DNA of 64,000 nucleotides from a phage, in sequence record PX441839.1, one strand, 5' to 3'. Both the position numbers and the translations under genes were made by a program. Positions within the stretch are counted from its first letter, which is position 1. Every line of letters begins with the position of its first letter. Shown here in pieces: positions 1-64,000 of the stretch. A model generated the notes under the pieces. That model ran no database searches and had not been told where the DNA came from. It worked only from the letters and a program-made list of their open reading frames with translations.

Positions 1-768
1 CGCTTTGTCCTTTGTGCTGTTCAAACGTCGATAGCTCACCTGACCGCAACAAGAGGCAGAGATCCGCAGAGCTTCTTCCTCCGTCAGCATCACAGGGGTG
101 TCATTCTCATCAAGTACACAGTACCCTTCAAAGATGTGTTCATCCTCTCCCTCTCCGTCACCAAATCCGTAAACGTGGTCAACGTAAGGTGTGTGCCAAG
201 TACCCGTTTGTAGTAATTCAGGTTCGGAATTTTCCAGAGCCTCTTTCATGAGGCTAGCTAGGACCTCAATAGTTGGATCTGCATCTGCATCCACACGCAG
301 CCACAGGAAGTTATCCATTTCTGTTGTGGTCATCACAGTCTTCATCATCTGGAATGGCTCAATCAGTCGATTAGCGATCTGCTTGTGATACCCAGCATCA
401 TCAAAAGCTTGAGCAAAGTCACATGCTCGATATGCCGCCGCCGCCCATGCCTCTCGACCAGTTACCTTATTGCATCGATCGATTGTTACAAGAGAGTCGT
501 GCTCAACACCCTTGTCCTGCATACCTGGCTGGTTAGAACCAAAACGGACAGGCATTGCCATATTTTCTTTGATTAGCTTAATCATCGTTTTGATCGGCAC
601 AGCGCGGGATGACATAGCGTTACGACTGAATAAACGGTGCGTCATAAACTCACTGTGGATAATTCGAGGGTACGTTAACTCAAAAGTTGTAATTCGACCA
701 CCACGCTCTCCAATTGAATCAGCAATGATCTGAACTTTAATGTTTTCACGACTAAATACCTGACCCAT
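1..768 (-). CDS. thyX: flavin-dependent thymidylate synthase (ThyX-like), 3' end cut by window edge
   Basis: Open minus-strand frame from ATG at 766-768 to position 1 (no stop in window, so absent from ORF track); my translation MGQVFSRENIKVQIIADSIGERGGRITTFELTYPRIIHSEFMTHRLFSRNAMSSR contains a ThyX-type xHR-x7-S motif; start overlaps stop of upstream gene. Confidence 0.45.
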   Translation of the reverse strand, partial: MGQVFSRENIKVQIIADSIGERGGRITTFELTYPRIIHSEFMTHRLFSRNAMSSRAVPIKTMIKLIKENMAMPVRFGSNQPGMQDKGVEHDSLVTIDRCNKVTGREAWAAAAYRACDFAQAFDDAGYHKQIANRLIEPFQMMKTVMTTTEMDNFLWLRVDADADPTIEVLASLMKEALENSEPELLQTGTWHTPYVDHVYGFGDGEGEDEHIFEGYCVLDENDTPVMLTEEEALRISASCCGQVSYRRLNSTKDKA

Positions 769-1004
769 TATAACCCCTCTTCATTATATTTTAACATTTC
801 TGCCACAGTCGTTGGCAAACCACCGAGTTCAACTAACCAGTTTCCTCGTTCACCTACGCTTTTAACACTTTCAATACCTGTGTTACCTTGATCCTTAATT
901 TCCATAAGGACAGATAACACATCGAGTGAGTCACCTTCCATCCGTAACCAGCCATCGATGTATAAACCTTCCCACTCATCACCTTGGAAATATACGATCT
1001 TCAT
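768..1004 (-). CDS. hypothetical protein (78 aa)
   Basis: ORF track; co-oriented, stop overlaps thyX start. Confidence 0.4.
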   Translation of the reverse strand: MKIVYFQGDEWEGLYIDGWLRMEGDSLDVLSVLMEIKDQGNTGIESVKSVGERGNWLVELGGLPTTVAEMLKYNEEGL

Positions 1005-1186
1005 CTCATCTTCCTCATTCTGTAAGGAACCGCAACATTATGCCTTACTGCTAGGTATGTGTCAAACATTTCCTTACACATATCCCTTGTTACCTTAAAA
1101 GAGGCGAGGAGATCGCCACTCTCCTCACTATAAACCTCTACGTGTTCACCATACCTTACAACCCACCTTCCCTTTCCACACCTCAC
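1001..1186 (-). CDS. hypothetical protein (61 aa)
   Basis: ORF track; 4-nt overlaps with both neighbours. Confidence 0.35.
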   Translation of the reverse strand: MRCGKGRWVVRYGEHVEVYSEESGDLLASFKVTRDMCKEMFDTYLAVRHNVAVPYRMRKMR

Positions 1187-1791
1187 AGTGTTTCCTCAAG
1201 GAATTTTCCAATGTCTTCCCACTTGTAGCTTTCAAAATCGTACTTTACACGAGGGGCCACTTCCTGACTATACGGGGTCAAGAATTTAACTTTAATAACA
1301 TCATCACTAAACTGATTGAGGAAGTTATTACGGTCATCAATAATTACCCCTCCAGCAACACCAGCCTTAACCTTTGTGGCATAAAAACCAGACCCATCTG
1401 ATCCTTTGTCCAAGTCAAGGAACGGGAAGTGATATTTCAAGAATCTCACTTTACTGCTGAAATGGCCCTTTTTGCAGTAAGATACAAAACGGATCGGGTG
1501 CCCAGCGTCATGAAGGCGTTTTATTACCTCAACACAATTAGTGTACGGCTTTAACTTATCGTACAGGTACGGGTCTTCCCAAAACTCGTATGGCCCAATC
1601 TGCTTTTTACATGCCGATGGGAAGTATCGGGAAAGATTATAATCAAAGAACCCTTTTGTATCTCGGTCCTCTATCATCAATCCATAATCCGCCGGAGTCT
1701 TATACACATCTTCCATCCAATCCAGCCATGCATTACCAGAGTCAACTACCGTCAGATCCACGTCAACAAGAATGGCTACTTTATTTTGCAT
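1183..1791 (-). CDS. HAD-superfamily phosphatase, putative 5'-deoxynucleotidase
   Basis: N-terminal ILVDVDLTVVDS matches HAD motif I (DxDxT/V); 202 aa. Confidence 0.5.
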   Translation of the reverse strand: MQNKVAILVDVDLTVVDSGNAWLDWMEDVYKTPADYGLMIEDRDTKGFFDYNLSRYFPSACKKQIGPYEFWEDPYLYDKLKPYTNCVEVIKRLHDAGHPIRFVSYCKKGHFSSKVRFLKYHFPFLDLDKGSDGSGFYATKVKAGVAGGVIIDDRNNFLNQFSDDVIKVKFLTPYSQEVAPRVKYDFESYKWEDIGKFLEETL

Positions 1792-2428
1792 TTAGGGTGT
1801 CCTCCATGAAATTGATAATTTCTTGTGCCGTCTCTGACACTTGGCCTTCACAGTTAGTAATGTCTGTTTCGTAAGGCTGACATTTCCGAGGAAACTCGCT
1901 GGAATAGATATATCTCCGAGAGTCTCCAGAAAAATCATACTCAGTCCCATCCTCTTTGAAACGGTGGATTCGTACCAGGAGATAGTTATCGGCACCTACC
2001 TGATTTACAACTGGAACAGATTCTTCCACGAACCCACCATCAGATACTACAACTACAATCTTCCTCGTTTCTCCGTATAACTCTTTTGCTAAGTTTTCAA
2101 GTTTTTTGGCAAAAGCTTTACCAAAAACATCGTTTCCGAACATAGGCTTCATTACGTTCTCTGAACAGTGGATCATCCATTGCCGTGGGGAAACATTCTT
2201 TCCATTTATCTGCAAGAATGGAACAGGCGTCTCTTTGTATTCTCTCTCATATAAAGCATCCCACAGTTTTCGGGTGATACCAGAAATTCTAACAGCCGCC
2301 TCAAACAGAAGCTCTTTAAACTCCATGTGTACAACATGGTACTCATTTGGATCAAGAAGTTTTTCAATTTCCTGACAAATGGTGTCTTTACCTGCCTTAG
2401 GTGGTGCATTCAGGTTTACGATAATCAT
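1781..2428 (-). CDS. P-loop kinase, deoxynucleoside monophosphate kinase-like
   Basis: N-terminus MIIVNLNAPPKAGKDT resembles T4 gp1 dNMP kinase GVKRSGKDT P-loop. Confidence 0.5.
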   Translation of the reverse strand: MIIVNLNAPPKAGKDTICQEIEKLLDPNEYHVVHMEFKELLFEAAVRISGITRKLWDALYEREYKETPVPFLQINGKNVSPRQWMIHCSENVMKPMFGNDVFGKAFAKKLENLAKELYGETRKIVVVVSDGGFVEESVPVVNQVGADNYLLVRIHRFKEDGTEYDFSGDSRRYIYSSEFPRKCQPYETDITNCEGQVSETAQEIINFMEDTLNAK

Positions 2429-2489
2429 CTCTTTCTCCTCTCCAGAATGTGTTGACTATTATACGCAACTGTTGACATATGTCAATAAA

Positions 2490-2515
2490 AAACCGCCCCG
2501 AAGGGCGGTTAAAAT
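2490..2515 (-). terminator. rho-independent terminator
   Basis: hairpin ACCGCCC-CGAA-GGGCGGT followed by T-run on minus strand, just downstream of exonuclease gene. Confidence 0.55.
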
Positions 2516-3561
2516 TAGAGAATGTTCGCCAGCGTCTTTTTCATCGCTGCCTTCTCGCGAACGTTCTTACGATCACGGGCACAAGAACCGCAACCTTGAC
2601 AACGGTAAACCTTAAACTTAGACAGATAGGTCGTTGCAAATTTACCCTTCTCCTCAACCATCTGATCCGACCCACAACGAACACACCGCATTACTGACTG
2701 GTCAGGATGGAACAGAGAGATGTTCGGGTGCTTTTTCATCCAAGGACGAACAGTTAAATACAGTTCTTCCAGCGTTGGGATGTCACCAATGTTATATGTT
2801 TCCATCTCTTCAAATGCAGAAGGATCTCCCTCTACGCAACGTCGCCACAGGTTGAAACCCTCATGGGACAGTTTACGGCTATCCAGTTCAAAATAGTTAC
2901 AGGCGGCTTCCAGCGCATTAGAGGGTAATGAAAATGCCTCTTTAAGTGCTTTCAAAGTGTCAATAACAACATAAGGACTCGGTGGCTTCATGCCGTAAAA
3001 TGCGAAACGTTGGTTTGCCCAGCCTTGGTCAAATCGTGCATTATGGGCAATAAAGATATCACATTCGTCGAGAATCTTCCACAGGTCTTCAACAAGCTTA
3101 CGATCTGATCGATGATCTCGGCTAAACTCTTCTGGGTAATCTGTCAGCTTCCGGCTGAAAATTGAAGGGTTGTGCAACCATTTCCCCGCAAAGGTGAGCA
3201 TGTACGGTTCCATAATTACCTGCTTCGGCGCAATAAATTGCTTAAATCGTCCAAACGAGTAAGCGATAGATGGTGATGTTTCAACATCTCCCAAGAACAC
3301 TTTTGCACCTGCTGCCTTCTGCTTTACACTCTCGATAAACTCAAGATCCTCCGGCGCAAAAGAACTCTCCGCCGATCCCTCACTTACCTTTAAGAGATCT
3401 ACTACGTTGTCAACTTCATAACGGGCCATTTCCCGACGAAGCATGTTACGAACAGTTGATTCTTGGGATTCTTTACCCAAGGTACGGGCAACCTCACGCT
3501 GGGACAGGCCAGCCTTCATAAGTTCCAGGACCTGCTCAATAGTGAATGTTACATTTGCCAT
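2515..3561 (-). CDS. DEDDh-type 3'-5' exonuclease with N-terminal HTH and C-terminal zinc ribbon
   Basis: Exo I-like GDVETSP, Exo II-like IFIAHNARFDQGW; N-terminal LSQREVARTLG helix-turn-helix; C-terminal CVRCG...CQGCGSC. Confidence 0.5.
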   Translation of the reverse strand: MANVTFTIEQVLELMKAGLSQREVARTLGKESQESTVRNMLRREMARYEVDNVVDLLKVSEGSAESSFAPEDLEFIESVKQKAAGAKVFLGDVETSPSIAYSFGRFKQFIAPKQVIMEPYMLTFAGKWLHNPSIFSRKLTDYPEEFSRDHRSDRKLVEDLWKILDECDIFIAHNARFDQGWANQRFAFYGMKPPSPYVVIDTLKALKEAFSLPSNALEAACNYFELDSRKLSHEGFNLWRRCVEGDPSAFEEMETYNIGDIPTLEELYLTVRPWMKKHPNISLFHPDQSVMRCVRCGSDQMVEEKGKFATTYLSKFKVYRCQGCGSCARDRKNVREKAAMKKTLANIL

Positions 3562-3580
3562 GCTTTAAATCTCCTCGGTG

Positions 3581-3811
3581 TTATACAAACTCAATAATGT
3601 CCTTTACAGCATAATCACGCAGGTCTTGCTTATCTACGTCAAAAGCTTTTATGAACCACTGACTGCCTTTATGATACGGACTCTCTCCGTACCAAAACAT
3701 AGGAACTCCCTCAATTGTGCGGTATCCGCACTCCCCTTTCCAATTCCGATAAAAGAACCGAATGTTTGGGCTGTCCATACCTGAGTACAAACTTCGATCA
3801 ATGTTGCTCAT
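3581..3811 (-). CDS. hypothetical protein
   Basis: ORF track 3581..3850 begins at a TTG; first ATG (MSNIDRS) with upstream GGAGG taken as start. Confidence 0.35.
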   Translation of the reverse strand: MSNIDRSLYSGMDSPNIRFFYRNWKGECGYRTIEGVPMFWYGESPYHKGSQWFIKAFDVDKQDLRDYAVKDIIEFV

Positions 3812-4370
3812 ATAGATAGTTGTCCTCCAATTGTCTGATGAACTCAGCAAGGTATTGCTGGATCATTTCCACCTTTTCAAGATCTTCACTTATGCTAATC
3901 CCGAGATTATTCATGGCGTTTCTGGATATTGTTTCCTTGGTTCTTGACCGAAGGGCCTTTTTCAAATCCTTGAGTATATCGTCATGGAAAGGTTTGTCGG
4001 AATTGTCCTGCTCAAGATAGTCTGCCAGTCTACGAAGGGCTTCACTCATCGTGATTTCCGTTTTCCCCTCTAGATGTTTAGACCACAGCTTTTGAACACT
4101 TCCTTCAAACATGTTTAATTCGGAACCAATAACTCCTCTACACTTGCCATCGAAGTGGTCATGGTCCAAACAAGGCTTATCCATTGGCTCTTTTAGTATA
4201 GCACAAACACCGCCTTGTTCGTCAAGAAGTTTTTTACGGTATGCCGTAAGTTTTGCACCAGCAACCCAATTACTTCTGTCGTAATCAACCTTGATCGGCT
4301 TAGTTACCTTTTCCTTCGATGTAAACCTTCGCGTCGTTGATCGCCCTGATTTCCTCATTCGTCTTGCCAC
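3798..4370 (-). CDS. recombination endonuclease VII-like (T4 gp49 family) nuclease
   Basis: GGVCAILKEPMDKPCLDHDHFDGKCRGVIGSELNMFEG matches the T4 endo VII C..C...HLDHDH...G.VRGL.C..CN..EG signature. Confidence 0.55.
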   Translation of the reverse strand: MARRMRKSGRSTTRRFTSKEKVTKPIKVDYDRSNWVAGAKLTAYRKKLLDEQGGVCAILKEPMDKPCLDHDHFDGKCRGVIGSELNMFEGSVQKLWSKHLEGKTEITMSEALRRLADYLEQDNSDKPFHDDILKDLKKALRSRTKETISRNAMNNLGISISEDLEKVEMIQQYLAEFIRQLEDNYLYEQH

Positions 4371-4953
4371 CGATACCCTCCATCATGACAGCAAAAAGAA
4401 ATTCTTCCCTTGTTGGATTAAAGGGATCTTCAAAATACTCAACCATCCCCCTTCTGAAAAGGCTTATGGGGAAATTGAAAGAGTCTGTCAATGATCTGCT
4501 GTCGGGACTCACTTCCTCCAGAAAACGTGACCTGCCTCGTAGTGTAAAACTCAGGAGGTTCTTCTCAAAAACATCACAACCTTCTGCCCTGATCCTTCCA
4601 CGAAGTATATCTATCTCCTCGGTATCATTAAGATCCTTTAAAGATCTTGTTGTTGCCAACACCTCCGAGATTTCCAATCCTCTTAAACGAGAATACCAAC
4701 AATGAGATATTGTGCTTATTGTTTGTATTTCATACGCCTTGTTGAACAGTGTATCATGTACCCTAACAGAGTAGCTCGGTCCATTCATCCTGAACTTTAT
4801 TCCAATCTCCTTGTCAAATACACTGCTCAACTCCCAGAGAATACTTTTCCTCTCTGTTGAGTCACGACAGACGATGTACTTTAGGGATGCTTGATCTTTA
4901 ATGCTTTCCCAATTCAGTTCTGAATCCCATTCGCTCAATGAAACACCTCCCAA
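4300..4953 (-). CDS. hypothetical protein (217 aa)
   Basis: ORF track; overlaps both flanking genes by more than 50 nt. Confidence 0.4.
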   Translation of the reverse strand: MGGVSLSEWDSELNWESIKDQASLKYIVCRDSTERKSILWELSSVFDKEIGIKFRMNGPSYSVRVHDTLFNKAYEIQTISTISHCWYSRLRGLEISEVLATTRSLKDLNDTEEIDILRGRIRAEGCDVFEKNLLSFTLRGRSRFLEEVSPDSRSLTDSFNFPISLFRRGMVEYFEDPFNPTREEFLFAVMMEGIGGKTNEEIRAINDAKVYIEGKGN

Positions 4954-5497
4954 TCAAATAGGCATCTGCCAGATCTGTTGAACCACCGTTTTTACCGCTC
5001 TTGGTGTATCCGTCCAAAAAGCCAGGATTCAACATCTCGCAAACCTTCATCATCTCATCCTTACCCATTTTAATCTTTACCATCTTACCTTTTTCATTGA
5101 GGTATTCTTGGTCTTGACCGGGCAATTGGTTACGTGCCCAAGACTTAACAGATGTCGGGGCAACCGTGTGGATCTTGTCCATAGTAAAGCCACTGTTCAG
5201 CAATGTCAACTGAATAATGAAAAACAAACCTGCCAGATCGCGGGTAGCATTACCTGCTGAACCAAAGCTGAGAGATTCAAGGACGACATACTCAGCATTG
5301 AATGATTTAGCCACTCCTGCAATTTTATCTGCGATATACTGCATTTGTTGAACTGGGTGGTCAAACTTAATCTGCCACGGCTTCGGTGTTCCTGAACCTG
5401 TTGTGTGGAGAACCTCCTTGAAGATTGGGACACCGTCTTCAAGAATTGTATATGCACAGGATGCCATACTCTGATCTATTGATAATACTCTCATTTT
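4898..5497 (-). CDS. RuvC-like Holliday junction resolvase
   Basis: MRVLSIDQS... N-terminus after AGGAG RBS; C-terminal DLADAYLIG resembles RuvC DAADALAIA; start refined from track 5584 to internal ATG. Confidence 0.5.
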   Translation of the reverse strand, partial: KMRVLSIDQSMASCAYTILEDGVPIFKEVLHTTGSGTPKPWQIKFDHPVQQMQYIADKIAGVAKSFNAEYVVLESLSFGSAGNATRDLAGLFFIIQLTLLNSGFTMDKIHTVAPTSVKSWARNQLPGQDQEYLNEKGKMVKIKMGKDEMMKVCEMLNPGFLDGYTKSGKNGGSTDLADAYLIGRCFIERMGFRTELGKH

Positions 5498-5795
5498 ATT
5501 CTCCTGTGGAGTGATATTTTTCCAAAATAAACACGTACTGTACGTACCGTTTATCGATCTCGTCATAAATACCAAACATAGCATACTTATCCCCCTTTAC
5601 AGGGGGTTCCATCAAGTATATGGCGCACTCATTACCTTGTTCATTATTCCACACAACAACCCAAGGATCTTCTTTCATTGTCCAAGGCTTATCAATAATG
5701 TAGATCATCTTACGTTCCCCTGGAACAAGACTTGCTCGTACATCATCTGCACGAAGCATACTCTCAACTTGCTCGTCAAAACTCGGTAAGGCCAT
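5496..5795 (-). CDS. hypothetical protein (99 aa)
   Basis: ORF track; co-oriented in operon. Confidence 0.4.
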   Translation of the reverse strand: MALPSFDEQVESMLRADDVRASLVPGERKMIYIIDKPWTMKEDPWVVVWNNEQGNECAIYLMEPPVKGDKYAMFGIYDEIDKRYVQYVFILEKYHSTGE

Positions 5796-6904
5796 TATAT
5801 TGCTCCCACTCTCTTAAGTACACTTGAAAGGGTTGTTGGGTCATTATATTCCCTCTTCATGTATACCGATTGAAAAATAACAGATGCCCACTGACCTGCT
5901 GTAAACTTCCGATCAATACCCATGTGGTCTGTGAAATGAACACCATCAGGGAACCACATCTTATACTGATTGATTATTGTTGTCCACATTTCTTTTTCCG
6001 TTTTACACCCAGCAAGGAGCTTAAATGCGGACACTTCCCCAAATTTAATATCGAAGTTCTGATACGGCTTGACGTTATCTGCACTATCCCCAAACAACAT
6101 CTGATAGCCAAAGAACAGTTGGCCCCATCCTTTAACCTTGTTGTTGTCCATCCAAATCTCACCCATAGATTCATCGATCAACCAACACTCAGGGTGTTTC
6201 CAGGTTCTCTCGTTTGAGTCTCGCATGGAGTTGAACAGAAGAGACGGAACTTGAACTTGGTCTTTATCGAAGGATGCTACAATGTGACTGAACTTTCCAG
6301 TCTTTTTGTAATTCATATACCCCTTGTACCCAAGTATGGACAGGTAATCGTCTGCCTCGATACCGTCAATAACTACCGCCCCGTACTTACGAACAACATA
6401 ATCCCGAGTCTCTTGCAGTAGGAGTGGTCGAATAGAATCTTCTCGGTTCCCCTTATAGATCTCAGGTGTAGGCAATGCCAATCTGAAATTACCACTTCCG
6501 CCCAAAACCCCGTGACCATTTGGACATTCAAGATGTTCAAGAATTGCGTTAATCTTTATCTTCAAAAGGTGTAGGCAGTTTTCAACTGGTTCTGGTGTTT
6601 GCTTATCAAGGATTTCGAAATCATCCCTTGTCCAAGGTACAAATTTACGACCGGAAGCTAAACACTGAGCCTCTCGGTTAATATTCTGATCCTTTAACCA
6701 CCCACCAACAACATTCTTCTGACGACCCCAGAACTCGGTTTTATTTTTAAATTCCTTCTCAGCACCAGACTTCTTGTGTCGGGCAATGATAGTTCTTTTT
6801 TCTGCACCTGCCGCCGCAACATAACATGTTTGGTCAAGATCAAGTGCAACAACCACATCGTCTGTTACAATACTTTTAAGATCCTTCACTACGGGATAAC
6901 CCAT
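5795..6904 (-). CDS. 5'-3' exonuclease / flap endonuclease (FEN, RNase H-like)
   Basis: GIEADDYLSILG matches the 5'-3' exonuclease G.EADD motif; 369 aa. Confidence 0.6.
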   Translation of the reverse strand: MGYPVVKDLKSIVTDDVVVALDLDQTCYVAAAGAEKRTIIARHKKSGAEKEFKNKTEFWGRQKNVVGGWLKDQNINREAQCLASGRKFVPWTRDDFEILDKQTPEPVENCLHLLKIKINAILEHLECPNGHGVLGGSGNFRLALPTPEIYKGNREDSIRPLLLQETRDYVVRKYGAVVIDGIEADDYLSILGYKGYMNYKKTGKFSHIVASFDKDQVQVPSLLFNSMRDSNERTWKHPECWLIDESMGEIWMDNNKVKGWGQLFFGYQMLFGDSADNVKPYQNFDIKFGEVSAFKLLAGCKTEKEMWTTIINQYKMWFPDGVHFTDHMGIDRKFTAGQWASVIFQSVYMKREYNDPTTLSSVLKRVGAI

Positions 6905-7074
6905 TACTGACTCCCCCTCTGTTTCTTGATAAAATGTTCCAGCACAGAAATAACCTTGTTGGCGTCCTCTATGCTTTTTATGTATACAACGTCAACCTGA
7001 TCCTCATCTCTCTCCACAATCGAAACGTAATCCTTTCCTACCCCATTCTTCCGTATTTCTGCCTTAATGATCAC
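6904..7074 (-). CDS. hypothetical small protein (about 56 aa)
   Basis: Below ORF-track size cut-off; hand-translated GTG-start frame fills an otherwise empty 160-nt gap; stop overlaps FEN start. Confidence 0.25.
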   Translation of the reverse strand: MIIKAEIRKNGVGKDYVSIVERDEDQVDVVYIKSIEDANKVISVLEHFIKKQRGSQ

Positions 7075-7255
7075 TTCTCAACCCCCTTGCAACCTCTATA
7101 AACTCACTCGCTTTTCGGATGATCTCCTCAGCTTCCACAATGCAACTTATAAACACCGTGTCAGGGTTATCACCATAGTCTTGGGATATGCAAAGATAAA
7201 CATCATCCTTTCCGCAAACCTTTGTCTTAACCAACTCTACCTCTGTATAACTCAA
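7064..7255 (-). CDS. hypothetical protein (63 aa)
   Basis: ORF track. Confidence 0.35.
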   Translation of the reverse strand: MSYTEVELVKTKVCGKDDVYLCISQDYGDNPDTVFISCIVEAEEIIRKASEFIEVARGLRSDH

Positions 7256-7755
7256 AATGCATCCCCCATCTCATCTTCTGGTGCGGTAGGACGCTTGAAC
7301 TTAAAGTCAGGCCCCATGTACTCTGATAGATAGTCGATGTTCAGTGACCACTCCTGCTGGCTACGCCTACGCCACAATTCAAACTCACCTTTCATGTAGG
7401 AGATGGCCTGATCTCTAGTGATCCCGTTAACCTTCATGAACTGGCGCAGCATACGTTCAACTTTCCCGTTTCTTTCTGCCAAACCTGGGTGGTGAAATTC
7501 ATGACATGGTGGACAAAGACTCATTATCCCAACAAGTCTTACTTCACCATTTGCAAACTCCCAATCCTCGTGTGCTTCCACTGGGTGTTTTCTGCCGTTA
7601 CCGCCTTGTCCACCACAAATCTGACATTTGTAATTATTTTCTTGATAGCACTTTCTTCTGACCTTGTCCCACTGGGATGACGTAAGATAAGACCTAAGGT
7701 TGTTTCCCCACGCAGTCCGTGGGATAAGGCAAATTTTATGCTTTATGTTCACCAC
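7252..7755 (-). CDS. HNH-like zinc-binding nuclease (putative)
   Basis: CQICGG...HPVEAHEDW...LCPPCHEFHH resembles HNH C..C / H..H arrangement. Confidence 0.35.
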   Translation of the reverse strand: MVNIKHKICLIPRTAWGNNLRSYLTSSQWDKVRRKCYQENNYKCQICGGQGGNGRKHPVEAHEDWEFANGEVRLVGIMSLCPPCHEFHHPGLAERNGKVERMLRQFMKVNGITRDQAISYMKGEFELWRRRSQQEWSLNIDYLSEYMGPDFKFKRPTAPEDEMGDAF

Positions 7756-8023
7756 TTCCCCCTTTTACTTTATCAACTTCATCCAACAATTCAAGCATTC
7801 TCTTTTTCAAGGCTGCTTGTCCGTGCTTGTAGCAATTGGCGTCTATCTGGATCAGCTTGTTTTCTTTCTCCAAATGATCTATGTAATCTGCGGCAATAGC
7901 CAAACACTGCCTGTACACCAGATTTGCCCCTATCCCAGATGACAAGTCCCTAAGTACATCCTGTAATTTGTGAAACCCTTCTTTCATGGGGTGTCTGCAT
8001 ACGCAATTTGAACGAATATCCAT
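7736..8023 (-). CDS. hypothetical protein (95 aa)
   Basis: ORF track. Confidence 0.4.
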   Translation of the reverse strand: MDIRSNCVCRHPMKEGFHKLQDVLRDLSSGIGANLVYRQCLAIAADYIDHLEKENKLIQIDANCYKHGQAALKKRMLELLDEVDKVKGGSGEHKA

Positions 8024-8340
8024 CAGATCTTCCTAATAAGGTGGAAAGGAATATTAACTCGGCAATCTTTTGCCACCTTAAAGTCCAGAAAATGATCCAC
8101 CAAATAAATCAAGGACAGCCCGCTAAATTTATCGTCAAACACGGTAACATAATCGAACTCCGGCCCGAGAATATCTACCTTTTCGAAAATCTTATCCAGT
8201 GTGTCAATATTGTTGACTAATTCGCAAGACTCTGTTGGTAGATTTAGAGTCCATCGATTATTGATCGGCCCCTTCTCAAACTGAAAGAAGCCAGTTGCTT
8301 TTGCCATATCCACTGCACGAACCTCAAGAACATTTTTCAT
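8023..8340 (-). CDS. hypothetical protein
   Basis: ORF track 8023..8424; start moved to internal ATG that forms TAATG overlap with upstream stop. Confidence 0.35.
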   Translation of the reverse strand: MKNVLEVRAVDMAKATGFFQFEKGPINNRWTLNLPTESCELVNNIDTLDKIFEKVDILGPEFDYVTVFDDKFSGLSLIYLVDHFLDFKVAKDCRVNIPFHLIRKI

Positions 8341-8552
8341 TAGTTTCTCCAATAGATGTTTTGTCGTTTTATTTTTCTCTTCACCTCTTCGAGAGGCATT
8401 GCATAGAGTGTCCAAGATAACCATCTGTACTCTCCGCAGTTTACGTATGCGATAGTACCATCCTTACGCGGTTGAGAGTAGTATATGTTACCCTTTCTTA
8501 TCTCTTGTTGCAACCACTTATCATCTGCATTTCTAAGTTTGTAATATGCCAC
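8340..8552 (-). CDS. hypothetical protein (70 aa)
   Basis: ORF track. Confidence 0.35.
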   Translation of the reverse strand: MAYYKLRNADDKWLQQEIRKGNIYYSQPRKDGTIAYVNCGEYRWLSWTLYAMPLEEVKRKIKRQNIYWRN

Positions 8553-8926
8553 TAGTAGAGATCCTCACTATAAAGCTCATCCTTTGGACCACCCTTCTTA
8601 CGCCAGTGGTTCAACTGCCCAGAGTGCTCGGCGATGATAACAGCCTCTTCCCGAGTAAAGTAATTCCCCCATTGGTCGATGAAACCTTGGTCTTCTCCGT
8701 GAACATGATCCTTCACCAACTTGTCTCTGACTTGGTCAATAACCGCAGCCATATCCCTAGAGTAGTGACGAGCACCTGGGATGACTAGAGTACCACCCTC
8801 TTTAAGTTCAAACCTGTTTGCTGCACAAACGATCCGGCGCTGGAGTTTACGTCCGTCCCACCAGTGGGCTACCTGATAACAAATCTCTGGTAAGTCATCT
8901 CTAAGTTTTTCTTCGATAAAACTCAT
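8552..8926 (-). CDS. hypothetical protein (124 aa)
   Basis: ORF track. Confidence 0.4.
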
Positions 8927-8935
8927 ATCCTCACC

Positions 8936-9154
8936 TCACTCAAAGTATTTTTTAGATGGGCAAGAACCACCATATGATTTTTCAACAAATTCGGTATGGC
9001 GTCCGTTACTGTACACACAGACTTTGTGGTTTCCATCACGGTATTCGTCTTCCAGTGGAAGAGTGTTACCAGCATGAGCATCAGAAGATACAAACAGGAT
9101 GCACATAACGACGATTCCCGTAGCAACACCAAACAAGTAATTACGAATTTTCAT
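8936..9154 (-). CDS. small secreted protein with signal peptide
   Basis: N-terminal hydrophobic segment GVATGIVVMCILFVSSDAHA then AGN. Confidence 0.4.
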   Translation of the reverse strand: MKIRNYLFGVATGIVVMCILFVSSDAHAGNTLPLEDEYRDGNHKVCVYSNGRHTEFVEKSYGGSCPSKKYFE

Positions 9155-9221
9155 TTTTTATTTCCCCTTTGTTATCTTGTTGTAGATATTATACATATTT
9201 GTTGGAAGGAGTCAACTATTT

Positions 9222-9250
9222 TCACAAAAAGAAAACCGCCCCGAAGGGCG
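9222..9250 (-). terminator. rho-independent terminator
   Basis: same ACCGCCCCGAAGGGCGGT hairpin as at 2496, followed by T-run on minus strand. Confidence 0.55.
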
Positions 9251-9259
9251 GTATAAGAT

Positions 9260-9490
9260 TTAATATTTCTCAGAGTATGCTTTACTTAGAGTTTCAATCA
9301 TCACTTCTTGGCGAGTCCGAGGGATAATCTCAACACCTTCTGGAACAGTGTTCATAGTAAATGACACGTTTACCATCTGGCCTGTGTATTCATCCATCAG
9401 TTGTGCAACATATGCCGCAACAGATTTGCCTTCACTGGTAGCGAGGAATTTCAGTTTTTCGTAAGTAACTTCATTGAAATTAATGTTCAT
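9260..9490 (-). CDS. hypothetical protein
   Basis: ORF track 9260..9556; start at internal ATG (MNINFNEV) preceded by GGAGA. Confidence 0.4.
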   Translation of the reverse strand: MNINFNEVTYEKLKFLATSEGKSVAAYVAQLMDEYTGQMVNVSFTMNTVPEGVEIIPRTRQEVMIETLSKAYSEKY

Positions 9491-9525
9491 ATTATCTCCA
9501 TTTATTAGGCAAATTATTTTTCCAG

Positions 9526-9546
9526 ATAGCCGCCCTTCTGGGCGGC
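9526..9546 (-). terminator. stem-loop, possible terminator
   Basis: GCCGCCC-TTCT-GGGCGGC hairpin between two minus-strand genes. Confidence 0.35.
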
Positions 9547-9574
9547 AAAACAACATTACTCAGCAGATAAGGGA

Positions 9575-9883
9575 TTACCAATCCACGTTACGGCCCATCA
9601 GGATATCCAGTTCGTTCAGTTGCTCAATCTGGTCTTCCAGAGCGGCGCGTTTCTTTTCTGCGGCATCTTGCTTATCGTATTCACCATTGATCAGTGTACG
9701 CAGGAATTTAGGGTCAATGTTAAGGTCTTCTTTGGTGATTGCCAAGATATCTTTCAGATCCCGTGCTGCATCTTTCTGGCGACGAATCGCATCAACACCC
9801 TCCTGAACAATGTTAGCCAGGCGCTTGCGAGTTTCGATGTCGGAAGGCAGGGTGTTGAGTAATTCCACTTTTAATTTAGCCAT
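9575..9883 (-). CDS. hypothetical coiled-coil protein
   Basis: ORF track 9575..9928; ATG (MAKLKV) preceded by AAGGAG. Confidence 0.45.
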   Translation of the reverse strand: MAKLKVELLNTLPSDIETRKRLANIVQEGVDAIRRQKDAARDLKDILAITKEDLNIDPKFLRTLINGEYDKQDAAEKKRAALEDQIEQLNELDILMGRNVDW

Positions 9884-9959
9884 TGTAGTATCTCCTTTCT
9901 CAGTTAATGTGCGAGTATTATTACTCAATATGGAACTTCTGTCAACTACTTTTTAAAAC

Positions 9960-10136
9960 TTATCGGACAAACATTCTACCTTGCTCATAGTATCCGTTAC
10001 GAATACCCCTCGGAGCAGAAATAGACTTTACAGCAGTAGCACCGCAATTGCAAGGTGCATTTTCTCTCTCAGAGATCTTTCGGTTCTTATCAAACTCTGC
10101 CCCACATTTTGGACATTTGTAAGAGTATGTTGGCAC
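9960..10136 (-). CDS. FmdB-family zinc-ribbon protein (about 58 aa)
   Basis: Not in ORF track (under 60 aa); hand translation (GTG)PTYSYKCPKCGAEFDKNRKISERENAPCNCGATAV fits the Y.Y.C..CG..F...C.CG zinc-ribbon pattern; start abuts MazG stop. Confidence 0.4.
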   Translation of the reverse strand: MPTYSYKCPKCGAEFDKNRKISERENAPCNCGATAVKSISAPRGIRNGYYEQGRMFVR

Positions 10137-10952
10137 TTAATATTTCTCCAGATTCGGTTCAAAGAAGGTGCAAGGCTTCATGATCTTACCTTTATCATCC
10201 TTAAACACAACACGGTTTCCGAACACCTCTCCACGGATACCTTTGTATCTACCTGCATGGTGCTTATTAAGAGATTCTGCCTCGATACTGATCATGTCAT
10301 CAACAGAAAGACCTCCCTTAACAACCCCATATCGAGAAGAAATGAATCCCTCTTTGAATTGTTCAATAGTTGGAATCTTTGACTCATTGGATGACAGAAC
10401 TTCCTCCAATACCGCCTCAATATCCAAATCCATATTGTGGAGAATTGTGCATATCGCACGGAAAGCGAAATGACTCTCCCCGAAACTAATGATCGATGAG
10501 GACAAAATACGAACAAGATCAACCAGAGAGTCGTGTGCCCACGTACCTGGGTCAAGGGCGATCTCTGAGTAATCAACGGCAGCATCAATTGCATCTTCAA
10601 TATTATCAAGAATCTCTGCGTCAACCTTAAGCTTCTTAAGGAAATCCCAGTAAGATACCACAACAAAAAGATCTGCGAGCGCGTCGATGGTTTCTTTCCG
10701 ATCTTTATTCAAAAGAGCATCTTTAAGCTCGTTAAGTTCCTCAACACAGAACGATTTTTGACGATCGATCATCTCTTCACTGTAGTCGTGGTTTTTTCGA
10801 GCGGTTAAGTTAAACTCGCGGACTCGTGAAAAAGCACTTTTTAAAATGTCTCGTTTTTCTTTTTTGGCAAAAGATTCAATAAAAGAATATTCTTGTGTCA
10901 CTTGATTCTCCTCTTCTTTGAAAGTAGGGCCATTATACATGACCAATTCCAT
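10137..10952 (-). CDS. MazG-like nucleoside triphosphate pyrophosphohydrolase
   Basis: VEELNELKDALLNKDRKETIDALADLFVV matches the MazG/HisE EEL.E..DA....E..D.L all-alpha NTP-PPase motif. Confidence 0.5.
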   Translation of the reverse strand: MELVMYNGPTFKEEENQVTQEYSFIESFAKKEKRDILKSAFSRVREFNLTARKNHDYSEEMIDRQKSFCVEELNELKDALLNKDRKETIDALADLFVVVSYWDFLKKLKVDAEILDNIEDAIDAAVDYSEIALDPGTWAHDSLVDLVRILSSSIISFGESHFAFRAICTILHNMDLDIEAVLEEVLSSNESKIPTIEQFKEGFISSRYGVVKGGLSVDDMISIEAESLNKHHAGRYKGIRGEVFGNRVVFKDDKGKIMKPCTFFEPNLEKY

Positions 10953-10955
10953 ATG

Positions 10956-11411
10956 TCAACGATCTTCGTAAACTTTCTTAGCTTCATCTCTCCGCAAGCT
11001 GTTACGGGAATCCCTCAATGCCTCCTTTTTCTTCTGCTCATCCTTCATACGGGCACTCACTATACTTCGAACGGTGTAACCGACAAGCTTTTCCTCTGTC
11101 CCATTCATCCAGTCGAGATCACCAACAAATATGAAGCTATCATCCCACCAATGTTGAATCCAAGTGTATTTCCCAGTTACAGGGTCGTACAAGGTGAAGT
11201 CGGTATAGCAACGACTATCTTCTTCAATCTTAACCTGGTCTTCATCACCCTGTTTGCAGTAAAAACCATCATGGATCTCGATACTACCACTCTTCACCAA
11301 TTTCACAATCTTTTTTGTAGGCTCCTTTATCTGTAACCAATCGTGGAACCATGCCATCCCACAAAACAAGCTGAACAATACAAAAACGAAAACCAGAAAC
11401 GGATCAGACAT
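10956..11411 (-). CDS. membrane protein with N-terminal transmembrane helix
   Basis: ORF track 10956..11429; FLVFVFVLFSLFCGMAWF hydrophobic segment. Confidence 0.4.
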   Translation of the reverse strand: MSDPFLVFVFVLFSLFCGMAWFHDWLQIKEPTKKIVKLVKSGSIEIHDGFYCKQGDEDQVKIEEDSRCYTDFTLYDPVTGKYTWIQHWWDDSFIFVGDLDWMNGTEEKLVGYTVRSIVSARMKDEQKKKEALRDSRNSLRRDEAKKVYEDR

Positions 11412-12783
11412 TATCATTCTCCTCTGCAATAGTCATTAACAGGTCGAGTAAAGAGTCAGAGGCTGCGATAATCTCAGGAAGAGAGTTTGCCTGGCTCTTG
11501 TCTCTACGGATCTCTACAAACTTATAGTTCAGTCGAGGAAGGAACAGTGATGCAAGCTCCTTGGTCTCAGACTTCGTAATGTCGTTAGCCTTTCCTGTTA
11601 CAATCTGCCCAATAAAATATTCCCGAGGTTTCTTACGCAGCGCGTCTGTCAAACCGGAGCCAATACCAACCTCTAAAAGTCCATCACGGGATCGGCAAAT
11701 AAGAGCACCGACCAAGTTGGGGTTCTTCTTGTGTGGAATAACATCAACAACTTCGACCTCAAAATCAAACTCATTCTTAAGTTTGATCCCTTTCTTTGTC
11801 TTATTGTCTCCCCAAGGCATAGCTGCCTCTTTGATAACAGTACCTTCTTTCTTCTGCTTACGCATCTCCACAAAGTGTTCGATGGCTTCCCGCATATTGC
11901 TAATGCGACGTCCAGTGATCATCCTGAAATTATCAGGATTGCCAACACTGTTCACAACAATATGGGCAACCAGTCGGCGGTCTTCATAACGAGCTTTGCT
12001 CTTTCTGGCGACATACTCGTCCATGTCTACGCAATCCCAAACCACCAGGCGAACAAGTGCAGGATCGATACTCTCAGGATCTTGGTTAAGGTATCCATTT
12101 CCGATCTCCCGTGGTTGTACTCCGTTAGGATATGAATTGTCGATAACCAAGGCTTCTCCATGAAGAACATAAGGTCCATTCTCACGGGCCTTAAACTTAA
12201 GGCCATTCTCCACGTCAGGTACGCACCGGAAATTTAATTCCTTGCCAGATCGTGATCGATAAATCACCTGTTCAGGCCACACCATAATGTCCGCATACAA
12301 CCCATCCATTTTCTCATCTGAAAATGCACCATCGTAGTTAAACTTACGAAGCAGATCTGGTTTGAATAGCGTGTAGCTTTGATAAGGTGGCTCAGTAATA
12401 AGGTCCTTCCAAACCTTGTTTGTAAGCGTTGTCTGGATACCACACTCAAGATCACGGTTAATAACCTTTACCAGGGTCTCAGGTTCTTCGCATAAACCAA
12501 CCAACTGATCCATGTATGCCTTAGCATCATCTCCGGTATACCGACGACACGCAATGTTGTCAATTAAGTCCTTAATCGAGTCGATCAATGGTCGATTACC
12601 ACAAACCCCGTTTGATGAACAGACACTCTTGAAATTCCGAACAAAAAAGTTCAACTCTTTCGAGTAGGCTACACGAAAAACTTCACGAAGTACATCGTTG
12701 TCTTCATTCTCACGAAGAATGGCCTCTTTCTCTTTTGTAGATCGGGTGTTGGACAGCTTGTTTAAAATTTCAGTTACAGTCAT
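11404..12783 (-). CDS. ATP-dependent DNA ligase (T4-type)
   Basis: MTVTEILNKLSNTRSTKEKEAILRENEDNDVLREVF aligns with T4 ligase MILKILNEIASIGSTKQKQAILEKNKDNELLKRVY; KMDG adenylation lysine motif; start refined from track 12822. Confidence 0.7.
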   Translation of the reverse strand: MTVTEILNKLSNTRSTKEKEAILRENEDNDVLREVFRVAYSKELNFFVRNFKSVCSSNGVCGNRPLIDSIKDLIDNIACRRYTGDDAKAYMDQLVGLCEEPETLVKVINRDLECGIQTTLTNKVWKDLITEPPYQSYTLFKPDLLRKFNYDGAFSDEKMDGLYADIMVWPEQVIYRSRSGKELNFRCVPDVENGLKFKARENGPYVLHGEALVIDNSYPNGVQPREIGNGYLNQDPESIDPALVRLVVWDCVDMDEYVARKSKARYEDRRLVAHIVVNSVGNPDNFRMITGRRISNMREAIEHFVEMRKQKKEGTVIKEAAMPWGDNKTKKGIKLKNEFDFEVEVVDVIPHKKNPNLVGALICRSRDGLLEVGIGSGLTDALRKKPREYFIGQIVTGKANDITKSETKELASLFLPRLNYKFVEIRRDKSQANSLPEIIAASDSLLDLLMTIAEENDNV

Positions 12784-12961
12784 TCGTATCTCCTTTTGGT
12801 GGAATATTGCCGCTGTTGTCAATTGTTACAAAATCTCCCCTTGTTGTCCAGCAAATTTCACAAACCTCCGCACACAAGGTTATACTCCCATACATGCCCA
12901 CACTCTGCTTCGTATAAGTAAAACTCTCTGTATCTTCCTCACAGATATAACAATATGTCAT
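12770..12961 (-). CDS. small Cys-rich protein (63 aa)
   Basis: ORF track; CYICEE...CAEVCEIC. Confidence 0.3.
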   Translation of the reverse strand: MTYCYICEEDTESFTYTKQSVGMYGSITLCAEVCEICWTTRGDFVTIDNSGNIPPKGDTNDCN

Positions 12962-13052
12962 TAACCTCTCCTCAGTGCAGTAACTGTAAGTATAGCAACT
13001 ATCGCACCACCTAATGTAAGAAACATTGCCAAAAACTTGACAGCATCAACAA

Positions 13053-13529
13053 CTATTTCCATTTCTCTTTCAGAACCTCTCTGATCCTTTCAAATTCCTC
13101 AACGATCCAGTCAAACTGAGGAAGTTCTATAACTTTTGCATTGTCAGGTGAGCCATAGTAGTAATAATGGGTAAATGGAAGTTCAGATTTCCACAACTCC
13201 TCCACTATGTCTCTGTTCTGCCGAAGCTTACATCGTATAGCCTCAAGTATGACTTCCTTGTCTGAATCTGTCAACCCCTCTTTGTCGATTCTTTCGTGTT
13301 TAAGGCGATTGCCATACTTCTTGGCCTCAAAACCTTTCATTGTCCTAAGCTCATAGTGCTTACAACCTGTCAGGTAAAAATACCAAAATCCCTCCATACA
13401 CTTAAATGATCCGTACCCAGGGACGGTAAAATCCCTGTCGTACAAGTTTGTCAGCATCCTTCCAAGTTTTGTTGCTCCCTTGGTGTAGATGTTGATGTGG
13501 TTGTTTCCGTCATCTTCTGGCGAGAACAC
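13053..13529 (-). CDS. hypothetical protein (158 aa)
   Basis: ORF track. Confidence 0.45.
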   Translation of the reverse strand: MFSPEDDGNNHINIYTKGATKLGRMLTNLYDRDFTVPGYGSFKCMEGFWYFYLTGCKHYELRTMKGFEAKKYGNRLKHERIDKEGLTDSDKEVILEAIRCKLRQNRDIVEELWKSELPFTHYYYYGSPDNAKVIELPQFDWIVEEFERIREVLKEKWK

Positions 13530-13544
13530 TCATTAACCTCCTCT

Positions 13545-13934
13545 TTAAGATTTTTTCTTTTTGGTGGTTGAAGCAGATTTTTGAACTTTGGGTGATTTAA
13601 CCATTGGTCGATGAACTTGTTTCCCACGTCTTACCCCTTTCTTCGGTTTATAAGGCTCCTCCGGCTTTTCATACAACCCGAGGATTGCATTTTCAACGGC
13701 ACTTGTCGGAACAGTCGCCATTCCCCTTCGCTTGGCATCGGGAAGCTGTACCTCCCACACAGACAGCCAATATTTCAAGTCTTCTATACGGTCCTGTGCC
13801 CAAGGATCAGGTTCCTTGATCCCAATGAGTCGTTCAAGCTCATCATATCTCTCATTGAGGCACTTTTCAAGTTTTTCAATTGGCGTTGAAAATACAAACG
13901 CCTCCTTGTCGAAAGGTTGCGTCTTCTTTTGCAT
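13545..13934 (-). CDS. hypothetical basic protein
   Basis: ORF track 13545..13964; Lys-rich C-terminus. Confidence 0.4.
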   Translation of the reverse strand: MQKKTQPFDKEAFVFSTPIEKLEKCLNERYDELERLIGIKEPDPWAQDRIEDLKYWLSVWEVQLPDAKRRGMATVPTSAVENAILGLYEKPEEPYKPKKGVRRGKQVHRPMVKSPKVQKSASTTKKKKS

Positions 13935-13936
13935 AC

Positions 13937-14173
13937 CTACTCCTCCTCTTTGATCCTTACCCATCCCATCTTAAGCATGTGCTGTTCAGAGGTGGGCCAT
14001 TTATTATCAACCACAGCTTGTAGCCACTCATGGTCTATACCATCGTGAACATATTCACTGTACAAGGTGTCTAATGTTTCCACATGAGCAACAGATGCCG
14101 CCCCTGTCCTTACCAAATACTCCCTCAGTTCAGTGACACGTCTGCTTAGTTTACAGCTATCACAATTGCACAT
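13937..14173 (-). CDS. hypothetical protein
   Basis: ORF track 13937..14293 trimmed to internal ATG to limit overlap. Confidence 0.3.
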   Translation of the reverse strand: MCNCDSCKLSRRVTELREYLVRTGAASVAHVETLDTLYSEYVHDGIDHEWLQAVVDNKWPTSEQHMLKMGWVRIKEEE

Positions 14174-14492
14174 TATCCCACTCCAACACAATGAAATGAC
14201 TAAAACGAGAAGTGTGTGACCAACGCATGATGGTAGCATCTGCCCAAGCGATCTTGTCAGGATCTCCGCTGACTTTGATGTGTATGTTGTCACAGTTTTG
14301 TCTTACATCTACAACTTTGAATGTGTAATCCATCCAATTCAGGCGTTTACAGAGATATATTAATTGCTCATTCATCTCGTAAGAGAATTTGTAGAACCTA
14401 GGCTTCTCTTGGGCCTTGTAGATCTCCTCTAGCTTCTCTATCTGCTCATCTGTCATCTCCAGACGGTGCAGATGGTACAAAGTGTCTTCCAT
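14160..14492 (-). CDS. hypothetical protein (110 aa)
   Basis: ORF track. Confidence 0.4.
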   Translation of the reverse strand: MEDTLYHLHRLEMTDEQIEKLEEIYKAQEKPRFYKFSYEMNEQLIYLCKRLNWMDYTFKVVDVRQNCDNIHIKVSGDPDKIAWADATIMRWSHTSRFSHFIVLEWDNVQL

Positions 14493-14579
14493 ATTACCTC
14501 CAAATCGTTAGCAGAAAGCCCCACAATCGATTTTATGGGGTTCAGGTATGCGATGGTATTCCAAACACCACAGAAGTCC

Positions 14580-14792
14580 TTACAGAGCTTCCTGTGCAGT
14601 CGTCCCTTCCTTACATTCAGGACAATACCATACCCCAAGACCGGGGTGTTCTGGATCTTCCACAAAATTGTCAGGTTTCTCATGTAAGACGATTGATTGT
14701 CCAATCGCCGCACCTGGTATTTTGTAGAAGCAGATATGAGGACCAACACCGTAATGTGGGTACTCCCCATCTTTGCATGTCTCACACATCAA
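14580..14792 (-). CDS. zinc-ribbon protein (70 aa)
   Basis: CETC...CPEC paired CxxC motifs; preferred over overlapping 14453..14785 frame. Confidence 0.4.
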   Translation of the reverse strand: MMCETCKDGEYPHYGVGPHICFYKIPGAAIGQSIVLHEKPDNFVEDPEHPGLGVWYCPECKEGTTAQEAL

Positions 14793-15070
14793 ATCATCTC
14801 CATCGTTATAAGTACGTTATCCAGATCGTCGGTATTTAACTGTAGATCAGGATTAATACTATCCTCCACACGATGATAAATCAACCCCTTTTCCACATAC
14901 TGATAAACCACATCATGATATTTTCCCAACATGGTTAACCAGTCACATTCGTAAACAGTGACCACACATACCTTTAGTCCCATCTTTGCTGATCTCCAAG
15001 CTTCCCTCACAGCCATGAGGTGAGCTAATTCCAGATCATCCATCTTATTTTTATTCTTATTCAATAACAT
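14789..15070 (-). CDS. hypothetical protein, first gene of leftward operon
   Basis: ORF track; ATG preceded by AAGAGG. Confidence 0.45.
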   Translation of the reverse strand: MLLNKNKNKMDDLELAHLMAVREAWRSAKMGLKVCVVTVYECDWLTMLGKYHDVVYQYVEKGLIYHRVEDSINPDLQLNTDDLDNVLITMEMI

Positions 15071-15109
15071 TATATAAACCTCTTATGATATCTTCGTCTA
15101 GTGCTGTGC

Positions 15110-15138
15110 AGTATACACCCTGTAGATCAGATGTCAAG
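15110..15138 (-). promoter_or_regulatory. sigma70-like promoter for leftward operon
   Basis: minus-strand TTGACA, about 16-17 nt spacer, TATACT, roughly 35 nt upstream of gene start at 15070. Confidence 0.5.
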
Positions 15139-15164
15139 ACTACCAATTCAAAAAATTTTCAGAT

Positions 15165-15300
15165 AATCTATGTATAAGATCTAAAGATCTATTATAAAAA
15201 GTTATAAGATCTTATTGTTTTTATAATTATTATGAATATAATGAATAATAATTATGGTTTTTATAATTTATGAGTGAAACGAATAAATTATAAGATCAAA
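15165..15300. repeat. AT-rich region with repeated TATAAGATC motifs and 12-bp palindrome ATAAGATCTTAT
   Basis: motif seen at about 15173, 15203 and 15288; putative operator sites between divergent operons. Confidence 0.45.
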
Positions 15301-15340
15301 TGGGGTTCTTATGAGCGTAGCGAATGGGTATAATCTTAAT
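15300..15340 (+). promoter_or_regulatory. promoter for rightward operon (-10 TATAAT)
   Basis: TGGGTATAAT at about 15325-15334, about 60 nt upstream of first plus-strand gene. Confidence 0.4.
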
Positions 15341-15392
15341 ATAAGTATTGTGTGCCTTTTGAGGCAACGACGTAGGTTGTGTGGAGGTGAGG

Positions 15393-15809
15393 ATGATTTT
15401 TCAGTTTGGTAACAGTTCAGTGGAGATTTCAGAAGATAGCTTCATGCAGATTCCTACCCACTGGGTAATGAACTTAAGCGGAGATGACTTAAAGAGGGCT
15501 TGCCTTCTTCGGTGGAGGTTCACATTCTTTGCTGATACGGGACTTTTCCCAGATGCATCCCTATGCTTCTATGAGTCTCAGCAGTCATTGTGTGACCTGT
15601 TTGGGATGTCAAAGTCTAGCCGGACAAAGGTGAGTGCTTGTCTAAAGAGGTTGGAGGCTGCTGGGGTAATATTTATACGCAGGGGCAAGTCAAGGGAGAG
15701 TGGGGAGTTGAAGCCACGGCATTACATTGTCCCCAATGACTCACTGCTTATTGAGAAGTACGGTATACGACCAGACTTGTGGGATGATAAGGAAATAATT
15801 GAAAAGTAA
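15393..15809 (+). CDS. hypothetical protein, possible winged-helix DNA-binding
   Basis: ORF track 15381 is a GTG; ATG at 15393 follows GGAGGTGA. Confidence 0.45.
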   Translation: MIFQFGNSSVEISEDSFMQIPTHWVMNLSGDDLKRACLLRWRFTFFADTGLFPDASLCFYESQQSLCDLFGMSKSSRTKVSACLKRLEAAGVIFIRRGKSRESGELKPRHYIVPNDSLLIEKYGIRPDLWDDKEIIEK

Positions 15810-15867
15810 GTTGACATCCGGTGTGGTGTTTAGTACAGTTTCGACATTGAAAATGAGAGGAGAGAAG

Positions 15868-16158
15868 ATGAATATTCAAGAACAGGTTAAAATAACTTTC
15901 GAAGACCTTGTGGAACTACATAAGAAACGAAAATATCAAAAGGGCCGAGAAAAGAAGGCAATGGAGGATGTGGTATTCTTTTCTAAAGATGGTCATGGAC
16001 TTTCCAAGAAAGAGGCAAACAGGAAGGTTGATGCAGCGTGGGCTACACAACGGGACGCTGTGAACATTGTGTCAGGTATTGATAAGCAGATTGAATATGA
16101 ACTGAATGCCATAGGGCAGATTATCAACTTTGTTGCGGAAAAGGAGAGTGATAAATGA
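15868..16158 (+). CDS. hypothetical protein
   Basis: ORF track 15799..16158; ATG (MNIQEQ) after GAGAGGAGAG. Confidence 0.4.
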   Translation: MNIQEQVKITFEDLVELHKKRKYQKGREKKAMEDVVFFSKDGHGLSKKEANRKVDAAWATQRDAVNIVSGIDKQIEYELNAIGQIINFVAEKESDK

Positions 16159-17069
16159 TTTCTTTACATCTCGATAACTTTAAAAGGGTTAAGCTTGAGT
16201 TTATGACGTTCAGCGGTGGAGAGCGTAACGTCCGTATAGGTGGACTGGATGTCGAAAAAGATGGTGTTCTTGAGTTTGCTGGATATGGGGAGGTTGACCA
16301 TCTCTCTCAACGTAAGTGGGAAAATTATCGTGTAACAGCACATATTCAAAGCTCAGATGATATCATGGATCTGTTACTTCTAAAGGATGCCATTGATCGT
16401 GTGGGCAATGGATGTTTGCGACGTGTATACTCAATCCTGCATCTTCCGTATCTCCCATATGCTCGACAAGACCGTGCAATGGTAAACGGGGAGGCGATCT
16501 CTGTTGTCGTTATGGCAAACCTGATTAACTCTCTTGAGTTTGATGCCGTGTGGATTGATGACCCGCATTCTGATGTTGGTCCGTCGCATATAAAAAACGC
16601 CGTAATTACCCCTCAGCATGAGCTTTTGCTGGACATGTGTAACAAAGATGATGTTCTTTCCGATGGAACAATCATTGTTGCACCTGATGCAGGTGCCATG
16701 AAAAAGGCAAGCAAGTTGGCTGAACTCGCTGATTTACCTCTCGGGACTGGTGGTAAACACAGGGATGTCAAGACAGGTAAGATTACAGGAACAACTTACA
16801 CAGGGCCAGATGTAAACGGTAAACGATGCCTGTTGGTAGACGATATTGCGGATGGCGCTGCCACATTTGTGTGTCTTGCAGAGAAACTAAAATCCCTGGG
16901 TGCAAAACAGGTTGATCTGTATGTAACGCACGGCATTTTCTCAAAAGGGATTGATGACCTTGAGCATATCGATAAGATTTATTCGGCATACCCCTGGAGA
17001 AAGAACGTTAAGTGGAAAAATGGAAAAGGTAAGCTAAATACGGTTGACATCGTAAGCTGGTTCGAGTAA
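16155..17069 (+). CDS. ribose-phosphate pyrophosphokinase (PRPP synthetase)-like enzyme
   Basis: YARQDR and LLVDDIADGAAT match Prs catalytic and PRPP-binding motifs; 304 aa; ATGA overlap with upstream gene. Confidence 0.65.
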   Translation: MISLHLDNFKRVKLEFMTFSGGERNVRIGGLDVEKDGVLEFAGYGEVDHLSQRKWENYRVTAHIQSSDDIMDLLLLKDAIDRVGNGCLRRVYSILHLPYLPYARQDRAMVNGEAISVVVMANLINSLEFDAVWIDDPHSDVGPSHIKNAVITPQHELLLDMCNKDDVLSDGTIIVAPDAGAMKKASKLAELADLPLGTGGKHRDVKTGKITGTTYTGPDVNGKRCLLVDDIADGAATFVCLAEKLKSLGAKQVDLYVTHGIFSKGIDDLEHIDKIYSAYPWRKNVKWKNGKGKLNTVDIVSWFE

Positions 17070-17125
17070 AGTACATTTTATCGGGAGGCGTGTTGCCTCC
17101 CACATACAACGAAGGAGAGTTACAT

Positions 17126-24559: not shown

Positions 24560-26044
24560 ATGTCAGCTACTTTCGCACCTGCGAGCCGTAAGCAGCAAAT
24601 GGTTCTCGAATCTCAGGCACAGATCATGGTCATTGGTGGCGCAGCAGGTTCAGGTAAATCATACCTGCTCCAGCTTATGCCTCTCTTGATCGTAGACGAC
24701 CCCAGAACAGCATGTATCATGTTCCGTCGAACTGTCCCGCAGATTCGAGGACAAGGTGGTCTATTTGATAAGGCGAAGGATATTTACAATCAACTTCCTC
24801 CGCAAATCAAGCCAAAATTTAAAGAGAATGAGATGACTGCCACATTCCCTAACGGAGCTACCGTTAAGTGGCAATCCATGCAGCACGTTTCCGACAAATT
24901 CAACATTCAGGGTCTTGAATTTACATTTATAGGTGTAGATGAAGGAACCCAATTCGAATGGGAACAGTTGGAATACATGATGTCTCGTTTACGTTCCAAC
25001 TCGAAATACCCTTCTCGTATGGTTATTTCTTGTAACCCCGATCCTGACCACCATCTTCGTCAGATGGTTGATTGGTATCTTGATGAAGATGGCTATCCTA
25101 TTCCAGAACGAGATGGTGTTCTACGGTATTTTGTCCGTGTAGAAGATAACTACATGTGGGGTGATTCGGTCGAAGAACTGAAAGCCAGATTTGGAAGAAG
25201 ATGTAGACCTGTATCATTTACATTTATATCTTCCACGATCAAAGACAACCCACCGATGATGATCAACAACCCTGAGTATTTGGCACAGTTGGAAGGTCTT
25301 AATGACGTTGACCGTGCTAGACTTCTTCACGGCAACTGGGATGCTCGTCCAGAAGGTGCAAACTACTTTAAGAGATCTTATCTGACAGAGGTTGATGTTC
25401 TACCTATAGGATGTACAAAGGTTAGGTCTTACGATAAGGCGGGTACTGAAAGATCTACGGGTAATAAAACACCTGACTTTACAGCAGGTATTGGTGTAGC
25501 TCGTGATCAGGATGGTTTTTACTACCTTTACGGTAACTACCATGATGAGTTTATAGATGATGGTGAGTGGTCAACGATGACTATGGGCCGATTCTGTAAA
25601 AAGGTTGGAAAAAGAGACACTATCATTAAGAAACAGGCTCATATGGATGGAGATGACACGATCATTATCTTCTCCGTTGACCCTGGACAAGCAGGTTTGT
25701 CAGAATTCATGACTTCTTCAAGAGATCTTATCTCTGAGGGATTCATTGTAGAGAAAGACCCTACACCGGGCAACAAGTCAAAATTGACTCGTTTCTCACC
25801 ATTCGCCCAGCTTGCAGAGAACGGATTTGTAAGGATCGTCAAGAAGTCTTTTCCTATTGACACTTACAATGCCCTAATGAAAGAGTTGGAGCAATTTGAC
25901 GGACAGCGTTCATCCGGTACAAAAAAGGATGACTGGGCAGATGCCGTAGCCTCTGGGATAAACTACCTAGAAAAGCACGACATTGTCAGAGCCGTTGCAA
26001 TCCCCCGTCCTAATGCACCAACCATGTATTCGAGACGAAGATAA
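24560..26044 (+). CDS. terminase large subunit
   Basis: Walker A MVIGGAAGSGKSYLL near N-terminus; 494 aa; immediately precedes portal. Confidence 0.7.
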   Translation: MSATFAPASRKQQMVLESQAQIMVIGGAAGSGKSYLLQLMPLLIVDDPRTACIMFRRTVPQIRGQGGLFDKAKDIYNQLPPQIKPKFKENEMTATFPNGATVKWQSMQHVSDKFNIQGLEFTFIGVDEGTQFEWEQLEYMMSRLRSNSKYPSRMVISCNPDPDHHLRQMVDWYLDEDGYPIPERDGVLRYFVRVEDNYMWGDSVEELKARFGRRCRPVSFTFISSTIKDNPPMMINNPEYLAQLEGLNDVDRARLLHGNWDARPEGANYFKRSYLTEVDVLPIGCTKVRSYDKAGTERSTGNKTPDFTAGIGVARDQDGFYYLYGNYHDEFIDDGEWSTMTMGRFCKKVGKRDTIIKKQAHMDGDDTIIIFSVDPGQAGLSEFMTSSRDLISEGFIVEKDPTPGNKSKLTRFSPFAQLAENGFVRIVKKSFPIDTYNALMKELEQFDGQRSSGTKKDDWADAVASGINYLEKHDIVRAVAIPRPNAPTMYSRRR

Positions 26045-26059
26045 CACTTAGGAGAGGCT

Positions 26060-27571
26060 GTGTCAAGACGCAACAAAGCAAATGTAGTTAAGGCTACAAG
26101 TGAGCAAATGGCAGTTTCACGCATGAGAATGAGTGAAATGGGTACAATTGCCATGTCAAAAATTCAGATTGACTCTGAACGAATGAAAGCCGAAGAGGTG
26201 CGTTGGCCCCAGCTTATCGGTACTGTAGAATCTATGAAACAAGATGCTACTGTGGCGACGGGTCTTGACGCCCTCTACATGTTCGTAGAAAAAGCTTTTA
26301 AGGAACACAAGGTAATTCCTGGCGAGTCCGAAGAAGCAAAAGAGGCCGCGAAGTTTATTGATTACCTCCTTAAAAACATGGACGGTCAAACACTTCGTCA
26401 GTTTGCAAGGGATGCAGCCACATTCAGCGAATATGGGTTCTCTGTTTTTGAAAAGGTGTATACCCCAGTAAAAACTGGAAAGTATGCAGGAAGATTTAAA
26501 ATCAAGAAACTCGCTTTCCGACCACAAGCTTCTCTTAACAAGAGCAACCCGTTTGTTTATGGGGAGGATGGTCAGGAAGTTATTGGGGTTAAACAATCCC
26601 TAAGTGCATTCCAAAACTATACCAAAGCAGATTTCGGTATTGCCACTGAAATTAGTCGTGCAGGTGACGTAACCATTCCAGCAAACAAGCTAATGATTAT
26701 GACCACCGGAGGTACGGCCTCAGCAGCTATGGGTGTTTCACCACTGGTAGGCTGTTATCGAGCATGGCGAGAGAAGATTCTTATTGAGAACCTTGAAGTT
26801 GTAGGGGCCACTAAGGACATGGGTGGGGTAATAGAGTTAAAGATTCCTTCCCAAATCCTCAACAAGGCAGCTATAGACCCAACATCAGCAGAAGCTGAAA
26901 TGGTTAAGGGTTTGATGGAAGACGCAGCCAATGCCCACTCTGGGGAGCAATCTTTCTTCATGTTACCATCAGACATGAAGGACAACGCCCCTCAGTATAG
27001 CATGACCCTAAAGGGGATTGATGGTGTTGGTAAGCAGTATAGCACCCAAGACCTGATCAATGCACGTAAGAAATCCATACTGGATAGATTGGGTGCAGGG
27101 TTCCTTAACGTAGGTAATGATGAACAAGGTTCTTATAACCTGTCTGAATCAAAGCAGACTATTCATACTCAATATGTTCAACGAGTAAATGACATCATCC
27201 TTGAATGTATCAATGAAAACCTTATCCCTCAGGTACTGGCACTTAACGGAATAAGACTTTCCGAAGAAGATATGCCTAAAGTCAAGGCTGGCCTAATTGT
27301 AGATATCGATATGGAAGGCTTTTCAAAAGCTATCCAACGTATTGGCGCTGTAGGTTATTTGCCTAAGACACCTGAGGTAATTAACAAGGTTCTTGAGGTT
27401 CTGGGGATCGATATGGAAATTGACCAAAACATCTCGCAGGAAGAATTGATGAGTATGTTGGGTCAAGATATTAGCAGATCTGGTGACGGAATGACTCCAG
27501 GTTCTTCTGGTAACGGGACATCAAAAGTTTCGGGAGTGAGAGACAATTCTACAGCTAACTTGGATAATTAA
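26060..27571 (+). CDS. portal protein
   Basis: 503 aa directly after terminase, before scaffold/capsid; GTG start after AGGAGAGG. Confidence 0.6.
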   Translation: MSRRNKANVVKATSEQMAVSRMRMSEMGTIAMSKIQIDSERMKAEEVRWPQLIGTVESMKQDATVATGLDALYMFVEKAFKEHKVIPGESEEAKEAAKFIDYLLKNMDGQTLRQFARDAATFSEYGFSVFEKVYTPVKTGKYAGRFKIKKLAFRPQASLNKSNPFVYGEDGQEVIGVKQSLSAFQNYTKADFGIATEISRAGDVTIPANKLMIMTTGGTASAAMGVSPLVGCYRAWREKILIENLEVVGATKDMGGVIELKIPSQILNKAAIDPTSAEAEMVKGLMEDAANAHSGEQSFFMLPSDMKDNAPQYSMTLKGIDGVGKQYSTQDLINARKKSILDRLGAGFLNVGNDEQGSYNLSESKQTIHTQYVQRVNDIILECINENLIPQVLALNGIRLSEEDMPKVKAGLIVDIDMEGFSKAIQRIGAVGYLPKTPEVINKVLEVLGIDMEIDQNISQEELMSMLGQDISRSGDGMTPGSSGNGTSKVSGVRDNSTANLDN

Positions 27572-27605
27572 TCCATAAGCTGAAATTGACTACTTGCAAA
27601 ACGAA

Positions 27606-28217
27606 ATGAAGGGTGTTAAAATAAATATCACGGAGCAATTGATGGAAACCATTTATTTTTCTGACCTGCCTAAACAGTCATCTCTGACTCTTATTCAAAA
27701 GAGTCGGGCTGTTAAGAAGGCCAACGAGCTTTTAGCAAAAGGATCTTCTAAAGAGGATGCAATTGCTGGAGCCGTTGGCTCCATCCAAATTCATAAATCT
27801 GCTGAACCAGTAGAGCAAATGATTTCTTACGATATCATTTATGAACCGGATGTAAGGGATGCCCACAATCAGTGGATGTCCAAAGAAACGCTTGTTAAAG
27901 CACAAGCTGATTTTAAAAAGGCACAGGAGATAGGGGCAGTTACCGAAAACCTGTATCACCTTTTTGACACAGATTCTTTCAAGATCGTTGATCACTGGAT
28001 TCAACCAGAGTTCGATGTCACAGTTTCCGAGACAGGCGAAGTAATTAAGGCTGGCTCTTGGGTAGCGAAGGTCCAGTATTCTCCAGAAGTATGGGAATTG
28101 AAGAAAGCCGGAATCGTAGGCGGTCTGTCGTTACAGTGCGGCGGTATGTTGAACGAAGAAACTGGTGAACTTTACGACCTTGATTTCAGCATTTCACTGG
28201 AGGATGAAGAGGAATGA
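27606..28217 (+). CDS. head morphogenesis protein (possible prohead protease)
   Basis: position between portal and scaffold; acidic C-terminus; no protease motif verified. Confidence 0.4.
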   Translation: MKGVKINITEQLMETIYFSDLPKQSSLTLIQKSRAVKKANELLAKGSSKEDAIAGAVGSIQIHKSAEPVEQMISYDIIYEPDVRDAHNQWMSKETLVKAQADFKKAQEIGAVTENLYHLFDTDSFKIVDHWIQPEFDVTVSETGEVIKAGSWVAKVQYSPEVWELKKAGIVGGLSLQCGGMLNEETGELYDLDFSISLEDEEE

Positions 28218-29281
28218 TCGAAGTCCAAAAAGGCCGCACAGTAAAGAGTCGCGGTATTGCACTTACTCATAAAGATCAGGGCTACAGCGCCAACCAGCGA
28301 CCAGTTAGCCTCCTGATGAAGTCAGATATTGATCCTGAAAATCTGACAGTGGATATTATTAAGAACCTAGAGCAGGTTCAGTTGAAGATCAGTATGCAGG
28401 AATTTCTGCGTAAATTCTTCGATATGTGGTCAAGTGACGCAGAGATGCTCACTAAGCTGCTAGGATTCCAGACAGAACTGGAATATGAGGCGGAAACCAA
28501 CCCCACCGACGAGTGGTTGCAGCAATGGAACGAGGAACGTCAGGAGTACCTCGAAAGCAAGCTTACCTCCATGACCATTATCAAGAAAGCTCGGGATGGT
28601 GAAGAATTAACTCTCCAAGAGCAATTTGAACTGATCAAAACTCGCAAAGCATTTGAAGATGGTTGTATTGAGCACGGTATTCAACTGAGTGAAGAAAAAC
28701 CATCCGTACAGAAAGCCGTAGAGAAATCTTCTGAGAAGCCAGCAACTACAGTAGCTACTCCTCCAGTAGAAGTTTCTACACCTGCCGAAAGCTCCGTTGG
28801 AGCACAACCCACACCAAGCGAGGAACCTCCCGTGGAGAAAGAAGTAGACGTAACCAAGTCTGCTGCGTTTATTGAAATGCAGAAGCAACTTGAAGCAATG
28901 AAAGCCGATGTAGCTGCCGCACAAGAGATCATTAAAGCTAAGAAAGCTGCTGATCGTCAGGTTGCTGTAACAAAAGCTGCTGGAATGACCTTCGTTGCTG
29001 ATGAACAACGTGAAGCTGTTGCTGACGTTATCTTGAATCCTGAAATGGCTACCCTGGTTGCTGTTCTGGAAAAAGCTGCCGAAGTAATTAAAGCTAAAGA
29101 TGAAGCTCTGGCTGCTAAAGATGCCGAAGTTGAAGAAATTAAAAAGTCTTTCGCTGATGGCAAAGAAGTTGGTGCTCAGGGCGACCTGACCCCAGAAGCA
29201 AAAGGTGAAGAAGATGCTCAGGCCGCTCTGGACCGCATCATCAAAGCTCGCGCTGCTGCACTCGCAAACCCTACTGCCTAA
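28214..29281 (+). CDS. scaffolding protein
   Basis: Ala/Lys/Glu-rich predicted coiled coil immediately upstream of decoration and capsid genes. Confidence 0.5.
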   Translation: MIEVQKGRTVKSRGIALTHKDQGYSANQRPVSLLMKSDIDPENLTVDIIKNLEQVQLKISMQEFLRKFFDMWSSDAEMLTKLLGFQTELEYEAETNPTDEWLQQWNEERQEYLESKLTSMTIIKKARDGEELTLQEQFELIKTRKAFEDGCIEHGIQLSEEKPSVQKAVEKSSEKPATTVATPPVEVSTPAESSVGAQPTPSEEPPVEKEVDVTKSAAFIEMQKQLEAMKADVAAAQEIIKAKKAADRQVAVTKAAGMTFVADEQREAVADVILNPEMATLVAVLEKAAEVIKAKDEALAAKDAEVEEIKKSFADGKEVGAQGDLTPEAKGEEDAQAALDRIIKARAAALANPTA

Positions 29282-29297
29282 TTGAGGACTAAACAAA

Positions 29298-29732
29298 ATG
29301 GCTAAAGCATACGTTGCCACCCTTGAGGGTGATTACTCTGATATCGTTCTGGGCCGTGTTGTTGCCTTTGGTGACACTGGTTGGAACTTCAAAGAAGTTG
29401 AGATGGCTTGGAGCGACACCCTGGTAGCAGGTCTGGTTGTTAAAGCTGATGGTACACCTCTGGCTACTGCCGCTGACGCTGCTGACGCTTACGGCGTTCT
29501 GGTTGACCGTAAAGTTCTGCCTGGTGTTGAGCAGTTCAGCAACGGCGCACTGGCTGATGGTGAGAAAGTTCCTATGGTACTGGCTGTACGTGGCCTGACC
29601 CTGAACTTCCACAAGCTGGTAACAGCAGATGGTGTTGCTATTAATGATGCAGTTGCAGCGCAACTGGAAAAGAATGGCAACCAAGTAACCAAATATGTAG
29701 TCGGCACTGACTTCCTGCCGTCAATTCTGTAA
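29298..29732 (+). CDS. head decoration protein (gpD-like position)
   Basis: 144 aa Gly/Ala/Val-rich protein immediately upstream of major capsid gene. Confidence 0.45.
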   Translation: MAKAYVATLEGDYSDIVLGRVVAFGDTGWNFKEVEMAWSDTLVAGLVVKADGTPLATAADAADAYGVLVDRKVLPGVEQFSNGALADGEKVPMVLAVRGLTLNFHKLVTADGVAINDAVAAQLEKNGNQVTKYVVGTDFLPSIL

Positions 29733-29755
29733 TTTTTAGTAGGAGATATTTTAAC

Positions 29756-30748
29756 ATGCGTAACGGCGATTTTCAGATCCTTGACTACTCTGGCCTGATC
29801 ACCACGATTCCTCGTCAGGACCGTCTGATCACTAACATGAACCTGTTTACCGAGAAATTCGGTCGTACCACCATTGCTCAGATTGAGCGTGTTGATGATG
29901 GTGCAGGTCGCATCGAAGCCCGTCAGCGTGGCGGTCAGCGTAACCACCTGGCAAGCGAACGTGCTAAACTGATCAACCTGAACATTCCATTCTTCCCTCT
30001 GGACCGTTCAATTGATCGTGCAGATATCCAGAACTTCCGTGAGTACGGTAGCGAAAATGCACCGAAATCTGTACAGGAAGAAGTTAACCGTCACATGCTG
30101 CGTATCCGCAGATCTCACGCCAACCTGAAAGAGAAGGCGATGTTTGAAGCGGTCAAGGGTCAGTCCTGGGCACCGGGTGATGCAACATCTCAGTATGACT
30201 ACTACGATGTTTGGGGTGTTACCCAGCAGCGAGCAGATATTGACTTTACCGCACTGGCAATCGACCCGATTGAAGTTCTGGAAGCAGAAGCTCGTGCCCA
30301 CATCATCGATTGGGCTGGAGATGACGGTGATAACTACGAGATCGTTGTTCTGGCTTCTCGTCAGTGGTTCTCTGCTCTGACCTCTCACCCGCAGGTAACT
30401 GGTGCATACTCTCAGTATCCATCAACTCAGGAAATGCTGCGTCGTCGTCTGGGTGGTAACTCAAACAACCGTATCTTTGAACACAAAAACATCCTGTTCA
30501 TCGAAGACATTTCTGGTAACATTCCAGCAGGTGAAGCATATATCTTCCCTCGTGGTATTACCCGTATGTTCGAACTGTACTACGCTCCGTCAGATACTCT
30601 GGCAGGTGCTAACCAGGTAGCTCAGGAAATCTACGTGTGGTTCAAAGAATCTGCTTACCTGCGTGAAGCTAAGATTGAATCTGAAACTTCCTTCCTGGCA
30701 GTTAACAACCGTCCAGAACTGGTAGTTAAGTCAGTCGGAACTTTCTAA
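29756..30748 (+). CDS. major capsid protein
   Basis: 330 aa, follows decoration protein, strong terminator downstream; lambda E-like head gene order. Confidence 0.6.
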   Translation: MRNGDFQILDYSGLITTIPRQDRLITNMNLFTEKFGRTTIAQIERVDDGAGRIEARQRGGQRNHLASERAKLINLNIPFFPLDRSIDRADIQNFREYGSENAPKSVQEEVNRHMLRIRRSHANLKEKAMFEAVKGQSWAPGDATSQYDYYDVWGVTQQRADIDFTALAIDPIEVLEAEARAHIIDWAGDDGDNYEIVVLASRQWFSALTSHPQVTGAYSQYPSTQEMLRRRLGGNSNNRIFEHKNILFIEDISGNIPAGEAYIFPRGITRMFELYYAPSDTLAGANQVAQEIYVWFKESAYLREAKIESETSFLAVNNRPELVVKSVGTF

Positions 30749-30754
30749 TAAACA

Positions 30755-30779
30755 GGCCACCTTCGGGTGGCCTTTTTTA
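30755..30779 (+). terminator. rho-independent terminator
   Basis: GGCCACC-TTCG-GGTGGCC then TTTTTT. Confidence 0.7.
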
Positions 30780-30868
30780 TGCCTTAAATACAATACTGTA
30801 CAATCAAAGCGAAATAGTGTACCATTATAAGATAACCTTTCTAAAAACCCCCGAAGGAGTATTCTATA

Positions 30869-31441
30869 ATGGCTAAACCACACTTGGAAGTATTTGCAAG
30901 TGAATTCCACATGCTACAGTTCTTCGGCAAGTACCTGCCAAAGCTAGATGTTCATACCTCTGGCAGACTGGCACCGTTCTTGTACGTATATGACAACAAA
31001 CAGGTCCTTGCTCGAAACTTCTTTGAATTTTTAACTCATATGGAAGAATTAACTGCTCTGAATATTGACACACGAGCATCAGTACAGAAAAATAGAGCAT
31101 TTATGGTTTTCTTCAATGAACAGTTAAAAGACCCTGCTAAATTTGTAGCTAACGTTTCTGCAAAAGTTCGTGCAGCAGAGGTAACTGGTGAAGAAGTTCA
31201 GAAACATGAACCTATCGTTTCCTCTGAGGTTGTTGAAACTGTAACTGAAACCAAGGAAGAAGTCAAGGAGTCGTCTAAAGATAAAGAGGAAATCTTAGCC
31301 AAGGCTGAATCTTTACGTGATGACTCCAAGAAGGCCGCTGCCAAGGCTGCACTGGAAGCGTTTGCAATGGAGCACGGCGTGTCTCTGAGCAAGGCTAAGA
31401 CTTTCGACGCAATGTTGGAAGATCTGAAAGCTGCACTGTAA
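30869..31441 (+). CDS. hypothetical structural protein (190 aa)
   Basis: ORF track; acidic Lys/Glu-rich C-terminus. Confidence 0.45.
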   Translation: MAKPHLEVFASEFHMLQFFGKYLPKLDVHTSGRLAPFLYVYDNKQVLARNFFEFLTHMEELTALNIDTRASVQKNRAFMVFFNEQLKDPAKFVANVSAKVRAAEVTGEEVQKHEPIVSSEVVETVTETKEEVKESSKDKEEILAKAESLRDDSKKAAAKAALEAFAMEHGVSLSKAKTFDAMLEDLKAAL

Positions 31442-31447
31442 TCCATT

Positions 31448-31471
31448 AGCCCCGAAAGGGGCTTATTATTT
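31448..31471 (+). terminator. rho-independent terminator
   Basis: AGCCCC-GAAA-GGGGCT then T-rich tail. Confidence 0.55.
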
Positions 31472-31481
31472 GGAGATCTAA

Positions 31482-34400
31482 ATGGAATATCAAGATAAGG
31501 TCGTTGAGGTTCTGGTAACGGCTCCTGTAGCTGACGCAGGTCAGACTGCTGGTTCCGGTGGCGGAAACTTCACTGGCATTGAAACCCTCAACACGCCTTC
31601 CACATCCCTTGTTGGTAAAGGCACCCCTTCTTCACCCCTTCAATCAAACGTCAATATCTCTCGTCGTACAGGTAACAGATTAACTGTAGTTAACGATCAG
31701 AATGAGACGGGTCTTTTCGTAGGCTCTGCTGAAACAAAGATTTCAAGCAAAGCTGGAAATACGATCAAGGAAATCACCCGTACAGAAGCAGAAAACGCAG
31801 GGGACCCTTCCTTAGAGGGAATTTACTCTGCCCCGGTTAGTGAGTCTGTATCTTCCCCTAACAAGACTGTCAAGATTGCACAAGTTGCATCTGACAATTC
31901 AAAGTCTACCATTGAAGTTGCTGTTTCTGCAGCAGATAACAATGCCCTCGTTGTTGGTGAAGACGGTCTGAGTGTACCAGTGTCTAAGTCTCTTGACAAC
32001 ACACTGGAAATTCGGCAAGGTGCTCTGTATGTGCGCCCACAAGAGACCCAGATCTCTCAAGATCCTGCAAACAAGATTGAACTGAAACCTGACGGTATCT
32101 TTGTAGAAACCGTAAAAGGTGATAAGGGAGATACAGGTGAGCAAGGACCAGCAGGTCCAGAAGGTCCTCAGGGTCCAGCAGGTAAAGACGGCGCACCTGG
32201 TGTAGAAGGTCCTCGTGGACCAGAAGGTGAAAGAGGTCCGGCTGGAATCGGCATCAATGTTATTGCTCAGTTGGCAACTGTTGATCAGCTTCCTCCTGTA
32301 GAGAACTACGAAGATGGTGACACCTTCGTTATTGATGGTCACTTCTGGACTAAAACTACAGTAGGTGATACATCCCAGTGGACTGATGTCGGATCTTTCA
32401 TTGGACCAGAAGGTCTGGATGCCTATGAGGTTGCTGTACAAGATGGTTTCGAAGGTACAGTTGATGAATGGTTGGCAAGCCTTCGTGGTGCTGACGGTAT
32501 CGGTCTGCAACTCTTAGGTTCATTCAGAAGCGTTGATGACCTCCCAATGGAAGATAACAAGGCAGGTGATGCCTATATCGTCCAAGAGCAGATGTGGGTT
32601 TGGGACACTGTTCAGTGGGCACCTGTTGGACAGGTTGGCCCAGAAGGTAAGTCAGCGTATCAAGTTTGGTTGGCTAATGGTAACACTGGTTCGCAGAATG
32701 ACTTCTTGGCATCCTTAAAAGGAGAGAAAGGAGACAAGGGCGATAAAGGTGATAAAGGAGACAAGGGTGAAGACGGTAAGAACGCCAACGCCGTAAACAT
32801 TCTTGGATCTGTTGAAACCGAGGCTGACCTTCCTGACGGTGCTGATGCCGGGGACGCATACCTGATCGGAGAGAACGTATGGGTATCCGATGGCGCAGGT
32901 AAATGGACAGACCTTGGCTCTTTCCGTGGTCCAGAAGGTCCTCGTGGAGTACCTGGTGAAAAGGGTGACAAGGGCGATACTGGTGCTCAAGGTGGTACAG
33001 GTAAGAGCAACTATGACCTCGCTGTAGAGGAAGGATTCACTGGAACTGTTGCCGAATATTTGGAATCCATCAAGGGTGAAAAAGGAGACCAAGGTCCACA
33101 AGGTCCTCGTGGACTGACCGGACCTAAAGGCGACAAAGGTGACACTGGAACAGGACTTACAGTTAAAGGATCTGTTGCATCTGTAGAAGACCTACCTGCT
33201 GCTGGAAATGCAGAAGGTGATGCCTATTTCGTTGGTACTCATATGTATGTTTTCCTGTCTGGTGCATGGGAAGATGTCGGTGAGTTGAAAGGTGAAAAAG
33301 GCGATAAGGGTGACACAGGACCTAAGGGAGATACAGGCCCACAGGGTCCAGCGGGTGAGCGTGGTCCTCAGGGTGTTCAAGGTCTTAAAGGCGACACTGG
33401 CCCAGTGGGTCCTCAAGGACCAGCAGGTAGGGACGGTGTAGACGGTACAAACGGAACCGATGGTAAAGACGGAACAGGTCTGATGCCAAAAGGCACCGTT
33501 GCAACTCAGGCGGATCTCCCTGCAACTGGTAATTCTATCGGTGATTTTTATACGGTAGAAGAGGAAGGAAGGGGTTACGCTTGGAACGGAACAGAGTGGA
33601 TCTACTCCGGTGTGGCTCAGGGTCCTCAAGGACCAGCGGGTGAAAACGGTGCTGATGGTGCTACAGGTCCTCAAGGCCCACAGGGTCCTAAGGGTGACAA
33701 AGGAGACATGGGGCAAGGTATTCTGCCGAAGGGAACTGTCCCGACTCAGGCTGACCTTCCTACCGAAAACAATGAAATTGGTGACTTCTATGTTGCTGAT
33801 GACACTGGAATCGGTTACGCTTGGAATGGCACAACCTTCATTAACTCTGGGATTTCTCGTGGTAAAGACGGGGAACAAGGTCCACAGGGTGAACAGGGTA
33901 TTCAAGGTGAGCAGGGTCCTGCTGGTCCTAAGGGAGATACGGGGGATACTGGTCCTCAAGGCCCACAGGGGGATATTGGCCCAGGTGTAGAAATCATCGG
34001 TAAGCTGAATGATCCTTCTGAACTTCCGGCAACCGGAGAACTTGGTCAAGGATACCTGATCGAGGGTGACTTCTGGGGTTGGACAGGTCAAGCTTACGAG
34101 AACTTGGGACAGATTCGCGGACCTGCGGGTCCGGTTGGTCCACAAGGGAACCCAGGTCCTGTAGGTGAGCAGGGTGTTCGTGGTGAGAAGGGTGATCAAG
34201 GCTCCTTATGGATCGTCTTTGGTAGAGAACCTACTCCTGCTGATGGTCGCGTAGGTGACTACTTCATGAACTCTTCCACTCTGGAGTTCTTCCGTAAGAC
34301 TTCTGCAACCAACTGGGCATCTCTTGGTTACATGGGTGGCGGTAACGTCTACGATGCACCTAAAGATGGGAAGCAGTACACCCGTTTAGATGGTGATTGG

Positions 34401-34769
34401 GAAGTTCTTTCTGTTACTGAGGCACCTGAGGACGGTGGGTACTACATCCGTACCAATGGTCAATGGCAAAAATTAGATCGTTACGACCTCCGTGTTGTTG
34501 AAACTACAGGTGCTATGGACGTATCTGTGAGTAACTGCTTCAAGGTTGACGGGACGGCTAATAAAACCATGTCTCTCACAGGACTCCCTCCTGACAGGGC
34601 GATGACTATTGTTATTCGCTTCTTGGGTAAAGGGGCGCAGTTGACTTGGCCTTCAAACCTTGCTTGGTCAAATGGTACACCTCCTGCTCTTGGCACAACC
34701 CGTACAGTGGTAACTCTGTTCTGGGACGGTGAATTCCTGACTGGGACTCAGGCGATGACTGTTGACTAA
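31482..34769 (+). CDS. collagen-like repeat fibre protein (1095 aa)
   Basis: multiple Gly-X-Y runs (e.g. [43 protein letters not shown]) alternating with a repeated module of the form LP..N..GD.Y.V....W.W.G..W..G. Confidence 0.7.
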   Translation: MEYQDKVVEVLVTAPVADAGQTAGSGGGNFTGIETLNTPSTSLVGKGTPSSPLQSNVNISRRTGNRLTVVNDQNETGLFVGSAETKISSKAGNTIKEITRTEAENAGDPSLEGIYSAPVSESVSSPNKTVKIAQVASDNSKSTIEVAVSAADNNALVVGEDGLSVPVSKSLDNTLEIRQGALYVRPQETQISQDPANKIELKPDGIFVETVKGDKGDTGEQGPAGPEGPQGPAGKDGAPGVEGPRGPEGERGPAGIGINVIAQLATVDQLPPVENYEDGDTFVIDGHFWTKTTVGDTSQWTDVGSFIGPEGLDAYEVAVQDGFEGTVDEWLASLRGADGIGLQLLGSFRSVDDLPMEDNKAGDAYIVQEQMWVWDTVQWAPVGQVGPEGKSAYQVWLANGNTGSQNDFLASLKGEKGDKGDKGDKGDKGEDGKNANAVNILGSVETEADLPDGADAGDAYLIGENVWVSDGAGKWTDLGSFRGPEGPRGVPGEKGDKGDTGAQGGTGKSNYDLAVEEGFTGTVAEYLESIKGEKGDQGPQGPRGLTGPKGDKGDTGTGLTVKGSVASVEDLPAAGNAEGDAYFVGTHMYVFLSGAWEDVGELKGEKGDKGDTGPKGDTGPQGPAGERGPQGVQGLKGDTGPVGPQGPAGRDGVDGTNGTDGKDGTGLMPKGTVATQADLPATGNSIGDFYTVEEEGRGYAWNGTEWIYSGVAQGPQGPAGENGADGATGPQGPQGPKGDKGDMGQGILPKGTVPTQADLPTENNEIGDFYVADDTGIGYAWNGTTFINSGISRGKDGEQGPQGEQGIQGEQGPAGPKGDTGDTGPQGPQGDIGPGVEIIGKLNDPSELPATGELGQGYLIEGDFWGWTGQAYENLGQIRGPAGPVGPQGNPGPVGEQGVRGEKGDQGSLWIVFGREPTPADGRVGDYFMNSSTLEFFRKTSATNWASLGYMGGGNVYDAPKDGKQYTRLDGDWEVLSVTEAPEDGGYYIRTNGQWQKLDRYDLRVVETTGAMDVSVSNCFKVDGTANKTMSLTGLPPDRAMTIVIRFLGKGAQLTWPSNLAWSNGTPPALGTTRTVVTLFWDGEFLTGTQAMTVD

Positions 34770-34775
34770 TAAGCT

Positions 34776-34797
34776 GGGGGCTTCGGCCCCCTTTTTA
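34776..34797 (+). terminator. rho-independent terminator
   Basis: GGGGGC-TTCG-GCCCCC then TTTTT. Confidence 0.7.
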
Positions 34798-34810
34798 AAA
34801 GGAGATTTAA

Positions 34811-35461
34811 ATGGCAGTAGATCCAAACAGCAAGATTGAAGCTTGGACACCCATGATCAGAATTTCTGACATGAAATATCCAGTTTACCTGCGTGACTAT
34901 CTTGAGGAGTACAAAAACGTCAGTATCGGGTCTTTCGTGTGGGAAAGCGGGATGCGTGAGGTTGGATACTTTAAAGTCCACGATGTAGAAATCCCTATTG
35001 GGGATGTAGTCGTAGAAGGTGAACCAGCCTATAACGAGGAAGATGAACTTTGGTATAAGACTTGGATTGTCAGGGATTTCACCGAAGAGGAGATTGCTCA
35101 CAATCTCTATATGGCAAAAGAGGACGCTAAGTCTCAAGCTTATCGAATTTTTACCAATGATCAATCTTCCGGTGTTCTGGTAGATGGAGATCAGTTTAAT
35201 GTTGAGCCTCGTGAGATTACCAACTTAAGAGGTACACTCGAACTTGCCAATTTAGCAGGTGATGAGGAGAAGTTTCTTGTTCGCAAGGCAGACTTTTCAA
35301 TTCTGGAGCTTACTGCAAAAGAGACTGTTGAAAAGGTCACAAAAATAATTCTAGAGCAAGGAAAGTTACACCAAGCCCTTCTGAGCCATGTAAAAGAAAT
35401 CATGGATGCGGAAGACAGTGATTTAATCCCACCAACCCCACACACTTTCTTAGGAGAATAA
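34811..35461 (+). CDS. hypothetical protein (216 aa), possible fibre accessory protein
   Basis: ORF track; position after fibre gene. Confidence 0.45.
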   Translation: MAVDPNSKIEAWTPMIRISDMKYPVYLRDYLEEYKNVSIGSFVWESGMREVGYFKVHDVEIPIGDVVVEGEPAYNEEDELWYKTWIVRDFTEEEIAHNLYMAKEDAKSQAYRIFTNDQSSGVLVDGDQFNVEPREITNLRGTLELANLAGDEEKFLVRKADFSILELTAKETVEKVTKIILEQGKLHQALLSHVKEIMDAEDSDLIPPTPHTFLGE

Positions 35462-35462
35462 T

Positions 35463-35813
35463 ATGTCTGCAATCGGCGGAACATCTTTAGGTCTGATTAC
35501 TGGCTATGCGATCATGGATCAGTCAACTGGTGAAACAAAAACCATCTCCGAGTTACTCAGTGGTGCTGGGGGCGGCACACCGGGTCCTGTTGGACCTAAG
35601 GGAGATCAGGGTGAAGTTGGACCTCAAGGACCTAAGGGCGACACAGGCCCTGCTGGACCGCAGGGTCCTCAAGGGGAGCAGGGTGTAGGTATTGCACATG
35701 CCAATACAAAAATTGATGGACGTAATGTAACCATTATGTTTACGATGACGGATAACACAGTGAAAGAAGTTGTTTTCACAATTCCTGAACCAACCCCGAC
35801 CCCCTCTGCCTGA
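35463..35813 (+). CDS. small collagen-like protein (116 aa)
   Basis: [34 protein letters not shown]; N-terminus paralogous to next gene. Confidence 0.5.
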   Translation: MSAIGGTSLGLITGYAIMDQSTGETKTISELLSGAGGGTPGPVGPKGDQGEVGPQGPKGDTGPAGPQGPQGEQGVGIAHANTKIDGRNVTIMFTMTDNTVKEVVFTIPEPTPTPSA

Positions 35814-35825
35814 TATATTTACACC

Positions 35826-35848
35826 ACCGCCCTTCGGGGCGGTTTTCT
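35826..35848 (+). terminator. rho-independent terminator
   Basis: ACCGCCC-TTCG-GGGCGGT then TTTTCTT. Confidence 0.6.
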
Positions 35849-35870
35849 TGTATCTGCTTAAGGAGAAATT

Positions 35871-36545
35871 ATGGCAAAGCTTAAGGGTATTACTGGAAAT
35901 CAAAATGGGGTATTCTATGGTTATGCCCTCTATGATTTAAAATCTGAGAAGCTTATTCCTTTTAATGAGATTGGGGTAGGAGGCGGAGAAGCAGAGCAAG
36001 GTCCGGTAGGTCCTGTTGGACCACAAGGACCTAAAGGTGACAAAGGTGATCCTGGACCTCAAGGTTTGAGAGGTCCTCAAGGTCCTCAGGGACCTAAAGG
36101 TGATCCTGGCGCAAAGGGTGATGAAGGGATCGATGGTGCTGTTGGACCACAAGGTCCAAAAGGGGATAGGGGAGAACCAGGACCAGAAGGACCACAAGGT
36201 CCAATCGGACCCCGTGGACCAGTGGGACCTGCGGGAGCGACGGGTCTTAACTGGAAGGGACAGTATTCTGACTCTGTTACTTATCTTCTTGACGACGCTG
36301 TCGCGTTTAATGGTGCAACCTACTTTTCTGTCAAGGAGTCAACAGGGATAAGCCCAGCGGAAGATACAGTTCAAGAATACTGGGCTGTAATGGCAGCTTC
36401 TGGGGTAAAGGGAGACCAAGGTCCACAAGGTCCCGTGGGACCAGTGGGTCCTCAAGGTGAAAGAGGTGAACAGGGTATTCAAGGACCGAGAGGTCCAGTT
36501 GGAGAGACAGGACCTGCTGGACCTCGCGGACCGGAAGGGATTTAG
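35871..36545 (+). CDS. collagen-like protein ending at an in-frame amber codon (224 aa)
   Basis: long Gly-X-Y runs; TAG at 36543-36545 sits in the Y position of a GXY triplet (...GPEGI*GPQGPQG...). Confidence 0.55.
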
Positions 36546-36860
36546 GGACCACAGGGACCTCAAGGTATTCAGGGTCCTCAAGGTAAAAAGGGAGTTAATT
36601 GGAGGGGGAACTGGTTTAGAAACACCACATACACGAAAGATGACGCTGTTTATTTTGAAGGTACGAGTTGGATTTGCGATATAGACCATTCCTCGTCAGA
36701 TGACAATAAACCGGGAAGCCCTCAAAGATTTAAGTGGGCAGTTTTCGCCAAGAAAGGGGAAGACGGTCCTCAAGGACCTGCGGGAGAGCCAAAGAAAATC
36801 AACCATGTACTTCGGAATTGCTCCTGGAAATGGGGTGACATCATTCCTTGGACTTCCTAA
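36546..36860 (+). other. possible amber-readthrough extension of collagen-like gene (about 104 codons)
   Basis: same frame stays open to TAA at 36858-36860 and encodes a second copy of the upstream module (GVNWRGNWFRNTTYTKDDAVYFEG...FKWAVFAKKGEDGPQGPAG versus [24 protein letters not shown]...[20 protein letters not shown]). Confidence 0.4.
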
Positions 36861-37203
36861 TTCACCTACCCTTATGTTGGCGATACGGGGATTGGCGGAT
36901 AAGAATATTTCCGTAGGGCTTGTCTCTGGCGGTGCAGACAAGAGAGTTTCTTACAGATTTAGCTCTTTGTATGGTGGAGGTGGTGTTGATGGTCAATTTA
37001 ACCAATCTTACAACTTAACAAATGGTCTTCCTTTTATGGTTGACACACTCTATTACATGGACTCTCAAGAGAACCAAGTGATACTTATAAGTGATCTTGA
37101 AACTGGACAGGTATGGAGAGCGGATATGTGGGGAATAAACAGAAGATATTTTGTCGAGGTCTTTGAATTGACCGATGGCCCACAAGAGTACAAAATATAT
37201 TGA
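36700..37203 (+). CDS. hypothetical protein (167 aa), +1 frame relative to collagen frame
   Basis: ORF track; no clear RBS at 36700; C-terminal part looks globular; may be a separate gene or joined to the collagen frame by recoding or an indel. Confidence 0.35.
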   Translation: MTINREALKDLSGQFSPRKGKTVLKDLRESQRKSTMYFGIAPGNGVTSFLGLPNSPTLMLAIRGLADKNISVGLVSGGADKRVSYRFSSLYGGGGVDGQFNQSYNLTNGLPFMVDTLYYMDSQENQVILISDLETGQVWRADMWGINRRYFVEVFELTDGPQEYKIY

Positions 37204-37208
37204 TAACT

Positions 37209-37236
37209 AGCCACCTTCGGGTGGCTTTATTTTTTA
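37209..37236 (+). terminator. rho-independent terminator
   Basis: AGCCACC-TTCG-GGTGGCT then TTTATTTTTT. Confidence 0.65.
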
Positions 37237-37253
37237 TGACTTTCGTAACGATA

Positions 37254-37264
37254 TGTGGTAATAT
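37254..37264 (+). promoter_or_regulatory. extended -10 promoter element (TGTGGTAATAT)
   Basis: same sequence as upstream of terminase. Confidence 0.45.
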
Positions 37265-37289
37265 GTAATCTAACAATAATGGAGGTTAT

Positions 37290-37820
37290 ATGACCAACGA
37301 AGAACTGATTGAACTGGTCAGGGCTTTCCTCGGCAACGCTGATTCAGAAACCCTGCCTGATAACATAATCCTTCTGTTTTACAATAAGTGGGGGTTGTCT
37401 ATGGATCTAGACAATCACCCAGAAAGATTTCCAAACGTGCTATACAATACGGTTGTAGACTGCGTAAGATGGTTAATTGCTCAAGAGGTTTCAAGTGGTG
37501 CATCCTCAATAACTGAGCGATTTGAAAAGATAGGTGATGAAACTATCTCTGTGAAGGGAGGTTCATCCTGGAAATCGTGGCAAGACTTCCTTGAATGGCT
37601 TCTTCTGAACCCTGATTACATAGATCCCTCATTGGCTATGAACTCCTCGCTGGTGATCATAGGTGGTGTAAGAAAGGACAGATTCATGTCTGTTAAGAAC
37701 AACCCCAATTCTTATAATGGGTTTATGGAACAGGGGGTTTTCCCTACTCCAGCGATACCGAAGAAGGCTAAATGGCCCGGAGGCGGTGGAGGTTATCGCA
37801 GTAGCCCGTGGCTTCGATAA
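37290..37820 (+). CDS. hypothetical structural protein (176 aa)
   Basis: ORF track; AGGAGGT RBS-like sequence upstream. Confidence 0.45.
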   Translation: MTNEELIELVRAFLGNADSETLPDNIILLFYNKWGLSMDLDNHPERFPNVLYNTVVDCVRWLIAQEVSSGASSITERFEKIGDETISVKGGSSWKSWQDFLEWLLLNPDYIDPSLAMNSSLVIIGGVRKDRFMSVKNNPNSYNGFMEQGVFPTPAIPKKAKWPGGGGGYRSSPWLR

Positions 37821-37851
37821 ATAATTGACTTTGTTGATTTTGCAAAGCTAT

Positions 37852-37863
37852 TGTGGTAAAATA
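37852..37863 (+). promoter_or_regulatory. extended -10 promoter element (TGTGGTAAAATA)
   Basis: motif family; TTGACT about 20 nt upstream. Confidence 0.4.
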
Positions 37864-37882
37864 ACTTTCATGAGGTAATTCT

Positions 37883-38344
37883 GTGGGTTATAAGTCCAAA
37901 CAAGACCTTTCTGAAATGGAAAGATACTTCGGGCAACTCACTGATTTGGCGGACAAAGAGGTTGAGTATGGCTTTTATGATGAGCAACATTACTCGGGCC
38001 TGAATATGGCAACTCTTGCCGCCATCCATGAGTATGGGTGGAATAAGCTTCCCGAACGTAACTTTATATATTCAACATCTATCCATTACAAGCAAGGATT
38101 GCAGAAGCATATAAGGAATATGCACACTGCAATTATCCAAGGGAAGTCTTTTGACAGTCACCTGAACAAGATTGGAAAGGATGGTGCCGACAGCATCAGA
38201 ATGACTATCCAACAAGGAGGATTTTCCAATCCTAAGGTATCAAAAGACTGGGCGCGTGTAAAAGGATTCGATGACGCAATGATTCACTATGGAGATTTGG
38301 CTTCCGCAGCAACTTACAAGGTTGTCAAATACCAAGGTAAATAA
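37883..38344 (+). CDS. hypothetical structural protein (153 aa)
   Basis: ORF track; GTG start. Confidence 0.4.
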   Translation: MGYKSKQDLSEMERYFGQLTDLADKEVEYGFYDEQHYSGLNMATLAAIHEYGWNKLPERNFIYSTSIHYKQGLQKHIRNMHTAIIQGKSFDSHLNKIGKDGADSIRMTIQQGGFSNPKVSKDWARVKGFDDAMIHYGDLASAATYKVVKYQGK

Positions 38345-38357
38345 ATAAGGGGTGAGT

Positions 38358-38798
38358 ATGGCTAGGCGATACCTCTTGTTGAGCAACAGGAACCGACTAA
38401 TCCCCCGTATTGAAGTGACGTGCCGCAGAAGATCTGCGGTAAAGACTGATCCAGACAACCCATTTGAAAATGGCTCCTTGGTAATGCAGTATGAGGAGTT
38501 CACCGCAGTGGAGTGTACTGTTCAGCCAATGCGTGGTAAGGCGGCTCGTGATCAGAACAACCAGTTACAGGTGGAAGGTGAAGTTGATTATGATTCCTAC
38601 ACCGTATACTCGGAAACCATTCTGCATCGTGCTCAAGAAGGTACGAACGAGTATTCTGACCAAATGTTACTTCCTGACTCTGTTGGGAAAGATACTTGGT
38701 TCACAGTCATGAAGGCAGATAGGTTTATAAGTTCAGGCGTTTCACGATACAGATACTATCTTATCGCTGTTCCTGAGGGAACAGAGGGAGGAATGTGA
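38358..38798 (+). CDS. hypothetical protein, possible head-tail connector component
   Basis: ORF track 38352..38798; ATG after AAGGGG. Confidence 0.4.
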   Translation: MARRYLLLSNRNRLIPRIEVTCRRRSAVKTDPDNPFENGSLVMQYEEFTAVECTVQPMRGKAARDQNNQLQVEGEVDYDSYTVYSETILHRAQEGTNEYSDQMLLPDSVGKDTWFTVMKADRFISSGVSRYRYYLIAVPEGTEGGM

Positions 38799-39376
38799 TG
38801 AGTGATGTACCTATCACAGGACTTCCCTTTACAAATTCCGACGAGGTTATGGACTCGCTTACCAAAACCATTGGTAGGTTATGTGCCCAAGTGACAAACT
38901 ACAAAGTTGTTGAGGCAGATGATACACTACCTAAGGTGGATGGTCCATTCATTCTTGTAGATCTTTCATCTTTAGATCCCCTCGACTGGAAATCCGCAGA
39001 ATTGGTAGATGAGCAGGGTAGATATCATGCTGTTCATAACTACCAAGCGACATACACACTTACAGCTTATCGTGGAAAACCACATTGGGCCTTGTCAAGG
39101 GTTATGCAATCTTTCGGCTTGCAATTCATCTATGATAAGTTTTTCCCTTACGGGTCCCCTTATGCATATTCATCGTCTTCAACTATTGCACGGTTGCGTA
39201 TTCCGTTGAATGCCCAATATTTTGAAAATAGGGCACGAGTTCAGATTACCTTCAACGTAGCATTTGTGGAAGGCGATTTTGGTCTGTTTGAGGATCTGGA
39301 AGGAATTAGCATTGACATGGGTGTTGAATACCCAGGCGGGAAGTTGGAAGTTCCTGTAGAGGTGGAGACGGAGTAA
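38798..39376 (+). CDS. hypothetical protein, possible neck/tail completion protein
   Basis: ORF track 38795..39376; overlapping stop/start. Confidence 0.4.
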   Translation: MSDVPITGLPFTNSDEVMDSLTKTIGRLCAQVTNYKVVEADDTLPKVDGPFILVDLSSLDPLDWKSAELVDEQGRYHAVHNYQATYTLTAYRGKPHWALSRVMQSFGLQFIYDKFFPYGSPYAYSSSSTIARLRIPLNAQYFENRARVQITFNVAFVEGDFGLFEDLEGISIDMGVEYPGGKLEVPVEVETE

Positions 39377-39479
39377 TCCGGTTATTGATAGGCATTGCTT
39401 ATCAGTGACAAATCAAGGGGCTTCGGCCCCATATTGGCACAGAAGTGCTTAGTCAATAATCGTTCAAGTAGAGGACAAC

Positions 39480-40895
39480 ATGGCTTATAATGATAAGGTA
39501 GTTGAAGTTGAGGTCAACCTCGGCACCCAGCCTATTAGCACGGCAGGGTTTGAAACTCCGATGTTCCTTGCAATTCACAACGTATTCCCAGAGCGTGTGA
39601 GATTCTATATCTCCACGGAATCTATGGTGGAAGATGGTTTTGCAGTTGGATCTCCGGCACACCAGTTTGCAACAAACGCATTCATGGGTAACTTCAAGCC
39701 AAGCATGATTGCTATTGGTAGAATGGCTCAGTCTGCTGTCAAGGTAGATTTCACTGGCACAACCAACACTGATCGGGTTGTTGTTAACCTGACTGTAAAC
39801 AGGGTTGTAAAAGCTGTTCAGTTAACTCCGGCACCTGGTTCAACACCAGCGGCAATTGCAACTGCATTGGCAACTGCAATTACAGAAGACCAAGACCTCC
39901 CAACCATTACCGCAGTTGCTAACGGAACTTCTGTTACCATCACCGCAGGTGAAGGTGATGTGATGAGTGTTGGTAAGGGAGAGGGAAATTACAAGGTAGT
40001 TTCTGAATCACCGGAGACTGTGGCAACTGCACTTCCTCAAGTAATGGCAGAAAACCACGACTGGTATTTCCTGTCAACAGAGGCACGATCTGATGCAGAT
40101 ATTGTTGCAGCGGCGGAGTTCGCACAGGCAAACTACAAGCTACATGTTTTCAACAGTTCAGACCCCGATGCCTATGCACCGATGAATGTCAGTGCTTCTG
40201 TTTTTGACACCCTGAAAGCTCTGAGCTACACTTCTTTAGGAACAACTGATGCTGATGCGGATGTTGAGTTCACAGAAGGTTCAGTTGTTGGTGCGATGGC
40301 AGGTAATGACCCATCATATGGTGATTCTCTGCACCTGAAAACCATGCCTGGTATGAAGCCTTTCCAAGGTTCAGAAACCCAGCGTATGAATGCTTGGAAT
40401 AGGAACGCAAACACGTATCGTGCCATGTATGGCGGTAACAGCTACATCGAGGGTCGTGTTTCAAACTCTCAGTATGTTGACGTTATTCGCTTCTCACACT
40501 GGGTTAAATTCCGTATGGAAGAGTCCCTGTTTGCGTACATGAAGCGTCGTTCCGATATGGGTCTGTCAATGAAGATGTCAGACGCAGATCTTCCAGTAAT
40601 TAAATCTGTTCTGATGAACAACCCGATCAACATCGGTATCCGTAATGGCGGGATCTTGACTGGCTATGACTCTGTGAATAAGGTCATGTATGACCCGATT
40701 ATCACTGTGCCACGTCGAGCAGAGATCCCAACCAACGATCTTGCTAACCGTATCCTGCGTGATGTTAAAGTTGACTTAGTTTACAACAACTCACTGCATT
40801 ACGTCAAGATTCGTGCTTCTGTGGTTCTCGACCGTCCAGCAGGTCAAGGCACTAATGCCCAGACCCCTATGACCTCTTCCGCTGTAGGAGTGTAA
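39480..40895 (+). CDS. tail sheath protein
   Basis: 471 aa immediately upstream of a 160-aa tube-sized gene, chaperone and tape measure; call is positional. Confidence 0.5.
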   Translation: MAYNDKVVEVEVNLGTQPISTAGFETPMFLAIHNVFPERVRFYISTESMVEDGFAVGSPAHQFATNAFMGNFKPSMIAIGRMAQSAVKVDFTGTTNTDRVVVNLTVNRVVKAVQLTPAPGSTPAAIATALATAITEDQDLPTITAVANGTSVTITAGEGDVMSVGKGEGNYKVVSESPETVATALPQVMAENHDWYFLSTEARSDADIVAAAEFAQANYKLHVFNSSDPDAYAPMNVSASVFDTLKALSYTSLGTTDADADVEFTEGSVVGAMAGNDPSYGDSLHLKTMPGMKPFQGSETQRMNAWNRNANTYRAMYGGNSYIEGRVSNSQYVDVIRFSHWVKFRMEESLFAYMKRRSDMGLSMKMSDADLPVIKSVLMNNPINIGIRNGGILTGYDSVNKVMYDPIITVPRRAEIPTNDLANRILRDVKVDLVYNNSLHYVKIRASVVLDRPAGQGTNAQTPMTSSAVGV

Positions 40896-40898
40896 TGA

Positions 40899-41381
40899 AT
40901 GAGCACGAACGCATCTAAGATTATTACGTTTAATGCGTATGACCCAGAGAAAACTTTTCTCTACATGTTCGGTCAGAGAGTCAGCGGCTTCGCTGCTGAC
41001 ACCAAGATCGTCATCACCCGTAACAATGATAACATCATCCCCCATGTTGGTGTAGACGGAGAGATCAGTAACGCACTGGTACGTGACCGTTCTGGTGTGC
41101 TTACTGTTTCCTTACAGAACACTGCGCCGTGGAATGGTTATTTTGCACAATGGCAGAAACAGGCTGATGTGACAGGTCAGATTTATTTCCCTGTCCAGGT
41201 GGAAGGTTCACAGGGCCTGTCGATGAACACAATTGGGTGGATTCAGCGCCAACCTGACTTAACTTATGGTCAGGAAGTTGGGCAGATGGATTGGGAGATT
41301 GGTGTTCTTGACGCATGGCTGGCACCGGACAATATCCAAGGTGCTGCATTCGGACTCGCAGGTCTGATGGGCGTTATGTAA
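40899..41381 (+). CDS. tail tube protein
   Basis: 160 aa immediately after sheath candidate; positional. Confidence 0.5.
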   Translation: MSTNASKIITFNAYDPEKTFLYMFGQRVSGFAADTKIVITRNNDNIIPHVGVDGEISNALVRDRSGVLTVSLQNTAPWNGYFAQWQKQADVTGQIYFPVQVEGSQGLSMNTIGWIQRQPDLTYGQEVGQMDWEIGVLDAWLAPDNIQGAAFGLAGLMGVM

Positions 41382-41457
41382 TAACTCGTGAGCCACAAGG
41401 ATGTGGCCTTTATTCACAGAAGGATTTAGCTACTTATCTGACACAGGAGTGTACACG

Positions 41458-41931
41458 ATGATTAAGTTTAAGAAGTCCACAGAGATTACTCTGTGTGGTG
41501 GAAAGAGATTTACAATTTATCACTGGTCGCCTAGCCAGGTTATCAGAAACATGCCGAAGATTGGGCGATTGGTTGCTGTACCTATGGGGACCATGGCAGG
41601 TTCTGCCCTCACTGGTGGGGAAAACTTCCAAGATGCTGTTCCAACAGCTATCCTCTACATCCTCGACCAAATTGAAGACGGCGGTGATGAGATTATTAAG
41701 CTGATGCTTGAAGGTGTCGAGGTTGACGGAATGGGCGGTCAAATCGATATTGACGAAGTGTTTGATGGTCATGTTAACGATCTGTTTACCCTGTTGCAGA
41801 AAGTCATTGAAGTGAACTACGGCTGTTTTTTCGGCCAGGGCGGTTTCGGGGCACTGACAGGACTGTTCCAAAAAATGGGACTGGTGAAGGCAGTGGAAGA
41901 ACTGGATCAGACTCTGGAAACGGAAGCCTGA
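41458..41931 (+). CDS. tail assembly chaperone
   Basis: between tube and tape measure; ATG after AGGAG; A6 slippery run near 3' end. Confidence 0.5.
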   Translation: MIKFKKSTEITLCGGKRFTIYHWSPSQVIRNMPKIGRLVAVPMGTMAGSALTGGENFQDAVPTAILYILDQIEDGGDEIIKLMLEGVEVDGMGGQIDIDEVFDGHVNDLFTLLQKVIEVNYGCFFGQGGFGALTGLFQKMGLVKAVEELDQTLETEA

Positions 41932-42197
41932 GACCGCTGAGTACGGTAGAGAAAGCAATAGAGTTCACGAGAAAGAACTCATCTCTTAAGTGGTTCGACT
42001 ACCTGTACCTTAGAGTTATGGAACGCTTCAACGTTGATGAGTTGTCAATAGAGTCTGGAGACATGGAGGACCTTCTCAAGAAGAATGAATATCTTGATAT
42101 GAAGGACTACATAGAGGAAGCGAACCATAAGGAGCAGGAAGAACAGCGGAAACGCGCTCAGGCCGAAGCCGACGCCCGTAGGCGAAGAGGCTGGTAA
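41870..42197 (+). other. candidate -1 frameshift extension of tail assembly chaperone
   Basis: CCAAAAAATGG A-run at about 41870-41875; -1 frame is open from there to TAA at about 42195-42197, covering an otherwise non-coding 265-nt gap. Confidence 0.4.
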
Positions 42198-42203
42198 AAC
42201 ATA

Positions 42204-42238
42204 GGCCACGGTCGAAAGACCCTGGCCTTTTTCTTTTT
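42204..42238 (+). terminator. possible terminator
   Basis: imperfect hairpin GGCCA...TGGCC then TTTTTCTTTTT. Confidence 0.35.
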
Positions 42239-42248
42239 GGAGGGTATA

Positions 42249-44726
42249 ATGGCTTCGAGCAACCAGATCGTAACTAAAACGGTCAACAGGACTACGTTTG
42301 AAGTTGATAAGGCTTCATATAATAGTACGATCAAGAAAATACGCAGCGTCAAGAAGGAATGGGAAAAGGCAGGTGAGCCTATCTCAAAACCTAAGAATGA
42401 CCCTGCAAAGCAGTACAGTAGATCTGCCGAACAGATCAAACTTGTGAATAAGCGTCTCATGGAGACCCGCAAGAGAGAAGAAGAACGTGCAGTTGCTCAT
42501 AGCCTTGCCCTCGCTAAGAAAGAGGCTCGTGCCAAAGAGCAGATTCAGAAGCAGTCTGCGGCTCGTATCCGTCAAACTATGAATCAGATGACTGCAAAGA
42601 ACCCGCAAGCCGCTGAAATGAGGAAGTTTTATCAGCAGCAGGAGAGGGAGGCCAAGAAAGCCAGTCGTCGTATGCAGAATACCTCTCCAACTCCACTTGG
42701 ACCAATGAATATTCAGCGTATGAACTCTGTTCAGCTTCCTCCTAGGGGTGGTGCTGGAACAGGTATGATTGGGAATCCTAACAAGCCATATTCTCCAGAG
42801 ACGATAGCCAGGCAGAACGCAGAAATGGCAAGAGCTATTCGTCAGCAATCCAAACAAAAAGATAAAGCTACAGCAGAGCAGACAAGAAAGGCAAGGATCG
42901 AAGCAAACAGGCAAGCACGTATTCAGGACGTGATGGCACAGCAAAGGATCAGACTGTCTAGCAAGTACGGAAGCACATACAACTCAACACTTGGAAGGGA
43001 TAGCGCTGGAAGAGGTATCCAAGACCTTAACAGACAGTTTAAATCCGGCGCTCTGTCGGCTGGACAGTATAGACAAAGCATACAAGCACTTGAACGCCAG
43101 TTTAGGGCATCTCAAGGTGCAGCAATGTCTTTCGGTAGTGTCTTGGAGAACGTCAGAACAGGACTTGTTAGTGTTGGTGCCGCATATGGGGTATTCAACT
43201 CTGGTGCCGCTGTTCTTCAACAAGGTCAGTTCTTCCAGGGGCTTGAGGCATCCATGCTTATGGTGTCTAACTCCTCAGAAGAGGCTGCGGGAAGAATACA
43301 GTTTGTCCGTGATGAGTCCTACAGATTAGGTCTTTCTCTTAAAGAAGCTTCTCAGGGATATACCCAGATGGCTATCGCGGGTAAAGAACTGATGAGCGGA
43401 GATCAGTTGAACAGTTTGTTCTCTGCGTACTCTGAATACTCAACAGCCTTGCAAGTTGACCCTGTAAGATTCCAGCGCGGTATCATGGCTATCCAGCAGA
43501 TGATGGGTAAAGGCCAGGTAATGGCGGAAGAATTGAAGGGGCAGTTGTCAGAAGCAATACCTGGTTCACTGGACATCTTTGTTAAGGCGGCACAGGAGGC
43601 ATTTAACGATACCTCTATAGATACTGCCAAATTCATGAAGATGATGGAAAAAGGTGAAATCACGGCTAAAAAGCTTATGCCTCTGATCGGCAAGTATTTC
43701 AGCGAAGCAGCTAACCGTGGTGGTGCTCTGGAGAAAGCCTTGCAGGGGAACCGTGTTGCTATGCAGCGTATGCAGCAGTCATGGGTTAACATGCAGAACG
43801 CTATCTTCATGGGTGGATTCGGCGATGCAATGACTAAGATATTCAACGACCTCTCTCGTCTCATGGAAACAAACATGGACACTGCAAAGAGTTTCGGTGA
43901 AATACTCGGTCAATTAATCACTGGTGCCTGGGATGCCGCAACCGCAGTATACAACGCATTCGTGTTCATGGGCAGGGCAATTGAATACTTTGCGGAGAAG
44001 CTGGGTTACGAGGGCGACATACTCTCTGAAATGTTCGACTGGGCAGCGTATGTTGCAGGTGTCGGTCTGTTTATCATGGCCCTTAAGAAGGTGTACGGGA
44101 TTGTCTCATCAATCGCGGGACTGAGAGGAGCATTAGGCGGAGTCCGAGACGCATTGGGCGGAGACTTGGCGTCGGGAGGCAGAGCAGGAGGTCCAAATAC
44201 CGGAGGAAGAGGAGGAAGTCCTTGGGGAAGACCTTCTGGAGGCAGCGGAGGAGGCTGGCTTGGTAAGATCGGGGGAGGTCTAAAAGGACTTGGTGGATTT
44301 GCTCTGAGAAGAAACCCATATGTTACCGCAGCGATGATCGTCGGTGGTGAACAGCTTCTCAGTGAGGAGGGCCAGGCCAGAGGAAAGGCAATAGCTGATG
44401 CTATGGCACCGTCAAGGGATCTTCAAAACCCACTTGCGGCTGCAACTGGCGGTGACATGTCAACTCTTATGGCCCTAGCGTGGAACAGCTTGTCAGGTGG
44501 AGGATCTAAACCATCTCCTAACATAGACCCAGACAGGTTAGCGCAGAACGCTGTAGTTCAGACTAACCCGTTCCCATACCCACTCCCGCTTGCGGCACAG
44601 CAACAGCAAGAAGGTAAGATTACGGTTGAAATCAAGGCTGGTGATCTTAAGCAGTATATTCGTGCGGTTGTTGATGAGAATAACATGATGAACTTTAACT
44701 TGTTAACTCAAGGTGGTCAAGGATAA
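42249..44726 (+). CDS. tail tape measure protein
   Basis: about 825 aa, Ala/Gln/Arg-rich N-terminal helical region, Gly-rich C-terminal stretch, position after chaperone; ORF track start 42237 is a TTG. Confidence 0.65.
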   Translation: MASSNQIVTKTVNRTTFEVDKASYNSTIKKIRSVKKEWEKAGEPISKPKNDPAKQYSRSAEQIKLVNKRLMETRKREEERAVAHSLALAKKEARAKEQIQKQSAARIRQTMNQMTAKNPQAAEMRKFYQQQEREAKKASRRMQNTSPTPLGPMNIQRMNSVQLPPRGGAGTGMIGNPNKPYSPETIARQNAEMARAIRQQSKQKDKATAEQTRKARIEANRQARIQDVMAQQRIRLSSKYGSTYNSTLGRDSAGRGIQDLNRQFKSGALSAGQYRQSIQALERQFRASQGAAMSFGSVLENVRTGLVSVGAAYGVFNSGAAVLQQGQFFQGLEASMLMVSNSSEEAAGRIQFVRDESYRLGLSLKEASQGYTQMAIAGKELMSGDQLNSLFSAYSEYSTALQVDPVRFQRGIMAIQQMMGKGQVMAEELKGQLSEAIPGSLDIFVKAAQEAFNDTSIDTAKFMKMMEKGEITAKKLMPLIGKYFSEAANRGGALEKALQGNRVAMQRMQQSWVNMQNAIFMGGFGDAMTKIFNDLSRLMETNMDTAKSFGEILGQLITGAWDAATAVYNAFVFMGRAIEYFAEKLGYEGDILSEMFDWAAYVAGVGLFIMALKKVYGIVSSIAGLRGALGGVRDALGGDLASGGRAGGPNTGGRGGSPWGRPSGGSGGGWLGKIGGGLKGLGGFALRRNPYVTAAMIVGGEQLLSEEGQARGKAIADAMAPSRDLQNPLAAATGGDMSTLMALAWNSLSGGGSKPSPNIDPDRLAQNAVVQTNPFPYPLPLAAQQQQEGKITVEIKAGDLKQYIRAVVDENNMMNFNLLTQGGQG

Positions 44727-44729
44727 CAA

Positions 44730-44752
44730 GGGGGCTTCGGCCCCCTTTTTTA
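44730..44752 (+). terminator. rho-independent terminator
   Basis: GGGGGC-TTCG-GCCCCC then TTTTTT. Confidence 0.7.
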
Positions 44753-44764
44753 TTGGTCGGCTTC

Positions 44765-44775
44765 ATGGTAAAATA
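44765..44775 (+). promoter_or_regulatory. extended -10 promoter element (ATGGTAAAATA)
   Basis: motif family, about 20 nt upstream of gene start. Confidence 0.4.
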
Positions 44776-44793
44776 CCACAATAGGAGGGTATT

Positions 44794-45675
44794 ATGCAAC
44801 CAGGAACTTACAAGATGGGGACTTATTCTCCAGAGCAGATTGCTGCTATTGACAAGGCTTACAAAGAGGGTCAGGCAGAGGAAGCAAGAAAGAAGCAAGC
44901 TGTTGACGTACAGAAATCCAAAGAGGGTGTCAGGTACACAATATTTGCATCGGGATTAAGGAATGGACGGTTCAGTGAGCTAGAGGGGAAGAACTCTACC
45001 ACAGATATCGCAATTATTTTCGACGCTGTTGAAAACCACACCTACGGAAAGTCTTACAATAAGACAAGTTATGCAGTAGAATCCAGAGTAAAGGCTTCTG
45101 ATCATGTGGTAACTCAGGATGGGACTTTCTCTTTTACGGGAAGGATAACTTCCAGCCCATATTTCATTGATAACCGTAATATAATTGATGTGGATACGGA
45201 TTGGGAACACCCAATGGAGGCCAAGAGGCCAGAAAAGGCCCTTGAAATACTTCAAAGGGTTGCCGACTCTCATCAACTTATTTCCTTGGTCACTGAGGAT
45301 AATATTTTATCTGGCTATGTGATAACAAGGTTCACAGTAACAAGAACAACAAGCGAAGGTGCAGCCATTGTTGTCAGTGTGGAACTTGAAGAGTTTAGAT
45401 TTAAGCAGGTTGGGAGAACTGTTCTTGCCAGAACCGCAGATCCTAAGAAGGCAGGAAATAAAAACTCAGGATCTAAACAGACAGCCGCAGGTGGTGCTGC
45501 TGACGATGCAGCAAAAGGAAAAAGGCAATCACCTTACTTAGGTGGTTCAAGGGAAGCCTATGAGTACATGGAGAATAAGGGATTTGGCACAACAGACTTC
45601 TCGGGCAAAGCTGGGGCACAAATAAAACCAACCGTTAAGTTTGACCCAGCTTCCCTTCAAAGACCGGGGGCATAA
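44794..45675 (+). CDS. tail/baseplate protein (293 aa)
   Basis: first gene after tape measure; position corresponds to Mu gpN-type slot. Confidence 0.4.
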   Translation: MQPGTYKMGTYSPEQIAAIDKAYKEGQAEEARKKQAVDVQKSKEGVRYTIFASGLRNGRFSELEGKNSTTDIAIIFDAVENHTYGKSYNKTSYAVESRVKASDHVVTQDGTFSFTGRITSSPYFIDNRNIIDVDTDWEHPMEAKRPEKALEILQRVADSHQLISLVTEDNILSGYVITRFTVTRTTSEGAAIVVSVELEEFRFKQVGRTVLARTADPKKAGNKNSGSKQTAAGGAADDAAKGKRQSPYLGGSREAYEYMENKGFGTTDFSGKAGAQIKPTVKFDPASLQRPGA

Positions 45676-46031
45676 TGGCAGATTTTACTCGCACATACGA
45701 TTTCGAACTTGATGGCTACCCTGATCAGAGTTTCAGGGTTGTTTTAGACTCCGCAACCTACGAAGTTAGATTTATCTGGAACGAGAGGGACGAGTCTTGG
45801 CTTTTTGCGATGGGTGACGTTGGGGCTGCGCCAACATTCACCTGTAAGTTAACCTGTTTTGTTGATCTGCTTGCACCATACAGGTACAAGGATAACGTCC
45901 CTAGGGGAAACCTTTACCTATTCCCTTCCCGAGATGTTAGGGAAAGAGCAGGGAGATATAATATTGGTCCTATTTCTGGCGTAGAGATGGCATATGCTTC
46001 AAGAAATGAGGATATTGAGGAGATTGAATAA
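45675..46031 (+). CDS. hypothetical tail/baseplate protein (118 aa)
   Basis: ORF track; ATGA overlap. Confidence 0.4.
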   Translation: MADFTRTYDFELDGYPDQSFRVVLDSATYEVRFIWNERDESWLFAMGDVGAAPTFTCKLTCFVDLLAPYRYKDNVPRGNLYLFPSRDVRERAGRYNIGPISGVEMAYASRNEDIEEIE

Positions 46032-47000
46032 ATGAGAGCGATGGAGAGGACATATACACTGGTTGTTGGTAGGCCAGTATATATCGGAGAGAAGCCTGTC
46101 AACATTGAAAAATATGTCAATACAAATACAGGCGATGCCTATAAGATTACAGACCTCCATATTGAATTTGAGGTTAAGAAGGACAACTCCAAGGAACCAA
46201 ACAAGGGGTATATTACTGTTTACAACTTGTCAGATGAGATGGTAAACTACCTAGATCAGAACCAAAGGGAATCCCTTGCAGTGATGCTCCATGCAGGATA
46301 CAATGGAGATGAGAAGTTAATATTCTCAGGGACTGTTGAGTATGTTCAGGACAGATTTGATGATGAGACAAGAGAGACCAAAATGATACTTGGTGACGCA
46401 ACCCTTAATCTCATGACGGCTCAAACTGCAAGGTCTTACCGTAAAGGGACTAACCTGAATGTTGTTCTTAATGACCTTATTTCTGATCTTAAGTTGCCGA
46501 AGGGGAGGGTTGTAAATTTCTCCGGTCAAACACTTCAACACTCTATGGCATTCTCTGGCACCGCATCACAAAACCTAGAAAATCTGGCGAGAAACACAGG
46601 ATCTACCTTCTCTGTACAAGATGGGGCGGTATACTGGACAAGAGAGGGTTCCAGATTTGAAAGCACGATGTTTGAGATATCCGAAGATGGCGGGATGGTT
46701 GGATCGCCAACACCAAAAAACCCCAAAACGGGCAAAAGAAGATTGGCACAAAGATCTGGAAAAGAGACCGTTGCCGATGCAAGTGAGAAGAAAAAGGCAG
46801 AGGTTAAGGAAGATGCTGGCCTATCTGTGACCACGCTCCTAAACGGAGCTATTCTCCCTGAGTCAACAATATACCTCAAGAGTAGAAGGTACACAGGGTT
46901 TTATAAGGTGGTGTCTTTGAGACATAGGGGTGGTTTTGAGTCAGGAGATTGGATCACTGAAATGGATCTTTCAGAAACCCGTGGGGAATTAATTAAGTAA
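46032..47000 (+). CDS. baseplate hub protein candidate (gpD/gpP-like position)
   Basis: 322 aa immediately upstream of central spike. Confidence 0.4.
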   Translation: MRAMERTYTLVVGRPVYIGEKPVNIEKYVNTNTGDAYKITDLHIEFEVKKDNSKEPNKGYITVYNLSDEMVNYLDQNQRESLAVMLHAGYNGDEKLIFSGTVEYVQDRFDDETRETKMILGDATLNLMTAQTARSYRKGTNLNVVLNDLISDLKLPKGRVVNFSGQTLQHSMAFSGTASQNLENLARNTGSTFSVQDGAVYWTREGSRFESTMFEISEDGGMVGSPTPKNPKTGKRRLAQRSGKETVADASEKKKAEVKEDAGLSVTTLLNGAILPESTIYLKSRRYTGFYKVVSLRHRGGFESGDWITEMDLSETRGELIK

Positions 47001-47009
47001 GGTTACTTT

Positions 47010-47657
47010 ATGGCTTCCGTAGATCGTTATGATGCTGCATATAATGTGTTTATCAGCAGGTATGTTAGAAACAACCTTCATACAAACATACGTGGAAAGG
47101 TTGTTGGGGTAGATTACAGTGGACCATCAGTAGATGTTCAACCAATGACCTATACCCAATTCCCATCAGGGACAAAAGATTCCTATCCTGTTATTTATGA
47201 TGTCCCCATTCTCCTTCCTTCTGGGGCAAATGGAAAGGCCAGGTTGACAATGCCTATCAAAGTTGGGGATATAGTTGGCCTGTCGTTTTCAGAGAGAAAC
47301 GAGAGCGATGTCATGGATATGAACACCCACCAGCTATTCCCAGGTTGGGCAGTGACTCAAATATTCACAGACGGGAACAGGAAACCAATAGACCCTGATA
47401 ACGTTGTCCTTGAGAACGATAAGTCGATTATGACCTATAAGCCAGATGGGACTATGACATTCAAAAACCCTTCTGTCAACATCGAGGCAAAACCAAACGG
47501 CCAGGTCTTTGTGAATGGCTGTGAGATAACCCCTGACGGAAACGTGATAACCAGGGCTGGTGTGAACCTTAATGAATTTTGGCAGAAATATGTATCTCAC
47601 GTCCACCCAGGTGTCCAATCAGGCGGGTCTTCAACTCAGCCAACAACACAAGTTTAA
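47010..47657 (+). CDS. baseplate central spike protein (gpV-like)
   Basis: 215 aa with C-terminal HVHPG (HxH) motif as in P2 gpV-type spike tips. Confidence 0.5.
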   Translation: MASVDRYDAAYNVFISRYVRNNLHTNIRGKVVGVDYSGPSVDVQPMTYTQFPSGTKDSYPVIYDVPILLPSGANGKARLTMPIKVGDIVGLSFSERNESDVMDMNTHQLFPGWAVTQIFTDGNRKPIDPDNVVLENDKSIMTYKPDGTMTFKNPSVNIEAKPNGQVFVNGCEITPDGNVITRAGVNLNEFWQKYVSHVHPGVQSGGSSTQPTTQV

Positions 47658-47666
47658 GGAGATTAT

Positions 47667-48191
47667 GTGGCTACAAATTTCGTCGATTTTGCTCTGGACC
47701 CTTTGACAGGGGATCTTGATTTCTCAGGACAGGCTATCAACCTAATTGAGTCCAATCAGTTGTCCCTGAGGCAGAGGCTGTACCTCAGGTTTGCGGTATG
47801 GGCAGGAGATTGGTGGTTTGATGAAACTTTCGGATTTCCATATAGAGCCTTTATTTCGAAAAAGACCATCAAATCAGTTCTTGACGGCAGAATAAAATCT
47901 GAGGTGAGAATGGAACCTGATGTCATGGAGATATCTGAGTTCCGGTCTGAGATGGACGTTGTCAACAGGACATATCAATGTTTCTTCACTGTCGTTACCC
48001 AAGAAGGTATTGAGGTGAATATGGCCTTTATGGGCCAAGACAACTTCGAATACCCAACACCTCCAGAAAGTAACGTATCTCTGTGTGGTGATGAGGGAGT
48101 TGTAATCCAGTTCAAGAATAAACTGTACTACTTAATAAACTTCCGTTTACCATCCTATGGTGATGCCACTTGGGTAAATACTTGGAAATAA
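47667..48191 (+). CDS. baseplate wedge protein (gp25/gpW-like, putative)
   Basis: GTG start after AAGGAG; LRQRLYLRFAVWAGDWWFDETFGFPY resembles gp25-like core. Confidence 0.4.
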   Translation: MATNFVDFALDPLTGDLDFSGQAINLIESNQLSLRQRLYLRFAVWAGDWWFDETFGFPYRAFISKKTIKSVLDGRIKSEVRMEPDVMEISEFRSEMDVVNRTYQCFFTVVTQEGIEVNMAFMGQDNFEYPTPPESNVSLCGDEGVVIQFKNKLYYLINFRLPSYGDATWVNTWK

Positions 48192-48198
48192 TAATAAA

Positions 48199-48224
48199 GG
48201 GAGCTTCGGCTCCCTTTTCTTTTA
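48199..48224 (+). terminator. rho-independent terminator
   Basis: GGGAGC-TTCG-GCTCCC then TTTTCTTTT. Confidence 0.6.
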
Positions 48225-48285
48225 ATTCGTATCTGAATATGATAAAATACGACTATCGCCTAATTTAGGAGCACAGGAGGAGACT

Positions 48286-49773
48286 ATGGCTTCCAATTAC
48301 GGCTTGACAAGCAGCGGATTCAACCTCCCGGCTCTTGATGACCTGACGGAGGAAACCAAGAAGGCTTTCCGCCAGGCTTTCGGAGAAAACTTCAATACCG
48401 GAAGTAACTCAGTTGCTGACAAGCTGATCTACATTCTCAACGAGAGAGAATATCAACTTTATCTTTTAATGGCCTCTGTTTATTCTGCTCAAACAATGCA
48501 GGGTGCCGAGGGAATCTATCTTGACGATTTGCTGGGTAAAAGAGGTATTTACCGCTTAGGCAAAACAAGAAGTACCGGGACAGCAGTTCTTACTGTTGAC
48601 GCTTCCGTTCCCTACAATATGATCTATAACGCTTCCAGTTACAGCATTGACGGTGGAAACTACGAACTGGCAACTGATGTTCAAGTAGCAGGGAACATCA
48701 TAGCACAGGTGATCAGAGGAACTGATCTGGTTGTTGGTAATTATAGATTAACAATTCAAAACGTCAATGATCAATCTCAAAGGACAGTGACCCACAACCT
48801 CACCGCAACGAGCGGTGCCCCTCTGACAGTTTTCTTTAACGTCATAAAAGATTTCATTGTCACAAACACCATTTTGTCCAACCAAGACCGAATTGTCATT
48901 GATTCGGTAGAGGGTGCCATCTACATTGGATACAACACCAGCAAGGAGATGATTGGACTTTCAAGCCGTGTTGATTTCAGAACATCACCGCTGGCAGGGA
49001 ATAAGACAATCCTTATTGATGTAAGATCGGTAGAGCCAGGTGCAATATCACGAGAGGCACACAGTATTAGGTCGATCTCTCCAACCCCTAGTGGTTTTGT
49101 TGCTATAGATAACCTGAGTGCATTTACCGATGGTTCAGACGTAGAGTCAGATAACGAGTACAAGCTTCGTGGGGCCATGTCCGTTAACTCAGGGAAGGCA
49201 ACCCGACCTGCTATCCTCTCTGCCCTTTTGAACGGAGTGGAAGGGATAGAGAAGGTTCGCATATTCAACAACAATACGGATAAGACTAACGCACTAGGTA
49301 TCCCACCTTATCGCTTTCAGGTTGTTGTTTATGGTGGCACAACAGAACAGATCAGTCAAGTCCTTTATGATACGATAGCGGCATCTAATAATACCTTTGG
49401 TACAACTTTCCACGACATCACTACAGAGGATGACCAGGTGGAAAGAATATGGCACACAAAGGCATCAGAAAGAAGGTTAGCTATTCGAGTACGCTACAGA
49501 GGACGACCGTTGTCTATGACTGAGGAGACAGCCATTGCAAACGGGTTGGTCACGATAGTTAACGGATCTAATATCGCAGACACGATCTACAACGTTCAGT
49601 TGGTAGGTACAGTAATGAGTTCCACAACACCGGGTAGATTCACCCAAGTGTTTGTAGATATTAAGAATAAAGGGGCACCTGATTCGGAATTTGTAAACTC
49701 TGACATAACAGCAGGTGTTACCGAGGTATTCAACCTTGAACCGGAAGATGTCCAGTTCAGCCAAGTTGTGTAA
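48286..49773 (+). CDS. baseplate J-like protein
   Basis: GAEGIYLDDLLGKRGIYRLGKTRSTGTAVLT matches Baseplate_J pattern G..Ld.l....G..R..a..A.g.v.f; 495 aa. Confidence 0.55.
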   Translation: MASNYGLTSSGFNLPALDDLTEETKKAFRQAFGENFNTGSNSVADKLIYILNEREYQLYLLMASVYSAQTMQGAEGIYLDDLLGKRGIYRLGKTRSTGTAVLTVDASVPYNMIYNASSYSIDGGNYELATDVQVAGNIIAQVIRGTDLVVGNYRLTIQNVNDQSQRTVTHNLTATSGAPLTVFFNVIKDFIVTNTILSNQDRIVIDSVEGAIYIGYNTSKEMIGLSSRVDFRTSPLAGNKTILIDVRSVEPGAISREAHSIRSISPTPSGFVAIDNLSAFTDGSDVESDNEYKLRGAMSVNSGKATRPAILSALLNGVEGIEKVRIFNNNTDKTNALGIPPYRFQVVVYGGTTEQISQVLYDTIAASNNTFGTTFHDITTEDDQVERIWHTKASERRLAIRVRYRGRPLSMTEETAIANGLVTIVNGSNIADTIYNVQLVGTVMSSTTPGRFTQVFVDIKNKGAPDSEFVNSDITAGVTEVFNLEPEDVQFSQVV

Positions 49774-49781
49774 GGTGAATT

Positions 49782-50432
49782 ATGGCAGAAGAAGTAGATA
49801 ACGTCACGGTGAAAGACGTTAACCACATCCACCCTCTGCCCAATTTCGTCCAAGAGGGTATAGATTACATACCCTCTAATCTTTTCGAAGGAAAAGAAAA
49901 CTTCCTTAAAACATTGACCATCTTTCTTGAAAGGCTGGAGAGCATAGATAAGAAGATGGTTGAGATGGCAGAAATGAGGACGATCCTCAATGCCGAAGGG
50001 GAGAACCTGGATGAGATAGGCAGACAACTGGGGATCTTTAGAAACGGCCTCAACGACCCTGAGTACAGGGCAGTTATCATGATTCTTACAGGTAACAACT
50101 CTAAGAGTGGGACCAGAGCCGATATTATTGCAACTTTGAAGCAACTATTCGGTGATGAGGGCGTTACAACATACAAGGGTCATAATTACAGGCTGGATAT
50201 AAATATATTCAACACCTGTATGGAAGTCACTGACATACTTCCGCAAATATTGGATATGTTGCCCCTTGTCACCCACCTCCGAGTTGTAGAAAACAACGGA
50301 TATCCTTTTGGGTTTGAGGGCGACAACCAATCTTTTGGTTGGTCGTCAGTTTGGGATGAAAGGCCAACAGGCGCGGGTGGAATGGCATCACTGATCTATG
50401 TGTCCGATGATGAAGACCCTTTCTTTTCTTGA
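49782..50432 (+). CDS. baseplate protein (gpI / Mu gp48-like position)
   Basis: 216 aa directly after J-like gene. Confidence 0.4.
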   Translation: MAEEVDNVTVKDVNHIHPLPNFVQEGIDYIPSNLFEGKENFLKTLTIFLERLESIDKKMVEMAEMRTILNAEGENLDEIGRQLGIFRNGLNDPEYRAVIMILTGNNSKSGTRADIIATLKQLFGDEGVTTYKGHNYRLDINIFNTCMEVTDILPQILDMLPLVTHLRVVENNGYPFGFEGDNQSFGWSSVWDERPTGAGGMASLIYVSDDEDPFFS

Positions 50433-50445
50433 GGAGATTTTATAA

Positions 50446-51936
50446 ATGGCTAAACCACGCAGCCAGCTTGTCGTTTGGGCAAGACAAGATGTTGCTTTGC
50501 CAAACACTGGCAGGATCAACAAAGTAAAACCTATTGATGACCTGTTGAATAAGGGTTATGATAAAGGTCAGAAGCCAGCGGCAGAAGAATTCAACTACAT
50601 CTTGAACATGTGTACCGATTGGGTACGATACATGCACGATGAGAAATTTCCAGAGTTTGAGAGGCAGATAGAAGAGAAGCTTGAAGCCTTCAAAGACGAG
50701 ATGGAAAAGGAGATGGACAAGGTCCGTGGGGAAATGGACCAATTGGAAGCCTCTGTTAATAATAAACTGGCGGCTTTTGAATCTTACCTTGTTCCAGTAG
50801 GGGCGGTTATTGCTTGGCCCTCTACAACAATACCGAAGGGTTGGTTAGAGTGTAACGGACAAGGTTTCAATATTGGTCAGAACCCCCGTCTGTATGCGGC
50901 ACTCGGAAGAGGTAACGTACCGGATTACCGTGGATTGTTCTTGCGAGGATGGGCACACGGTTCTGGTGAATATGATCCTGATGCAGGAAGGACTCTTGGC
51001 TCCATTCAGGGTGATGCCATTAGGAACATCACAGGTCGATTCGCTGCTGACCACGGTGAAACATGGATCATTGGTGCCTACAACGAGGGGGCCTTTTATG
51101 ATGCAGGTGTTGCTGGGTCTGGTGACAAGGGCGGGAAGGCAAACGAAACCCGTCAGATCCGATTTGATGCCAGTCGTGTTGTACCAACTGCGCCGGAAAA
51201 CCGACCTAAGAACATCGCAGTAATGTACATCATAAAGGCAGATGCTGCAACGGCAACTGGTGGTAATGTCCCAACAGGACTGGAAGTGACACCTGAAACA
51301 TTTGAGGGCCTTGTAGGTTCTACTTTCAGAGCCTCTGCTCAAGTTCTTCCAACGAACATGGCTCCTCAGTATCCTGTATCGTGGACCAGTCAAAACCCAG
51401 CAGTGGCAACTGTGGACGCCCAAGGTAATGTAAGAATTGTTGGTCAGGGGACAACAAGCATTATCGCATCAATATCTTCTGGGATGAACTCTAGGATCTC
51501 CATTGTGGGTCACAAACCTCTTACTGGCCTCTCTATCGCCCAGTTTGAAAATTTAGAGGTCGGTGGGAGCATAAGGACGACTGTAGCAAGAATACCATCT
51601 GATTCAACAGAACCCTTAATCTTCTCCACTGGCAACACAGGGATCGCCAACGTAACTCAAGATGGGGATGTTGTTGGGGTTGCAGAGGGAACAACTACCA
51701 TTTCTGCAAGGGGTCGGTTCACAGGGATAACTGCCAGAGCAAGCATAACCGTTGTTCCAGAAGAGGTTGTGACAACTGTTGAAGACATTATGCTGGGTAT
51801 TGAACAGCAAGCTCCAAACGCTGCACCAAAAGGATGTGTAATAACATACGTCGATGGTGGTGAAAACATGGAGTATGTCAGATATAAGCCCATCCAGAAG
51901 AAGGTAAATGGGGTGTGGGTAACTATTGAGGGTTAA
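50446..51936 (+). CDS. tail fibre protein with tail-collar domain and Ig-like (Big_2-type) repeats
   Basis: GAVIAWPSTTIPKGWLECNGQGFNIGQNPRLYAALG...PDYRGLFLRGW matches phage tail collar motif; two ...ATVDAQGNVRIVGQGTTSI... style Ig-like repeats. Confidence 0.6.
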   Translation: MAKPRSQLVVWARQDVALPNTGRINKVKPIDDLLNKGYDKGQKPAAEEFNYILNMCTDWVRYMHDEKFPEFERQIEEKLEAFKDEMEKEMDKVRGEMDQLEASVNNKLAAFESYLVPVGAVIAWPSTTIPKGWLECNGQGFNIGQNPRLYAALGRGNVPDYRGLFLRGWAHGSGEYDPDAGRTLGSIQGDAIRNITGRFAADHGETWIIGAYNEGAFYDAGVAGSGDKGGKANETRQIRFDASRVVPTAPENRPKNIAVMYIIKADAATATGGNVPTGLEVTPETFEGLVGSTFRASAQVLPTNMAPQYPVSWTSQNPAVATVDAQGNVRIVGQGTTSIIASISSGMNSRISIVGHKPLTGLSIAQFENLEVGGSIRTTVARIPSDSTEPLIFSTGNTGIANVTQDGDVVGVAEGTTTISARGRFTGITARASITVVPEEVVTTVEDIMLGIEQQAPNAAPKGCVITYVDGGENMEYVRYKPIQKKVNGVWVTIEG

Positions 51937-51938
51937 TT

Positions 51939-52454
51939 ATGAAGATGGAAAACTTTGAAGTTTACTCTCCAGAATTTAAAAGGTTTGGAGAGGGCGTCCA
52001 ATATTTTAGGGATGCAGAAGGAAGAGACTTCTATGAGAGTCGTGATCTTTTCACCAAGAAGTATTGCGTGTTCTACGACGAGCATGGGGTTGTAAGGGGT
52101 ATCTGCAAATCAGTGGAGGTTACGAGGGGGAACCCTAACGGTCTATCTATTGCAGATCTCAACTCCTTGCCCAGAGGGTTTGAGATGTTCAAGGGTATCT
52201 GGAAATTCGACGGAAAGAGGATAATTCCTTGTGATTTTGACCCTGCCATAACAACCAAGATGCGGAAGGATAAGTTATTCAAAGCTCTTGCCTCACGACT
52301 TGCCCCTCTTCAAGATGCTGTTGAATTGGAGGAAGCCACAGAGGAAGAGACCTTGGAATATAAAAGGCTCCGTTCATTAAGGGTTAAGCTTCTCCGAGTC
52401 CCAGATGACGAGTCCCCTAGTAATGTAGCTTGGGAAGATTTCTCGGGTATTTAA
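51939..52454 (+). CDS. tail fibre assembly protein (Tfa-like)
   Basis: follows fibre gene; C-terminal EEATEEETLEYKRLRSLRVKLLRVPDDESPSNVAWEDF resembles Tfa chaperone tails. Confidence 0.5.
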   Translation: MKMENFEVYSPEFKRFGEGVQYFRDAEGRDFYESRDLFTKKYCVFYDEHGVVRGICKSVEVTRGNPNGLSIADLNSLPRGFEMFKGIWKFDGKRIIPCDFDPAITTKMRKDKLFKALASRLAPLQDAVELEEATEEETLEYKRLRSLRVKLLRVPDDESPSNVAWEDFSGI

Positions 52455-52494
52455 TAGCTGCCAGTGCCGACCCTGTCGGCACATAGGAGATAAA

Positions 52495-52833
52495 ATGATT
52501 CTTGATATAATGGCAGTTCTTAAAGCACTCTGGGGATTTGCCACTTTTATTTTGTTGGGGATTCTCAAAATTACGTATTCTGACTTCAAAAAGATGCAGG
52601 AACGTCAGGACACTCTTGAGAAAGATATTATCCGACTCAGGAGTGAGATGGTTACTAAGGACAGTCTTGATGATATTTTTGATCGGAAGATGAAACATAT
52701 TCAAGACACTATCCAGGATATACGTGGGGATCTCGCAGACATGCGAGGAGAAACAAAGGACGAGGTTACTGCCTTACGTAATGAAATCAGGACTGTTTTG
52801 AATGTAGTTTTGGAGAGAAGCAACAGACAATGA
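52495..52833 (+). CDS. membrane-anchored coiled-coil protein (112 aa)
   Basis: N-terminal transmembrane helix LKALWGFATFILLGIL then charged helical region. Confidence 0.4.
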   Translation: MILDIMAVLKALWGFATFILLGILKITYSDFKKMQERQDTLEKDIIRLRSEMVTKDSLDDIFDRKMKHIQDTIQDIRGDLADMRGETKDEVTALRNEIRTVLNVVLERSNRQ

Positions 52834-53291
52834 TATCTTCCCTGTTCTACGGGATGTGCTTCCTGATTGTCCTTATGAACCCTTGCGTTCGTACAAAAAT
52901 AATGGCGGGGCTATGCCTCGCCTATATTGTAATAGAGAATATGATGCTTTGGTACACAATAACCAATGTTATCCATTTCGATATTACCCTTTATCATACC
53001 CTCGGGTGGATATTGGATTCAACTCTTTTGTTTGCAGTGGGTTGTGTTTTAAGAGGAAAGAGGCAGATCCTCATCATAGCTTCCGCAATACCCCTTATGG
53101 TGTCTCAAGTGTTAGCAATCCAATATCCTTCTATGTTCCCACCTGATGTATACCAGTGGGTAATTAAAGATGCTCACATGTATTTTATTGAGATGTTTAT
53201 CTTCGCTCATTCTTGGAAAGACAACACAGTAAAAGAGTGGTTAAAGACAGGAACAGTGTTGGGCCTTGTTGTTGCTGCACATTTAGTTTGA
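52830..53291 (+). CDS. polytopic membrane protein (153 aa)
   Basis: several hydrophobic segments; ATGA overlap. Confidence 0.4.
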   Translation: MISSLFYGMCFLIVLMNPCVRTKIMAGLCLAYIVIENMMLWYTITNVIHFDITLYHTLGWILDSTLLFAVGCVLRGKRQILIIASAIPLMVSQVLAIQYPSMFPPDVYQWVIKDAHMYFIEMFIFAHSWKDNTVKEWLKTGTVLGLVVAAHLV

Positions 53292-53310
53292 TTGATATTA
53301 CAGGTGGTAT

Positions 53311-53583
53311 ATGTTAAAATTCCTAAAGGACTTGATCCGGTCCACAACCGACCCTGCCAAGGCTTCACATACAAAGCTTTGGTCGAATATCGGTATGGCT
53401 TCAATGACTGCGGTGTTTCTCTGGTATGGTTTCAAAGGAACCCTCCCTGAGTGGTATTTGTGGGTTTATGCCCCTTCCGTTGCTGCACCACAGTTATTTA
53501 GCAAACTGATCGCCCTTCGTTGGGGAATAAACCCCAACCAGAAGAATACAGAAGATGAATTAAAAGGAGATCCTCGTGGCTGA
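53311..53583 (+). CDS. small membrane protein, holin-like (90 aa)
   Basis: two hydrophobic segments (IGMASMTAVFLWYGF, YLWVYAPSVAAPQLFSKLIAL), charged C-terminus. Confidence 0.35.
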   Translation: MLKFLKDLIRSTTDPAKASHTKLWSNIGMASMTAVFLWYGFKGTLPEWYLWVYAPSVAAPQLFSKLIALRWGINPNQKNTEDELKGDPRG

Positions 53584-56500
53584 TGATATTATTCAACTGA
53601 TCAGTGCAGAAGCTGACGCCGCTGTTGACCAAATCATTGAAGACTCTGTAAGGCTTCATAAAGTTGTAAATGGAACTGGAGTTGAGACAGTTGTAACAGA
53701 AGATGGTAGCATAATCCCTTCTGTTCGAAAAGCCCTGATTGACAACTTGTATTTTAAGACCCCTCCAATTCCTTGGAGACAAGGAACACAGGTAAGAGAG
53801 TTTAACCAACTTTATTCCTTTACCGATGTAAACGGAAAAGCCACTTGGTGGTATGCACCAGGAGCTACAAACAGTTCACCAGTGACGCAAGGTGATCAGC
53901 CAGCTACGGATACAAGATGGAGAGTGTTCTTAGATGCTGGGAATATGGATGGGATCTATGCTCCGATCCTGTCTCCAGATTTCAAGGGAAATCCGAGAGT
54001 ACCCACCCCTGCGGAAGGTGATGAGAGCACCTCAATTGCAAACACACTGTGGACAAAAAATGCGATAGCAAAAGCTATTGACATTGCACTTCCTAACTGG
54101 GATGATGCAATTTTTAACAACATCACTGTTAAAAATAATTCGGTGCTCAATAATCTCAGAGCAGACGGGCAGGTAACTTTTACTGGTCCGAAGGTCGATG
54201 CTGTTGATTCAGAGTTCAACCTTAAAAAGATCAATCTCGTCGGGGAAGATGCAGAAATAAATTTCCTTTGGTCTGATGGATCAGGTTACAGAACAAACCT
54301 GACACCCAACAAGATCTTCACTGCGGAAATGACGGCAAACAGGGTCAAAGGTTCGTATGTTGAATCAGGAGAACCTCGTGCTGTTGGAACAACTATGCGT
54401 GGGCATGGAGAGGCAATCTTTGATACTGTGCATATCTCAAAAAACGAAAGACAGCCAGTGGATGCAGACACATTATCTGTCACTGGGATAACCCGTGTTC
54501 AAAACCTCATTGTAGAGGGAGAGGCAGTAGGGATCAAGTCTAACGTAGATGGAACAACCATCGCACCGAGCAACATAAACAATGATGGGCATATTAATAC
54601 CAAATCCCTGTATGTCTCCGAAGAGACTCAATTGGATGGTATTACAAGGATCGGTGATGTAGAATTCTTAGGGACTGTCAAGGGACTTGATATGAATATC
54701 GAGTTCGACGAGATGAACCTTAAGAGTTTAAATGTCGCAGAATCCCTTGTTGTTGGTGGACAAACAACAATGTCTGCCGCTGTTATCGGAGATGTTGTTT
54801 TCACTGGATCTGTGGCGGGTATCGTATTGCCACCTGCCAATGTCGATGGACAGGAAATAAAACCTGCCTCTGTTGAGACAGAAACTCTCGATGTGTTGGG
54901 AGAGACCGTTCTTGAGAACCTGACAGTAAATGGAACGGTGACTGGCATTGACATGTCTGTAGATGGAACAGACATATCCCCATCAAATGTTACGACAGGA
55001 AACTTAACCGTTAATGGACAGCTTACCATGAACGGGGCTATCCAAATTAACAATATTGATGGTGACTCTGTCAAGACGAAAACGTTAGAGGTCTCCAACT
55101 TAGCAACTGTTCAGAATCTGACTGTTCCAGAGGAAGGGACTATAACGGGTTTTGGAAAGGTTGTCAATGAGCAAGATATCCTTCCAAACTCTGTCTCTGT
55201 AAAAGAGGGGTTGTCTGTAGGAGGAACTACTAACCTGAGAGATGTGAACATCTCTGGGAAAGTAACTGGACTCAATCCCGATTTCGGGCCTGGTTCAACG
55301 ATTACCTCTGACACGGTAAATGCTAAAACGGTAAATGCTGATACTGTCAATGCAACTACTTCCAGGACTGGGAACATAACGGTTACTGGAAGGATCTTAG
55401 ATGCAGAAGGAAATGATTTTGCTCTCCGTGTAAGTCCAGAACAGATTGGTGAAGCTATCAAGGTTCTTGATATCCAGCCAAAAACCATTGTTACTAAAGT
55501 CAGTGATGAGGATAAAGGATCTGTAACCACAGGTACAATCACGGCTGATAATGGAAACATTGGAACTTTAGGGACCAGCAACCTCACCATGCAAAATGGT
55601 ACGGTAAACGGATCTTTGAAGGTGATGGGAGAGATCCTGGACAAGGATGGAAACCCTGTTGCAATTATGGACATTCCGAGCATGATTGCTGGGAAGGACA
55701 TCGCACCGAAGGACGTTAGATCCTCTGGCTCTGTAACTGCCGCTGTGGACCTTACCGTCAATGGAAAGGCCAAGGTAGGTGGAACCTTAGAAACAGGCTC
55801 TGTGACCGTTACAGGAGGTCTCAGCACAACAGGCAGTGTCACTGTAACTGAGCAGCTATCTGTTCTTGGCAACGCTGTTGTTTCTGGAAGTCTACAGTCA
55901 ACAGGTGCGGACATTGGAGGAACGACCTCTGTTGACAATCTGATTGTAGCTGGAACCCTTACAGATGCACAAGGGAACCCAATTGGATCTGTCGAGTCAA
56001 TCACAGGGAAGGATATCAATCCTCGTGCTGTAACTGCAACTGGTAATATTTCCACAACAGGGACTATTACCGGACAGTCTGGTAGAGTAGATGAATCATT
56101 CACTGTAGGAACTGACCTTGGGGTTTCAGGTAAGTTGTCAGCAGGAGAGACAACACTTGGAGTCACAAAAACATCTTCTCTGGAAACAGGTCCAATAAAG
56201 ACATCTGGAATATCTGTCCTTGAGGGTAGTATTTCGACAGGCAAAGCTGTGACTGTAGGAACTGACCTTACTGTAACAGACAATGCCGTCATCGGTCATG
56301 TAGATATGGATTTTGACGGTGATCGGTTGAAGGTTGTGGGGAACCAACGGGTAGAGGGGAACCTGTATGTAACTGGAAACATCAACGGGAACGTAGATAT
56401 TTCTGGGCAGGATATTAACCCGAGATCTGTAACTGCCTCTGGTAATATTTCGGTTGCAGGTACAATTAGCTCCGACATTGGAGATTTCAACTCTGTCGAG

Positions 56501-57064
56501 ATTGGTGTTTCTGGAACTGCGGTTGGCCTCAGGGTCCTCAATAATGCAACTTTTGCTGGAGATCTCACTGTCTCAGGAAAGGTCAATGCAACTATTGACC
56601 AATCCGAGCAAGATGTAGTGACAAAGAACCTGCAAACTGGTAATATAACTGCAACGGCTATAACTGCTGGAAGTTTAAATGTTACTGGTGCTCTTAAGGC
56701 CCCGACTTCGGATGTTGAGGCAAACAGTGTCACTGCAAACAAGTTCATGGTCACACCTCAAGAAAGAACGCTAGATACTGGGGCATTTATCCCTGATGGA
56801 ACAACCAATATCTACAATATTGTATTGACACAGAATACAAGAATTGAGGCCCCTAGTCAACTTATTCAAGGTGGCAAGGGTGGTTCTATCATTATCTACT
56901 TGAACCAGGATGCAACTGGTGGTAGGGAGGTAACATTCTCCACAGAGTATCAAGCTCTTAATGATGGTGAAATAAATATGAACCCTAGTGGTGTTACTGT
57001 GGTCCAGTTGATGTATTCTGGACATGGAAGCATCATTGATACACTTATCCTTCCTAGAGTGTAA
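53576..57064 (+). CDS. long tail fibre / tail needle protein (1162 aa)
   Basis: GTG start after AAAGGAG; highly repetitive beta-rich sequence with recurring V.G.L.V.G and T.GNIT.TG units. Confidence 0.6.
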   Translation: MADDIIQLISAEADAAVDQIIEDSVRLHKVVNGTGVETVVTEDGSIIPSVRKALIDNLYFKTPPIPWRQGTQVREFNQLYSFTDVNGKATWWYAPGATNSSPVTQGDQPATDTRWRVFLDAGNMDGIYAPILSPDFKGNPRVPTPAEGDESTSIANTLWTKNAIAKAIDIALPNWDDAIFNNITVKNNSVLNNLRADGQVTFTGPKVDAVDSEFNLKKINLVGEDAEINFLWSDGSGYRTNLTPNKIFTAEMTANRVKGSYVESGEPRAVGTTMRGHGEAIFDTVHISKNERQPVDADTLSVTGITRVQNLIVEGEAVGIKSNVDGTTIAPSNINNDGHINTKSLYVSEETQLDGITRIGDVEFLGTVKGLDMNIEFDEMNLKSLNVAESLVVGGQTTMSAAVIGDVVFTGSVAGIVLPPANVDGQEIKPASVETETLDVLGETVLENLTVNGTVTGIDMSVDGTDISPSNVTTGNLTVNGQLTMNGAIQINNIDGDSVKTKTLEVSNLATVQNLTVPEEGTITGFGKVVNEQDILPNSVSVKEGLSVGGTTNLRDVNISGKVTGLNPDFGPGSTITSDTVNAKTVNADTVNATTSRTGNITVTGRILDAEGNDFALRVSPEQIGEAIKVLDIQPKTIVTKVSDEDKGSVTTGTITADNGNIGTLGTSNLTMQNGTVNGSLKVMGEILDKDGNPVAIMDIPSMIAGKDIAPKDVRSSGSVTAAVDLTVNGKAKVGGTLETGSVTVTGGLSTTGSVTVTEQLSVLGNAVVSGSLQSTGADIGGTTSVDNLIVAGTLTDAQGNPIGSVESITGKDINPRAVTATGNISTTGTITGQSGRVDESFTVGTDLGVSGKLSAGETTLGVTKTSSLETGPIKTSGISVLEGSISTGKAVTVGTDLTVTDNAVIGHVDMDFDGDRLKVVGNQRVEGNLYVTGNINGNVDISGQDINPRSVTASGNISVAGTISSDIGDFNSVEIGVSGTAVGLRVLNNATFAGDLTVSGKVNATIDQSEQDVVTKNLQTGNITATAITAGSLNVTGALKAPTSDVEANSVTANKFMVTPQERTLDTGAFIPDGTTNIYNIVLTQNTRIEAPSQLIQGGKGGSIIIYLNQDATGGREVTFSTEYQALNDGEINMNPSGVTVVQLMYSGHGSIIDTLILPRV

Positions 57065-57074
57065 TGTAAACAAT

Positions 57075-57103
57075 AGCCCCTACTAAGGGGCTATTTTACT
57101 TTT
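57075..57103 (+). terminator. rho-independent terminator
   Basis: TAGCCCC-TACTAA-GGGGCTA then TTTTACTTTT. Confidence 0.6.
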
Positions 57104-57114
57104 GAGGAGACAAA

Positions 57115-59613
57115 ATGATACCTTTCCCATTATTAGGTGGAAAATCACCAACTCCACCACCGCCACTTCCAAAGGGCGTTTCTGGGTACTCAGGAACTAC
57201 CTACATAGGTGAAGATGGTGAAACTTGGTCTTGGAACAGGCAACTGGAGAGATGGATTAAAAAAGATCCGTTTCCAGTTGACGAAGGGCATCCTGAACAC
57301 TTCATGGTGGGGCCTGCAAAGATAGGCACAGATGGTTCTTTCCGATACTTCAATACTGTAACCAACGCTTGGGAAGATGTTCCTAACGGGAGCACCTTGG
57401 GGATGGTCCCTCTGACCCTGACAGATGAAGGCGTAAACATAGGGACATCGGTATTTGTAGAGTATCCCATTTATCAATCCGCTGGGTATGCCGTAGGTCT
57501 TGGAGGGTTCGCAAGACTGCTTGGGACGGAGGTACTGGGAAGACCAGATCTTATGGACCTGTACCTTATAGGAAGAAGAGGGGATTTCTTTTCACCTTCT
57601 CCTGCAAACCCTGACTCCACCAACGCAATTCTCGTAATTCGAAATGTTAAAAGGGATAGGGTGTGGAATACTTACCTGAACATGGTTGTGGAAACAAGTG
57701 ATGGGGAGATGTGGGCTTGGGGAATGAACTTCTATAATCAGTACGGCCCTTGGATAAGAAGCGGAGTAACAAGTTCCAGTCAACCACACATGAAGATAAA
57801 CCCATTCTCTAAAATATCTGATTTTCCAGTACCACCTGAGAAAATAAAAGATATCTTCCCCGGTGTAACAATGGTCATAGTTGCAGACACTGACGGGAAA
57901 TTCTGGTCCAAAGGGATTAACATTGGTCAGTTTAACGATATTGATGACCAAATTAGGACAGCCTGGGTAGAGATACCCGCAGATAGGTTCCCAGGGTTTA
58001 AAAAGTTTTATCGGAGTCTTAACGGAACAGGTGCCGCCAATGATCTTGCTTACACCAACTGCGTTTGGTATTTGACAGATACAGGGATAAGACATTTTGG
58101 AAATGTGTATGGAGTGATGGACGGTTCCCCACTTGTATCTGCAACAACTAGGGATCTCCCTGACAGTAAAGTTCACTCAGCCCCTGTAGGATTGCCTGAA
58201 AGGAATGATGAGCCTAAAATAGTGAGTTTTTCACTGGCCAGATCTTCTGACTATATCCTTATTGCTGTTTGGTATGATGACCCCGAAGAGATGTATGTTG
58301 CCTATCCTACTTCTGGACTTATTTGGGACCACGCAGATGGAGTAACGTATGGGAGGAGATTCAATAAATCCTCAGCCCCTGTAGGGAAGCATAGGAACCC
58401 CATACTGGACTTCAATAAAGAGGCCACCCTTATAACGGGGTTTGATGGAAAATTCTATGCTTCTGGGACCCCAAGTGTAAATAACGGGCTATACTCAAGA
58501 ACCAGCCCAACCACTTTTATCGACCAGAAGATGCCATCCTCTCTCGTTTATCAGGTTGAGCTATCCGACTCTGTAAACGGAAAAACTCAACTGTTGAGAA
58601 ATGATAGGCGTTCTTTAATGATAGCCGACCTTTCGGGAGGAAGCAACTACTTTGGAAATGGAACTTTCTGGAAACCAACTGCAACGATTAAGTGGCCTGA
58701 CTATCCAGACGCAATTCCAATAGTGTTCAAGAATGATGGTGTCACTATCTCGGGATCTGCTGAAAGGGTAGATACGTTTTGGGGGTGGAATGTTAGCAAC
58801 TACAACACTGTCAGCAGTACAGCCGGAGACCAGTACGGTGCTCCCAGTGGGGATGCTGTGCATGTCTCAGGGGAAGGGCACCTTACAATCTGGAAAGATG
58901 ATAGCAGTATCCTTGTTGGTGGTTACAACATAGGTGGAGTGTTTGGTGCTTTTAACCAGTGGAAGCAACCACAAGGTGCTGGAAGGTGGGTAGGCACAGT
59001 AAGAGAGTCTTTTACTGGCACATCGACAGTAAGCTGCGGAACCACTATTGCTTGGGATGGAAAAGATCATTACATATTTGGCAAAAACTACTGGGATGTT
59101 GCAAACGGACAACCAGTAATAAAGTTCAGTTCCTCTGCACCTGTAAAATGGAACAGTAAACAGGGATACCCGAACCTCCCTAATTTTATAAAATGGATTC
59201 CTGCAATTATGGGATATTCTGATGACGAGGGTTCTTTGCAACAACCCTTCTTTATGTATCGGGGTACTGACGGTCTGTTTTATGCTGCGGGTAGCAATAC
59301 AACAGGTGCCTTGGCGACAGGGACCCCACCTGAGACAAGGGATGAGCAAAGATGGACTTTTGAGGTAATGAAGGGATCTGAGGTGTTTGTTGGTAAAAAT
59401 GTTAAGGTTTACCACGGACACGGAAATACCTCTTGTTTGTTGTTCGCTTGCGAGGGAAAGGTGTACGGTGTTGGATTACCTAACAGTATGAAATGGAATG
59501 ACACCGGAACCATCCCTGACCCGTTCTTCCCTGGTTTCAACAGAAGGCTTAATGAAATCACCTACCTGATGGATTTGCCGGATGTTATCTATACCCGACC
59601 AATAGAAGAATAA
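57115..59613 (+). CDS. RCC1-like beta-propeller repeat protein, probable tail protein (832 aa)
   Basis: repeated RCC1-type motifs GEMWAWGMNFYNQYG, GKFWSKGINIGQFND, GLFYAAGSNTTGALATG, GKVYGVGLPNS; AGGAG RBS. Confidence 0.5.
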   Translation: MIPFPLLGGKSPTPPPPLPKGVSGYSGTTYIGEDGETWSWNRQLERWIKKDPFPVDEGHPEHFMVGPAKIGTDGSFRYFNTVTNAWEDVPNGSTLGMVPLTLTDEGVNIGTSVFVEYPIYQSAGYAVGLGGFARLLGTEVLGRPDLMDLYLIGRRGDFFSPSPANPDSTNAILVIRNVKRDRVWNTYLNMVVETSDGEMWAWGMNFYNQYGPWIRSGVTSSSQPHMKINPFSKISDFPVPPEKIKDIFPGVTMVIVADTDGKFWSKGINIGQFNDIDDQIRTAWVEIPADRFPGFKKFYRSLNGTGAANDLAYTNCVWYLTDTGIRHFGNVYGVMDGSPLVSATTRDLPDSKVHSAPVGLPERNDEPKIVSFSLARSSDYILIAVWYDDPEEMYVAYPTSGLIWDHADGVTYGRRFNKSSAPVGKHRNPILDFNKEATLITGFDGKFYASGTPSVNNGLYSRTSPTTFIDQKMPSSLVYQVELSDSVNGKTQLLRNDRRSLMIADLSGGSNYFGNGTFWKPTATIKWPDYPDAIPIVFKNDGVTISGSAERVDTFWGWNVSNYNTVSSTAGDQYGAPSGDAVHVSGEGHLTIWKDDSSILVGGYNIGGVFGAFNQWKQPQGAGRWVGTVRESFTGTSTVSCGTTIAWDGKDHYIFGKNYWDVANGQPVIKFSSSAPVKWNSKQGYPNLPNFIKWIPAIMGYSDDEGSLQQPFFMYRGTDGLFYAAGSNTTGALATGTPPETRDEQRWTFEVMKGSEVFVGKNVKVYHGHGNTSCLLFACEGKVYGVGLPNSMKWNDTGTIPDPFFPGFNRRLNEITYLMDLPDVIYTRPIEE

Positions 59614-59619
59614 CAACCA

Positions 59620-59654
59620 ATAAAAAGGCTCCCGAATGGGAGCCTTTTCTTTTA
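59620..59654. terminator. bidirectional rho-independent terminator
   Basis: AAGGCTCCC-GAAT-GGGAGCCTT flanked by A-run and T-run between convergent genes. Confidence 0.65.
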
Positions 59655-59658
59655 TGTA

Positions 59659-60858
59659 TTACAGGACATAAATCACGTGGTTAGGATATTGAAGCCCTAC
59701 CGGAGCGAAGGGGATGTCATCATCGAAATCCATAACATCTGGGGTGTAGTCCAGATGACCATCATCGCTTACCGGAACTTGAGGATTAGTATCCTGAGGT
59801 TTTTGTTCCAGTTGAGGTTCAGGGGCTTTTTCTGGAGACGCGTCTTTCCGAACAAGGTCTTCTGTCGCATTGATGAATCGGAAGGTTGTTTCCACATTCT
59901 CAATAAACTGATCAATACCTTCTTGACTGTGTCGAGCAGCCAAGATACCGGATTGGCCCAGACGAGCACCAAACGCATAATCATCCATACCTTTGAACTC
60001 TTCCCGCAGCTTGGCCTTGATGGTATCCATAGCTTTCAGAACCTGCACCACAATAATTTGCTGATCGACGATAGCTGCATTTGGGAACATTGCATCTGTG
60101 ATAGTCAGTGCGTTGCCTAAACGAATCGGCAAGTCATCCTTTCCACCTTTACGGGAACCACCTGCACCACCTGCACCTTTTGGACCATAAGCCTTGAAAG
60201 CACTGATTGAACCATCAGCCGCCCGCTGACCAGCCAAACGACCACCCTCTTGGATCTGGGAGAGTTGCTCGTCTGACAGCTTAACGGTAACATCGCCATT
60301 ATCTGTCTTCACTACAACGTCTGAGCCGCTCACAGAGACGATTTCTCCGTAAACCTTAGTGGTTGCACCACCTGCACCTTGAGAGCCTCCCTGAGGTGTC
60401 TGAGAGCCTTGCGGAGCTACATCTCGAGCACCAGATGCATCGGTAATTTTAATTTTGTTCTTTTTACCCTCGGTGGAGGTTCGTTCATTACCCTCTCGGT
60501 CTTTGTAATATTTAACCTGCACTGGTAGACGAATCTTCATGCCTGGTTTAAGGCTTACATATTTGTCACCTTCTTTGATCTGGAACTGATCTTCGTATTT
60601 CAAGTTCTTAACTTCACCTTCTCCAAAAGAGATCCAAGCTGAATCTTCACCTTCTTTCAACAGGATAGAATAGCGATGGGTAGACTTGATAGTCTTACCT
60701 GCATTTGGACCCTTGTTGATGTGGGTGATTTTAGGACTACCGTCCTCATTGATACGTTTGATATTGATACGTTCAATTGTTCCAGCGGCGACGTGTACAG
60801 TCACATCATTAACAGCATCATAAACAGAGTTAACAACTTGAATTTTAACTTCGGACAT
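59659..60858 (-). CDS. SSB-like protein with acidic MDFDDDIPF motif
   Basis: near-C-terminal DVMDFDDDIPF identical to the E. coli SSB acidic tip, preceded by Gly/Gln-rich linker, but followed by 15 more residues (APVGLQYPNHVIYVL). Confidence 0.45.
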   Translation of the reverse strand: MSEVKIQVVNSVYDAVNDVTVHVAAGTIERINIKRINEDGSPKITHINKGPNAGKTIKSTHRYSILLKEGEDSAWISFGEGEVKNLKYEDQFQIKEGDKYVSLKPGMKIRLPVQVKYYKDREGNERTSTEGKKNKIKITDASGARDVAPQGSQTPQGGSQGAGGATTKVYGEIVSVSGSDVVVKTDNGDVTVKLSDEQLSQIQEGGRLAGQRAADGSISAFKAYGPKGAGGAGGSRKGGKDDLPIRLGNALTITDAMFPNAAIVDQQIIVVQVLKAMDTIKAKLREEFKGMDDYAFGARLGQSGILAARHSQEGIDQFIENVETTFRFINATEDLVRKDASPEKAPEPQLEQKPQDTNPQVPVSDDGHLDYTPDVMDFDDDIPFAPVGLQYPNHVIYVL

Positions 60859-60931
60859 TTATTTCTCCTTCGGAATTAAGCCTCGTTTGAGGCCGGAACA
60901 ACATATTATCACAAATACTTAGATTTGCAAC

Positions 60932-61306
60932 TTACAAGTAGACACGTTGGACTTCTTTGTCTGCCTTTTCGAACATCATGTTTGCCATGTTAATATCCTT
61001 GATCACCACCTCTGTAATCTCGTCCGGACGAAAAGCCTTAAGTGACCGTTTAAAGATGATAGTCGGATCTTCACATGGATCACCTGATGTGTCAAACAAT
61101 TTCACCAGCATCTTAACAGGAACTTGACAAGACACCTTTCCCCCATAGTTGATTGCATACGCTGCGCCGACCTCTGCCTGACGGTCTCCCAGTTCATACA
61201 CCAAATTCAGGTTTACATATTTACAACCTTGACCTGCCGTTATGTTCTTTGTTGCAGAGATGCAGTTCCAACCTGGTTCAATAAAGGTGTTGTCAAAAAT
61301 GCTCAT
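60932..61306 (-). CDS. hypothetical protein
   Basis: ORF track 60932..61324. Confidence 0.4.
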   Translation of the reverse strand: MSIFDNTFIEPGWNCISATKNITAGQGCKYVNLNLVYELGDRQAEVGAAYAINYGGKVSCQVPVKMLVKLFDTSGDPCEDPTIIFKRSLKAFRPDEITEVVIKDINMANMMFEKADKEVQRVYL

Positions 61307-61371
61307 GGTGAAATCTCCTTTCATTAAGTTATGGGTCTATTATATAAGACCCACCTCAATTAAGTCAACAC

Positions 61372-61728
61372 TTAAATACTTTTCTCAAAGCCTTCCGCTT
61401 GGAAGTAGGCTGTTTTCTCAGAGGTCTCAATTGAGAAACTTACCTGGGACAGTTCAGCAGCCAAGTGAGCAGCAATCTGTTTTGCCATGTGGACAATCAT
61501 ACCTTCTTCTTTTGGGAAGCGAGGGTACTGGATAAGTCGCACAGTAAACCCCTTTTCCATCCCTCCCGTATAGATATAGTCAGTTTTAGTAAGCTGAATA
61601 CATCCTCGCTCCGCATGGGTAAGGTACTTCCTAAGAATATGACGAGCAAAGTCAATATCCCCTGCCATGTGGATCGTCACATAGAATGTTTTCTCGGTTG
61701 CCTTTTGAACGAAATTTACATTAGCCAC
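61372..61728 (-). CDS. hypothetical protein (118 aa)
   Basis: ORF track. Confidence 0.4.
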   Translation of the reverse strand: MANVNFVQKATEKTFYVTIHMAGDIDFARHILRKYLTHAERGCIQLTKTDYIYTGGMEKGFTVRLIQYPRFPKEEGMIVHMAKQIAAHLAAELSQVSFSIETSEKTAYFQAEGFEKSI

Positions 61729-62112
61729 TTATTTTCTCCCCTTCTTACGGTGATAAACTCCACGTTTGGACAGAGGAATTTCCTCTGCATCTCTTCCATC
61801 AACACCATCTTCACCAGGTTCACCTTGAGGACCCATTGGACCTGCTGGTCCCATTGGCCCCATAGGTCCTACAGGTCCAGTGACAACACGAATGTCTTTA
61901 GGTTTGTACAGAGAATAACCCAAGCATCCAAACCAACCGATAAGTGTAATTACGCTCGGAGGCAAAAGGAAGAAGATAACAGTAAAGACAGAGATCATCC
62001 ACTTATTCCTGTGATCCTTCTTCCATGCGATAATTATTGGGGAAAAACTAATTGCCAATAAAATTAACAGAAAAACAAGACCGAGAGTGATGGCAGCTTC
62101 TGCAATTATCAT
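61729..62112 (-). CDS. membrane protein with short collagen-like segment
   Basis: two hydrophobic segments followed by TGPVGPMGPMGPAGPMGPQGEPGEDGVDG. Confidence 0.4.
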   Translation of the reverse strand: MIIAEAAITLGLVFLLILLAISFSPIIIAWKKDHRNKWMISVFTVIFFLLPPSVITLIGWFGCLGYSLYKPKDIRVVTGPVGPMGPMGPAGPMGPQGEPGEDGVDGRDAEEIPLSKRGVYHRKKGRK

Positions 62113-62390
62113 TAACGAAGACCCTCTTTGATTTTAAGTTCAATCAACCCTGCATCCAGGGTATACATGTATCCAGTGTTATCCCGAAAGTAACAAAGGA
62201 CTCCCTTGGGTTCGGATTTTCTTACTATGACCCGACCCCTTTGATAACCAGGTTGTGTTTCACAAACCTTGTACAGTTCCTGAATACGGGAAGGCAGAAT
62301 AGTATGAGAATTCTTGTACTTATCCTCACCTTCTTCCAGACACCCTGTCAAAAGTACAGAGCACAGTAGTGCAATAATTAACTTTTTCAT
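62112..62390 (-). CDS. lipoprotein
   Basis: MKKLIIALLCSVLLTGC signal peptide with lipobox; ORF track 62112..62426. Confidence 0.45.
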   Translation of the reverse strand: MKKLIIALLCSVLLTGCLEEGEDKYKNSHTILPSRIQELYKVCETQPGYQRGRVIVRKSEPKGVLCYFRDNTGYMYTLDAGLIELKIKEGLR

Positions 62391-62563
62391 GCGCAGAATG
62401 CCGCCACAATTAGTGAAAAGGGCCACACGATCCCGAAAATTACAGAGGGTCCTTTGTCAATTCTGCAAAATCGACGATAGAATAGTCGCCCTGCTCCAAC
62501 ACTGATCAGGATATAGAGTAAAGATACAAGTAACTCAAGTGCATATAATGTTAAAAAATTCAT
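62387..62563 (-). CDS. small membrane protein (about 58 aa)
   Basis: Not in ORF track (under 60 aa); hand translation MNFLTLYALELLVSLLYILISVGAG...IVWPFSLIVAAFCA; stop overlaps lipoprotein start (ATGA). Confidence 0.3.
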   Translation of the reverse strand: MNFLTLYALELLVSLLYILISVGAGRLFYRRFCRIDKGPSVIFGIVWPFSLIVAAFCA

Positions 62564-62565
62564 AA

Positions 62566-62943
62566 TCAGATTCCTTTTCTTTCTCTGCGTTTACGGCGGA
62601 TATCCTCTTCAACCTCTACCTCAGCCTTGTCGATAATCTCGTATACGGACGGAACTGATTCAGATGGGGAAAACATCTTGTGCAGGTTCCTGACCATCAT
62701 TACCAACTTCCCCCTTACCTTGAAATCATATCTCCAAGATCTAAAGTGGAAGCAATCATGACGCCATTGGAACATATAGCATATCTCTTTTGCACGGTTA
62801 CGAGTAACACCCAGTAAGTTTGCAAACTCTCCATGAGGATCTCCATTTGGATCTCCAAGAATATATGCTGTTGCCCAATGCTTCTTCGCCAAGTTGTACT
62901 CTTCAACCGTCATGTTTACTTTCGTGTTCATATTGCCCTCCAA
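62566..62943 (-). CDS. hypothetical protein (125 aa)
   Basis: ORF track. Confidence 0.4.
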   Translation of the reverse strand: MEGNMNTKVNMTVEEYNLAKKHWATAYILGDPNGDPHGEFANLLGVTRNRAKEICYMFQWRHDCFHFRSWRYDFKVRGKLVMMVRNLHKMFSPSESVPSVYEIIDKAEVEVEEDIRRKRRERKGI

Positions 62944-62995
62944 GATACTCTACTCCAAGATTATGGGGAGTATAACGCCCCTTGTCAACAATTAC

Positions 62996-63592
62996 TTAAT
63001 CACAACTGCAAGATGACCCTGAGTCACAGGAAGAATAGCTGTCTGAACCACCGTAGCTGGACGAAGAACTATACGATGAAGTGTAGTTGCAATTGTCATC
63101 ACTGCGGTAAGAACTTGAACCAGACGTCACGATTGCAGTGGAAATACCTGCAACGGTGGCGATATTCAAAATATCATCACTATCCTGGTGAACTGGACGA
63201 GATGGACTTGAAACCGACATTGGACGACCATTTGATCGTGACCGCTTAATGAACTCTTTCTTCGCCTTAGGTGGTAATTTACGACCTTTGGCGTAAGCTG
63301 GGAGTTCAACTTCTTTCAGTTTATCATTCAGAGTCTTACCCTGTTTAATTACAACTTTGGAATCATCCTGTACGATCTCCGCGACCTTGACAGTGTTCTC
63401 TTTGGTATTGACTGCTGTGACCACCTCTTTGTCACCCAGAGGCTTGTCGATAGGTTTGGTTCCCACTTCAACCATTCGAACATTAACATTGGTAGGTTGT
63501 TTACTGATGTATTCATCAACCTTCACTTCGTCAATTTCAACCTTGGAGGAAGAGAACAGACCTTTAAACCAAGATACCAGCTTCTTAAACAT
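62996..63592 (-). CDS. hypothetical protein with Ser-rich C-terminus (198 aa)
   Basis: ORF track. Confidence 0.4.
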   Translation of the reverse strand: MFKKLVSWFKGLFSSSKVEIDEVKVDEYISKQPTNVNVRMVEVGTKPIDKPLGDKEVVTAVNTKENTVKVAEIVQDDSKVVIKQGKTLNDKLKEVELPAYAKGRKLPPKAKKEFIKRSRSNGRPMSVSSPSRPVHQDSDDILNIATVAGISTAIVTSGSSSYRSDDNCNYTSSYSSSSSYGGSDSYSSCDSGSSCSCD

Positions 63593-63602
63593 ATTGTTTC
63601 TC

Positions 63603-63824
63603 CTATTCGCTAATGACTACTAGTTGAGTAATTCCGATCAGACCTGCACTAAACAGATCGTCAATTGCAGCTTGCCCGTCAAGACCTTCTTCATAACATT
63701 CTTTGAGGGTATCATTGTCAAGCAGCCATTTGTTTGCCACGTCCTCTGACGTGAAGACCAAATCTTGCTGACCAATATCCCATTCAGACCAAATAGAGTA
63801 CATTATTTTGCACTCCCGTTCCAC
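63603..63824 (-). CDS. hypothetical protein (73 aa)
   Basis: ORF track. Confidence 0.35.
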   Translation of the reverse strand: MERECKIMYSIWSEWDIGQQDLVFTSEDVANKWLLDNDTLKECYEEGLDGQAAIDDLFSAGLIGITQLVVISE

Positions 63825-63997
63825 ACTGCGTCCACAACACCCTTGAGTCCAACACTATCTACAGCTTGGATAAGCTCAACAGCGCCCCAAATCATCACAC
63901 CAATACCTACAACGGTCATCGCAAAAACAATACCGATACCGATCTTGATTGCATTTTTTGTCCGGTTAAAGGATTTGTTGAAATCTGAACTAATCAT
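63803..63997 (-). CDS. small membrane protein (64 aa)
   Basis: ORF track; hydrophobic IGIGIVFAMTVVGIGVMIWGAV. Confidence 0.35.
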   Translation of the reverse strand: MISSDFNKSFNRTKNAIKIGIGIVFAMTVVGIGVMIWGAVELIQAVDSVGLKGVVDAVWNGSAK

Positions 63998-64000
63998 TTA

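What the first reader, a model, noticed from the sequence alone, without database searches (positions are those of the whole stretch)
1..2428. Nucleotide-metabolism block: ThyX-like, HAD nucleotidase, dNMP kinase-like
A ThyX-like gene running off the window edge is followed by a HAD phosphatase and a dNMP-kinase-like protein; a MazG-like pyrophosphohydrolase lies at 10137..10952. Together these suggest phage reshaping of the dNTP pool, possibly supporting a modified nucleotide. The ThyX call rests on a variant motif (THR instead of RHR) and needs confirmation.
Basis: partly seen in the sequence, partly recalled or inferred. Interest (0 to 1): 0.35.

Follow-up and report, generated by a model that had tools for sequence, protein, structure and literature searches.

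The report
Phage thymidylate/dNTP-supply operon, permuted ThyX
This is an ordinary, already-annotated phage operon for making DNA building blocks (a flavin-type thymidylate synthase, a nucleotide phosphatase and a nucleotide kinase); nothing supports an exotic DNA base, and the only unusual feature is that the thymidylate synthase belongs to a large phage subfamily whose chain is wired in a different order from the textbook enzyme.

Summary
All genes lie on the minus strand. They are a ThyX-like gene (768..1, 256 of 338 codons, cut by the window edge), two small ORFs, an NT5C/HAD 5'-nucleotidase (1791..1183) and a T4-gp1-like dNMP kinase (2428..1781). A terminator and a perfect sigma-70 promoter sit just upstream. 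A MazG-like gene is at 10952..10137.

The window is 97.7% identical to Salmonella phage SSBI34 (Vequintavirinae), where the ThyX is already annotated and is followed by nrdA, nrdB and glutaredoxin.

The 'THR' motif is not a local oddity: T occurs in 124 of 128 diverse relatives. The weak profile scores arise because this phage subfamily is topologically permuted. The helix pair carrying the HxxPFEH histidine lies after the core, not before it.

The modified-nucleotide idea is not supported. The same operon occurs in E. coli Vequintavirus phages reported as exceptionally restriction-sensitive, and I saw no base-modification genes apart from adenine methyltransferases.

Verdict: a known, ordinary dNTP-supply module with a structurally interesting but uncharacterised ThyX subfamily.

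The parts
1..768 (-). 5' 768 nt (codons 1-256 of 338) of a ThyX-type flavin-dependent thymidylate synthase gene of the permuted 'THR' phage subfamily. It is cut by the window edge.
604..642 (-). ThyX motif region T43-H44-R45-L-F-S48-R-N50-A-M-S53-S54-R55. This is the canonical RHRx7S motif with Thr in place of the first Arg.
   Evidence: Direct reading. Column counts T 124/128, H 128/128, S53 127/128, R55 128/128. Aligned to T. maritima residues 78-90.
295..312 (-). N153-F-L-W-L-R158, equivalent to T. maritima N169...R174 (flavin and uracil contacts).
   Evidence: HMM alignment to 1O26-type chains. N153 and R158 are invariant in 128 sequences.
768..1004 (-). 78-aa ORF of unknown function inside the operon. 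Its stop codon overlaps the ThyX start codon by 1 nt.
   Evidence: ORF list. PHROG_19048, unknown function, 3e-6. No Pfam hit.
1001..1186 (-). 61-aa ORF of unknown function inside the operon. It shares 4-nt overlaps with both neighbours.
   Evidence: ORF list. PHROG_4903, unknown function, 7e-26.
1183..1791 (-). HAD-superfamily 5'(3')-deoxyribonucleotidase-like protein (NT5C family), 202 aa.
   Evidence: Pfam NT5C 5.4e-8, 33.3 bits above GA. Family profile hits human mdN 1MH9 at 1.5e-8, and cdN. D10, D12, S104, K142 and D153 are invariant and D152 is at least 90% conserved.
1781..2428 (-). P-loop NMP-kinase-fold protein, T4 gp1-like dNMP kinase candidate, 215 aa.
   Evidence: PHROG_139 5e-44. 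AF2 pLDDT 95.8. Foldseek top hits are archaeal adenylate kinase 6LN3 and T4 dNMP kinase 1DEK (TMq 0.55). G13-K14-D15 is invariant.
2458..2485 (-). Perfect sigma-70 consensus promoter TTGACA-16 nt-TATAAT, 30 nt upstream of the kinase ATG.
   Evidence: Scan gives 12 of 12 matches. Sequence read.
2491..2510 (-). Intrinsic terminator hairpin AACCGCCC-TTCG-GGGCGGTT followed by a T-run. It closes the upstream exonuclease gene.
10137..10952 (-). MazG-like all-alpha NTP pyrophosphohydrolase candidate, 271 aa. It is 7.7 kb away and not part of the same operon.
   Evidence: Pfam PRA-PH 8e-6, 26.6 bits above GA, residues 57-98 only. PHROG_671 4e-24. E71-E72-x-x-E75...E87-x-x-D90 read from the translation. 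No PDB sequence hit.

Best explanation
The region is the promoter-proximal part of a conserved Vequintavirinae operon that supplies deoxynucleotides, above all dTTP, for phage DNA replication.

Shown here:
- A consensus sigma-70 promoter at 2485-2458 (-) lies upstream of tightly packed, overlapping ORFs on the minus strand.
- Their order is a T4-gp1-like dNMP kinase, an NT5C-type HAD 5'-nucleotidase, two small unknown ORFs, and a ThyX-fold protein.
- In the near-identical phage SSBI34 the run continues with two small ORFs, nrdA, nrdB and glutaredoxin.

Inferred from the named families:
- Ribonucleotide reductase makes dNDPs.
- ThyX uses FAD, NAD(P)H and methylene-tetrahydrofolate to methylate dUMP to dTMP. 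The dUMP probably comes from the host, because no dCMP/dCTP deaminase or dUTPase is annotated.
- The kinase phosphorylates dTMP, and dNMPs released from degraded host DNA, to dNDPs.
- The nucleotidase opposes the kinase to trim or balance the pyrimidine dNMP pool, as mdN and cdN do in human cells.
- The distant MazG-like enzyme is a separate housekeeping NTP pyrophosphohydrolase.

The ThyX belongs to a very large phage subfamily that is a topological permutant of canonical ThyX. The alpha1-alpha2-HxxPFEH segment follows the catalytic core instead of preceding it. In this subfamily Thr replaces the Arg that faces flavin N1 in T. maritima, and Ala replaces the gating Tyr91. The residues equivalent to H53, S30, H79, S88, R90, R147, N169 and R174 remain invariant or nearly so. 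The most likely product is therefore still dTMP.
For: Identity and context:
- 97.7% nucleotide identity to SSBI34, with ThyX, RNR alpha and beta and glutaredoxin annotated alongside.
- The same gene order (P-loop NTPase, HAD homologue, small ORF, thymidylate synthase, two ORFs, NrdA, NrdB, Grx) occurs in E. coli phage JohannBauhin/Bas53. Its kinase and HAD orthologues are 46% and 48% identical.

ThyX:
- Pfam Thy1 above the gathering score.
- PHROG_85 at 4e-109.
- AF2 pLDDT 95.4, pTM 0.92.
- The Foldseek top 50 are all T. maritima ThyX chains.
- Invariant across 128 relatives: H44, R55, R134, N153, R158, S245, H270.

Permutation:
- The family profile matches T. maritima ThyX in three non-collinear pieces.
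- An artificial circular permutant of the T. maritima sequence aligns as one 121-column domain at 26.9 bits, against 14.5 bits for the best native domain.
- In P0245, Pfam places Thy1 profile positions 15-58 at the C-terminus.

Functional importance of the two motifs: inteins in relatives sit inside or next to the THR motif and immediately after H270.

Nucleotidase. Kinase. Promoter and terminator.
Against: - I found no biochemical data for any member of this ThyX subfamily, so dTMP synthesis is inferred, not shown.
- The protein fails the NCBIfam equivalog cut-off by a wide margin (32.1 bits against 87.9).
- It lacks R78, which stabilises reduced flavin in T. maritima, and Y91 (PMC11940539). 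Positions equivalent to R74, Q75 and E86 also differ, so cofactor handling or phosphate binding may differ.
- A nucleotidase next to a kinase looks futile and has no tested rationale here.
- The kinase has no Pfam hit and only a weak sequence match to 1DEK (E 0.34). Its substrate range is unknown.
- Co-transcription is inferred from spacing and one promoter match. A second, 11-of-12 promoter-like site lies at 1065-1037.
Confidence: 0.8

Rival explanations
1. The ThyX-like enzyme makes a non-canonical C5-substituted pyrimidine nucleotide, for example 5-hydroxymethyl-dUMP formed when water captures the exocyclic-methylene intermediate. The nucleotidase, kinase and MazG-like enzyme then remove the canonical nucleotide and phosphorylate the new one, so the phage DNA carries a modified base.
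For: - The subfamily has lost R78 and Y91 and has altered positions equivalent to R74, Q75 and E86. It has gained its own invariant residues (G82, M83, K129, H192, P194, R329).
- From my own knowledge: a phosphatase + kinase + pyrophosphohydrolase set is the pattern seen in phages with dU or 5-hmdU DNA, and 5-hmdUMP has been trapped from ThyX reactions.
Against: - The same operon is present in BASEL Vequintavirus phages. That group is reported as exceptionally susceptible to restriction-modification systems, with no effective protection (PMC8594841).
- The subfamily occurs in 1035 phage records of very different lineages, including ICP1, Pseudomonas, Klebsiella and Caulobacter phages. I know of no thymidine replacement in any of them.
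- The residues equivalent to T. maritima R90, R147 and R174 are invariant.
- No glycosyl-, aminoacyl- or kinase-type hypermodification genes are annotated in bases 1-131,000 of SSBI34.
- The MazG-like gene is 7.7 kb away, in a different gene cluster.
Confidence: 0.07
2. The HAD and kinase-like proteins do not act on deoxynucleotides. For example, they could be a sugar-phosphate or RNA-end phosphatase and a different small-molecule kinase. On this reading their position next to ThyX and RNR is historical rather than functional.
For: - The kinase-like protein has no Pfam or NCBIfam hit.
- Its fold matches also include dephospho-CoA kinase, phosphomevalonate kinase and chloramphenicol phosphotransferase, at E-values about 2.5- to 65-fold weaker than the top hit.
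- The PHROG family of the HAD protein (phrog_420) is labelled 'unknown function'.
Against: - Above the 1e-5 level the HAD family profile hits 5'(3')-deoxyribonucleotidases, plus one designed protein, OR51.
- The kinase matches the dNMP-kinase PHROG at 5e-44, and T4 gp1 has the highest TM-score normalised to the query.
- The two genes overlap each other and keep their position upstream of ThyX and RNR across genera that are only 46-48% identical.
Confidence: 0.1
3. The ThyX-like protein is a catalytically dead relic, or has a purely structural or regulatory role.
For: Very low scores against curated ThyX models and loss of the first Arg of the signature motif.
Against: - Fourteen columns are invariant, including seven that align to known ThyX active-site residues, across 128 sequences down to 37% identity.
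- Inteins with homing endonucleases are inserted exactly at these motifs. That is typical of essential active sites.
- The low scores are explained by the permuted topology.
Confidence: 0.03

Closest known systems
Canonical flavin-dependent thymidylate synthase ThyX (Thermotoga maritima TM0449, PDB 1O26/5CHP; Pfam PF02511, TIGR02170)
   Different: - The chain order is permuted: the alpha1-alpha2-HxxPFEH module lies after the core, not before it.
- The protein is about 120 residues longer, with a beta-rich insertion (residues 185-229) and a C-terminal extension carrying invariant R329.
- Substitutions: R78 to T, Y91 to A, E86 to A or S, R74 to A or S, Q75 to E.
- It scores 32 bits against a TIGR02170 cut-off of 87.9.
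- I found no biochemical characterisation.
PolB, ThyX paralogue of polyoxin biosynthesis (Streptomyces cacaoi, PDB 4P5A), a UMP/dUMP C5-methylase
   Different: PolB sits in an antibiotic biosynthesis cluster, not a phage replication module. It is not a closer structural match than canonical ThyX.
Phage T4 gp1 deoxynucleoside monophosphate kinase (PDB 1DEK)
   Same: P-loop NMP-kinase fold, second-best Foldseek hit with the highest query-normalised TM-score (0.55). The N-terminal 'xxGKDT' P-loop is shared. Both fall in PHROG_139 (5e-44). Both have the genomic role of a phage dNTP-supply gene.
   Different: Only 15% identity, with a profile E-value to 1DEK of 0.34. The P-loop is preceded by 'NAPP' rather than 'SGV'. 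The substrate range is unknown; T4 gp1 takes hm-dCMP, dGMP and dTMP (from my own knowledge).
Human mitochondrial and cytosolic 5'(3')-deoxyribonucleotidases mdN and cdN (PDB 1MH9, 2I7D; Pfam NT5C PF06941)
   Same: Same family by profile (1.5e-8 to mdN; Pfam above GA). The HAD motifs are present: DxDxT (D10, D12), S104, K142 and D152-D153-R.
   Different: The substrate preference is untested; mdN and cdN prefer dUMP and dTMP (from my own knowledge). The cap region (residues about 15-75) is divergent.
MazG / PRA-PH all-alpha NTP pyrophosphohydrolases
   Same: Pfam PRA-PH above GA, and an EExxE...ExxD acidic motif in residues 57-98. PHROG_671.
   Different: Only 42 of 271 residues match the Pfam model. 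The remaining roughly 170 residues are unassigned, and there is no PDB sequence hit.

Membership tests
ThyX (flavin-dependent thymidylate synthase, Pfam PF02511 / TIGR02170) | ThyX fold | tested here: met
ThyX (flavin-dependent thymidylate synthase, Pfam PF02511 / TIGR02170) | Score above the Pfam Thy1 gathering threshold | tested here: met
   28.8 bits for the full-length homologue and 25.1 bits for the window fragment, against 24.8. This is marginal, and only profile positions 60-190 align.
ThyX (flavin-dependent thymidylate synthase, Pfam PF02511 / TIGR02170) | Score above the NCBIfam TIGR02170 equivalog cut-off | tested here: not met
   32.1 bits against a cut-off of 87.9.
ThyX (flavin-dependent thymidylate synthase, Pfam PF02511 / TIGR02170) | Signature motif RHRx7S (Myllykallio 2002, as quoted in PMC2826268) | tested here: not met
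   The sequence is THRx7S. H, R and S are present, but the first Arg is Thr. Thr is found in 124 of 128 relatives and R or K in 4. This is a one-residue deviation that is the norm for the subfamily.
ThyX (flavin-dependent thymidylate synthase, Pfam PF02511 / TIGR02170) | Other conserved active-site residues (T. maritima S30, H53, R90, R147, N169, R174) | tested here: met
   S245, H270, R55, R134, N153 and R158 are each 128 of 128. S245 is encoded in the window. H270 lies outside it and was seen in SSBI34 only.
ThyX (flavin-dependent thymidylate synthase, Pfam PF02511 / TIGR02170) | Canonical order of secondary-structure elements (alpha1-alpha2-HxxPFEH before the RHR core) | tested here: not met
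   The family profile aligns to T. maritima ThyX in a non-collinear order. A circularly permuted T. maritima sequence aligns collinearly. Pfam N-terminal profile positions are found at the C-terminus of P0245.
ThyX (flavin-dependent thymidylate synthase, Pfam PF02511 / TIGR02170) | FAD binding, homotetramer, and dUMP to dTMP activity with CH2-THF and NAD(P)H | not testable with these tools
   This needs purified protein or thyA complementation. I found no paper on this subfamily.
NT5C 5'(3')-deoxyribonucleotidase (HAD superfamily, Pfam PF06941) | Profile membership | tested here: met
   Pfam NT5C 33.3 bits against 24.8. The family profile hits mdN 1MH9 at 1.5e-8, cdN, and the putative bacterial 5'(3')-deoxyribonucleotidase 3BWV.
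NT5C 5'(3')-deoxyribonucleotidase (HAD superfamily, Pfam PF06941) | HAD catalytic motifs I-IV (DxDx[TV]; S/T; K; DD) | tested here: met
   D10-V-D12-L-T, S104, K142 and D152-D153. All are invariant or at least 90% conserved in 43 sequences. The 'TxxK' and 'IDDR' stretches align to mdN.
NT5C 5'(3')-deoxyribonucleotidase (HAD superfamily, Pfam PF06941) | Deoxyribonucleoside monophosphate specificity | not testable with these tools
   Requires an enzyme assay.
T4 gp1-type dNMP kinase (PHROG_139; PDB 1DEK) | P-loop NMP-kinase fold with Walker A GK[DST] | tested here: met
   G13-K14-D15-T16, with G13, K14 and D15 invariant. The Foldseek top hits are adenylate kinases and 1DEK.
T4 gp1-type dNMP kinase (PHROG_139; PDB 1DEK) | Sequence-profile membership | tested here: inconclusive
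   PHROG_139 at 5e-44. However, there is no Pfam or NCBIfam hit, and the profile-to-1DEK match has E 0.34 and covers the P-loop region only.
T4 gp1-type dNMP kinase (PHROG_139; PDB 1DEK) | dNMP phosphorylation | not testable with these tools
   Requires an enzyme assay.
MazG-like NTP pyrophosphohydrolase | Profile membership and acidic EExxE...ExxD metal-binding motif | tested here: met
   PRA-PH 26.6 bits against 21.3, residues 57-98 only. PHROG_671 4e-24. E71, E72, E75, E87 and D90 read from the translation.

The most novel reading that the evidence does not exclude
The 'THR-type' phage ThyX is a distinct, topologically permuted enzyme class. It is found in about a thousand sequenced phages and about 4,900 clusters at 50% identity. 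Its remodelled flavin and phosphate pocket (no R78, no Y91, new invariant K129, H192 and R329) could give it chemistry that differs from textbook ThyX. That might mean a different product such as 5-hydroxymethyl-dUMP, a different nucleotide substrate, or a different reductant or one-carbon donor. If so, a widespread phage 'thymidylate synthase' annotation would be wrong or incomplete.
Probability: 0.08. Interest if true: 0.65.

Novelty: already known. Interest (0 to 1): 0.2.

Why it matters
As a genome feature it matters little. The block is the standard dNTP-supply module of rV5-like phages and is already annotated in the near-identical GenBank record.

Two points have some value.

1. It clears up why this very common phage ThyX scores so poorly against curated models. 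The cause is a permuted chain order, not decay. This matters for annotation pipelines and for anyone using the RHR motif as a filter.

2. The subfamily lacks the Arg that stabilises reduced flavin and the gating Tyr of the studied enzymes, and I found no biochemical work on it. It would be a cheap and informative target for ThyX enzymologists. Its inteins mark the two motifs as critical.

Tried and rejected
- Single-sequence phmmer of the ThyX-like, kinase-like, HAD and MazG-like proteins against PDB sequences gave only chance-level hits. Family profiles were needed.
- The kinase family profile against PDB reached only E 0.04-0.3, for the P-loop region alone. The fold search was more informative.
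- I tested whether the N-terminal beta-hairpin (residues 1-36) and the internal beta-rich insertion (183-232) are duplicates, which would point to permutation by tandem duplication. hhalign found no similarity (probability below 1%). The origin of the permutation stays open.
- I looked for covariation between position 43 (T against R or K) and other basic residues that might compensate. There was none, because the candidate residues are invariant.
- I suspected that the 520-680-aa relatives were fusions with another nucleotide enzyme, which could have indicated the substrate. They are inteins with HNH or LAGLIDADG endonucleases.
- The SSBI34 label 'ribulose-phosphate 3-epimerase' for the kinase-like protein was rejected: TIGR01163 scores 13.5 bits against a cut-off of 212.6.
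- Literature searches found no description of a permuted or THR-type ThyX. The library covers open-access papers only, so this is absence of evidence.
- The predicted coordinates could not be downloaded, so I could not inspect which residues line the flavin and dUMP pocket in the model.
Full report
**What is there.** All long ORFs in the first 13 kb of the window run on the minus strand (negative GC skew). Read in the direction of transcription, the region holds:
- an intrinsic terminator hairpin at 2510-2491, closing a DnaQ-like exonuclease gene (3561..2515);
- a perfect sigma-70 consensus promoter, TTGACA-16-TATAAT, at 2485-2458;
- a 215-aa P-loop protein (2428..1781);
- a 202-aa HAD protein (1791..1183, overlapping the previous gene by 11 nt);
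- a 61-aa ORF (1186..1001) and a 78-aa ORF (1004..768), with 4-nt and 1-nt overlaps;
- a ThyX-like ORF that starts at 768 and runs off the window at base 1 after 256 codons.

**Where it comes from.** The first 8 kb are 97.7% identical to Salmonella phage SSBI34, a 141-kb member of the Vequintavirinae. In that record the ThyX gene is complete (338 aa) and annotated 'thymidylate synthase, flavin-dependent'. It is followed by two small ORFs, ribonucleotide reductase alpha and beta subunits and a glutaredoxin. The published description of SSBI34 also names it thyX (PMC8879037). The window's 256 residues are 98% identical to the SSBI34 protein.

**Is it really a ThyX?** Curated sequence models give a weak answer.
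- Pfam Thy1 scores 28.8 bits against a gathering score of 24.8 and aligns only residues 28-183 to profile positions 60-190.
- The NCBIfam equivalog TIGR02170 scores 32 bits against a cut-off of 87.9.
- phmmer finds nothing in the PDB.
- PHROG_85 ('thymidylate synthase') matches at 4e-109.

**Why the sequence scores are so low: a permuted topology.** A profile of the 128 relatives hits T. maritima ThyX in three pieces whose order is not collinear:
- profile 218-260 aligns with native residues 20-60 (helices alpha1 and alpha2 and the H53-x-T-P-F-E-H motif);
- profile 28-57 aligns with residues 61-90 (the RHR motif);
- profile 139-178 aligns with residues 160-199.

In all 220 sequences where both motifs could be found by pattern, the HxSPxEH motif lies after the THR motif. 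So in this subfamily the module that supplies the folate- and flavin-stacking histidine follows the catalytic core. The core and that module are separated by a beta-rich insertion (residues about 185-229). The module is followed by a roughly 60-residue C-terminal extension.

I tested whether the N-terminal hairpin and the insertion are duplicates, which would be the signature of permutation by tandem duplication. No similarity was found. Five literature searches found no description of this arrangement. That only covers an open-access library.

**The THR motif.** Thr is the norm for the subfamily: T in 124 of 128 sequences, R or K in 4.

Invariant or nearly invariant residues, with their T. 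maritima equivalents in brackets:

| This subfamily | T. maritima | Conservation |
|---|---|---|
| H44 | H79 | 128/128 |
| R45 | R80 | 107/128 |
| S48 | S83 | 118/128 |
| N50 | N85 | 123/128 |
| S53 | S88 | 127/128 |
| R55 | R90 | 128/128 |
| R134 | R147 | 128/128 |
| N153 | N169 | 128/128 |
| R158 | R174 | 128/128 |
| S245 | S30 | 128/128 |
| H270 | H53 | 128/128 |
| E275 | E58 | 123/128 |

Positions that differ:
- R78 to T43
- Y91 to A56 (128/128)
- E86 to A or S
- R74 to A or S
- Q75 to E40

In T. maritima, R78 points at N1/C2=O of the reduced flavin, and Y91 hydrogen-bonds H53 to gate the folate site (PMC11940539). Flavin stabilisation and gating must therefore be handled differently in this subfamily. 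Its own invariant residues (R35, K129, H192, R329) may take over; this is inference, because I could not inspect the coordinates. The residues that by my recollection hold and activate the uracil nucleotide in T. maritima ThyX (R90, R147, R174) are intact. That is the main reason to expect dUMP as the substrate and dTMP as the product.

**Independent sign of functional importance.** The 520-680-aa relatives are not fusions to other enzymes. They carry inteins with HNH or LAGLIDADG homing endonucleases. The inteins are inserted inside the THR motif ('MTHR|C...VVHN|CFSRNA'), just before it (after H38), or directly after H270 ('...H|CYDE...'). It is established knowledge that inteins tend to occupy conserved active-site motifs of essential enzymes.

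**The other two genes.**
- HAD protein. It passes the Pfam NT5C threshold (33.3 bits against 24.8). A profile of 43 relatives hits human mitochondrial and cytosolic 5'(3')-deoxyribonucleotidases (1MH9 at 1.5e-8) and a putative bacterial 5'(3')-deoxyribonucleotidase, 3BWV. The four HAD motifs are conserved: D10-x-D12-x-T, S104, K142 and D152-D153.
- Kinase-like protein. It has no Pfam or NCBIfam hit, but it matches PHROG_139 'deoxynucleoside monophosphate kinase' at 5e-44. It has an invariant G13-K14-D15 P-loop and conserved Arg residues (R153, R156, R171) that could form a lid. Its model (pLDDT 95.8) is closest to an archaeal adenylate kinase and to T4 dNMP kinase 1DEK, which has the highest query-normalised TM-score, 0.55.
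- The SSBI34 label 'ribulose-phosphate 3-epimerase' for the kinase-like protein rests on a 13.5-bit match against a cut-off of 212.6 and is wrong.

**How it most likely works.** Shown: the gene identities at family or fold level, the tight operon-like packing behind a consensus promoter, and conservation of the order kinase, HAD, small ORF, ThyX, two ORFs, NrdA, NrdB, Grx in E. coli phage JohannBauhin/Bas53. Its orthologues are 46%, 48% and 54% identical.

Inferred from the named families:
- RNR produces dNDPs.
- ThyX methylates dUMP to dTMP. The dUMP is presumably host-made, since no dCMP/dCTP deaminase or dUTPase is annotated in the parts of SSBI34 that I read.
- The kinase raises dTMP and salvaged dNMPs to dNDPs.
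- The nucleotidase provides the opposing arm of a substrate cycle or removes surplus pyrimidine dNMPs.
- The MazG-like gene lies 7.7 kb away among unrelated small genes and is better seen as a separate housekeeping enzyme. Only 42 of its 271 residues match the PRA-PH model.

**The modified-base hypothesis.** I find no support for it.
[quoted passage not shown] One of those phages carries the same operon.
- The THR-type ThyX is present in 1035 phage records from many lineages: Escherichia 285, Pseudomonas 243, Vibrio 89 (including ICP1), and also Klebsiella, Caulobacter and Campylobacter.
- The parts of the SSBI34 record I read (1-131,000 of 141,095 bases) list no hypermodification enzymes, only N6-adenine methyltransferases.

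This is indirect evidence, because 5-hmdU does not block every restriction enzyme. I leave about 7-8% for a non-canonical product.

**Verdict.** The gene calls are correct. The THR 'variant' is a subfamily hallmark explained together with a chain permutation. The modified-nucleotide interpretation is not supported. The block is already annotated in a near-identical phage and is ordinary. The permuted, uncharacterised ThyX subfamily is a modest point of specialist interest.

Noticed in passing
Relatives P0136, P0137, P0139, P0156, P0168, P0203, P0214, P0239, P0245 (homologues of window 1-768, minus strand): Many 520-680-aa homologues of the ThyX-like protein carry inteins with HNH or LAGLIDADG homing endonucleases. 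The inteins are inserted inside or next to the THR motif (after R45 or after H38) or directly after the invariant His270 of the HASPFEH motif.
   Followed up: partly
window 1781-2428 (-), equivalent to SSBI34 QYC52457: The GenBank record of the nearest phage names this P-loop kinase-like protein 'ribulose-phosphate 3-epimerase'. The only support is a 13.5-bit TIGR01163 match against a cut-off of 212.6, so the name is a misannotation.
   Followed up: yes
window 16155-17069 (+) and 17090-18916 (+): Two adjacent genes: a ribose-phosphate pyrophosphokinase-like protein (Pribosyltran, Pribosyl_synth) and an NAPRTase-family protein. From memory, this pair resembles the phage NAD+ reconstitution pathway NARP1 (Adps + Namat), which counters NAD-depleting defence systems.
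   Followed up: no
window 2458-2510 (-): A strong terminator hairpin (AACCGCCC-TTCG-GGGCGGTT plus a T-run) is directly fused to a perfect TTGACA-16-TATAAT promoter, with the T-run overlapping the -35 box. I did not check whether this terminator-promoter cassette recurs elsewhere in the genome.
   Followed up: partly
window 768-1004 (-) and 1001-1186 (-): Two small ORFs (78 and 61 aa; PHROG_19048 and PHROG_4903, both of unknown function) are wedged between the nucleotidase and ThyX with overlapping start and stop codons. The E. coli relative Bas53 has a single 66-aa ORF at this position.
   Followed up: no
window 2515-3561 (-): The upstream DnaQ-like 3'-5' exonuclease (RNase_T, PHROG_403 'DNA polymerase exonuclease subunit') has an N-terminal helix-turn-helix region (weak HTH_38 and ParB-HTH hits). 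It also has four C-terminal cysteines (CxxC...CxxC) that suggest a zinc ribbon.
   Followed up: no
window about 14000-16000 and about 60000: The GC skew changes sign, which coincides with switches in coding strand between the minus-strand early/metabolic genes and the plus-strand NAD-salvage, terminase and structural genes.
   Followed up: no
window about 13939-14175 (-), equivalent to SSBI34 35015-35251: The SSBI34 record and paper call a 78-aa product here 'queuosine biosynthesis protein QueD'. The overlapping window ORF 13937-14293 has no Pfam hit, so that label looks over-interpreted.
   Followed up: partly

What the first reader, a model, noticed from the sequence alone, without database searches (positions are those of the whole stretch)
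2515..3561. Three-part nuclease: helix-turn-helix, DEDDh exonuclease core and zinc ribbon
A DnaQ-like 3'-5' exonuclease core (GDVETSP; IFIAHNARFDQGW) is fused to an N-terminal helix-turn-helix and a C-terminal CxxC...CxxC zinc ribbon. The fusion suggests a targeted or regulated exonuclease, possibly acting on host nucleic acids or signalling nucleotides, not a simple proofreading subunit.
Basis: partly seen in the sequence, partly recalled or inferred. Interest (0 to 1): 0.5.

Follow-up and report, generated by a model that had tools for sequence, protein, structure and literature searches.

The report
Phage stand-alone 3'-5' DNA exonuclease
This is a real three-domain phage exonuclease (DNA-binding helix-turn-helix, polymerase-B-type exonuclease core, zinc ribbon). 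It belongs to a very large, already catalogued but biochemically untested phage family, so it is ordinary rather than new.

Summary
The ORF at 2515..3561 (minus strand, 348 aa) is real, and the three-part layout is confirmed. It has an N-terminal tri-helical HTH (aa 8-48), a variable low-confidence linker, an exonuclease core (aa 87-285) and a C-terminal CxxC...CxxC zinc ribbon with a basic tail.

One detail is wrong. The core is DEDDy, not DEDDh. D92, E94, D178, Y256 and D260 are invariant in 148 diverse relatives, whereas H233 is not conserved. The nearest solved folds are family-B polymerase exonuclease domains, not DnaQ.

The window is about 98% identical to Salmonella phage SSBI34 (Vequintavirinae). 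The protein matches PHROG 403 over its full length (E 4.6e-112). The family has about 3600 50%-identity clusters and occurs in 1615 sequenced phages. I found no biochemical study of it.

It is the last gene of a nuclease operon (FEN-like 5'-exonuclease, RuvC-like, EndoVII), ahead of a separately promoted nucleotide-salvage unit, and this order recurs in six unrelated phage lineages.

The phage's own T7-like polymerase keeps its exonuclease carboxylates. Pol-less mycobacteriophages also carry the family. It is therefore probably a DNA 3'-end processing enzyme, not an obligate proofreading subunit. Nothing supports signalling-nucleotide cleavage.

One new observation: the HTH is retained while the exonuclease core has been swapped between related phages.

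The parts
2515..3561 (-). Complete CDS, 348 aa plus TAA stop at 2515-2517. Stand-alone DEDDy 3'-5' exonuclease, PHROG 403.
   Evidence: ORF list. PHROG 403 at E 4.6e-112, aa 5-347 against profile 4-320/321. 99% identical to SSBI34 QYC52458.
3376..3561 (-). N-terminal helical domain, aa 1-62. Tri-helical HTH (H1 8-16, H2 21-28, recognition helix 31-48) plus helix 53-63. Acidic to neutral (pI 5.3).
   Evidence: AF2 secondary structure. Pfam HTH_38/HTH_ParB at E about 0.03 on the query. HTH_38, HTH_23 and HTH_SB hits on aligned homologs. Found only on this gene, once per genome, in about 100 enterobacterial myoviruses. 69-90% identical to the L007 ortholog while the rest of the protein is 12-43%.
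3304..3375 (-). Variable linker, aa 63-86. Low-confidence segment 63-70, then helix 70-82.
   Evidence: pLDDT below 50 at 63-66, with block means 57-69. 0-28% identity and variable length among homologs.
2707..3303 (-). Exonuclease core, aa 87-285. RNase H-like fold, DEDDy type.
3271..3291 (-). ExoI motif GDVETSP, aa 91-97, with catalytic D92 and E94.
   Evidence: Invariant in A1, A2, A3 and A5.
3019..3057 (-). ExoII motif IFIAHNARFDQGW, aa 169-181, with catalytic D178. H173, N174 and F177 are nearly invariant.
2782..2796 (-). ExoIII motif YNIGD, aa 256-260. Y256 and D260 define the DEDDy class.
   Evidence: Invariant in 148 representatives and in ICP1, Tweety, XAJ24, Epa16, CVT22 and crAss members.
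2518..2706 (-). C-terminal zinc ribbon plus basic tail, aa 286-348. Knuckles C293-x2-C296 and C321-x2-C324, strands 301-310/315-321/327-333. pI 9.6, net charge +8.
   Evidence: Four Cys invariant in 148 representatives. AF2 strands at pLDDT 92-97. Zn_ribbon Pfam hits on relatives. Charge calculation. R329 invariant in A5.
3571..3576 (-). Shine-Dalgarno GAGGAG, 9 nt upstream of the ATG.
   Evidence: Read directly from the sequence.
2481..2510 (-). Intrinsic terminator. 8-bp stem with 6 GC pairs, a TTCG loop and a T-run, 4 nt after the stop codon. It ends the nuclease operon.
   Evidence: Terminator scan.
2458..2485 (-). Perfect sigma-70 consensus promoter (TTGACA-16-TATAAT, 12/12) driving the downstream dNMP kinase / nucleotide-salvage unit. 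It marks the operon boundary and is not part of the exonuclease gene.
   Evidence: Promoter scan.
3581..6904 (-). Genes upstream on the same strand, with no predicted minus-strand terminator between them. These are a FEN-like 5'-3' exonuclease (5795-6904, phrog_107), a RuvC-like resolvase (4898-5584, phrog_159), EndoVII (3798-4370, phrog_423) and three genes of unknown function.
   Evidence: PHROG and Pfam scans. No minus-strand terminator predicted between 2510 and 7300.

Best explanation
The gene encodes a catalytically competent, stand-alone, two-metal-ion 3'->5' DNA exonuclease of the DEDDy class, with a PolB-editing-domain-like fold.

The core hydrolyses nucleotides from free 3' ends. The basic C-terminal zinc ribbon most likely grips the nucleic-acid substrate. 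The flexibly tethered N-terminal HTH most likely anchors the enzyme to duplex DNA or to a lineage-specific partner.

It is expressed as the last gene of a nuclease operon with a FEN-like 5'-exonuclease, a RuvC-like resolvase and EndoVII. It acts in phage DNA metabolism by trimming 3' ends and 3' flaps of replication/recombination intermediates. Like T7 gp3/gp6, it probably also helps break DNA down to dNMPs for the adjacent dNMP-kinase/ThyX/RNR salvage unit. It is not an obligate proofreading subunit of the phage polymerase.

Shown here: the ORF, the domain layout, conservation of the catalytic and Cys residues, the fold relationship, the operon structure and the cross-lineage synteny.

Inferred: DNA as the substrate, the roles of the ribbon and the HTH, and the biological role.
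For: - Active site intact. D92, E94, D178, Y256 and D260 are invariant in 148 representatives at 30-68% identity and in six distant phage lineages.
- Zinc ribbon. The four Cys are invariant, the C-terminus has pI 9.6, and the strands are confidently modelled.
- Operon. A terminator and a 12/12 promoter lie immediately downstream. The upstream genes are FEN-like, RuvC-like and EndoVII.
- Synteny. The order 5'-exonuclease -> (EndoVII/HNH) -> this gene -> ThyX/RNR or ligase recurs in ICP1, a Zobellviridae podovirus, PaulScherrer, Epa16, phiKMV-like XAJ24 and CVT22.
- Not Pol-dependent. The phage PolA keeps D8, E10, D88 and D191 and lies about 72 kb away. Tweety gp35 sits beside the lysis and integrase genes, with no DNA polymerase annotated among genes 20-109.
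- Activity in cells. Girr gp37 (273 aa, annotated DnaQ-like exonuclease) is growth-inhibitory when overexpressed (PMC11075535). Its membership in this family was not tested; it is inferred from the same-position genes 35-37 of other F1 phages that matched.
Against: - I found no biochemical or genetic data for any member. Substrate and role rest on fold and context.
- The phage Pol has Arg (R187) where the ExoIII Tyr normally sits. Its own editing could be weakened, which leaves room for a helper.
- In small podoviruses the gene lies close to PolA.
- The N-terminal domain is not basic (pI 5.3), so it may bind protein rather than DNA.
- The relative placement of the domains is uncertain (pTM 0.75 against pLDDT 91.6).
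- In a crAss-like phage the neighbourhood differs.
Confidence: 0.6

Rival explanations
1. Trans-acting proofreading subunit. The protein docks on the phage family-A polymerase or replisome and removes misincorporated 3' nucleotides, as epsilon does for Pol III. The HTH or ribbon would serve as the docking module.
For: - Public annotations read 'DNA polymerase exonuclease subunit' or 'Pol III epsilon'.
- The fold is that of polymerase editing domains.
- The gene lies a few kb from PolA in Zobellviridae and phiKMV-like podoviruses.
- The Vequintavirinae-type Pol has Arg instead of the ExoIII Tyr, which could weaken cis editing.
- The lineage-specific N-terminal domain is retained across core swaps, as expected for a partner-binding adaptor.
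Against: - The phage Pol keeps all four ExoI-III carboxylates, invariant or nearly so.
- The gene is about 72 kb from the Pol and sits in a nuclease operon.
- Family members occur in Tweety, where no DNA polymerase is annotated among genes 20-109.
- There is no similarity to epsilon outside the core (aa 144-235 only, E 0.005). The C-terminus is a zinc ribbon, not epsilon's alpha-binding tail.
- The annotation names derive from homology, not experiment.
Confidence: 0.17
2. Anti-defence or signalling nuclease. The enzyme would degrade host immune nucleic acids or nucleotide signals, such as cyclic oligonucleotides, retron msDNA, DRT cDNA or short oligonucleotides, or host RNA.
For: - The accessory HTH and zinc-ribbon domains could confer specificity.
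- The exonuclease core is exchanged between related phages, a pattern sometimes seen for arms-race genes.
Against: - The closest folds are DNA-polymerase editing domains.
- The genomic position among core DNA-metabolism genes is stable across six phage lineages, not in variable accessory regions.
- There is one copy per genome in 1615 phage records, typical of a core function.
- No defence-related neighbours were seen.
- No literature link was found. The one anti-retron candidate checked, Rad, is an unrelated Toprim protein.
Confidence: 0.07
3. Primarily a DNA-binding regulator. The HTH would make it a transcription factor or autoregulator, with the nuclease fold secondary or vestigial.
For: The N-terminal domain is a transposase/resolvase/sigma-r4-type HTH. 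It is more conserved than the rest of the protein within this phage group.
Against: - All five catalytic residues and the four Cys are invariant across thousands of relatives.
- 22 of 148 relatives have fewer than 40 residues before the ExoI Asp, too few for a full N-terminal domain, so the family's conserved function lies in the nuclease.
- No repeated operator-like sites were sought or seen.
Confidence: 0.04

Closest known systems
PHROG 403 / Pfam PF13482 (RNase_H_2) phage cluster. This is cluster F.23 'PF13482 from various phages' in Majorek et al. 2014 (PMC3985635). Examples are Pseudomonas phage LKA1 Q0E5Y0, ICP1 gp189 and, from its annotation and position, mycobacteriophage Girr gp37.
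   Same: - Full-length profile match.
- Same three-part layout in most members.
- Same DEDDy pentad and four Cys.
- Same genomic position next to the 5'-exonuclease, EndoVII and thymidylate synthase.
   Different: Nothing essential differs, so this protein is a member. The specific N-terminal HTH sequence is restricted to about 100 enterobacterial 140-150 kb myoviruses. Other lineages carry unrelated or no N-terminal extensions.
3'-5' exonuclease (editing) domain of family-B DNA polymerases, such as Thermococcus Tgo/KOD, E. coli Pol II and Pol epsilon.
   Different: This protein is stand-alone, with no polymerase palm, fingers or thumb. Sequence identity is only 11-16%. It carries an HTH and a zinc ribbon that PolB editing domains lack.
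E. coli DnaQ (Pol III epsilon), the DEDDh proofreading subunit.
   Different: - ExoIII is Y-x3-D, not H-x4-D. The His that aligns with epsilon H162 is not conserved.
- There is no epsilon C-terminal alpha-binding segment; a zinc ribbon sits there instead.
- The public annotation 'Pol III epsilon subunit' is therefore a misnomer.
[not shown]
   Different: Those enzymes are DEDDh and have no HTH or zinc ribbon. There is no detectable sequence relationship beyond the superfamily level.
T7 class II DNA-metabolism module (gp3 endonuclease I, gp5 polymerase, gp6 5'-3' exonuclease). This comparison rests on my own knowledge.
   Same: The gene context is the same kind: a 5'-3' exonuclease plus a junction-resolving endonuclease next to nucleotide-metabolism genes. 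In phiKMV-like XAJ24 the order is Pol, 5'-exonuclease, EndoVII, then this gene.
   Different: T7 itself has no separate 3'-5' exonuclease. That activity resides in gp5.

Membership tests
DEDDh exonucleases (DnaQ/epsilon, RNase T; Pfam PF00929) | ExoIII motif H-x4-D, with a conserved His as the fifth catalytic residue. | tested here: not met
   H233, paired with epsilon H162 by phmmer, has no Asp at +5 and is H/N/T/V in homologs. It is absent from the invariant lists of 72 and 148 sequences.
DEDDh exonucleases (DnaQ/epsilon, RNase T; Pfam PF00929) | Pfam PF00929 score above the gathering threshold. | tested here: met
   29.1 bits against a cut-off of 24, but the match covers only aa 132-234 (ExoII region) and stops before ExoIII.
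DEDD superfamily (RNase H-like 3'-5' exonucleases) | Four invariant carboxylates in ExoI (D-x-E), ExoII (D) and ExoIII (D). | tested here: met
   D92, E94, D178 and D260 are invariant in 24, 72, 148 and 10 sequence alignments.
DEDDy subclass / PolB-exonuclease-like (PF13482, PF10108, PF03104) | ExoIII motif Y-x3-D. | tested here: met
   Y256-N-I-G-D260. Both residues are invariant.
DEDDy subclass / PolB-exonuclease-like (PF13482, PF10108, PF03104) | Fold closest to family-B polymerase editing domains. | tested here: met
   [not shown]
DEDDy subclass / PolB-exonuclease-like (PF13482, PF10108, PF03104) | Pfam PF13482 score above the gathering threshold on the query itself. | tested here: inconclusive
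   The query scores 18.7 bits, below the cut-off of 22. However, 139/148 relatives match at E<=1e-3 (best 7e-15), and 50/148 match PF10108.
PHROG 403 ('DNA polymerase exonuclease subunit') | Full-length match to the family profile. | tested here: met
   E 4.6e-112, 375 bits, aa 5-347 against profile positions 4-320 of 321.
Pol III epsilon-type proofreading subunit (functional class) | A polymerase-binding element, with physical and functional coupling to a polymerase that lacks its own editing site. | tested here: not met
   There is no similarity to epsilon outside the core, and the C-terminus is a zinc ribbon. The phage PolA keeps D8, E10, D88 and D191 and is encoded about 72 kb away. Physical interaction was not testable.
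Zinc ribbon | Two CxxC knuckles flanking a three-stranded antiparallel sheet. | tested here: met
   C293/C296 and C321/C324 are invariant in 148 sequences. Strands lie at 301-310, 315-321 and 327-333 with pLDDT 92-97. Zn_ribbon Pfam families hit relatives.
Zinc ribbon | Actual Zn2+ coordination. | not testable with these tools
   Needs metal analysis (ICP-MS or PAR assay) of purified protein.
Helix-turn-helix DNA-binding domains (HTH_38 / HTH_23 / HTH_SB type) | A tri-helical bundle with a turn between helices 2 and 3, matching HTH profiles. | tested here: inconclusive
   The query is sub-threshold (HTH_38 at 14.3 bits against 27, HTH_ParB at 15.1 against 22.6). AF2 gives helices 8-16, 21-28 and 31-48. 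Aligned homologs hit HTH_38 (14/72, 9e-6), HTH_23 (9/72, 7e-7) and HTH_SB (9/72). The fold assignment is likely correct; DNA binding is untested and the domain is not basic (pI 5.3).

The most novel reading that the evidence does not exclude
The N-terminal HTH may be a lineage-specific targeting adaptor. It is kept at 69-90% identity across related enterobacterial myoviruses while the exonuclease core behind it has been replaced by a distant type that is closer to the ICP1 and phiKMV versions and has even lost the zinc-ribbon cysteines. If so, the exonuclease would be directed to a specific DNA site or partner, such as genome ends, an origin or a replisome or recombination protein. That would make it a 'programmable-address' 3'-5' exonuclease rather than a general DNase.
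Probability: 0.2. Interest if true: 0.5.

Novelty: already known. Interest (0 to 1): 0.27.

Why it matters
In practice this corrects an annotation. The protein is deposited as 'DNA polymerase III epsilon subunit', but it is a DEDDy, PolB-editing-like stand-alone exonuclease with an HTH and a zinc ribbon, and probably not a proofreading subunit.

More broadly, this is one of the larger phage nuclease families without any biochemistry. It has about 3600 50%-identity clusters and occurs in 1615 sequenced phages, including ICP1, phiKMV-like phages, PAK_P1-like phages, crAss-like phages and many mycobacteriophages. The conserved pairing with a FEN-like 5'-exonuclease and EndoVII suggests a defined, testable role in phage DNA processing. 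The HTH-retaining core swap offers a simple genetic handle on what the HTH does.

None of this is surprising to a specialist, and the finding as given is an ordinary, already catalogued phage gene.

Tried and rejected
1. DnaQ/DEDDh assignment. Rejected on conservation and fold ranking.

2. 'Unusual fusion'. Rejected. The PHROG 403 profile already spans all three parts, and most of 148 diverse relatives have the N-terminal extension and all have the four Cys.

3. Other proteins carrying the same N-terminal module. tblastn of aa 1-62 against 50,697 phage genomes found only this gene, once per genome. The third homologous-protein search was left unused for that reason.

4. A second paralogue in the same genome. 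None was found: one place per record.

5. Literature on function. Searches used DnaQ-like+zinc, ICP1 gp189, DEDDy/PolB, PF13482/PF10108/YprB/COG3298, DnaQ-like+mycobacteriophage, anti-defense exonuclease and the phrase 'DNA polymerase exonuclease subunit'. They returned only a classification paper, genome reports and overexpression-toxicity screens. The T5 'Rad' anti-retron protein proved to be an unrelated Toprim protein.

6. Pol N-terminus against the PDB by phmmer. Not significant on its own. A pairwise MAFFT alignment with T7 gp5 was ambiguous at ExoIII. It was resolved only by adding homologs.

7. afdb50 fold search. The library was unavailable, so BFVD was used instead.

I could not examine how the ribbon or the HTH pack against the active site.

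9. The second structure-prediction job (for example the Cys-less variant) was not used, because it would not change the verdict.
Full report
**1. The observation**

The window holds an uninterrupted 348-codon ORF at 2515..3561 on the minus strand. A GAGGAG Shine-Dalgarno lies 9 nt upstream of the ATG. A strong intrinsic terminator starts 4 nt after the TAA stop, at 2510..2491 on the minus strand. The gene is real. It matches PHROG 403 at E 4.6e-112 over its whole length. It has 3612 relatives among 50%-identity cluster representatives at E<=1e-3, of which 728 are at E<=1e-30.

**2. Where it comes from**

The region is about 98% identical in DNA to Salmonella phage SSBI34 (MZ520832), a Vequintavirinae myovirus of the CR3/phiTE type. 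The protein is 99% identical to SSBI34 QYC52458, which is deposited as 'DNA polymerase III, epsilon subunit'. Relatives were found by tblastn in 1615 of 50,697 phage records, with one match in all but two. They include mycobacteriophages, ICP1, phiKMV-like and Zobellviridae podoviruses, PAK_P1-like myoviruses and crAss-like phages.

**3. Anatomy**

An AlphaFold2 model built on 72 homologs is confident (mean pLDDT 91.6, pTM 0.75). It shows four parts:

- An N-terminal helical domain, with helices at 8-16, 21-28, 31-48 and 53-63.
- A low-confidence linker at 63-70, followed by helix 70-82.
- An alpha/beta core at 88-275.
- A three-stranded sheet at 301-333, set between the two CxxC knuckles.

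The gap between pTM and pLDDT, together with the poor linker, suggests the N-domain is flexibly tethered. That is an inference.

The N-domain is only weakly HTH-like on the query itself (HTH_38 and HTH_ParB at E about 0.03). Homologs aligned at the same positions hit HTH_38 (14/72, best 9e-6), HTH_23 (9/72, best 7e-7) and HTH_SB (9/72). So a transposase/resolvase-type HTH is a fair call.

The C-terminal 63 residues are strongly basic (pI 9.6, net +8). The N-domain is not (pI 5.3).

**4. DEDDy, not DEDDh**

In alignments of 24, 72 and 148 increasingly diverse relatives, the invariant residues are D92, E94, D178, Y256 and D260. In the 148-sequence set, C293, C296, C321 and C324 are invariant as well.

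H233 is the residue phmmer paired with epsilon H162. It varies (H/N/T/V) and has no Asp at +5. ExoIII is therefore Y-x3-D.

The fold evidence agrees:

- All of Foldseek's top 50 solved matches are family-B polymerase editing domains.
- Among 148 relatives, 139 hit PF13482, 50 hit PF10108 ('PolB-related exonuclease'), 22 hit PF03104 and 55 hit PF00929.

The RNase_T hit on the query covers only the ExoII region (aa 132-234), which explains the 'DnaQ-like' label. A published classification already placed 'PF13482 from various phages' next to the PolB exonuclease clusters and listed it as uncharacterised (PMC3985635).

**5. The three-part layout is the family norm**

The PHROG 403 profile spans all three parts. 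Of 148 diverse representatives, 126 have 40 or more residues before the ExoI Asp, with a mode of 60-79. Where these extensions can be classified they are HTH-type.

All 148 representatives have the four Cys. So do ICP1 gp189, Tweety gp35, XAJ24, Epa16, CVT22 and a crAss-like member. The best viral structural match, phage LKA1 Q0E5Y0, aligns over the full length. The 'fusion' is thus an old, widespread architecture and not a peculiarity of this gene.

**6. Context and expression**

The gene is the last in a same-strand run of:

- a FEN-like 5'-exonuclease (5795-6904, phrog_107),
- a gene of unknown function,
- a RuvC-like resolvase (4898-5584, phrog_159),
- a gene of unknown function,
- EndoVII (3798-4370, phrog_423 and Pfam Endonuclease_7),
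- a gene of unknown function,
- and then this gene.

The terminator is followed at once by a perfect 12/12 sigma-70 promoter at 2485..2458. That promoter heads a unit with a dNMP kinase (1781-2428, phrog_139), an NT5C-like nucleotidase (1183-1791) and, further on, ThyX and RNR.

The order 5'-exonuclease -> (EndoVII/HNH) -> this exonuclease -> thymidylate synthase/RNR or ligase recurs in six unrelated lineages:

- ICP1
- the Zobellviridae podovirus FBPa8, where the gene annotated as a second 'DNA polymerase I' is actually a FEN
- PaulScherrer, where the gene is immediately adjacent to the 5'-exonuclease
- Epa16
- phiKMV-like XAJ24, with the order exonuclease, EndoVII, this gene
- CVT22

A crAss-like phage differs.

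**7. Is it the polymerase's proofreader?**

The phage polymerase is a T7-gp5-like family-A enzyme of 875 aa, encoded about 72 kb away and outside the window. Its N-terminus carries ExoI (GDAEASG) and ExoII (HNLFGYD).

A pairwise alignment with T7 gp5 was ambiguous at ExoIII. With homologs added, T7 D5, E7, D65 and D174 pair with D8, E10, D88 and D191. D88 and D191 are invariant, E10 is at least 90% conserved, and D8 is conserved in most of the 14 sequences. A near-invariant Arg (R187) replaces the ExoIII Tyr.

The Pol therefore probably edits by itself, although the Arg substitution leaves some doubt. Tweety, a temperate cluster F1 mycobacteriophage, carries a family member next to its lysis and integrase genes, and no DNA polymerase is annotated among genes 20-109. 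So the family is not an obligate partner of a phage polymerase.

The only experimental data I found are overexpression screens. In these, Girr gp37 (273 aa, annotated DnaQ-like exonuclease) inhibits M. smegmatis growth (PMC11075535). That fits an active nuclease but says nothing about its role. Girr gp37 was not itself aligned or searched here; I treat it as a family member because genes 35-37 of other F1 phages, in the same position, matched. The toxic cluster K 'DnaQ-like' proteins in the same papers (for example Amelie gp49, 183 aa, a different pham) were not shown to belong to this family.

**8. Most likely mechanism**

*Shown:* an intact DEDDy two-metal site, a conserved zinc ribbon with a basic tail, a tethered HTH, and co-location with branched-DNA nucleases.

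*Inferred:* the enzyme removes nucleotides from DNA 3' ends, with the ribbon and tail holding the substrate and the HTH anchoring the enzyme to duplex DNA or to a partner protein. Together with the FEN-like enzyme (5' flaps), the resolvases and a ligase, it would process replication and recombination intermediates. As with T7 gp3/gp6 (my own knowledge), it may also help convert DNA into dNMPs for the adjacent salvage genes.

I put this at about 0.6. The rivals are a trans-acting proofreader (about 0.17), an anti-defence, RNA or signalling-nucleotide nuclease (about 0.07), and a primarily regulatory role (about 0.04). Nothing found here supports cleavage of signalling nucleotides.

**9. A new observation: the core has been swapped behind a fixed HTH**

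Within the enterobacterial 140-150 kb myoviruses, the N-terminal 48 residues are equally conserved in two sets of orthologs. P0016 is 77% identical there, and P0110, P0111 and P0113 are 74-77% identical. The core, however, is 85% identical in the first set and only 32-36% in the second, and the second set lacks the ribbon cysteines.

P0113 sits in a fully syntenic locus of a 141-kb contig. Identity along the gene falls from 69-90% (aa 1-58) to 12-43% thereafter.

That alternative core is 75% identical to Klebsiella myovirus versions and 43-50% to ICP1 and phiKMV-type versions. This is far closer than to the window's own type.

The N-terminal module was found only on this gene, once per genome, in about 100 phages. 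This points to intragenic recombination that keeps a lineage-specific HTH in front of interchangeable exonuclease cores. It is the best available hint that the HTH has a lineage-specific target, whether DNA site or protein partner. It remains an inference.

**10. Verdict**

The gene and the three-domain architecture are real, but the catalytic class was wrong.

The object is an already deposited and catalogued member of a very large phage family, so novelty is low. Its residual interest is that the family has no biochemistry, and that the public annotation as 'Pol III epsilon' is misleading.

Noticed in passing
window 2458-2510 (minus strand): A strong intrinsic terminator (AACCGCCC-TTCG-GGGCGGTT plus a T-run) is followed directly by a perfect consensus sigma-70 promoter (TTGACA-16 nt-TATAAT, 12/12). 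The pair lies between the exonuclease gene and the dNMP-kinase gene and forms a clean operon boundary using host-type signals.
   Followed up: partly
window 3388-3561 (aa 1-58) versus L007:8001-9047: Intragenic mosaicism. The HTH is 69-90% identical to the ortholog in a syntenic 141-kb contig, while the rest of the protein is 12-43% identical and of a different sub-type that is ICP1/phiKMV-like and lacks the Cys. The same N-terminal module therefore sits on two exonuclease core types in related phages.
   Followed up: yes
window 1781-2428 (minus strand): This neighbour matches PHROG 139, deoxynucleoside monophosphate kinase (E 5e-44), and has a P-loop. In SSBI34 it is deposited as 'ribulose-phosphate 3-epimerase', which is probably a mis-annotation. 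Several other SSBI34 product names also look spurious, such as 'ribosomal protein uS19', 'Ti-type conjugative transfer relaxase' and 'fatty oxidation complex'.
   Followed up: partly
L003:1586-4213 (SSBI34 DNA polymerase, outside the window): The T7-gp5-like PolA of this phage group keeps the ExoI/II/III carboxylates but has a near-invariant Arg (R187) where the ExoIII Tyr of T7 gp5 (Y170) sits. This is an unusual 'DEDD-R' editing site whose activity is unknown.
   Followed up: partly
P0273-P0285 (metagenomic proteins found with the Pol N-terminus): Many 175-200 aa ORFs consist only of the T7-like polymerase exonuclease domain and end right after ExoIII. P0271 is a 157-aa 'DNA polymerase' fragment in Escherichia phage A5-4. 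This suggests that polymerase genes in this phage group are often split, perhaps by introns or homing endonucleases.
   Followed up: no
window 3581-3850 (minus strand): A small ORF (89 aa as listed; about 74-76 aa in related annotations) lies directly upstream of the exonuclease. It matches PHROG 3715 (unknown function, E 1e-24), has a weak sub-threshold WYL-domain hit (E 0.003), and overlaps the 3' end of the EndoVII ORF. It is conserved in the syntenic relative at 68% identity.
   Followed up: no
window 4300-4953 and 5496-5795 (minus strand): Two conserved genes of unknown function (PHROG 12410 and PHROG 13101) are interleaved with the FEN-like, RuvC-like and EndoVII genes in the same transcription unit. 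They may be accessory factors of the nuclease module.
   Followed up: no
L005:3446-4318 (Pseudomonas phage FBPa8): The second gene annotated 'DNA polymerase I' in this podovirus is actually a FEN-type 5'-3' exonuclease (Pfam 5_3_exonuc and 5_3_exonuc_N). The apparent 'split polymerase' next to the exonuclease family member is therefore PolA plus a separate FEN.
   Followed up: partly

Follow-up and report, generated by a model that had tools for sequence, protein, structure and literature searches.

The 64,000-nucleotide stretch of phage DNA analysed here (the window) carries at 9960..10136 on the minus strand a 58-codon open reading frame (ORF) that is a real gene under purifying selection, and its product is a new member of the phage gp39.2/NwgI branch of the FmdB zinc ribbons, a family that is already known. 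The gene follows a MazG/PRA-PH-type gene in a two-gene unit of apparently early type, and we lean, with a little better than even confidence in the reading as a whole, towards this unit supplying a gp39.2-type protein that would modulate the host chaperonin GroEL.

The closest relative of the region around the ORF is Salmonella phage SSBI34 (Vequintavirinae, 141 kb), with 95.6% nucleotide identity; more distant kin are the Certrevirus phages infecting Cronobacter, Pectobacterium, Enterobacter and Klebsiella. In the direction of transcription the order of genes on the minus strand is DNA ligase, a small membrane protein, the MazG-type gene, the 58-codon ORF and a DsbA-like regulator. The ORF starts with a GTG at 10136..10134 and stops with a TAA at 9962..9960; read on the minus strand from 10136 it opens with GTG CCA ACA TAC TCT TAC AAA TGT CCA AAA TGT and its 58-residue translation is MPTYSYKCPKCGAEFDKNRKISERENAPCNCGATAVKSISAPRGIRNGYYEQGRMFVR. 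An earlier note on this DNA had described it exactly so and had placed it directly after the stop of a MazG-like gene, indeed the TAA of the upstream 271-aa ORF, at 10139..10137, abuts the GTG. No in-frame 5' extension of the 58-codon ORF is possible. With 146 ORFs of at least 30 aa in the 13 kb around it, its length by itself is not above chance; what sets it above chance are its family matches and its conservation.

Conservation in related phages had been proposed in the same note as one way to check the gene, and it is clear-cut. The orthologous 177 nt were taken from 12 Vequintavirinae genomes, and these together with the window give 13 sequences, all of which keep the frame and align without a single gap. 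Variable columns number 23, 15 and 47 at codon positions one, two and three, and dN/dS (Nei-Gojobori) lies at 0.04-0.25 for the computable pairs of the 13, with dS for the most part saturated or above 1. As start codon 10 of the 13 phages have ATG, the window and SSBI34 have GTG and PcCB7V has ATT; between the stop of the upstream gene and the start of the zinc-ribbon gene there is anything from 1 nt of overlap to a gap of 3 nt. A Shine-Dalgarno sequence, GGAG, lies 9 nt 5' of the GTG at 10146..10149 on the minus strand, within the 3' end of the upstream gene; it is conserved in all 13 phages, with CTGGAG kept 9-11 nt before the start in every one of them despite the upstream gene taking two different forms. 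A 133-aa ORF antisense to the gene, on the plus strand at 9981..10382, is also open in relatives; it was rejected as an artefact since the variation is concentrated at the third positions of the minus-strand frame.

The shortness of the ORF, its GTG start and its being missing from the annotations of SSBI34, CR8 and PcCB7V could all be taken to mean that it arose by chance and has no product. However, set against HMM E-values of 1e-11 to 1e-13, the low dN/dS alongside saturated dS, the conserved Shine-Dalgarno sequence and a frame that is intact in the 13 phages and in hundreds of T4-like phages, this is vanishingly improbable, and the pattern of conservation has effectively refuted it already.

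The gene had also been put forward as unannotated, which holds true for the GenBank records of SSBI34, PcCB7V and CR8 but not for CR3, CR9, PBES 02, phiTE, UPEC06 and others. In RefSeq the copies in CR3, CR9, PBES 02 and phiTE are called "FmdB-like transcriptional regulator", that of UPEC06 is labelled "zinc ribbon domain-containing protein", and the phiTE record itself remarks on the similarity of its gene to RB49 gp39.2. Missed in some records and annotated in others, it is thus not an unknown gene. In SSBI34 an annotation gap of 640 bp conceals the zinc-ribbon gene as well as the DsbA-like regulator next to it; in several relatives this gene or other mini-genes go unannotated, and the practical value of the analysis is an annotation fix.

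The 58-aa protein passes the curated cut-offs of two HMMs, TIGR02605 (51.3 bits against a cut-off of 31.3, E 8.9e-14) and PF09723, Zn_ribbon_8 (44.5 bits against a gathering threshold of 34.4, E 1.5e-11), so that its earlier description as FmdB-like stands; it also matches PHROG 1076 and PHROG 385, both of which are labelled transcription regulation. The N-terminal signature of FmdB, MPxY(E/D/S)YxC, and the two Cys pairs of the family are present as MPTYSYKC-PK-C ... C-N-C, the first pair being a canonical CxxC and the second a CxC that is one residue shorter. This CxC, which is also a residue short of the CPxC found in T4-like proteins, is conserved in all Vequintavirinae orthologues and is also seen in two further family members (P0055 and P0059).

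Searched with tblastn, the protein matched 1,091 phage records, in about 1,059 of which the best match was below 60% identity; among the matches below 60% that were listed, nearly all were T4-like Straboviridae with the match at the position of gene 39.2. The strong matches are concentrated in Enterobacterales phages, all host genera among those listed being Enterobacterales, with a few weak matches in Streptomyces phages. By BLASTP the protein is 51% identical to RB49 gp39.2 over 53 residues (E 3e-16; 49-51% across comparisons) and 43% identical to T4 gp39.2 (40-43% across comparisons), and at 49% it is closer to the RB49 protein than is T4 gp39.2 at 42%. With an HMM built only from ten gp39.2 proteins of the T4/RB49 type, the window protein reaches 63.2 bits and those of the other Vequintavirinae 52-62 bits, whereas bacterial FmdB proteins reach only 20-31 bits.

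Common to the phage proteins are MPxYxYxC and two motifs that the bacterial FmdB proteins in the alignments lack: (R/K)KISER(E/D), which follows the first knuckle, and SAP(R/K)..(N/G)G(Y/F)Y, close to the C-terminal end. Furthermore the length of gp39.2-type proteins is constant at 57-59 aa, a single domain without an extended tail (58 aa in the window, in T4 and in Pet-CM3-4, and 57 in RB49). The T4 RefSeq record shortens gp39.2 to 45 aa, whilst another T4 record has the 58-aa form. In T4-like genomes gene 39.2 lies near the topoisomerase gene 39, a position that was not found for the gene in the window; a different position is to be expected in another phage subfamily and is not decisive. 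A protein with 60-62% identity to that of the window (P0022) is encoded on a Klebsiella-associated phage-like contig which carries a lambda-type GpA terminase gene, and therefore the family occurs in a different type of phage genome as well.

The putative zinc ligands of the 58-aa protein are C8, C11, C29 and C31, arranged as CxxC...CxC, and zinc binding is predicted from this pattern. The knuckles vary within the subfamily, from CxxC and CxC in the window to Cx4C and CxxC in T4 and CxxH and CxxC in RB49, and the homologue in the Karamvirus Pet-CM3-4 again has a Cx4C knuckle; knuckle spacing is generally loose among gp39.2 proteins. An AlphaFold2 (AF2) model computed from an alignment of 61 sequences, with no metal, is of moderate quality (pLDDT 67.9) and has strands at residues 3-7, 14-18 and 34-37. 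Foldseek of this model against the PDB gave nothing at E <= 0.001 (best E 0.09), the top non-significant matches being zinc ribbons, namely RpoP/Rpb12, ribosomal zinc-ribbon proteins and RbpA. A sequence search of the PDB with the family profile found no solved homologue; it returned only arrays of C2H2 zinc fingers, through a short resemblance to "YKCPECGKSF", and these were rejected as homologues.

The gene upstream, at 10137..10901 on the minus strand, encodes a protein of the MazG/PRA-PH type (all-alpha NTP pyrophosphohydrolase-like). Extended mechanically its ORF reaches an ATG at 10952, giving 271 aa, whereas from a GTG at 10901, which is preceded by GAGGAG, it encodes 254 aa. The latter is probably the true start, since the promoter described below overlaps the first two ATGs of the 271-aa ORF; the GAGGAG and the similarity to the W70 homologue, which begins only at residue 19, fit with this. 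The protein matches PF01503 (PRA-PH) at 26.6 bits, above the gathering threshold of 21.3, and phrog_671, "nucleotide pyrophosphohydrolase", at E 4.3e-24; against PF12643 (MazG-like) it reaches only 11.2 bits (threshold 27) and it has no match to PF03819 (MazG). The metal-binding motif of MazG and other all-alpha NTP pyrophosphohydrolases is EExxE ... ExxD on adjacent helices, which the VEELNEL...KETIDALADL of the window protein fits, and E54, E55, E58, E70, D73 and D77 (254-aa numbering) are invariant in four homologues of this long form. Given these matches, "MazG-like" was a fair description of the gene. A single-sequence AF2 model is mostly helical, with a pLDDT of 48.7 that is too poor for a fold search, and a profile search of the PDB with this protein returned nothing significant.

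The long form, a PRA-PH-like protein of 242-271 aa, is found in the window, SSBI34, W70, UPEC06 and one metagenomic contig, whereas in the Certrevirus phages the gene at this place encodes a true MazG of 120 aa (PF03819). No BLASTP similarity was detected between the long and short forms, and hhalign gave a probability of 0.1 from shallow alignments; as the alignments are shallow, this null result is compatible with the two forms belonging to one superfamily. BLASTP of the window protein against the MazG proteins of CR9 and Pet-CM3-4 likewise found nothing.

Ahead of the pair lies a perfect sigma-70 consensus promoter, TTGACA-N16-TATAAT (10932..10959, minus strand, 12/12 matching positions). 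Only two perfect TTGACA/TATAAT matches occur in the 64 kb, against 0.04 expected, and each of the 13 phages has a 12/12 promoter just 5' of its MazG-type gene. Another promoter-like site, TTGACA-N17-AATAAT at 9917..9945 on the minus strand, starts 15 nt past the stop of the zinc-ribbon gene and marks the start of the next unit, that of the DsbA-like regulator gene (9575..9884, minus strand, phrog_639); it matches at 11 of 12 positions in the window and SSBI34, and an equivalent site matches at 11 of 12 in CR3, CR8 and KaOmega and at 10 of 12 in POP15. With a conserved promoter before the pair and a second promoter-like site after it, the genes make up a bicistronic unit of early type that is conserved, and we infer that it is expressed early. 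Host RNA polymerase would start at the 10959..10932 promoter and transcribe the MazG/PRA-PH-type gene and then the 58-codon gene as the second and last cistron, which would be translated from the GTG that abuts the upstream stop, aided by the conserved GGAG; translation of the two genes is plausibly coupled.

As to what the protein might do, T4 Gp39.2 (NwgI) is the only characterised member of the family. In the accounts given in PMC5153855 and PMC4396842, which cite Ang & Georgopoulos 2012 (Genetics 190:989) as their source, it is, according to its discoverer, a subtle modulator of GroES/GroEL that pushes GroEL towards an open conformation able to bind GroES-type co-chaperonins, and T4 deleted for 39.2 fails to grow on particular groEL mutants of the host. 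By homology with T4 Gp39.2, the 58-aa product, as a single FmdB-family zinc-ribbon domain of the gp39.2 (NwgI) subfamily, would bind host GroEL and shift it toward an open, GroES-accepting state, which may tune the folding capacity of the host for phage proteins and widen the range of permissive hosts. Ang and Georgopoulos are also said to have found that the homologues from RB69, RB43 and RB49 act on GroEL like T4 Gp39.2, and that overproduced Gp39.2 is toxic to the host. We infer that GroEL is the most likely target of the window protein, and a chaperonin mechanism is the best supported as the protein lies within the divergence of the proteins that were tested and keeps the motifs of the subfamily. 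Counting against it, over 58 residues the protein is no more than 40-51% identical to those that were tested; the differing zinc knuckles and the differing context, near gene 39 in T4-like phages and after a MazG-type gene here, were counted on the same side. A tblastn search with an E. coli GroES query found no convincing gene for a GroES/gp31-like co-chaperonin within the 64-kb window; the sole match, at 15666..15800 in a 142-aa ORF (E 0.004), is weak and was judged to be spurious.

Several other functions have to be weighed against the modulation of GroEL. The protein could be a nucleic-acid-binding regulator of transcription or translation, acting on phage or host expression early in infection, as the labels of the two matching PHROGs and the name "FmdB-like transcriptional regulator" given to the RefSeq relatives would have it; binding to nucleic acids or RNA polymerase is common among zinc ribbons, RpoP and RbpA are among the weak fold matches, and the next gene downstream encodes a DsbA-like transcriptional regulator (phrog_639). 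The name FmdB itself traces to fmdB, a putative regulatory gene of the Methylophilus formamidase locus, and we know of no demonstration of DNA binding for FmdB or for any phage member. We consider such a role rather unlikely, as the fold matches are non-significant (best E 0.09) and the sole phage member to have been tested has, as reported in PMC5153855 and PMC4396842, a chaperonin phenotype. Now that the gp39.2/NwgI family reaches into the Vequintavirinae, the label "transcriptional regulator" is probably misleading for these phage proteins. The earlier note had ventured that mini zinc ribbons of this kind are often regulators or small inhibitors, which is too vague for what is an orthologue-grade relative of T4/RB49 gene 39.2, a gene whose only tested function is the modulation of GroEL. 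It would seem less probable still that the protein, like many small early proteins of phages, acts as inhibitor or modulator of a different host protein such as a defence or metabolic factor, with GroEL not being the relevant target here: its early-type location amid many small ORFs of unknown function and its divergence from the tested proteins with altered zinc knuckles speak for this, and the toxicity that overproduced Gp39.2 is said to have is compatible with it, but Vequintavirinae and T4-like phages have kept the same subfamily-specific motifs outside the zinc ligands, which argues for a shared interaction surface. The concentration of strong matches in Enterobacterales phages, with only Enterobacterales host genera among those listed, speaks against another target too; GroEL is highly conserved across the Enterobacterales.

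Neighbouring genes bear on a further possibility, that the zinc ribbon works together with the MazG-type NTP pyrophosphohydrolase encoded next to it, which it might activate or inhibit or serve as a small subunit, with the two making up one functional module. Adjacency and the coupling of stop to start hold in 13 of 13 Vequintavirinae, with a single perfect promoter in common, the pairing persists across the two upstream forms that have no detectable similarity to each other, and in Pet-CM3-4, a T4-like Cronobacter phage (Karamvirus), the 39.2 homologue is likewise overlapped by a MazG-like gene. Elsewhere, however, the homologue has no MazG gene beside it: the gene 5' of it is goF in T4, dexA in RB49 and a motB.2-like gene in Klebsiella and Enterobacter T4-like phages, and on the P0022 contig it is a 46-aa gene with no MazG neighbour. 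The claim that the zinc-ribbon gene is coupled to MazG is thus sound as regards adjacency throughout the 13 Vequintavirinae, but the linkage is lineage-specific and not obligate. Moreover T4 Gp39.2 reportedly acts alone, as it is described in PMC5153855, and adjacency in the compact early regions of phages is weak evidence for interaction. A partnership between the two proteins therefore strikes us as distinctly improbable, and there is a similarly slim chance that the MazG-type gene and the gp39.2-type zinc ribbon are a selected two-component module and not mere neighbours; we take the linkage to be a gene order peculiar to the lineage, and the chance that it means something functionally is small. 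Were they such a module, the zinc ribbon would tie the hydrolysis of nucleotides or alarmones to a chaperonin or other host function, or directly regulate the pyrophosphohydrolase. A GroEL modulator made from an early two-gene unit remains our preferred reading.

Three other small ORFs with Cys pairs, at 14580..14792, 12770..12961 and 19956..20138, had been set beside the zinc-ribbon gene as encoding similar proteins. They do exist as real genes, although two of the starts need amending, and the four products resemble each other only in their Cys pattern; as they fall into different PHROGs or none they are not one family, and the three genes are unrelated to the zinc-ribbon gene and to each other. 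The position 14792 is a TTG, the conserved start being the ATG at 14789, with a Shine-Dalgarno GGAG, from which a 69-aa gene runs (14580..14789, minus strand, PHROG 5457). This gene is found in 21 phage records with Cys2, Cys5, Cys20, Cys56 and Cys59 conserved, has a dN/dS of 0.08 against KaOmega, and is unannotated in CR3, POP15 and KaOmega. At 12770..12961 on the minus strand, coordinates that had been given correctly, is a 63-aa ORFan with CxxC...CxxxCxxC and a Shine-Dalgarno GAGGAG before its ATG, which is known from this phage and SSBI34 alone; when 1.84 billion representatives were searched with HMMER, both by word index and exhaustively, nothing but the SSBI34 copy turned up. It differs from that copy at 6 nt, all of them third-position and synonymous, and is probably a real gene. 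The small gene at 19956..20138 on the plus strand (PHROG 8931), for which the noted frame is right, has a conserved CxxC...CxxC core in 15 records and a dN/dS of 0.16-0.37, and is unannotated in SSBI34 and CR3; its start is ambiguous between 19956, with the best Shine-Dalgarno sequence, 19965 and 19980, where the ATG is conserved in relatives. Over six frames the window holds 9 ORFs of 40-100 aa with two Cys pairs, where random Markov-1 sequences have 2.4 +/- 1.4, and the four flagged here are the protein-like ones among the 9; all four lie within 9.9-20.2 kb, in the early region.

The analysis extends the T4 Gp39.2/NwgI family from the T4-like phages into the Vequintavirinae, and there is a related protein on a Klebsiella phage-like contig. 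If the proposed tuning of GroEL is true, many large lytic phages of Enterobacterales carry a 58-residue modulator of the chaperonin, which would be relevant to the engineering of host range in therapeutic phages.

Amongst named systems, the bacterial FmdB proteins are like the window protein in the N-terminal zinc-ribbon core MPxYxYxC...CxxC, but they (P0062, P0064 and P0066, for example) have F.VRQ.F(S/K)D where the window protein has RKISERE, and longer tails rich in Ser, Pro and Ala; to our knowledge the function of these bacterial proteins is essentially unknown. The Certrevirus orthologues, CR3 gp244, CR9 gp261, PBES 02 ADU18_0083 and phiTE_184, are 78-86% identical to the window protein without gaps, have the same CxxC...CxC and likewise follow a MazG-type gene with the same promoter layout. 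They differ in that their upstream gene encodes the 120-aa MazG (PF03819) and not a PRA-PH-like protein of 254-271 aa, in that their start is an ATG with a 1-nt overlap (TAATG) where the window has TAA and then GTG, and in that some of these phages carry an insertion directly downstream of the zinc-ribbon gene, which is an HNH endonuclease or another gene.

T4 Gp39.2 and the window protein are alike in their 58 aa, in MPxYxYxC, KISER(E/D) and SAP(K/R)..(N/G)G(F/Y)Y and in consisting of a single zinc-ribbon domain, and both are encoded by small genes in non-structural clusters of large lytic Enterobacterales myoviruses. Identity between the two is only 40-43%, however, the knuckles being Cx4C and CPDC in T4 and CPKC and CNC in the window, and T4 39.2 sits between goF and 39.1/39 without a MazG neighbour whereas the window gene comes after a MazG-type gene. 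The closest homologue found in a named phage outside the Vequintavirinae is RB49 gp39.2 (NP_891578, "FmdB-like transcriptional regulator"), only the protein of the P0022 contig being closer. Its gene lies downstream of dexA and upstream of gene 39, and its knuckles are CxxH for the CxxC of the window and CPEC for CNC, yet it has RKISERE and APRGI.GGYY almost verbatim as they stand in the window protein.

Two forms of the gene upstream of the zinc-ribbon gene are found, a 120-aa MazG (PF03819) in Certrevirus and a PRA-PH-like protein of 245-271 aa in the phage studied here, SSBI34, W70 and UPEC06; similarity between the two forms was not found by BLASTP or hhalign. The loci compared were 10137..10952 (-) in the window and, in the comparison loci, L010:1139-1501, L003:2639-3001 and L013:760-1497. 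Despite the two forms of upstream gene, three features are retained: the promoter, the last codons of the upstream gene (...LE..), in which the GGAG lies, and the zinc-ribbon gene itself.

In the 271-aa MazG-type ORF, the first and second ATG codons overlap with a perfect sigma-70 consensus promoter (10932..10959, -), and the start annotated for this gene in SSBI34 also falls within the promoter. The true start is probably GTG 10901, which is preceded by GAGGAG and would give a protein of 254 aa. The sole other match to a perfect TTGACA-N16-TATAAT within the 64-kb window lies at 2458..2485 (-) and is probably another strong early promoter.

The position directly 3' of the zinc-ribbon gene differs between phages. 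In PBES 02, phiTE and PcCB7V an HNH homing endonuclease gene overlaps the zinc-ribbon stop (1674-2177 in each of L011, L012 and L015), at this site a 336-nt gene occurs in CR9 and F1M1E (L003:3186-3521) and a 345-nt gene in W70 and UPEC06 (L013:1686-2030), whereas in the window the promoter alone is found there, without an insert. Downstream of the zinc ribbon lies a DsbA-like "transcriptional regulator" gene (9575..9884, -; phrog_639, E 2.6e-20), the start of which is likely to be ATG 9884 and not TTG 9928. Its SSBI34 counterpart, at about 6076..6385 of that phage's locus (L001), is also without annotation, and a 640-bp stretch of the SSBI34 record that is devoid of features spans both the zinc-ribbon and DsbA-like genes.

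Elsewhere in the window, a 33-codon ORF (12961..13062, -) shares an ATGA overlap with the start of the Cys-rich ORFan of 63 aa; it encodes a hydrophobic, single-pass-like peptide, MEIVVDAVKFLAMFLTLGGAIVAILTVTALRRG, with no match in Pfam. Two consecutive genes at 16155..18916 (+), named from the SSBI34 annotation, look like a phage NAD-salvage pair: the first is ribose-phosphate diphosphokinase-like and the second encodes a phosphoribosyltransferase of ~600 aa, annotated in SSBI34 as a nicotinate phosphoribosyltransferase. Ten tRNA genes are clustered at 20173..22361 (+), for Thr, Met, Tyr, Ser, Asn, Asp, Ile, Pro, Gln and Gly, the second being Met here and Cys in CR3 and KaOmega; between tRNA-Met and tRNA-Tyr is a 171-aa ORF (20451..20966) where SSBI34 has an annotated HNH endonuclease.

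The T4 reference record NC_000866 (L004:5702-5839) has an early stop in gp39.2, which is annotated there at 45 aa, and reads G25 and G29, whereas another T4 record, MZ375356 (L006:801-977), gives 58 aa with E25 and D29, matching the literature; old sequence differences or errors seem to have persisted in the RefSeq entry. A ~25 kb phage-like, Klebsiella-associated contig (L024) encodes a 68-aa gp39.2-type protein (4001-4207) that is 60-62% identical to that of the window, and since this contig also has a lambda-type GpA terminase gene the gp39.2 family is present in another type of phage genome as well. The first knuckle of this Klebsiella-contig protein is CxxH, as it is in RB49 gp39.2.

Follow-up and report, generated by a model that had tools for sequence, protein, structure and literature searches.

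What is the function of the spacer that separates two divergent operons in an rV5-like Salmonella phage? The original prediction had taken palindromic repeats in this spacer for operators of a dimeric regulator acting on both operons. We addressed the question in a 64-kb stretch of DNA (the window) that shares about 97% identity with Salmonella phage SSBI34 (Vequintavirinae), whose genome measures 141 kb. The spacer (positions 15071-15392) lies between a leftward gene for a 93-aa protein (14789-15070, minus strand) and a rightward gene for a 138-aa protein, which starts with the ATG at 15393. A literature search on the Vequintavirinae found no description of an origin of replication or of a regulatory hub. 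As developed below, the spacer resembles a replication origin more than it does a plain operator region because it combines strand-specific hairpins, the lowest-GC stretch of the genome and an adjoining initiator-like gene.

The divergent spacer: promoters and GATC boxes

The spacer is AT-rich, as had been noted from the DNA alone, with 29% GC overall. It contains the lowest-GC 120 bp of the window (13% GC, the next lowest stretch being at 29%), and the same 120 bp are also the lowest of the whole SSBI34 genome, where the next lowest stretch reaches 19%. The spacer is kept across Certrevirus, the E. coli A7_1 group and metagenomic relatives, in part better than the flanking genes: across seven relatives the segment 15209-15298 shows 76-90% identity, compared with 63-89% for the 93-aa gene and 35-69% for the gene of the 138-aa protein, which points to strong selection on DNA that does not code for protein. 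In these relatives the best-kept 90 bp correspond to the hairpins described below and not to the GATC boxes, and the segment to the right of hairpin U2 is not conserved. In at least five genera the rightward gene is found in synteny with a spacer rich in GATC and in A and T. Small open reading frames in the core were rejected as genes, the 13-codon frame of the window being broken by indels in relatives and the short coding sequences annotated in F1M1E and UPEC06 not being conserved. In Bas54, which belongs to a different genus, there is a divergent intergenic region of about 2 kb free of HIDEN-SEQ insertions; comparison did not match it to the spacer, and it may be another locus.

The leftward promoter of the original prediction is present. 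This sigma70-type early promoter, P_L (15110-15137, minus strand), consists of a TTGACA −35 sequence (15137-15132) and a TATACT −10 sequence (15115-15110), scored 11/12 in the promoter scan and has a −35 hexamer that is invariant in the alignment of eight related phages; its spacing, however, is 16 nt and not about 17 nt. P_L matches the type of the Certrevirus early promoters, AAAA-N3-TGTTGAC-N19-TATAAT with an UP element (PMC7344957). A GATC sequence lies in the P_L spacer (15125-15128), Certrevirus has two at this place, and the promoter of the other divergent junction of the genome also carries one in its spacer. Upstream of the P_L −35 sequence, the A/T tract AAAATTTTTTGAATTGG (15139-15160, minus strand) is conserved in the alignment and, judged by eye against the consensus, presumably resembles an UP element.

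On the plus strand, the predicted TATAAT was found at 15329-15334, but its −35 sequence, TTCTTA, is poor and the scanner called no promoter there. The candidate rightward promoter elements (15329-15351) also include a conserved AAGTATTGT at 15343-15351, whose counterpart in other genera is TAGTATTGT, and they are followed by a GC-containing palindrome, TGCCT-TTTG-AGGCA (15353-15366; DNA fold of −4.6 kcal/mol); in other genera an analogous palindrome occurs twice, immediately upstream of a TTGACA. An intrinsic terminator or sRNA was rejected, the scan having called no terminator and the DNA to the right of U2 not being conserved. The second divergent junction of the genome is a bare 144-bp promoter pair without such elements, so the additional 180 bp or so found at 15071-15392 are not needed for divergent transcription as such. 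Altogether, these data support the view that the spacer controls divergent transcription and that its leftward early promoter is strong and conserved.

We then considered the repeats. The sequence TATAAGATC occurs at 15173, 15203 and 15289, always on the plus strand, and nowhere else in the window (three copies for 0.57 expected, a number reached in 3 of 100 shuffles); genome-wide, three of its four copies fall in the spacer. The three copies that had been announced are thus there, as is the perfect 12-bp palindrome, ATAAGATCTTAT (15204-15215), which is the sole exact copy both in the window and in the genome. Three boxes form a cluster at 15173-15215, namely TATAAGATCT (15173-15182), AAAGATCT (15183-15190) and TATAAGATCTTAT (15203-15215, including the palindrome). 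The box in fourth position, found by motif search and alignment, is the TATAAGATC of 15289-15297 (plus strand), which overlaps the 3' arm of hairpin U2. Bare GATC is common (321 occurrences in 64 kb); the only unusual features are the extended form of the box and the way it clusters. Out of 732 GATC sites in the whole genome, three of the six best matches to TATAAGATCTTATA lie in the spacer, and AAGATC/GATCTT sites number 4 there for 0.24 expected (P<0.0005). Moreover, AAGATCT is the only 7-mer common to the equivalent spacers of eight diverse relatives. These counts support the boxes being more than chance repeats. Their arrangement is variable; indeed, relatives have three to six boxes, 8-22 bp apart (five in L144, spaced by 11, 11, 11 and 8 bp), and the flanks of the GATC differ in some genera.

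A related sequence had also been pointed out upstream of 30869. We found TTATAAGATA there (30825-30834), but it has no GATC and sits where other late genes carry TG(N1-2)TAA(A/T)ATA; on both grounds it is probably unrelated to the boxes and would be a late-promoter-like −10 sequence and not a related operator. The converse idea, that TATAAGATC is itself a late promoter, was ruled out since late genes carry TG(N1-2)TAA(A/T)ATA instead.

The last box of the cluster is followed by a T-rich tract, GATCTTATTGTTTTT (15208-15222, plus strand), with an equivalent TCTTnTTGTTTT tract in all genera examined. It resembles, with two mismatches, the oriC 13-mer GATCTnTTnTTTT. At two mismatches this 13-mer has two matches in the spacer and 32 in the window, so the resemblance is not significant alone. 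DnaA boxes (TTATNCACA) were met in the spacer only as matches with one mismatch, at background frequency and none conserved; no site fitting the IHF consensus was found in the spacer, and comparison by eye with the ArgR, Fur, CRP and H-NS consensus sequences gave nothing convincing. GC skew has minima at both divergent junctions, the global one at the other junction, and is uninformative as an origin marker because these minima follow gene orientation.

Hairpins of the AT-rich core and the adjoining winged-helix protein

Positions 15223-15293, inside the 13% GC stretch, are occupied by two 33-nt inverted repeats on the plus strand. U1 (15223-15255) reads ATAATTATTAT, GA AT ATA AT GA, ATAATAATTAT, and U2 (15261-15293) reads TTATAATTTAT, GA GT GAA AC GA, ATAAATTATAA. 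A degenerate third hairpin, U3 (15306-15330, plus strand), has the apex GA GC GTA GC GA at 15313-15323, with GCGTAGC at 15315-15321, and a lower stem with G.T wobbles when the pairing is read by eye. U3 is the third copy of a 17-nt repeat family with spacings of 38 and 41 bp; its GAGCGTAGCGA is kept in Certrevirus and the surroundings are not.

The pairing is maintained by compensatory changes. In the seven lineages compared, 98.7% of the U1 cells are paired and 4 of the 11 pairs have undergone compensatory changes. When all 13 copies from these lineages are taken together, 95.3% of the cells are paired, compared with 70.9±2.6% after shuffling (none of 500 shuffles reached this value), and 8 of the 13 pairs have changed on both sides; the inner pair, for instance, is AU in eight copies, GC in three and CG in two. 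The stems of U1 and U2 contain only A and T and remain so through compensatory substitutions, which argues for easy melting of duplex DNA and not for a stable RNA. The 11-nt apex, GA-NN-GNA-N'N'-GA, is conserved, not self-complementary and specific to the plus strand (T-GNA-A in 12 of 13 copies), and we infer sheared G.A pairing within it. A covariance model likewise separates the strands, U1 scoring 42.8 bits on the plus strand and 18 on the minus strand, and U2 51 and 23 bits. As DNA, U1 folds at −5 kcal/mol (z of −2.9) and U2 at −5.4 kcal/mol (z of −3.5); U2 is also the best-conserved 30 bp of the locus (identity of 0.90). Covarying arms around a conserved asymmetric apex thus fit a single-strand hairpin and not a duplex operator for a dimer.

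Within the genome the hairpins are unique to this locus, as the covariance model gave no further match, whether in the window or elsewhere in SSBI34. In the viral collection, the strict hairpin-unit pattern retrieved only four close relatives and the loose one (TTATGANTGNAANGAATAA) only unrelated AT-rich matches. U1 and U2 are absent from PVP-SE1, Hena1, Av-05 and KP13-16, all of which have the winged-helix gene and GATC sites; if the spacer is an origin, its architecture is thus not uniform in the subfamily. The ends of IS200/IS605 or REP/RAYT elements were rejected as an explanation, there being no supported Y1 transposase nearby; a 'transposase-like' open reading frame at 13545-13964 and its PVP-SE1 counterpart had no Pfam match. 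GCGNAGC, the form found in U3, is described as a 'mini-hairpin' DNA motif, and such hairpins are reported at the primase sites of G4, St-1 and alpha3, in RSF1010 ssiA and in the N4 hairpin promoters (PMC13037366).

The gene that adjoins the spacer (15393-15809, plus strand) is always the first rightward gene at the junction. Its 138-aa product had been proposed as a candidate DNA-binding protein, and this is borne out by structure prediction, which gives a winged-helix fold (pLDDT of 91). The recognition helix and the wing are kept from one genus to another, which makes a common motif like the GATC box a reasonable target; the boxes are probable sites for this protein. Its only functional PHROG matches, all weak, are to replication initiators, O-like proteins and DnaD-like loaders: among 14 family members, 8 matched phrog_270 (best E-value of 2e-7), 5 phrog_428, 3 phrog_186 and 3 phrog_678, with E-values of 2e-7 to 5e-4 and alignments confined to the N-terminal DNA-binding part. 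Matches to Pfam HTH_36, RP-C and Cdc6_C fell below the cut-off, and a PDB sequence search gave no match with an E-value below 0.07. By these comparisons the protein looks closer to replication initiators than to any named family of repressors. The rV5 protein gp075, annotated as a 'replication initiation protein', was rejected as an orthologue; its hhalign probability of 1.7% makes the two proteins analogous only. On the other side of the spacer, the first gene of the leftward operon encodes a small alpha/beta protein for which a fold search gave no informative match, and it was dropped as a candidate DNA binder.

Candidate functions of the spacer

We favour, tentatively and at somewhat less than even odds, the view that the spacer is a composite cis-acting region whose core would be the origin from which the phage replicates, or at least its main site of unwinding and priming. 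This core would be nested between the two early promoters, and the winged-helix protein would probably bind the GATC boxes. According to this proposal, host RNA polymerase would fire the strong P_L and one or more weaker rightward promoters, and the 138-aa protein would be the first rightward product. It would bind boxes of the form (T)ATAAGATC(T), and as a dimer where these are palindromic, which would provide feedback on the promoters and mark the origin. Its binding, together with the N6-methyladenines of the GATC sites and the negative supercoiling that would arise between the two diverging transcription units, could open the A/T-only tract (15212-15300). Two or three compact hairpins, each with tandem G.A pairs and a GNA triloop as its cap, would then form on the plus strand and act as entry or priming signals for the phage primase-helicase and DNA polymerase. 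Genes for these two enzymes and for an N6-adenine methyltransferase are present in the phage itself (PMC8879037).

The idea closest to the original prediction is that the spacer serves transcriptional control alone. The GATC boxes would be operators for winged-helix dimers or sites sensitive to Dam and SeqA, the AT-rich palindromes would be protein sites or bent DNA, and in an early-to-middle switch P_L would be repressed and/or the weak rightward promoter activated. Part of that prediction stands, since the spacer is a divergent control region, its boxes go beyond chance and a winged-helix candidate lies next to it. Furthermore, P_L is strong and conserved with the boxes at about −70 to −112 from its start, GATC is found within the spacers of P_L and of the other junction's promoter, one box is a perfect palindrome, and a rightward promoter without a −35 sequence would suit an activator. 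The layout, in which a small winged-helix gene comes first behind its own control region, is also the classic one for an autoregulator, and three similar boxes are clustered upstream of another early promoter, at SSBI34 122452-122676; the existence of this second small cluster, at 122.5 kb, is more operator-like and speaks against an origin. The operator claim fares less well where the hairpins are concerned: they, and not the boxes, make up the best-conserved 90 bp, they are strand-specific, and their conserved asymmetric apex and covarying arms are the opposite of the pattern shown by a duplex operator for a dimer. In addition, the number, spacing and flanks of the boxes vary, the other divergent junction needs none of these elements, and the only functional matches of the protein are initiators. 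We thus consider control alone rather unlikely.

If the hairpins acted as RNA, they would form a small RNA or the long leader of the rightward transcript. They would work either like HK022 put or lambda nut/boxB, with processive antitermination carrying transcription past the numerous terminators in the 44 kb of the rightward operon, or as repeated sites for an RNA-binding protein. Indeed, they stand in tandem on the sense strand of that operon, with conserved loops and covarying stems; the RNA fold of the plus strand has a z of −3.1, the pairs of U3 and the outer pairs of U2 use wobbles compatible with G.U on the plus strand only, and TATAAG at 15203 could be a −10 sequence just upstream of U1. 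Yet the promoter scan showed no credible plus-strand promoter upstream of 15223, none is conserved in relatives, a search of positions 14000-17000 against Rfam gave no match at E≤1, and eleven-pair stems made only of A-U and kept so by compensatory changes are unusual for a functional RNA. GNA/GCGNAGC mini-hairpins are also much less stable as RNA than as DNA, with a Tm of 39°C compared with 76.5°C (PMC13037366). An RNA function therefore seems improbable to us. More improbable still is a packaging (pac) site, or another DNA-processing site using clustered GATC, with the hairpins as a recognition structure for nuclease or terminase. The clustered boxes, the adenine methyltransferase of the phage and the position of the spacer at the head of an operon that later contains terminase would agree with it, but the large terminase gene is 8.6 kb downstream, when pac normally lies within or alongside the gene for the small terminase subunit, none of the group's deposited genomes begins at the spacer, and the adjoining conserved protein is a winged helix and not a terminase subunit. 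As for an AT-rich spacer with chance repeats and no specific function, AT-rich DNA does yield many short repeats and promoter-like matches, and the promoter scan called 6 sites for 5.0 expected. Nevertheless, the conservation equals that of a well-conserved gene, the hairpins show compensatory changes, the motif is enriched at P<0.0005 and the features are unique in the genome; we give this reading almost no credence and regard it as already refuted by conservation and covariation.

The origin or priming site that we favour can be put in a bolder form, which we hold to be doubtful. A large double-stranded DNA myovirus would begin replication, or other templated synthesis, from a new type of supercoil-extruded DNA hairpin, in which a stem of 11 bp made of A and T only leads to an internal loop of tandem G.A, a covarying helix of 2 bp and a GNA triloop. 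Two or three such hairpins would lie between the divergent promoters and be read by the phage primase-helicase or another polymerase once the small, initiator-like winged-helix protein has docked on GATC boxes open to methylation. If true, this would extend the ssi or mini-hairpin principle of single-stranded phages and RSF1010 to a 140-kb lytic phage chromosome, and hairpins acting as DNA would be natural, evolutionarily validated GNA mini-hairpins in a double-stranded genome. The locus is a precise and small target, about 180 bp and one 138-aa protein, with clear-cut predictions. Phages of the rV5-like type find wide use, in therapy and in biocontrol, as agents with a broad host range. An origin here would open the way to their rational engineering, for example through shuttle replicons or conditional replication, and would give insight into the loading of a T7-like replisome on a phage that depends on host RNA polymerase.

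Comparison with known systems

The phi29 p4 switch region and the classic divergent operators share with this locus a short spacer, repeated sites for a small phage DNA-binding protein and divergent early and late-leading operons; a model of this kind leaves the strand-specific covarying hairpins and the extreme A/T-only composition unexplained. HK022 put and lambda nut, like the present locus, have two tandem stem-loops near the start of an early operon, but these are GC-containing RNAs downstream of mapped promoters, whereas here the stems are A/T only and no promoter is evident upstream.

The origins that adjoin an initiator gene, such as lambda ori/O, P1 oriR/RepA and the pSK41-type RepA_N origins, place short protein-binding repeats beside an AT-rich unwinding region and a gene for a winged-helix origin-binding protein, and have a palindrome near the gene's own promoter. 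The present locus has the AT-rich region and a palindrome, with the GATC boxes as candidate counterparts of the repeats and the 138-aa gene as a putative initiator gene. In contrast to those systems, the present protein is of only about 138 aa, a DNA-binding domain with no helicase-recruiting domain, and stays under every family threshold; the count and the spacing of the boxes are variable, DnaA boxes are lacking, and the AT-rich part is made of conserved hairpins and not of plain 13-mers. Clustered GATC in the AT-rich part is found in P1 oriR and in oriC. AAGATCT boxes followed by T-rich runs in the lowest-GC DNA recall E. coli oriC, which is controlled by Dam and SeqA; the hosts of the present phages are likewise Dam+ enterobacteria, and the phage adds its own adenine methyltransferase. 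Unlike oriC, the spacer has 13-mer matches at chance level and no DnaA boxes.

The early promoters of phage N4 also use GNA-type triloops (GCGGAGC) in supercoil-extruded DNA hairpins as initiation signals; their stems are of only 5-7 bp and are read by a dedicated virion RNA polymerase. Certrevirus phages have no RNA polymerase gene according to the CB7 paper (PMC7344957), and the SSBI34 annotation contains no hairpin-reading RNA polymerase. The ssi signals of RSF1010 (ssiA and ssiB) and of the complementary-strand origins of G4, St-1 and alpha3 are, like U1 and U2, strand-specific hairpins of about 30-40 nt with GNA/GNNA caps. These caps have a sheared G.A pair, which would also be present in U1 and U2, and the ssi signals occur where primase starts (PMC13037366). 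RSF1010 has two such hairpins within an iteron origin beside an AT-rich stretch, one on each strand, whereas those of the spacer are all on one strand. The stems described here further differ from the ssi signals in being A/T only, 11 bp long and interrupted by a tandem G.A internal loop, and they belong to the 141-kb double-stranded genome of a myovirus.

Conserved GATC boxes and promoters between the divergent operons

Over 14000-17000 the window shares 96.7% identity with the Salmonella phage SSBI34 (141,095 bp, Vequintavirinae; SSBI34 position minus 21,078 gives the window position). The spacer (15071-15392) reaches 99.7%; on its left is a 93-aa gene read leftward (14789-15070), and on its right a 138-aa gene read rightward (15393-15809). 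Since the SSBI34-type genome consists of four orientation blocks, it has two divergent junctions, this spacer and SSBI34 116,648-116,792. With only the spacer as query, a nucleotide search returned 31 phage records at 72-79% identity, from Certrevirus (CR3, CR8, CR9, PBES02, phiTE, CB7, POP15 and others), the E. coli A7_1/UPEC06 group and SSBI34. In a joint alignment of relatives, identity to the window is 76-90% over 15209-15298, as against 63-89% for the 93-aa gene and 35-69% for the 138-aa gene; this non-coding core is thus conserved at least as well as its best-conserved neighbour gene and must be functional almost base by base.

All the elements named in the original prediction were found in the sequence. 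The three copies of TATAAGATC lie at 15173, 15203 and 15289, with no others in 64 kb (0.57 expected), and the perfect palindrome ATAAGATCTTAT at 15204-15215 is its sole exact copy in the window. We count AAAGATCT at 15183-15190 as a fourth box. Of the four copies of TATAAGATC in the assembled SSBI34 genome, the spacer holds three; when the genome's 732 GATC sites are ranked by their match to TATAAGATCTTATA, three of the top six are here too, as is the densest (A/T)AGATC cluster of the genome. Four AAGATC/GATCTT sites were observed, compared with 0.24 expected under a first-order model. GATC alone is common in the phage (321 per 64 kb); what stands out is just the longer box and the clustering of its copies. 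Among relatives the boxes vary in number (3-6) and spacing (8-22 bp), a metagenomic relative (L144) having five at 11-11-11-8 bp. When the corresponding spacers of eight diverse phages are compared, AAGATCT is the sole 7-mer common to all; these phages include Seunavirus PVP-SE1, Henunavirus Hena1, Avunavirus Av-05 and Serratia phage ChuuTotoro. Six lineages show strong box enrichment; in four others it is weak or absent, and there the GATC sites have different flanks. Outside the window, three more AAGATCT-like boxes (TTAAGATCTATAA, TGATCTTATAAAA, AAAGATCTTTAT) form a smaller cluster (SSBI34 122452-122676, or 37453-37677 of the record part L140) ahead of an early TTGACA promoter.

The predicted minus-strand promoter TTGACA-TATACT (15110-15137) is present and scores 11/12, with a spacing of 16 rather than about 17 nt; the plus-strand TATAAT is also there (15329-15334), with a poor -35. 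The leftward -35 is invariant among the aligned relatives, which also conserve an A/T tract ahead of it (15139-15160), an arrangement that fits the early promoter type with an UP element described in Certrevirus (PMC7344957).

The other divergent junction (L140 31649-31793; SSBI34 116648-116792) is only 144 bp long. It carries two back-to-back sigma70-like promoters, the rightward of which has AGATCT in its spacer, and coincides with the global minimum of cumulative GC skew.

Paired hairpins on the plus strand

The core of the ultra-conserved AT-rich DNA is made of two 33-nt plus-strand palindromes, U1 (15223-15255; ATAATTATTAT-GAATATAATGA-ATAATAATTAT) and U2 (15261-15293; TTATAATTTAT-GAGTGAAACGA-ATAAATTATAA). 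Their 11-bp arms show paired substitutions across lineages with complementarity kept: over seven distinct sequences U1 is 98.7% paired and 4 of its 11 pairs have compensatory changes, and U2 has four compensatory pairs, A:T to G:C among them. When 13 copies were pooled, 95.3% of cells were paired (70.9 ± 2.6 after shuffling; none of 500 shuffles reached 95.3%), with double changes in 8 of 13 pairs and an inner pair that is AU in eight copies, GC in three and CG in two. Through all these changes the stems stay purely A/T, except for one G:C in one clade. The conserved 11-nt centre reads GA, two nucleotides, GNA, two nucleotides complementary to the first two, and GA. Its apical GA...GA flanks lack Watson-Crick symmetry; on the plus strand they can form tandem G.A pairs, whereas on the minus strand pyrimidines would be mismatched. 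A covariance model derived from the copies scored 51 and 43 bits on the plus strand and 23 and 18 bits on the minus strand.

In a duplex operator of a dimeric protein the half-sites are preserved and the spacer is free to drift. The core hairpins show the reverse; the compensated drift of their arms around a fixed asymmetric centre is the signature of a one-strand stem-loop. The hairpins predicted for single-stranded DNA are modest, each with a free energy near -5 kcal/mol (z -2.9 and -3.5). The covariance model matched nothing further, either elsewhere in the window or in the remaining 85 kb of the SSBI34 genome, and U1 and U2 were missing from several genera that carry the winged-helix gene. 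A degenerate third copy, U3 (about 15306-15330, plus strand; apex GA-GC-GTA-GC-GA), lies 38 and 41 bp from the other copies; its GAGCGTAGCGA block is conserved in Certrevirus and its surroundings are not. ChuuTotoro has GA-GAC-GGA-GTC-GA at the equivalent place.

The winged-helix gene and other elements

The family of the 138-aa protein is tiny and confined to phages, with 14 clusters among 1.84 billion representatives. Its confident AlphaFold model (pLDDT 90.9) shows a winged helix and, N-terminally, a beta hairpin; Pfam gave winged-helix matches, all sub-threshold. Functional PHROG matches were all to replication initiators, O-like proteins or DnaD-like loaders, with weak similarity, and initiator-type matches recur among family members. 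The gene is always the first rightward one at the junction, in at least five genera. Across these genera, the recognition helix S-R-x-K-V-S-x-F-L and the wing KPRHYI are conserved and the GC-containing palindromes near its promoter differ; the DNA target should therefore be common to all of them. We infer that the GATC box is the best candidate for this target.

In genera without U1 and U2, two direct copies of such a palindrome (for example ATTCCC-N4-GGGAAT-AATTAG, TGTCCCC-N4-GGGGACA or TGTTCC-N5-GGGAACA) stand between a conserved TAGTATTGT and the winged-helix TTGACA, their arms differing between genera with complementarity kept. Sites are found in PVP-SE1 (L010 2370-2425), Hena1 (L011 2370-2420), Av-05 (L012 2370-2420), KP13-16 (L142 1085-1135) and the relative L148 (about 150-100, minus strand); the window has a single TGCCT-TTTG-AGGCA (15353-15366). 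They may be either operators or RNA 5' hairpins. Relatives also have a TTGACA promoter directly 5' of the gene (GGTTGACATGTGG). At this site (15376-15392) the window and SSBI34 read GGTTGTGTGG, 3 bp shorter, hence the -35 is missing and the gene must rely on weaker upstream elements. A good sigma70-like promoter, TTGACA-17-TACAGT (10/12; 15811-15839), lies just past its stop codon, before the next small gene.

In rV5 (NC_011041), RefSeq annotates rv5_gp075 as "replication initiation protein". Downstream, the palindrome TGTCCGT-GAT-ACGGACA occurs four times at intervals of 21-22 bp, followed by an AT-rich stretch with GATC sites (L138 about 3300-3100, minus strand; about 65.0-65.3 kb of the record), a layout like that of the lambda origin. 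Homology between gp075 and the winged-helix protein was not demonstrable.

The TTATAAGATA that had been related to the boxes does occur, at 30825-30834, and its position type is that of another motif, TG(N1-2)TAA(A/T)ATA. This promoter-like motif is found 20-40 nt 5' of terminase and structural genes, often right after a terminator hairpin, eight times on the plus strand in the late region (22532, 23946, 27052, 37233, 44140, 47613, 54684 and 56076) and twice on the minus strand. It resembles the -10 of a late promoter and can be compared with T4 TATAAATA. A tRNA-like sequence (20346-20428) adjoins a called tRNA-Met. Its acceptor stem has 7 bp (GCGCGGG/CCCGCGC), its T arm (GGGGGTTCGAATCCCTC) is canonical, and TTCTAAA may be its anticodon loop, in which CUA would read amber; ARAGORN, which called 10 tRNAs at 20173-22361, did not call it. 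ORF 13545-13964 (minus strand), a "putative transposase-like protein" in SSBI34, had no Pfam match at E<=0.1, nor had its PVP-SE1 counterpart, and the unsupported label appears to be copied from rV5. Second in AT content genome-wide (19% GC) is a region near a convergent junction and the record ends (L141 about 4960-5430, SSBI34 139761-140231). It contains TTCACGTTCCCACGG twice as well as flanking inverted sequences, and could be relevant to packaging or replication.

Origin, control region or leader

We tentatively favour an origin or priming site within the divergent early promoter region. The initiator-like winged-helix protein would bind the boxes, supercoiling and methylation would assist opening of the A/T-only tract, and the plus-strand hairpins would serve as entry or priming signals for the phage primase-helicase and polymerase; the phage has its own primase-helicase, polymerase and adenine methyltransferase genes. 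Since the other junction is a bare 144-bp promoter pair, the conserved extra 180 bp or so here are not simply a need of divergent transcription. Pure transcriptional control is a less probable reading. A structured RNA leader is improbable, as the A/T-only stems point to selection for easy duplex melting rather than for a stable RNA helix, and the hairpins belong to no documented RNA family. As DNA, GCGNAGC/GNA mini-hairpins have exceptional stability, and as RNA much less; they have been described at the primase start sites of G4, St-1 and alpha3, in RSF1010 ssiA and in the N4 hairpin promoters (PMC13037366). Packaging, other functions or functions not considered share the remaining probability.

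Several points weigh against an origin: GC skew merely mirrors gene orientation, the spacer has no DnaA or IHF sites, the protein resembles initiators weakly, several genera have the winged-helix gene and lack U1 and U2, and the box cluster at 122.5 kb of SSBI34, upstream of an early promoter, has an operator-like look. An oriC-type element was ruled out (no DnaA boxes), as was an N4-type promoter (no dedicated polymerase). The genome papers searched on SSBI34, CB7 and relatives describe neither boxes, hairpins nor an origin. In the Vequintavirus Bas54, a transposon map has an insertion-free intergenic region of about 2 kb between the divergent bas54_0134 and bas54_0135, which its authors suggest is important (bioRxiv 10.1101/2025.11.20.689424); it may be a different locus from the junction studied here.

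As a possible origin or priming site, the spacer recalls RSF1010 oriV with its ssi hairpins, sharing only part of the defining testable features. Its layout works like that of iteron or AT-rich origins with an adjacent initiator gene, such as those of lambda, P1 oriR and RepA_N plasmids.
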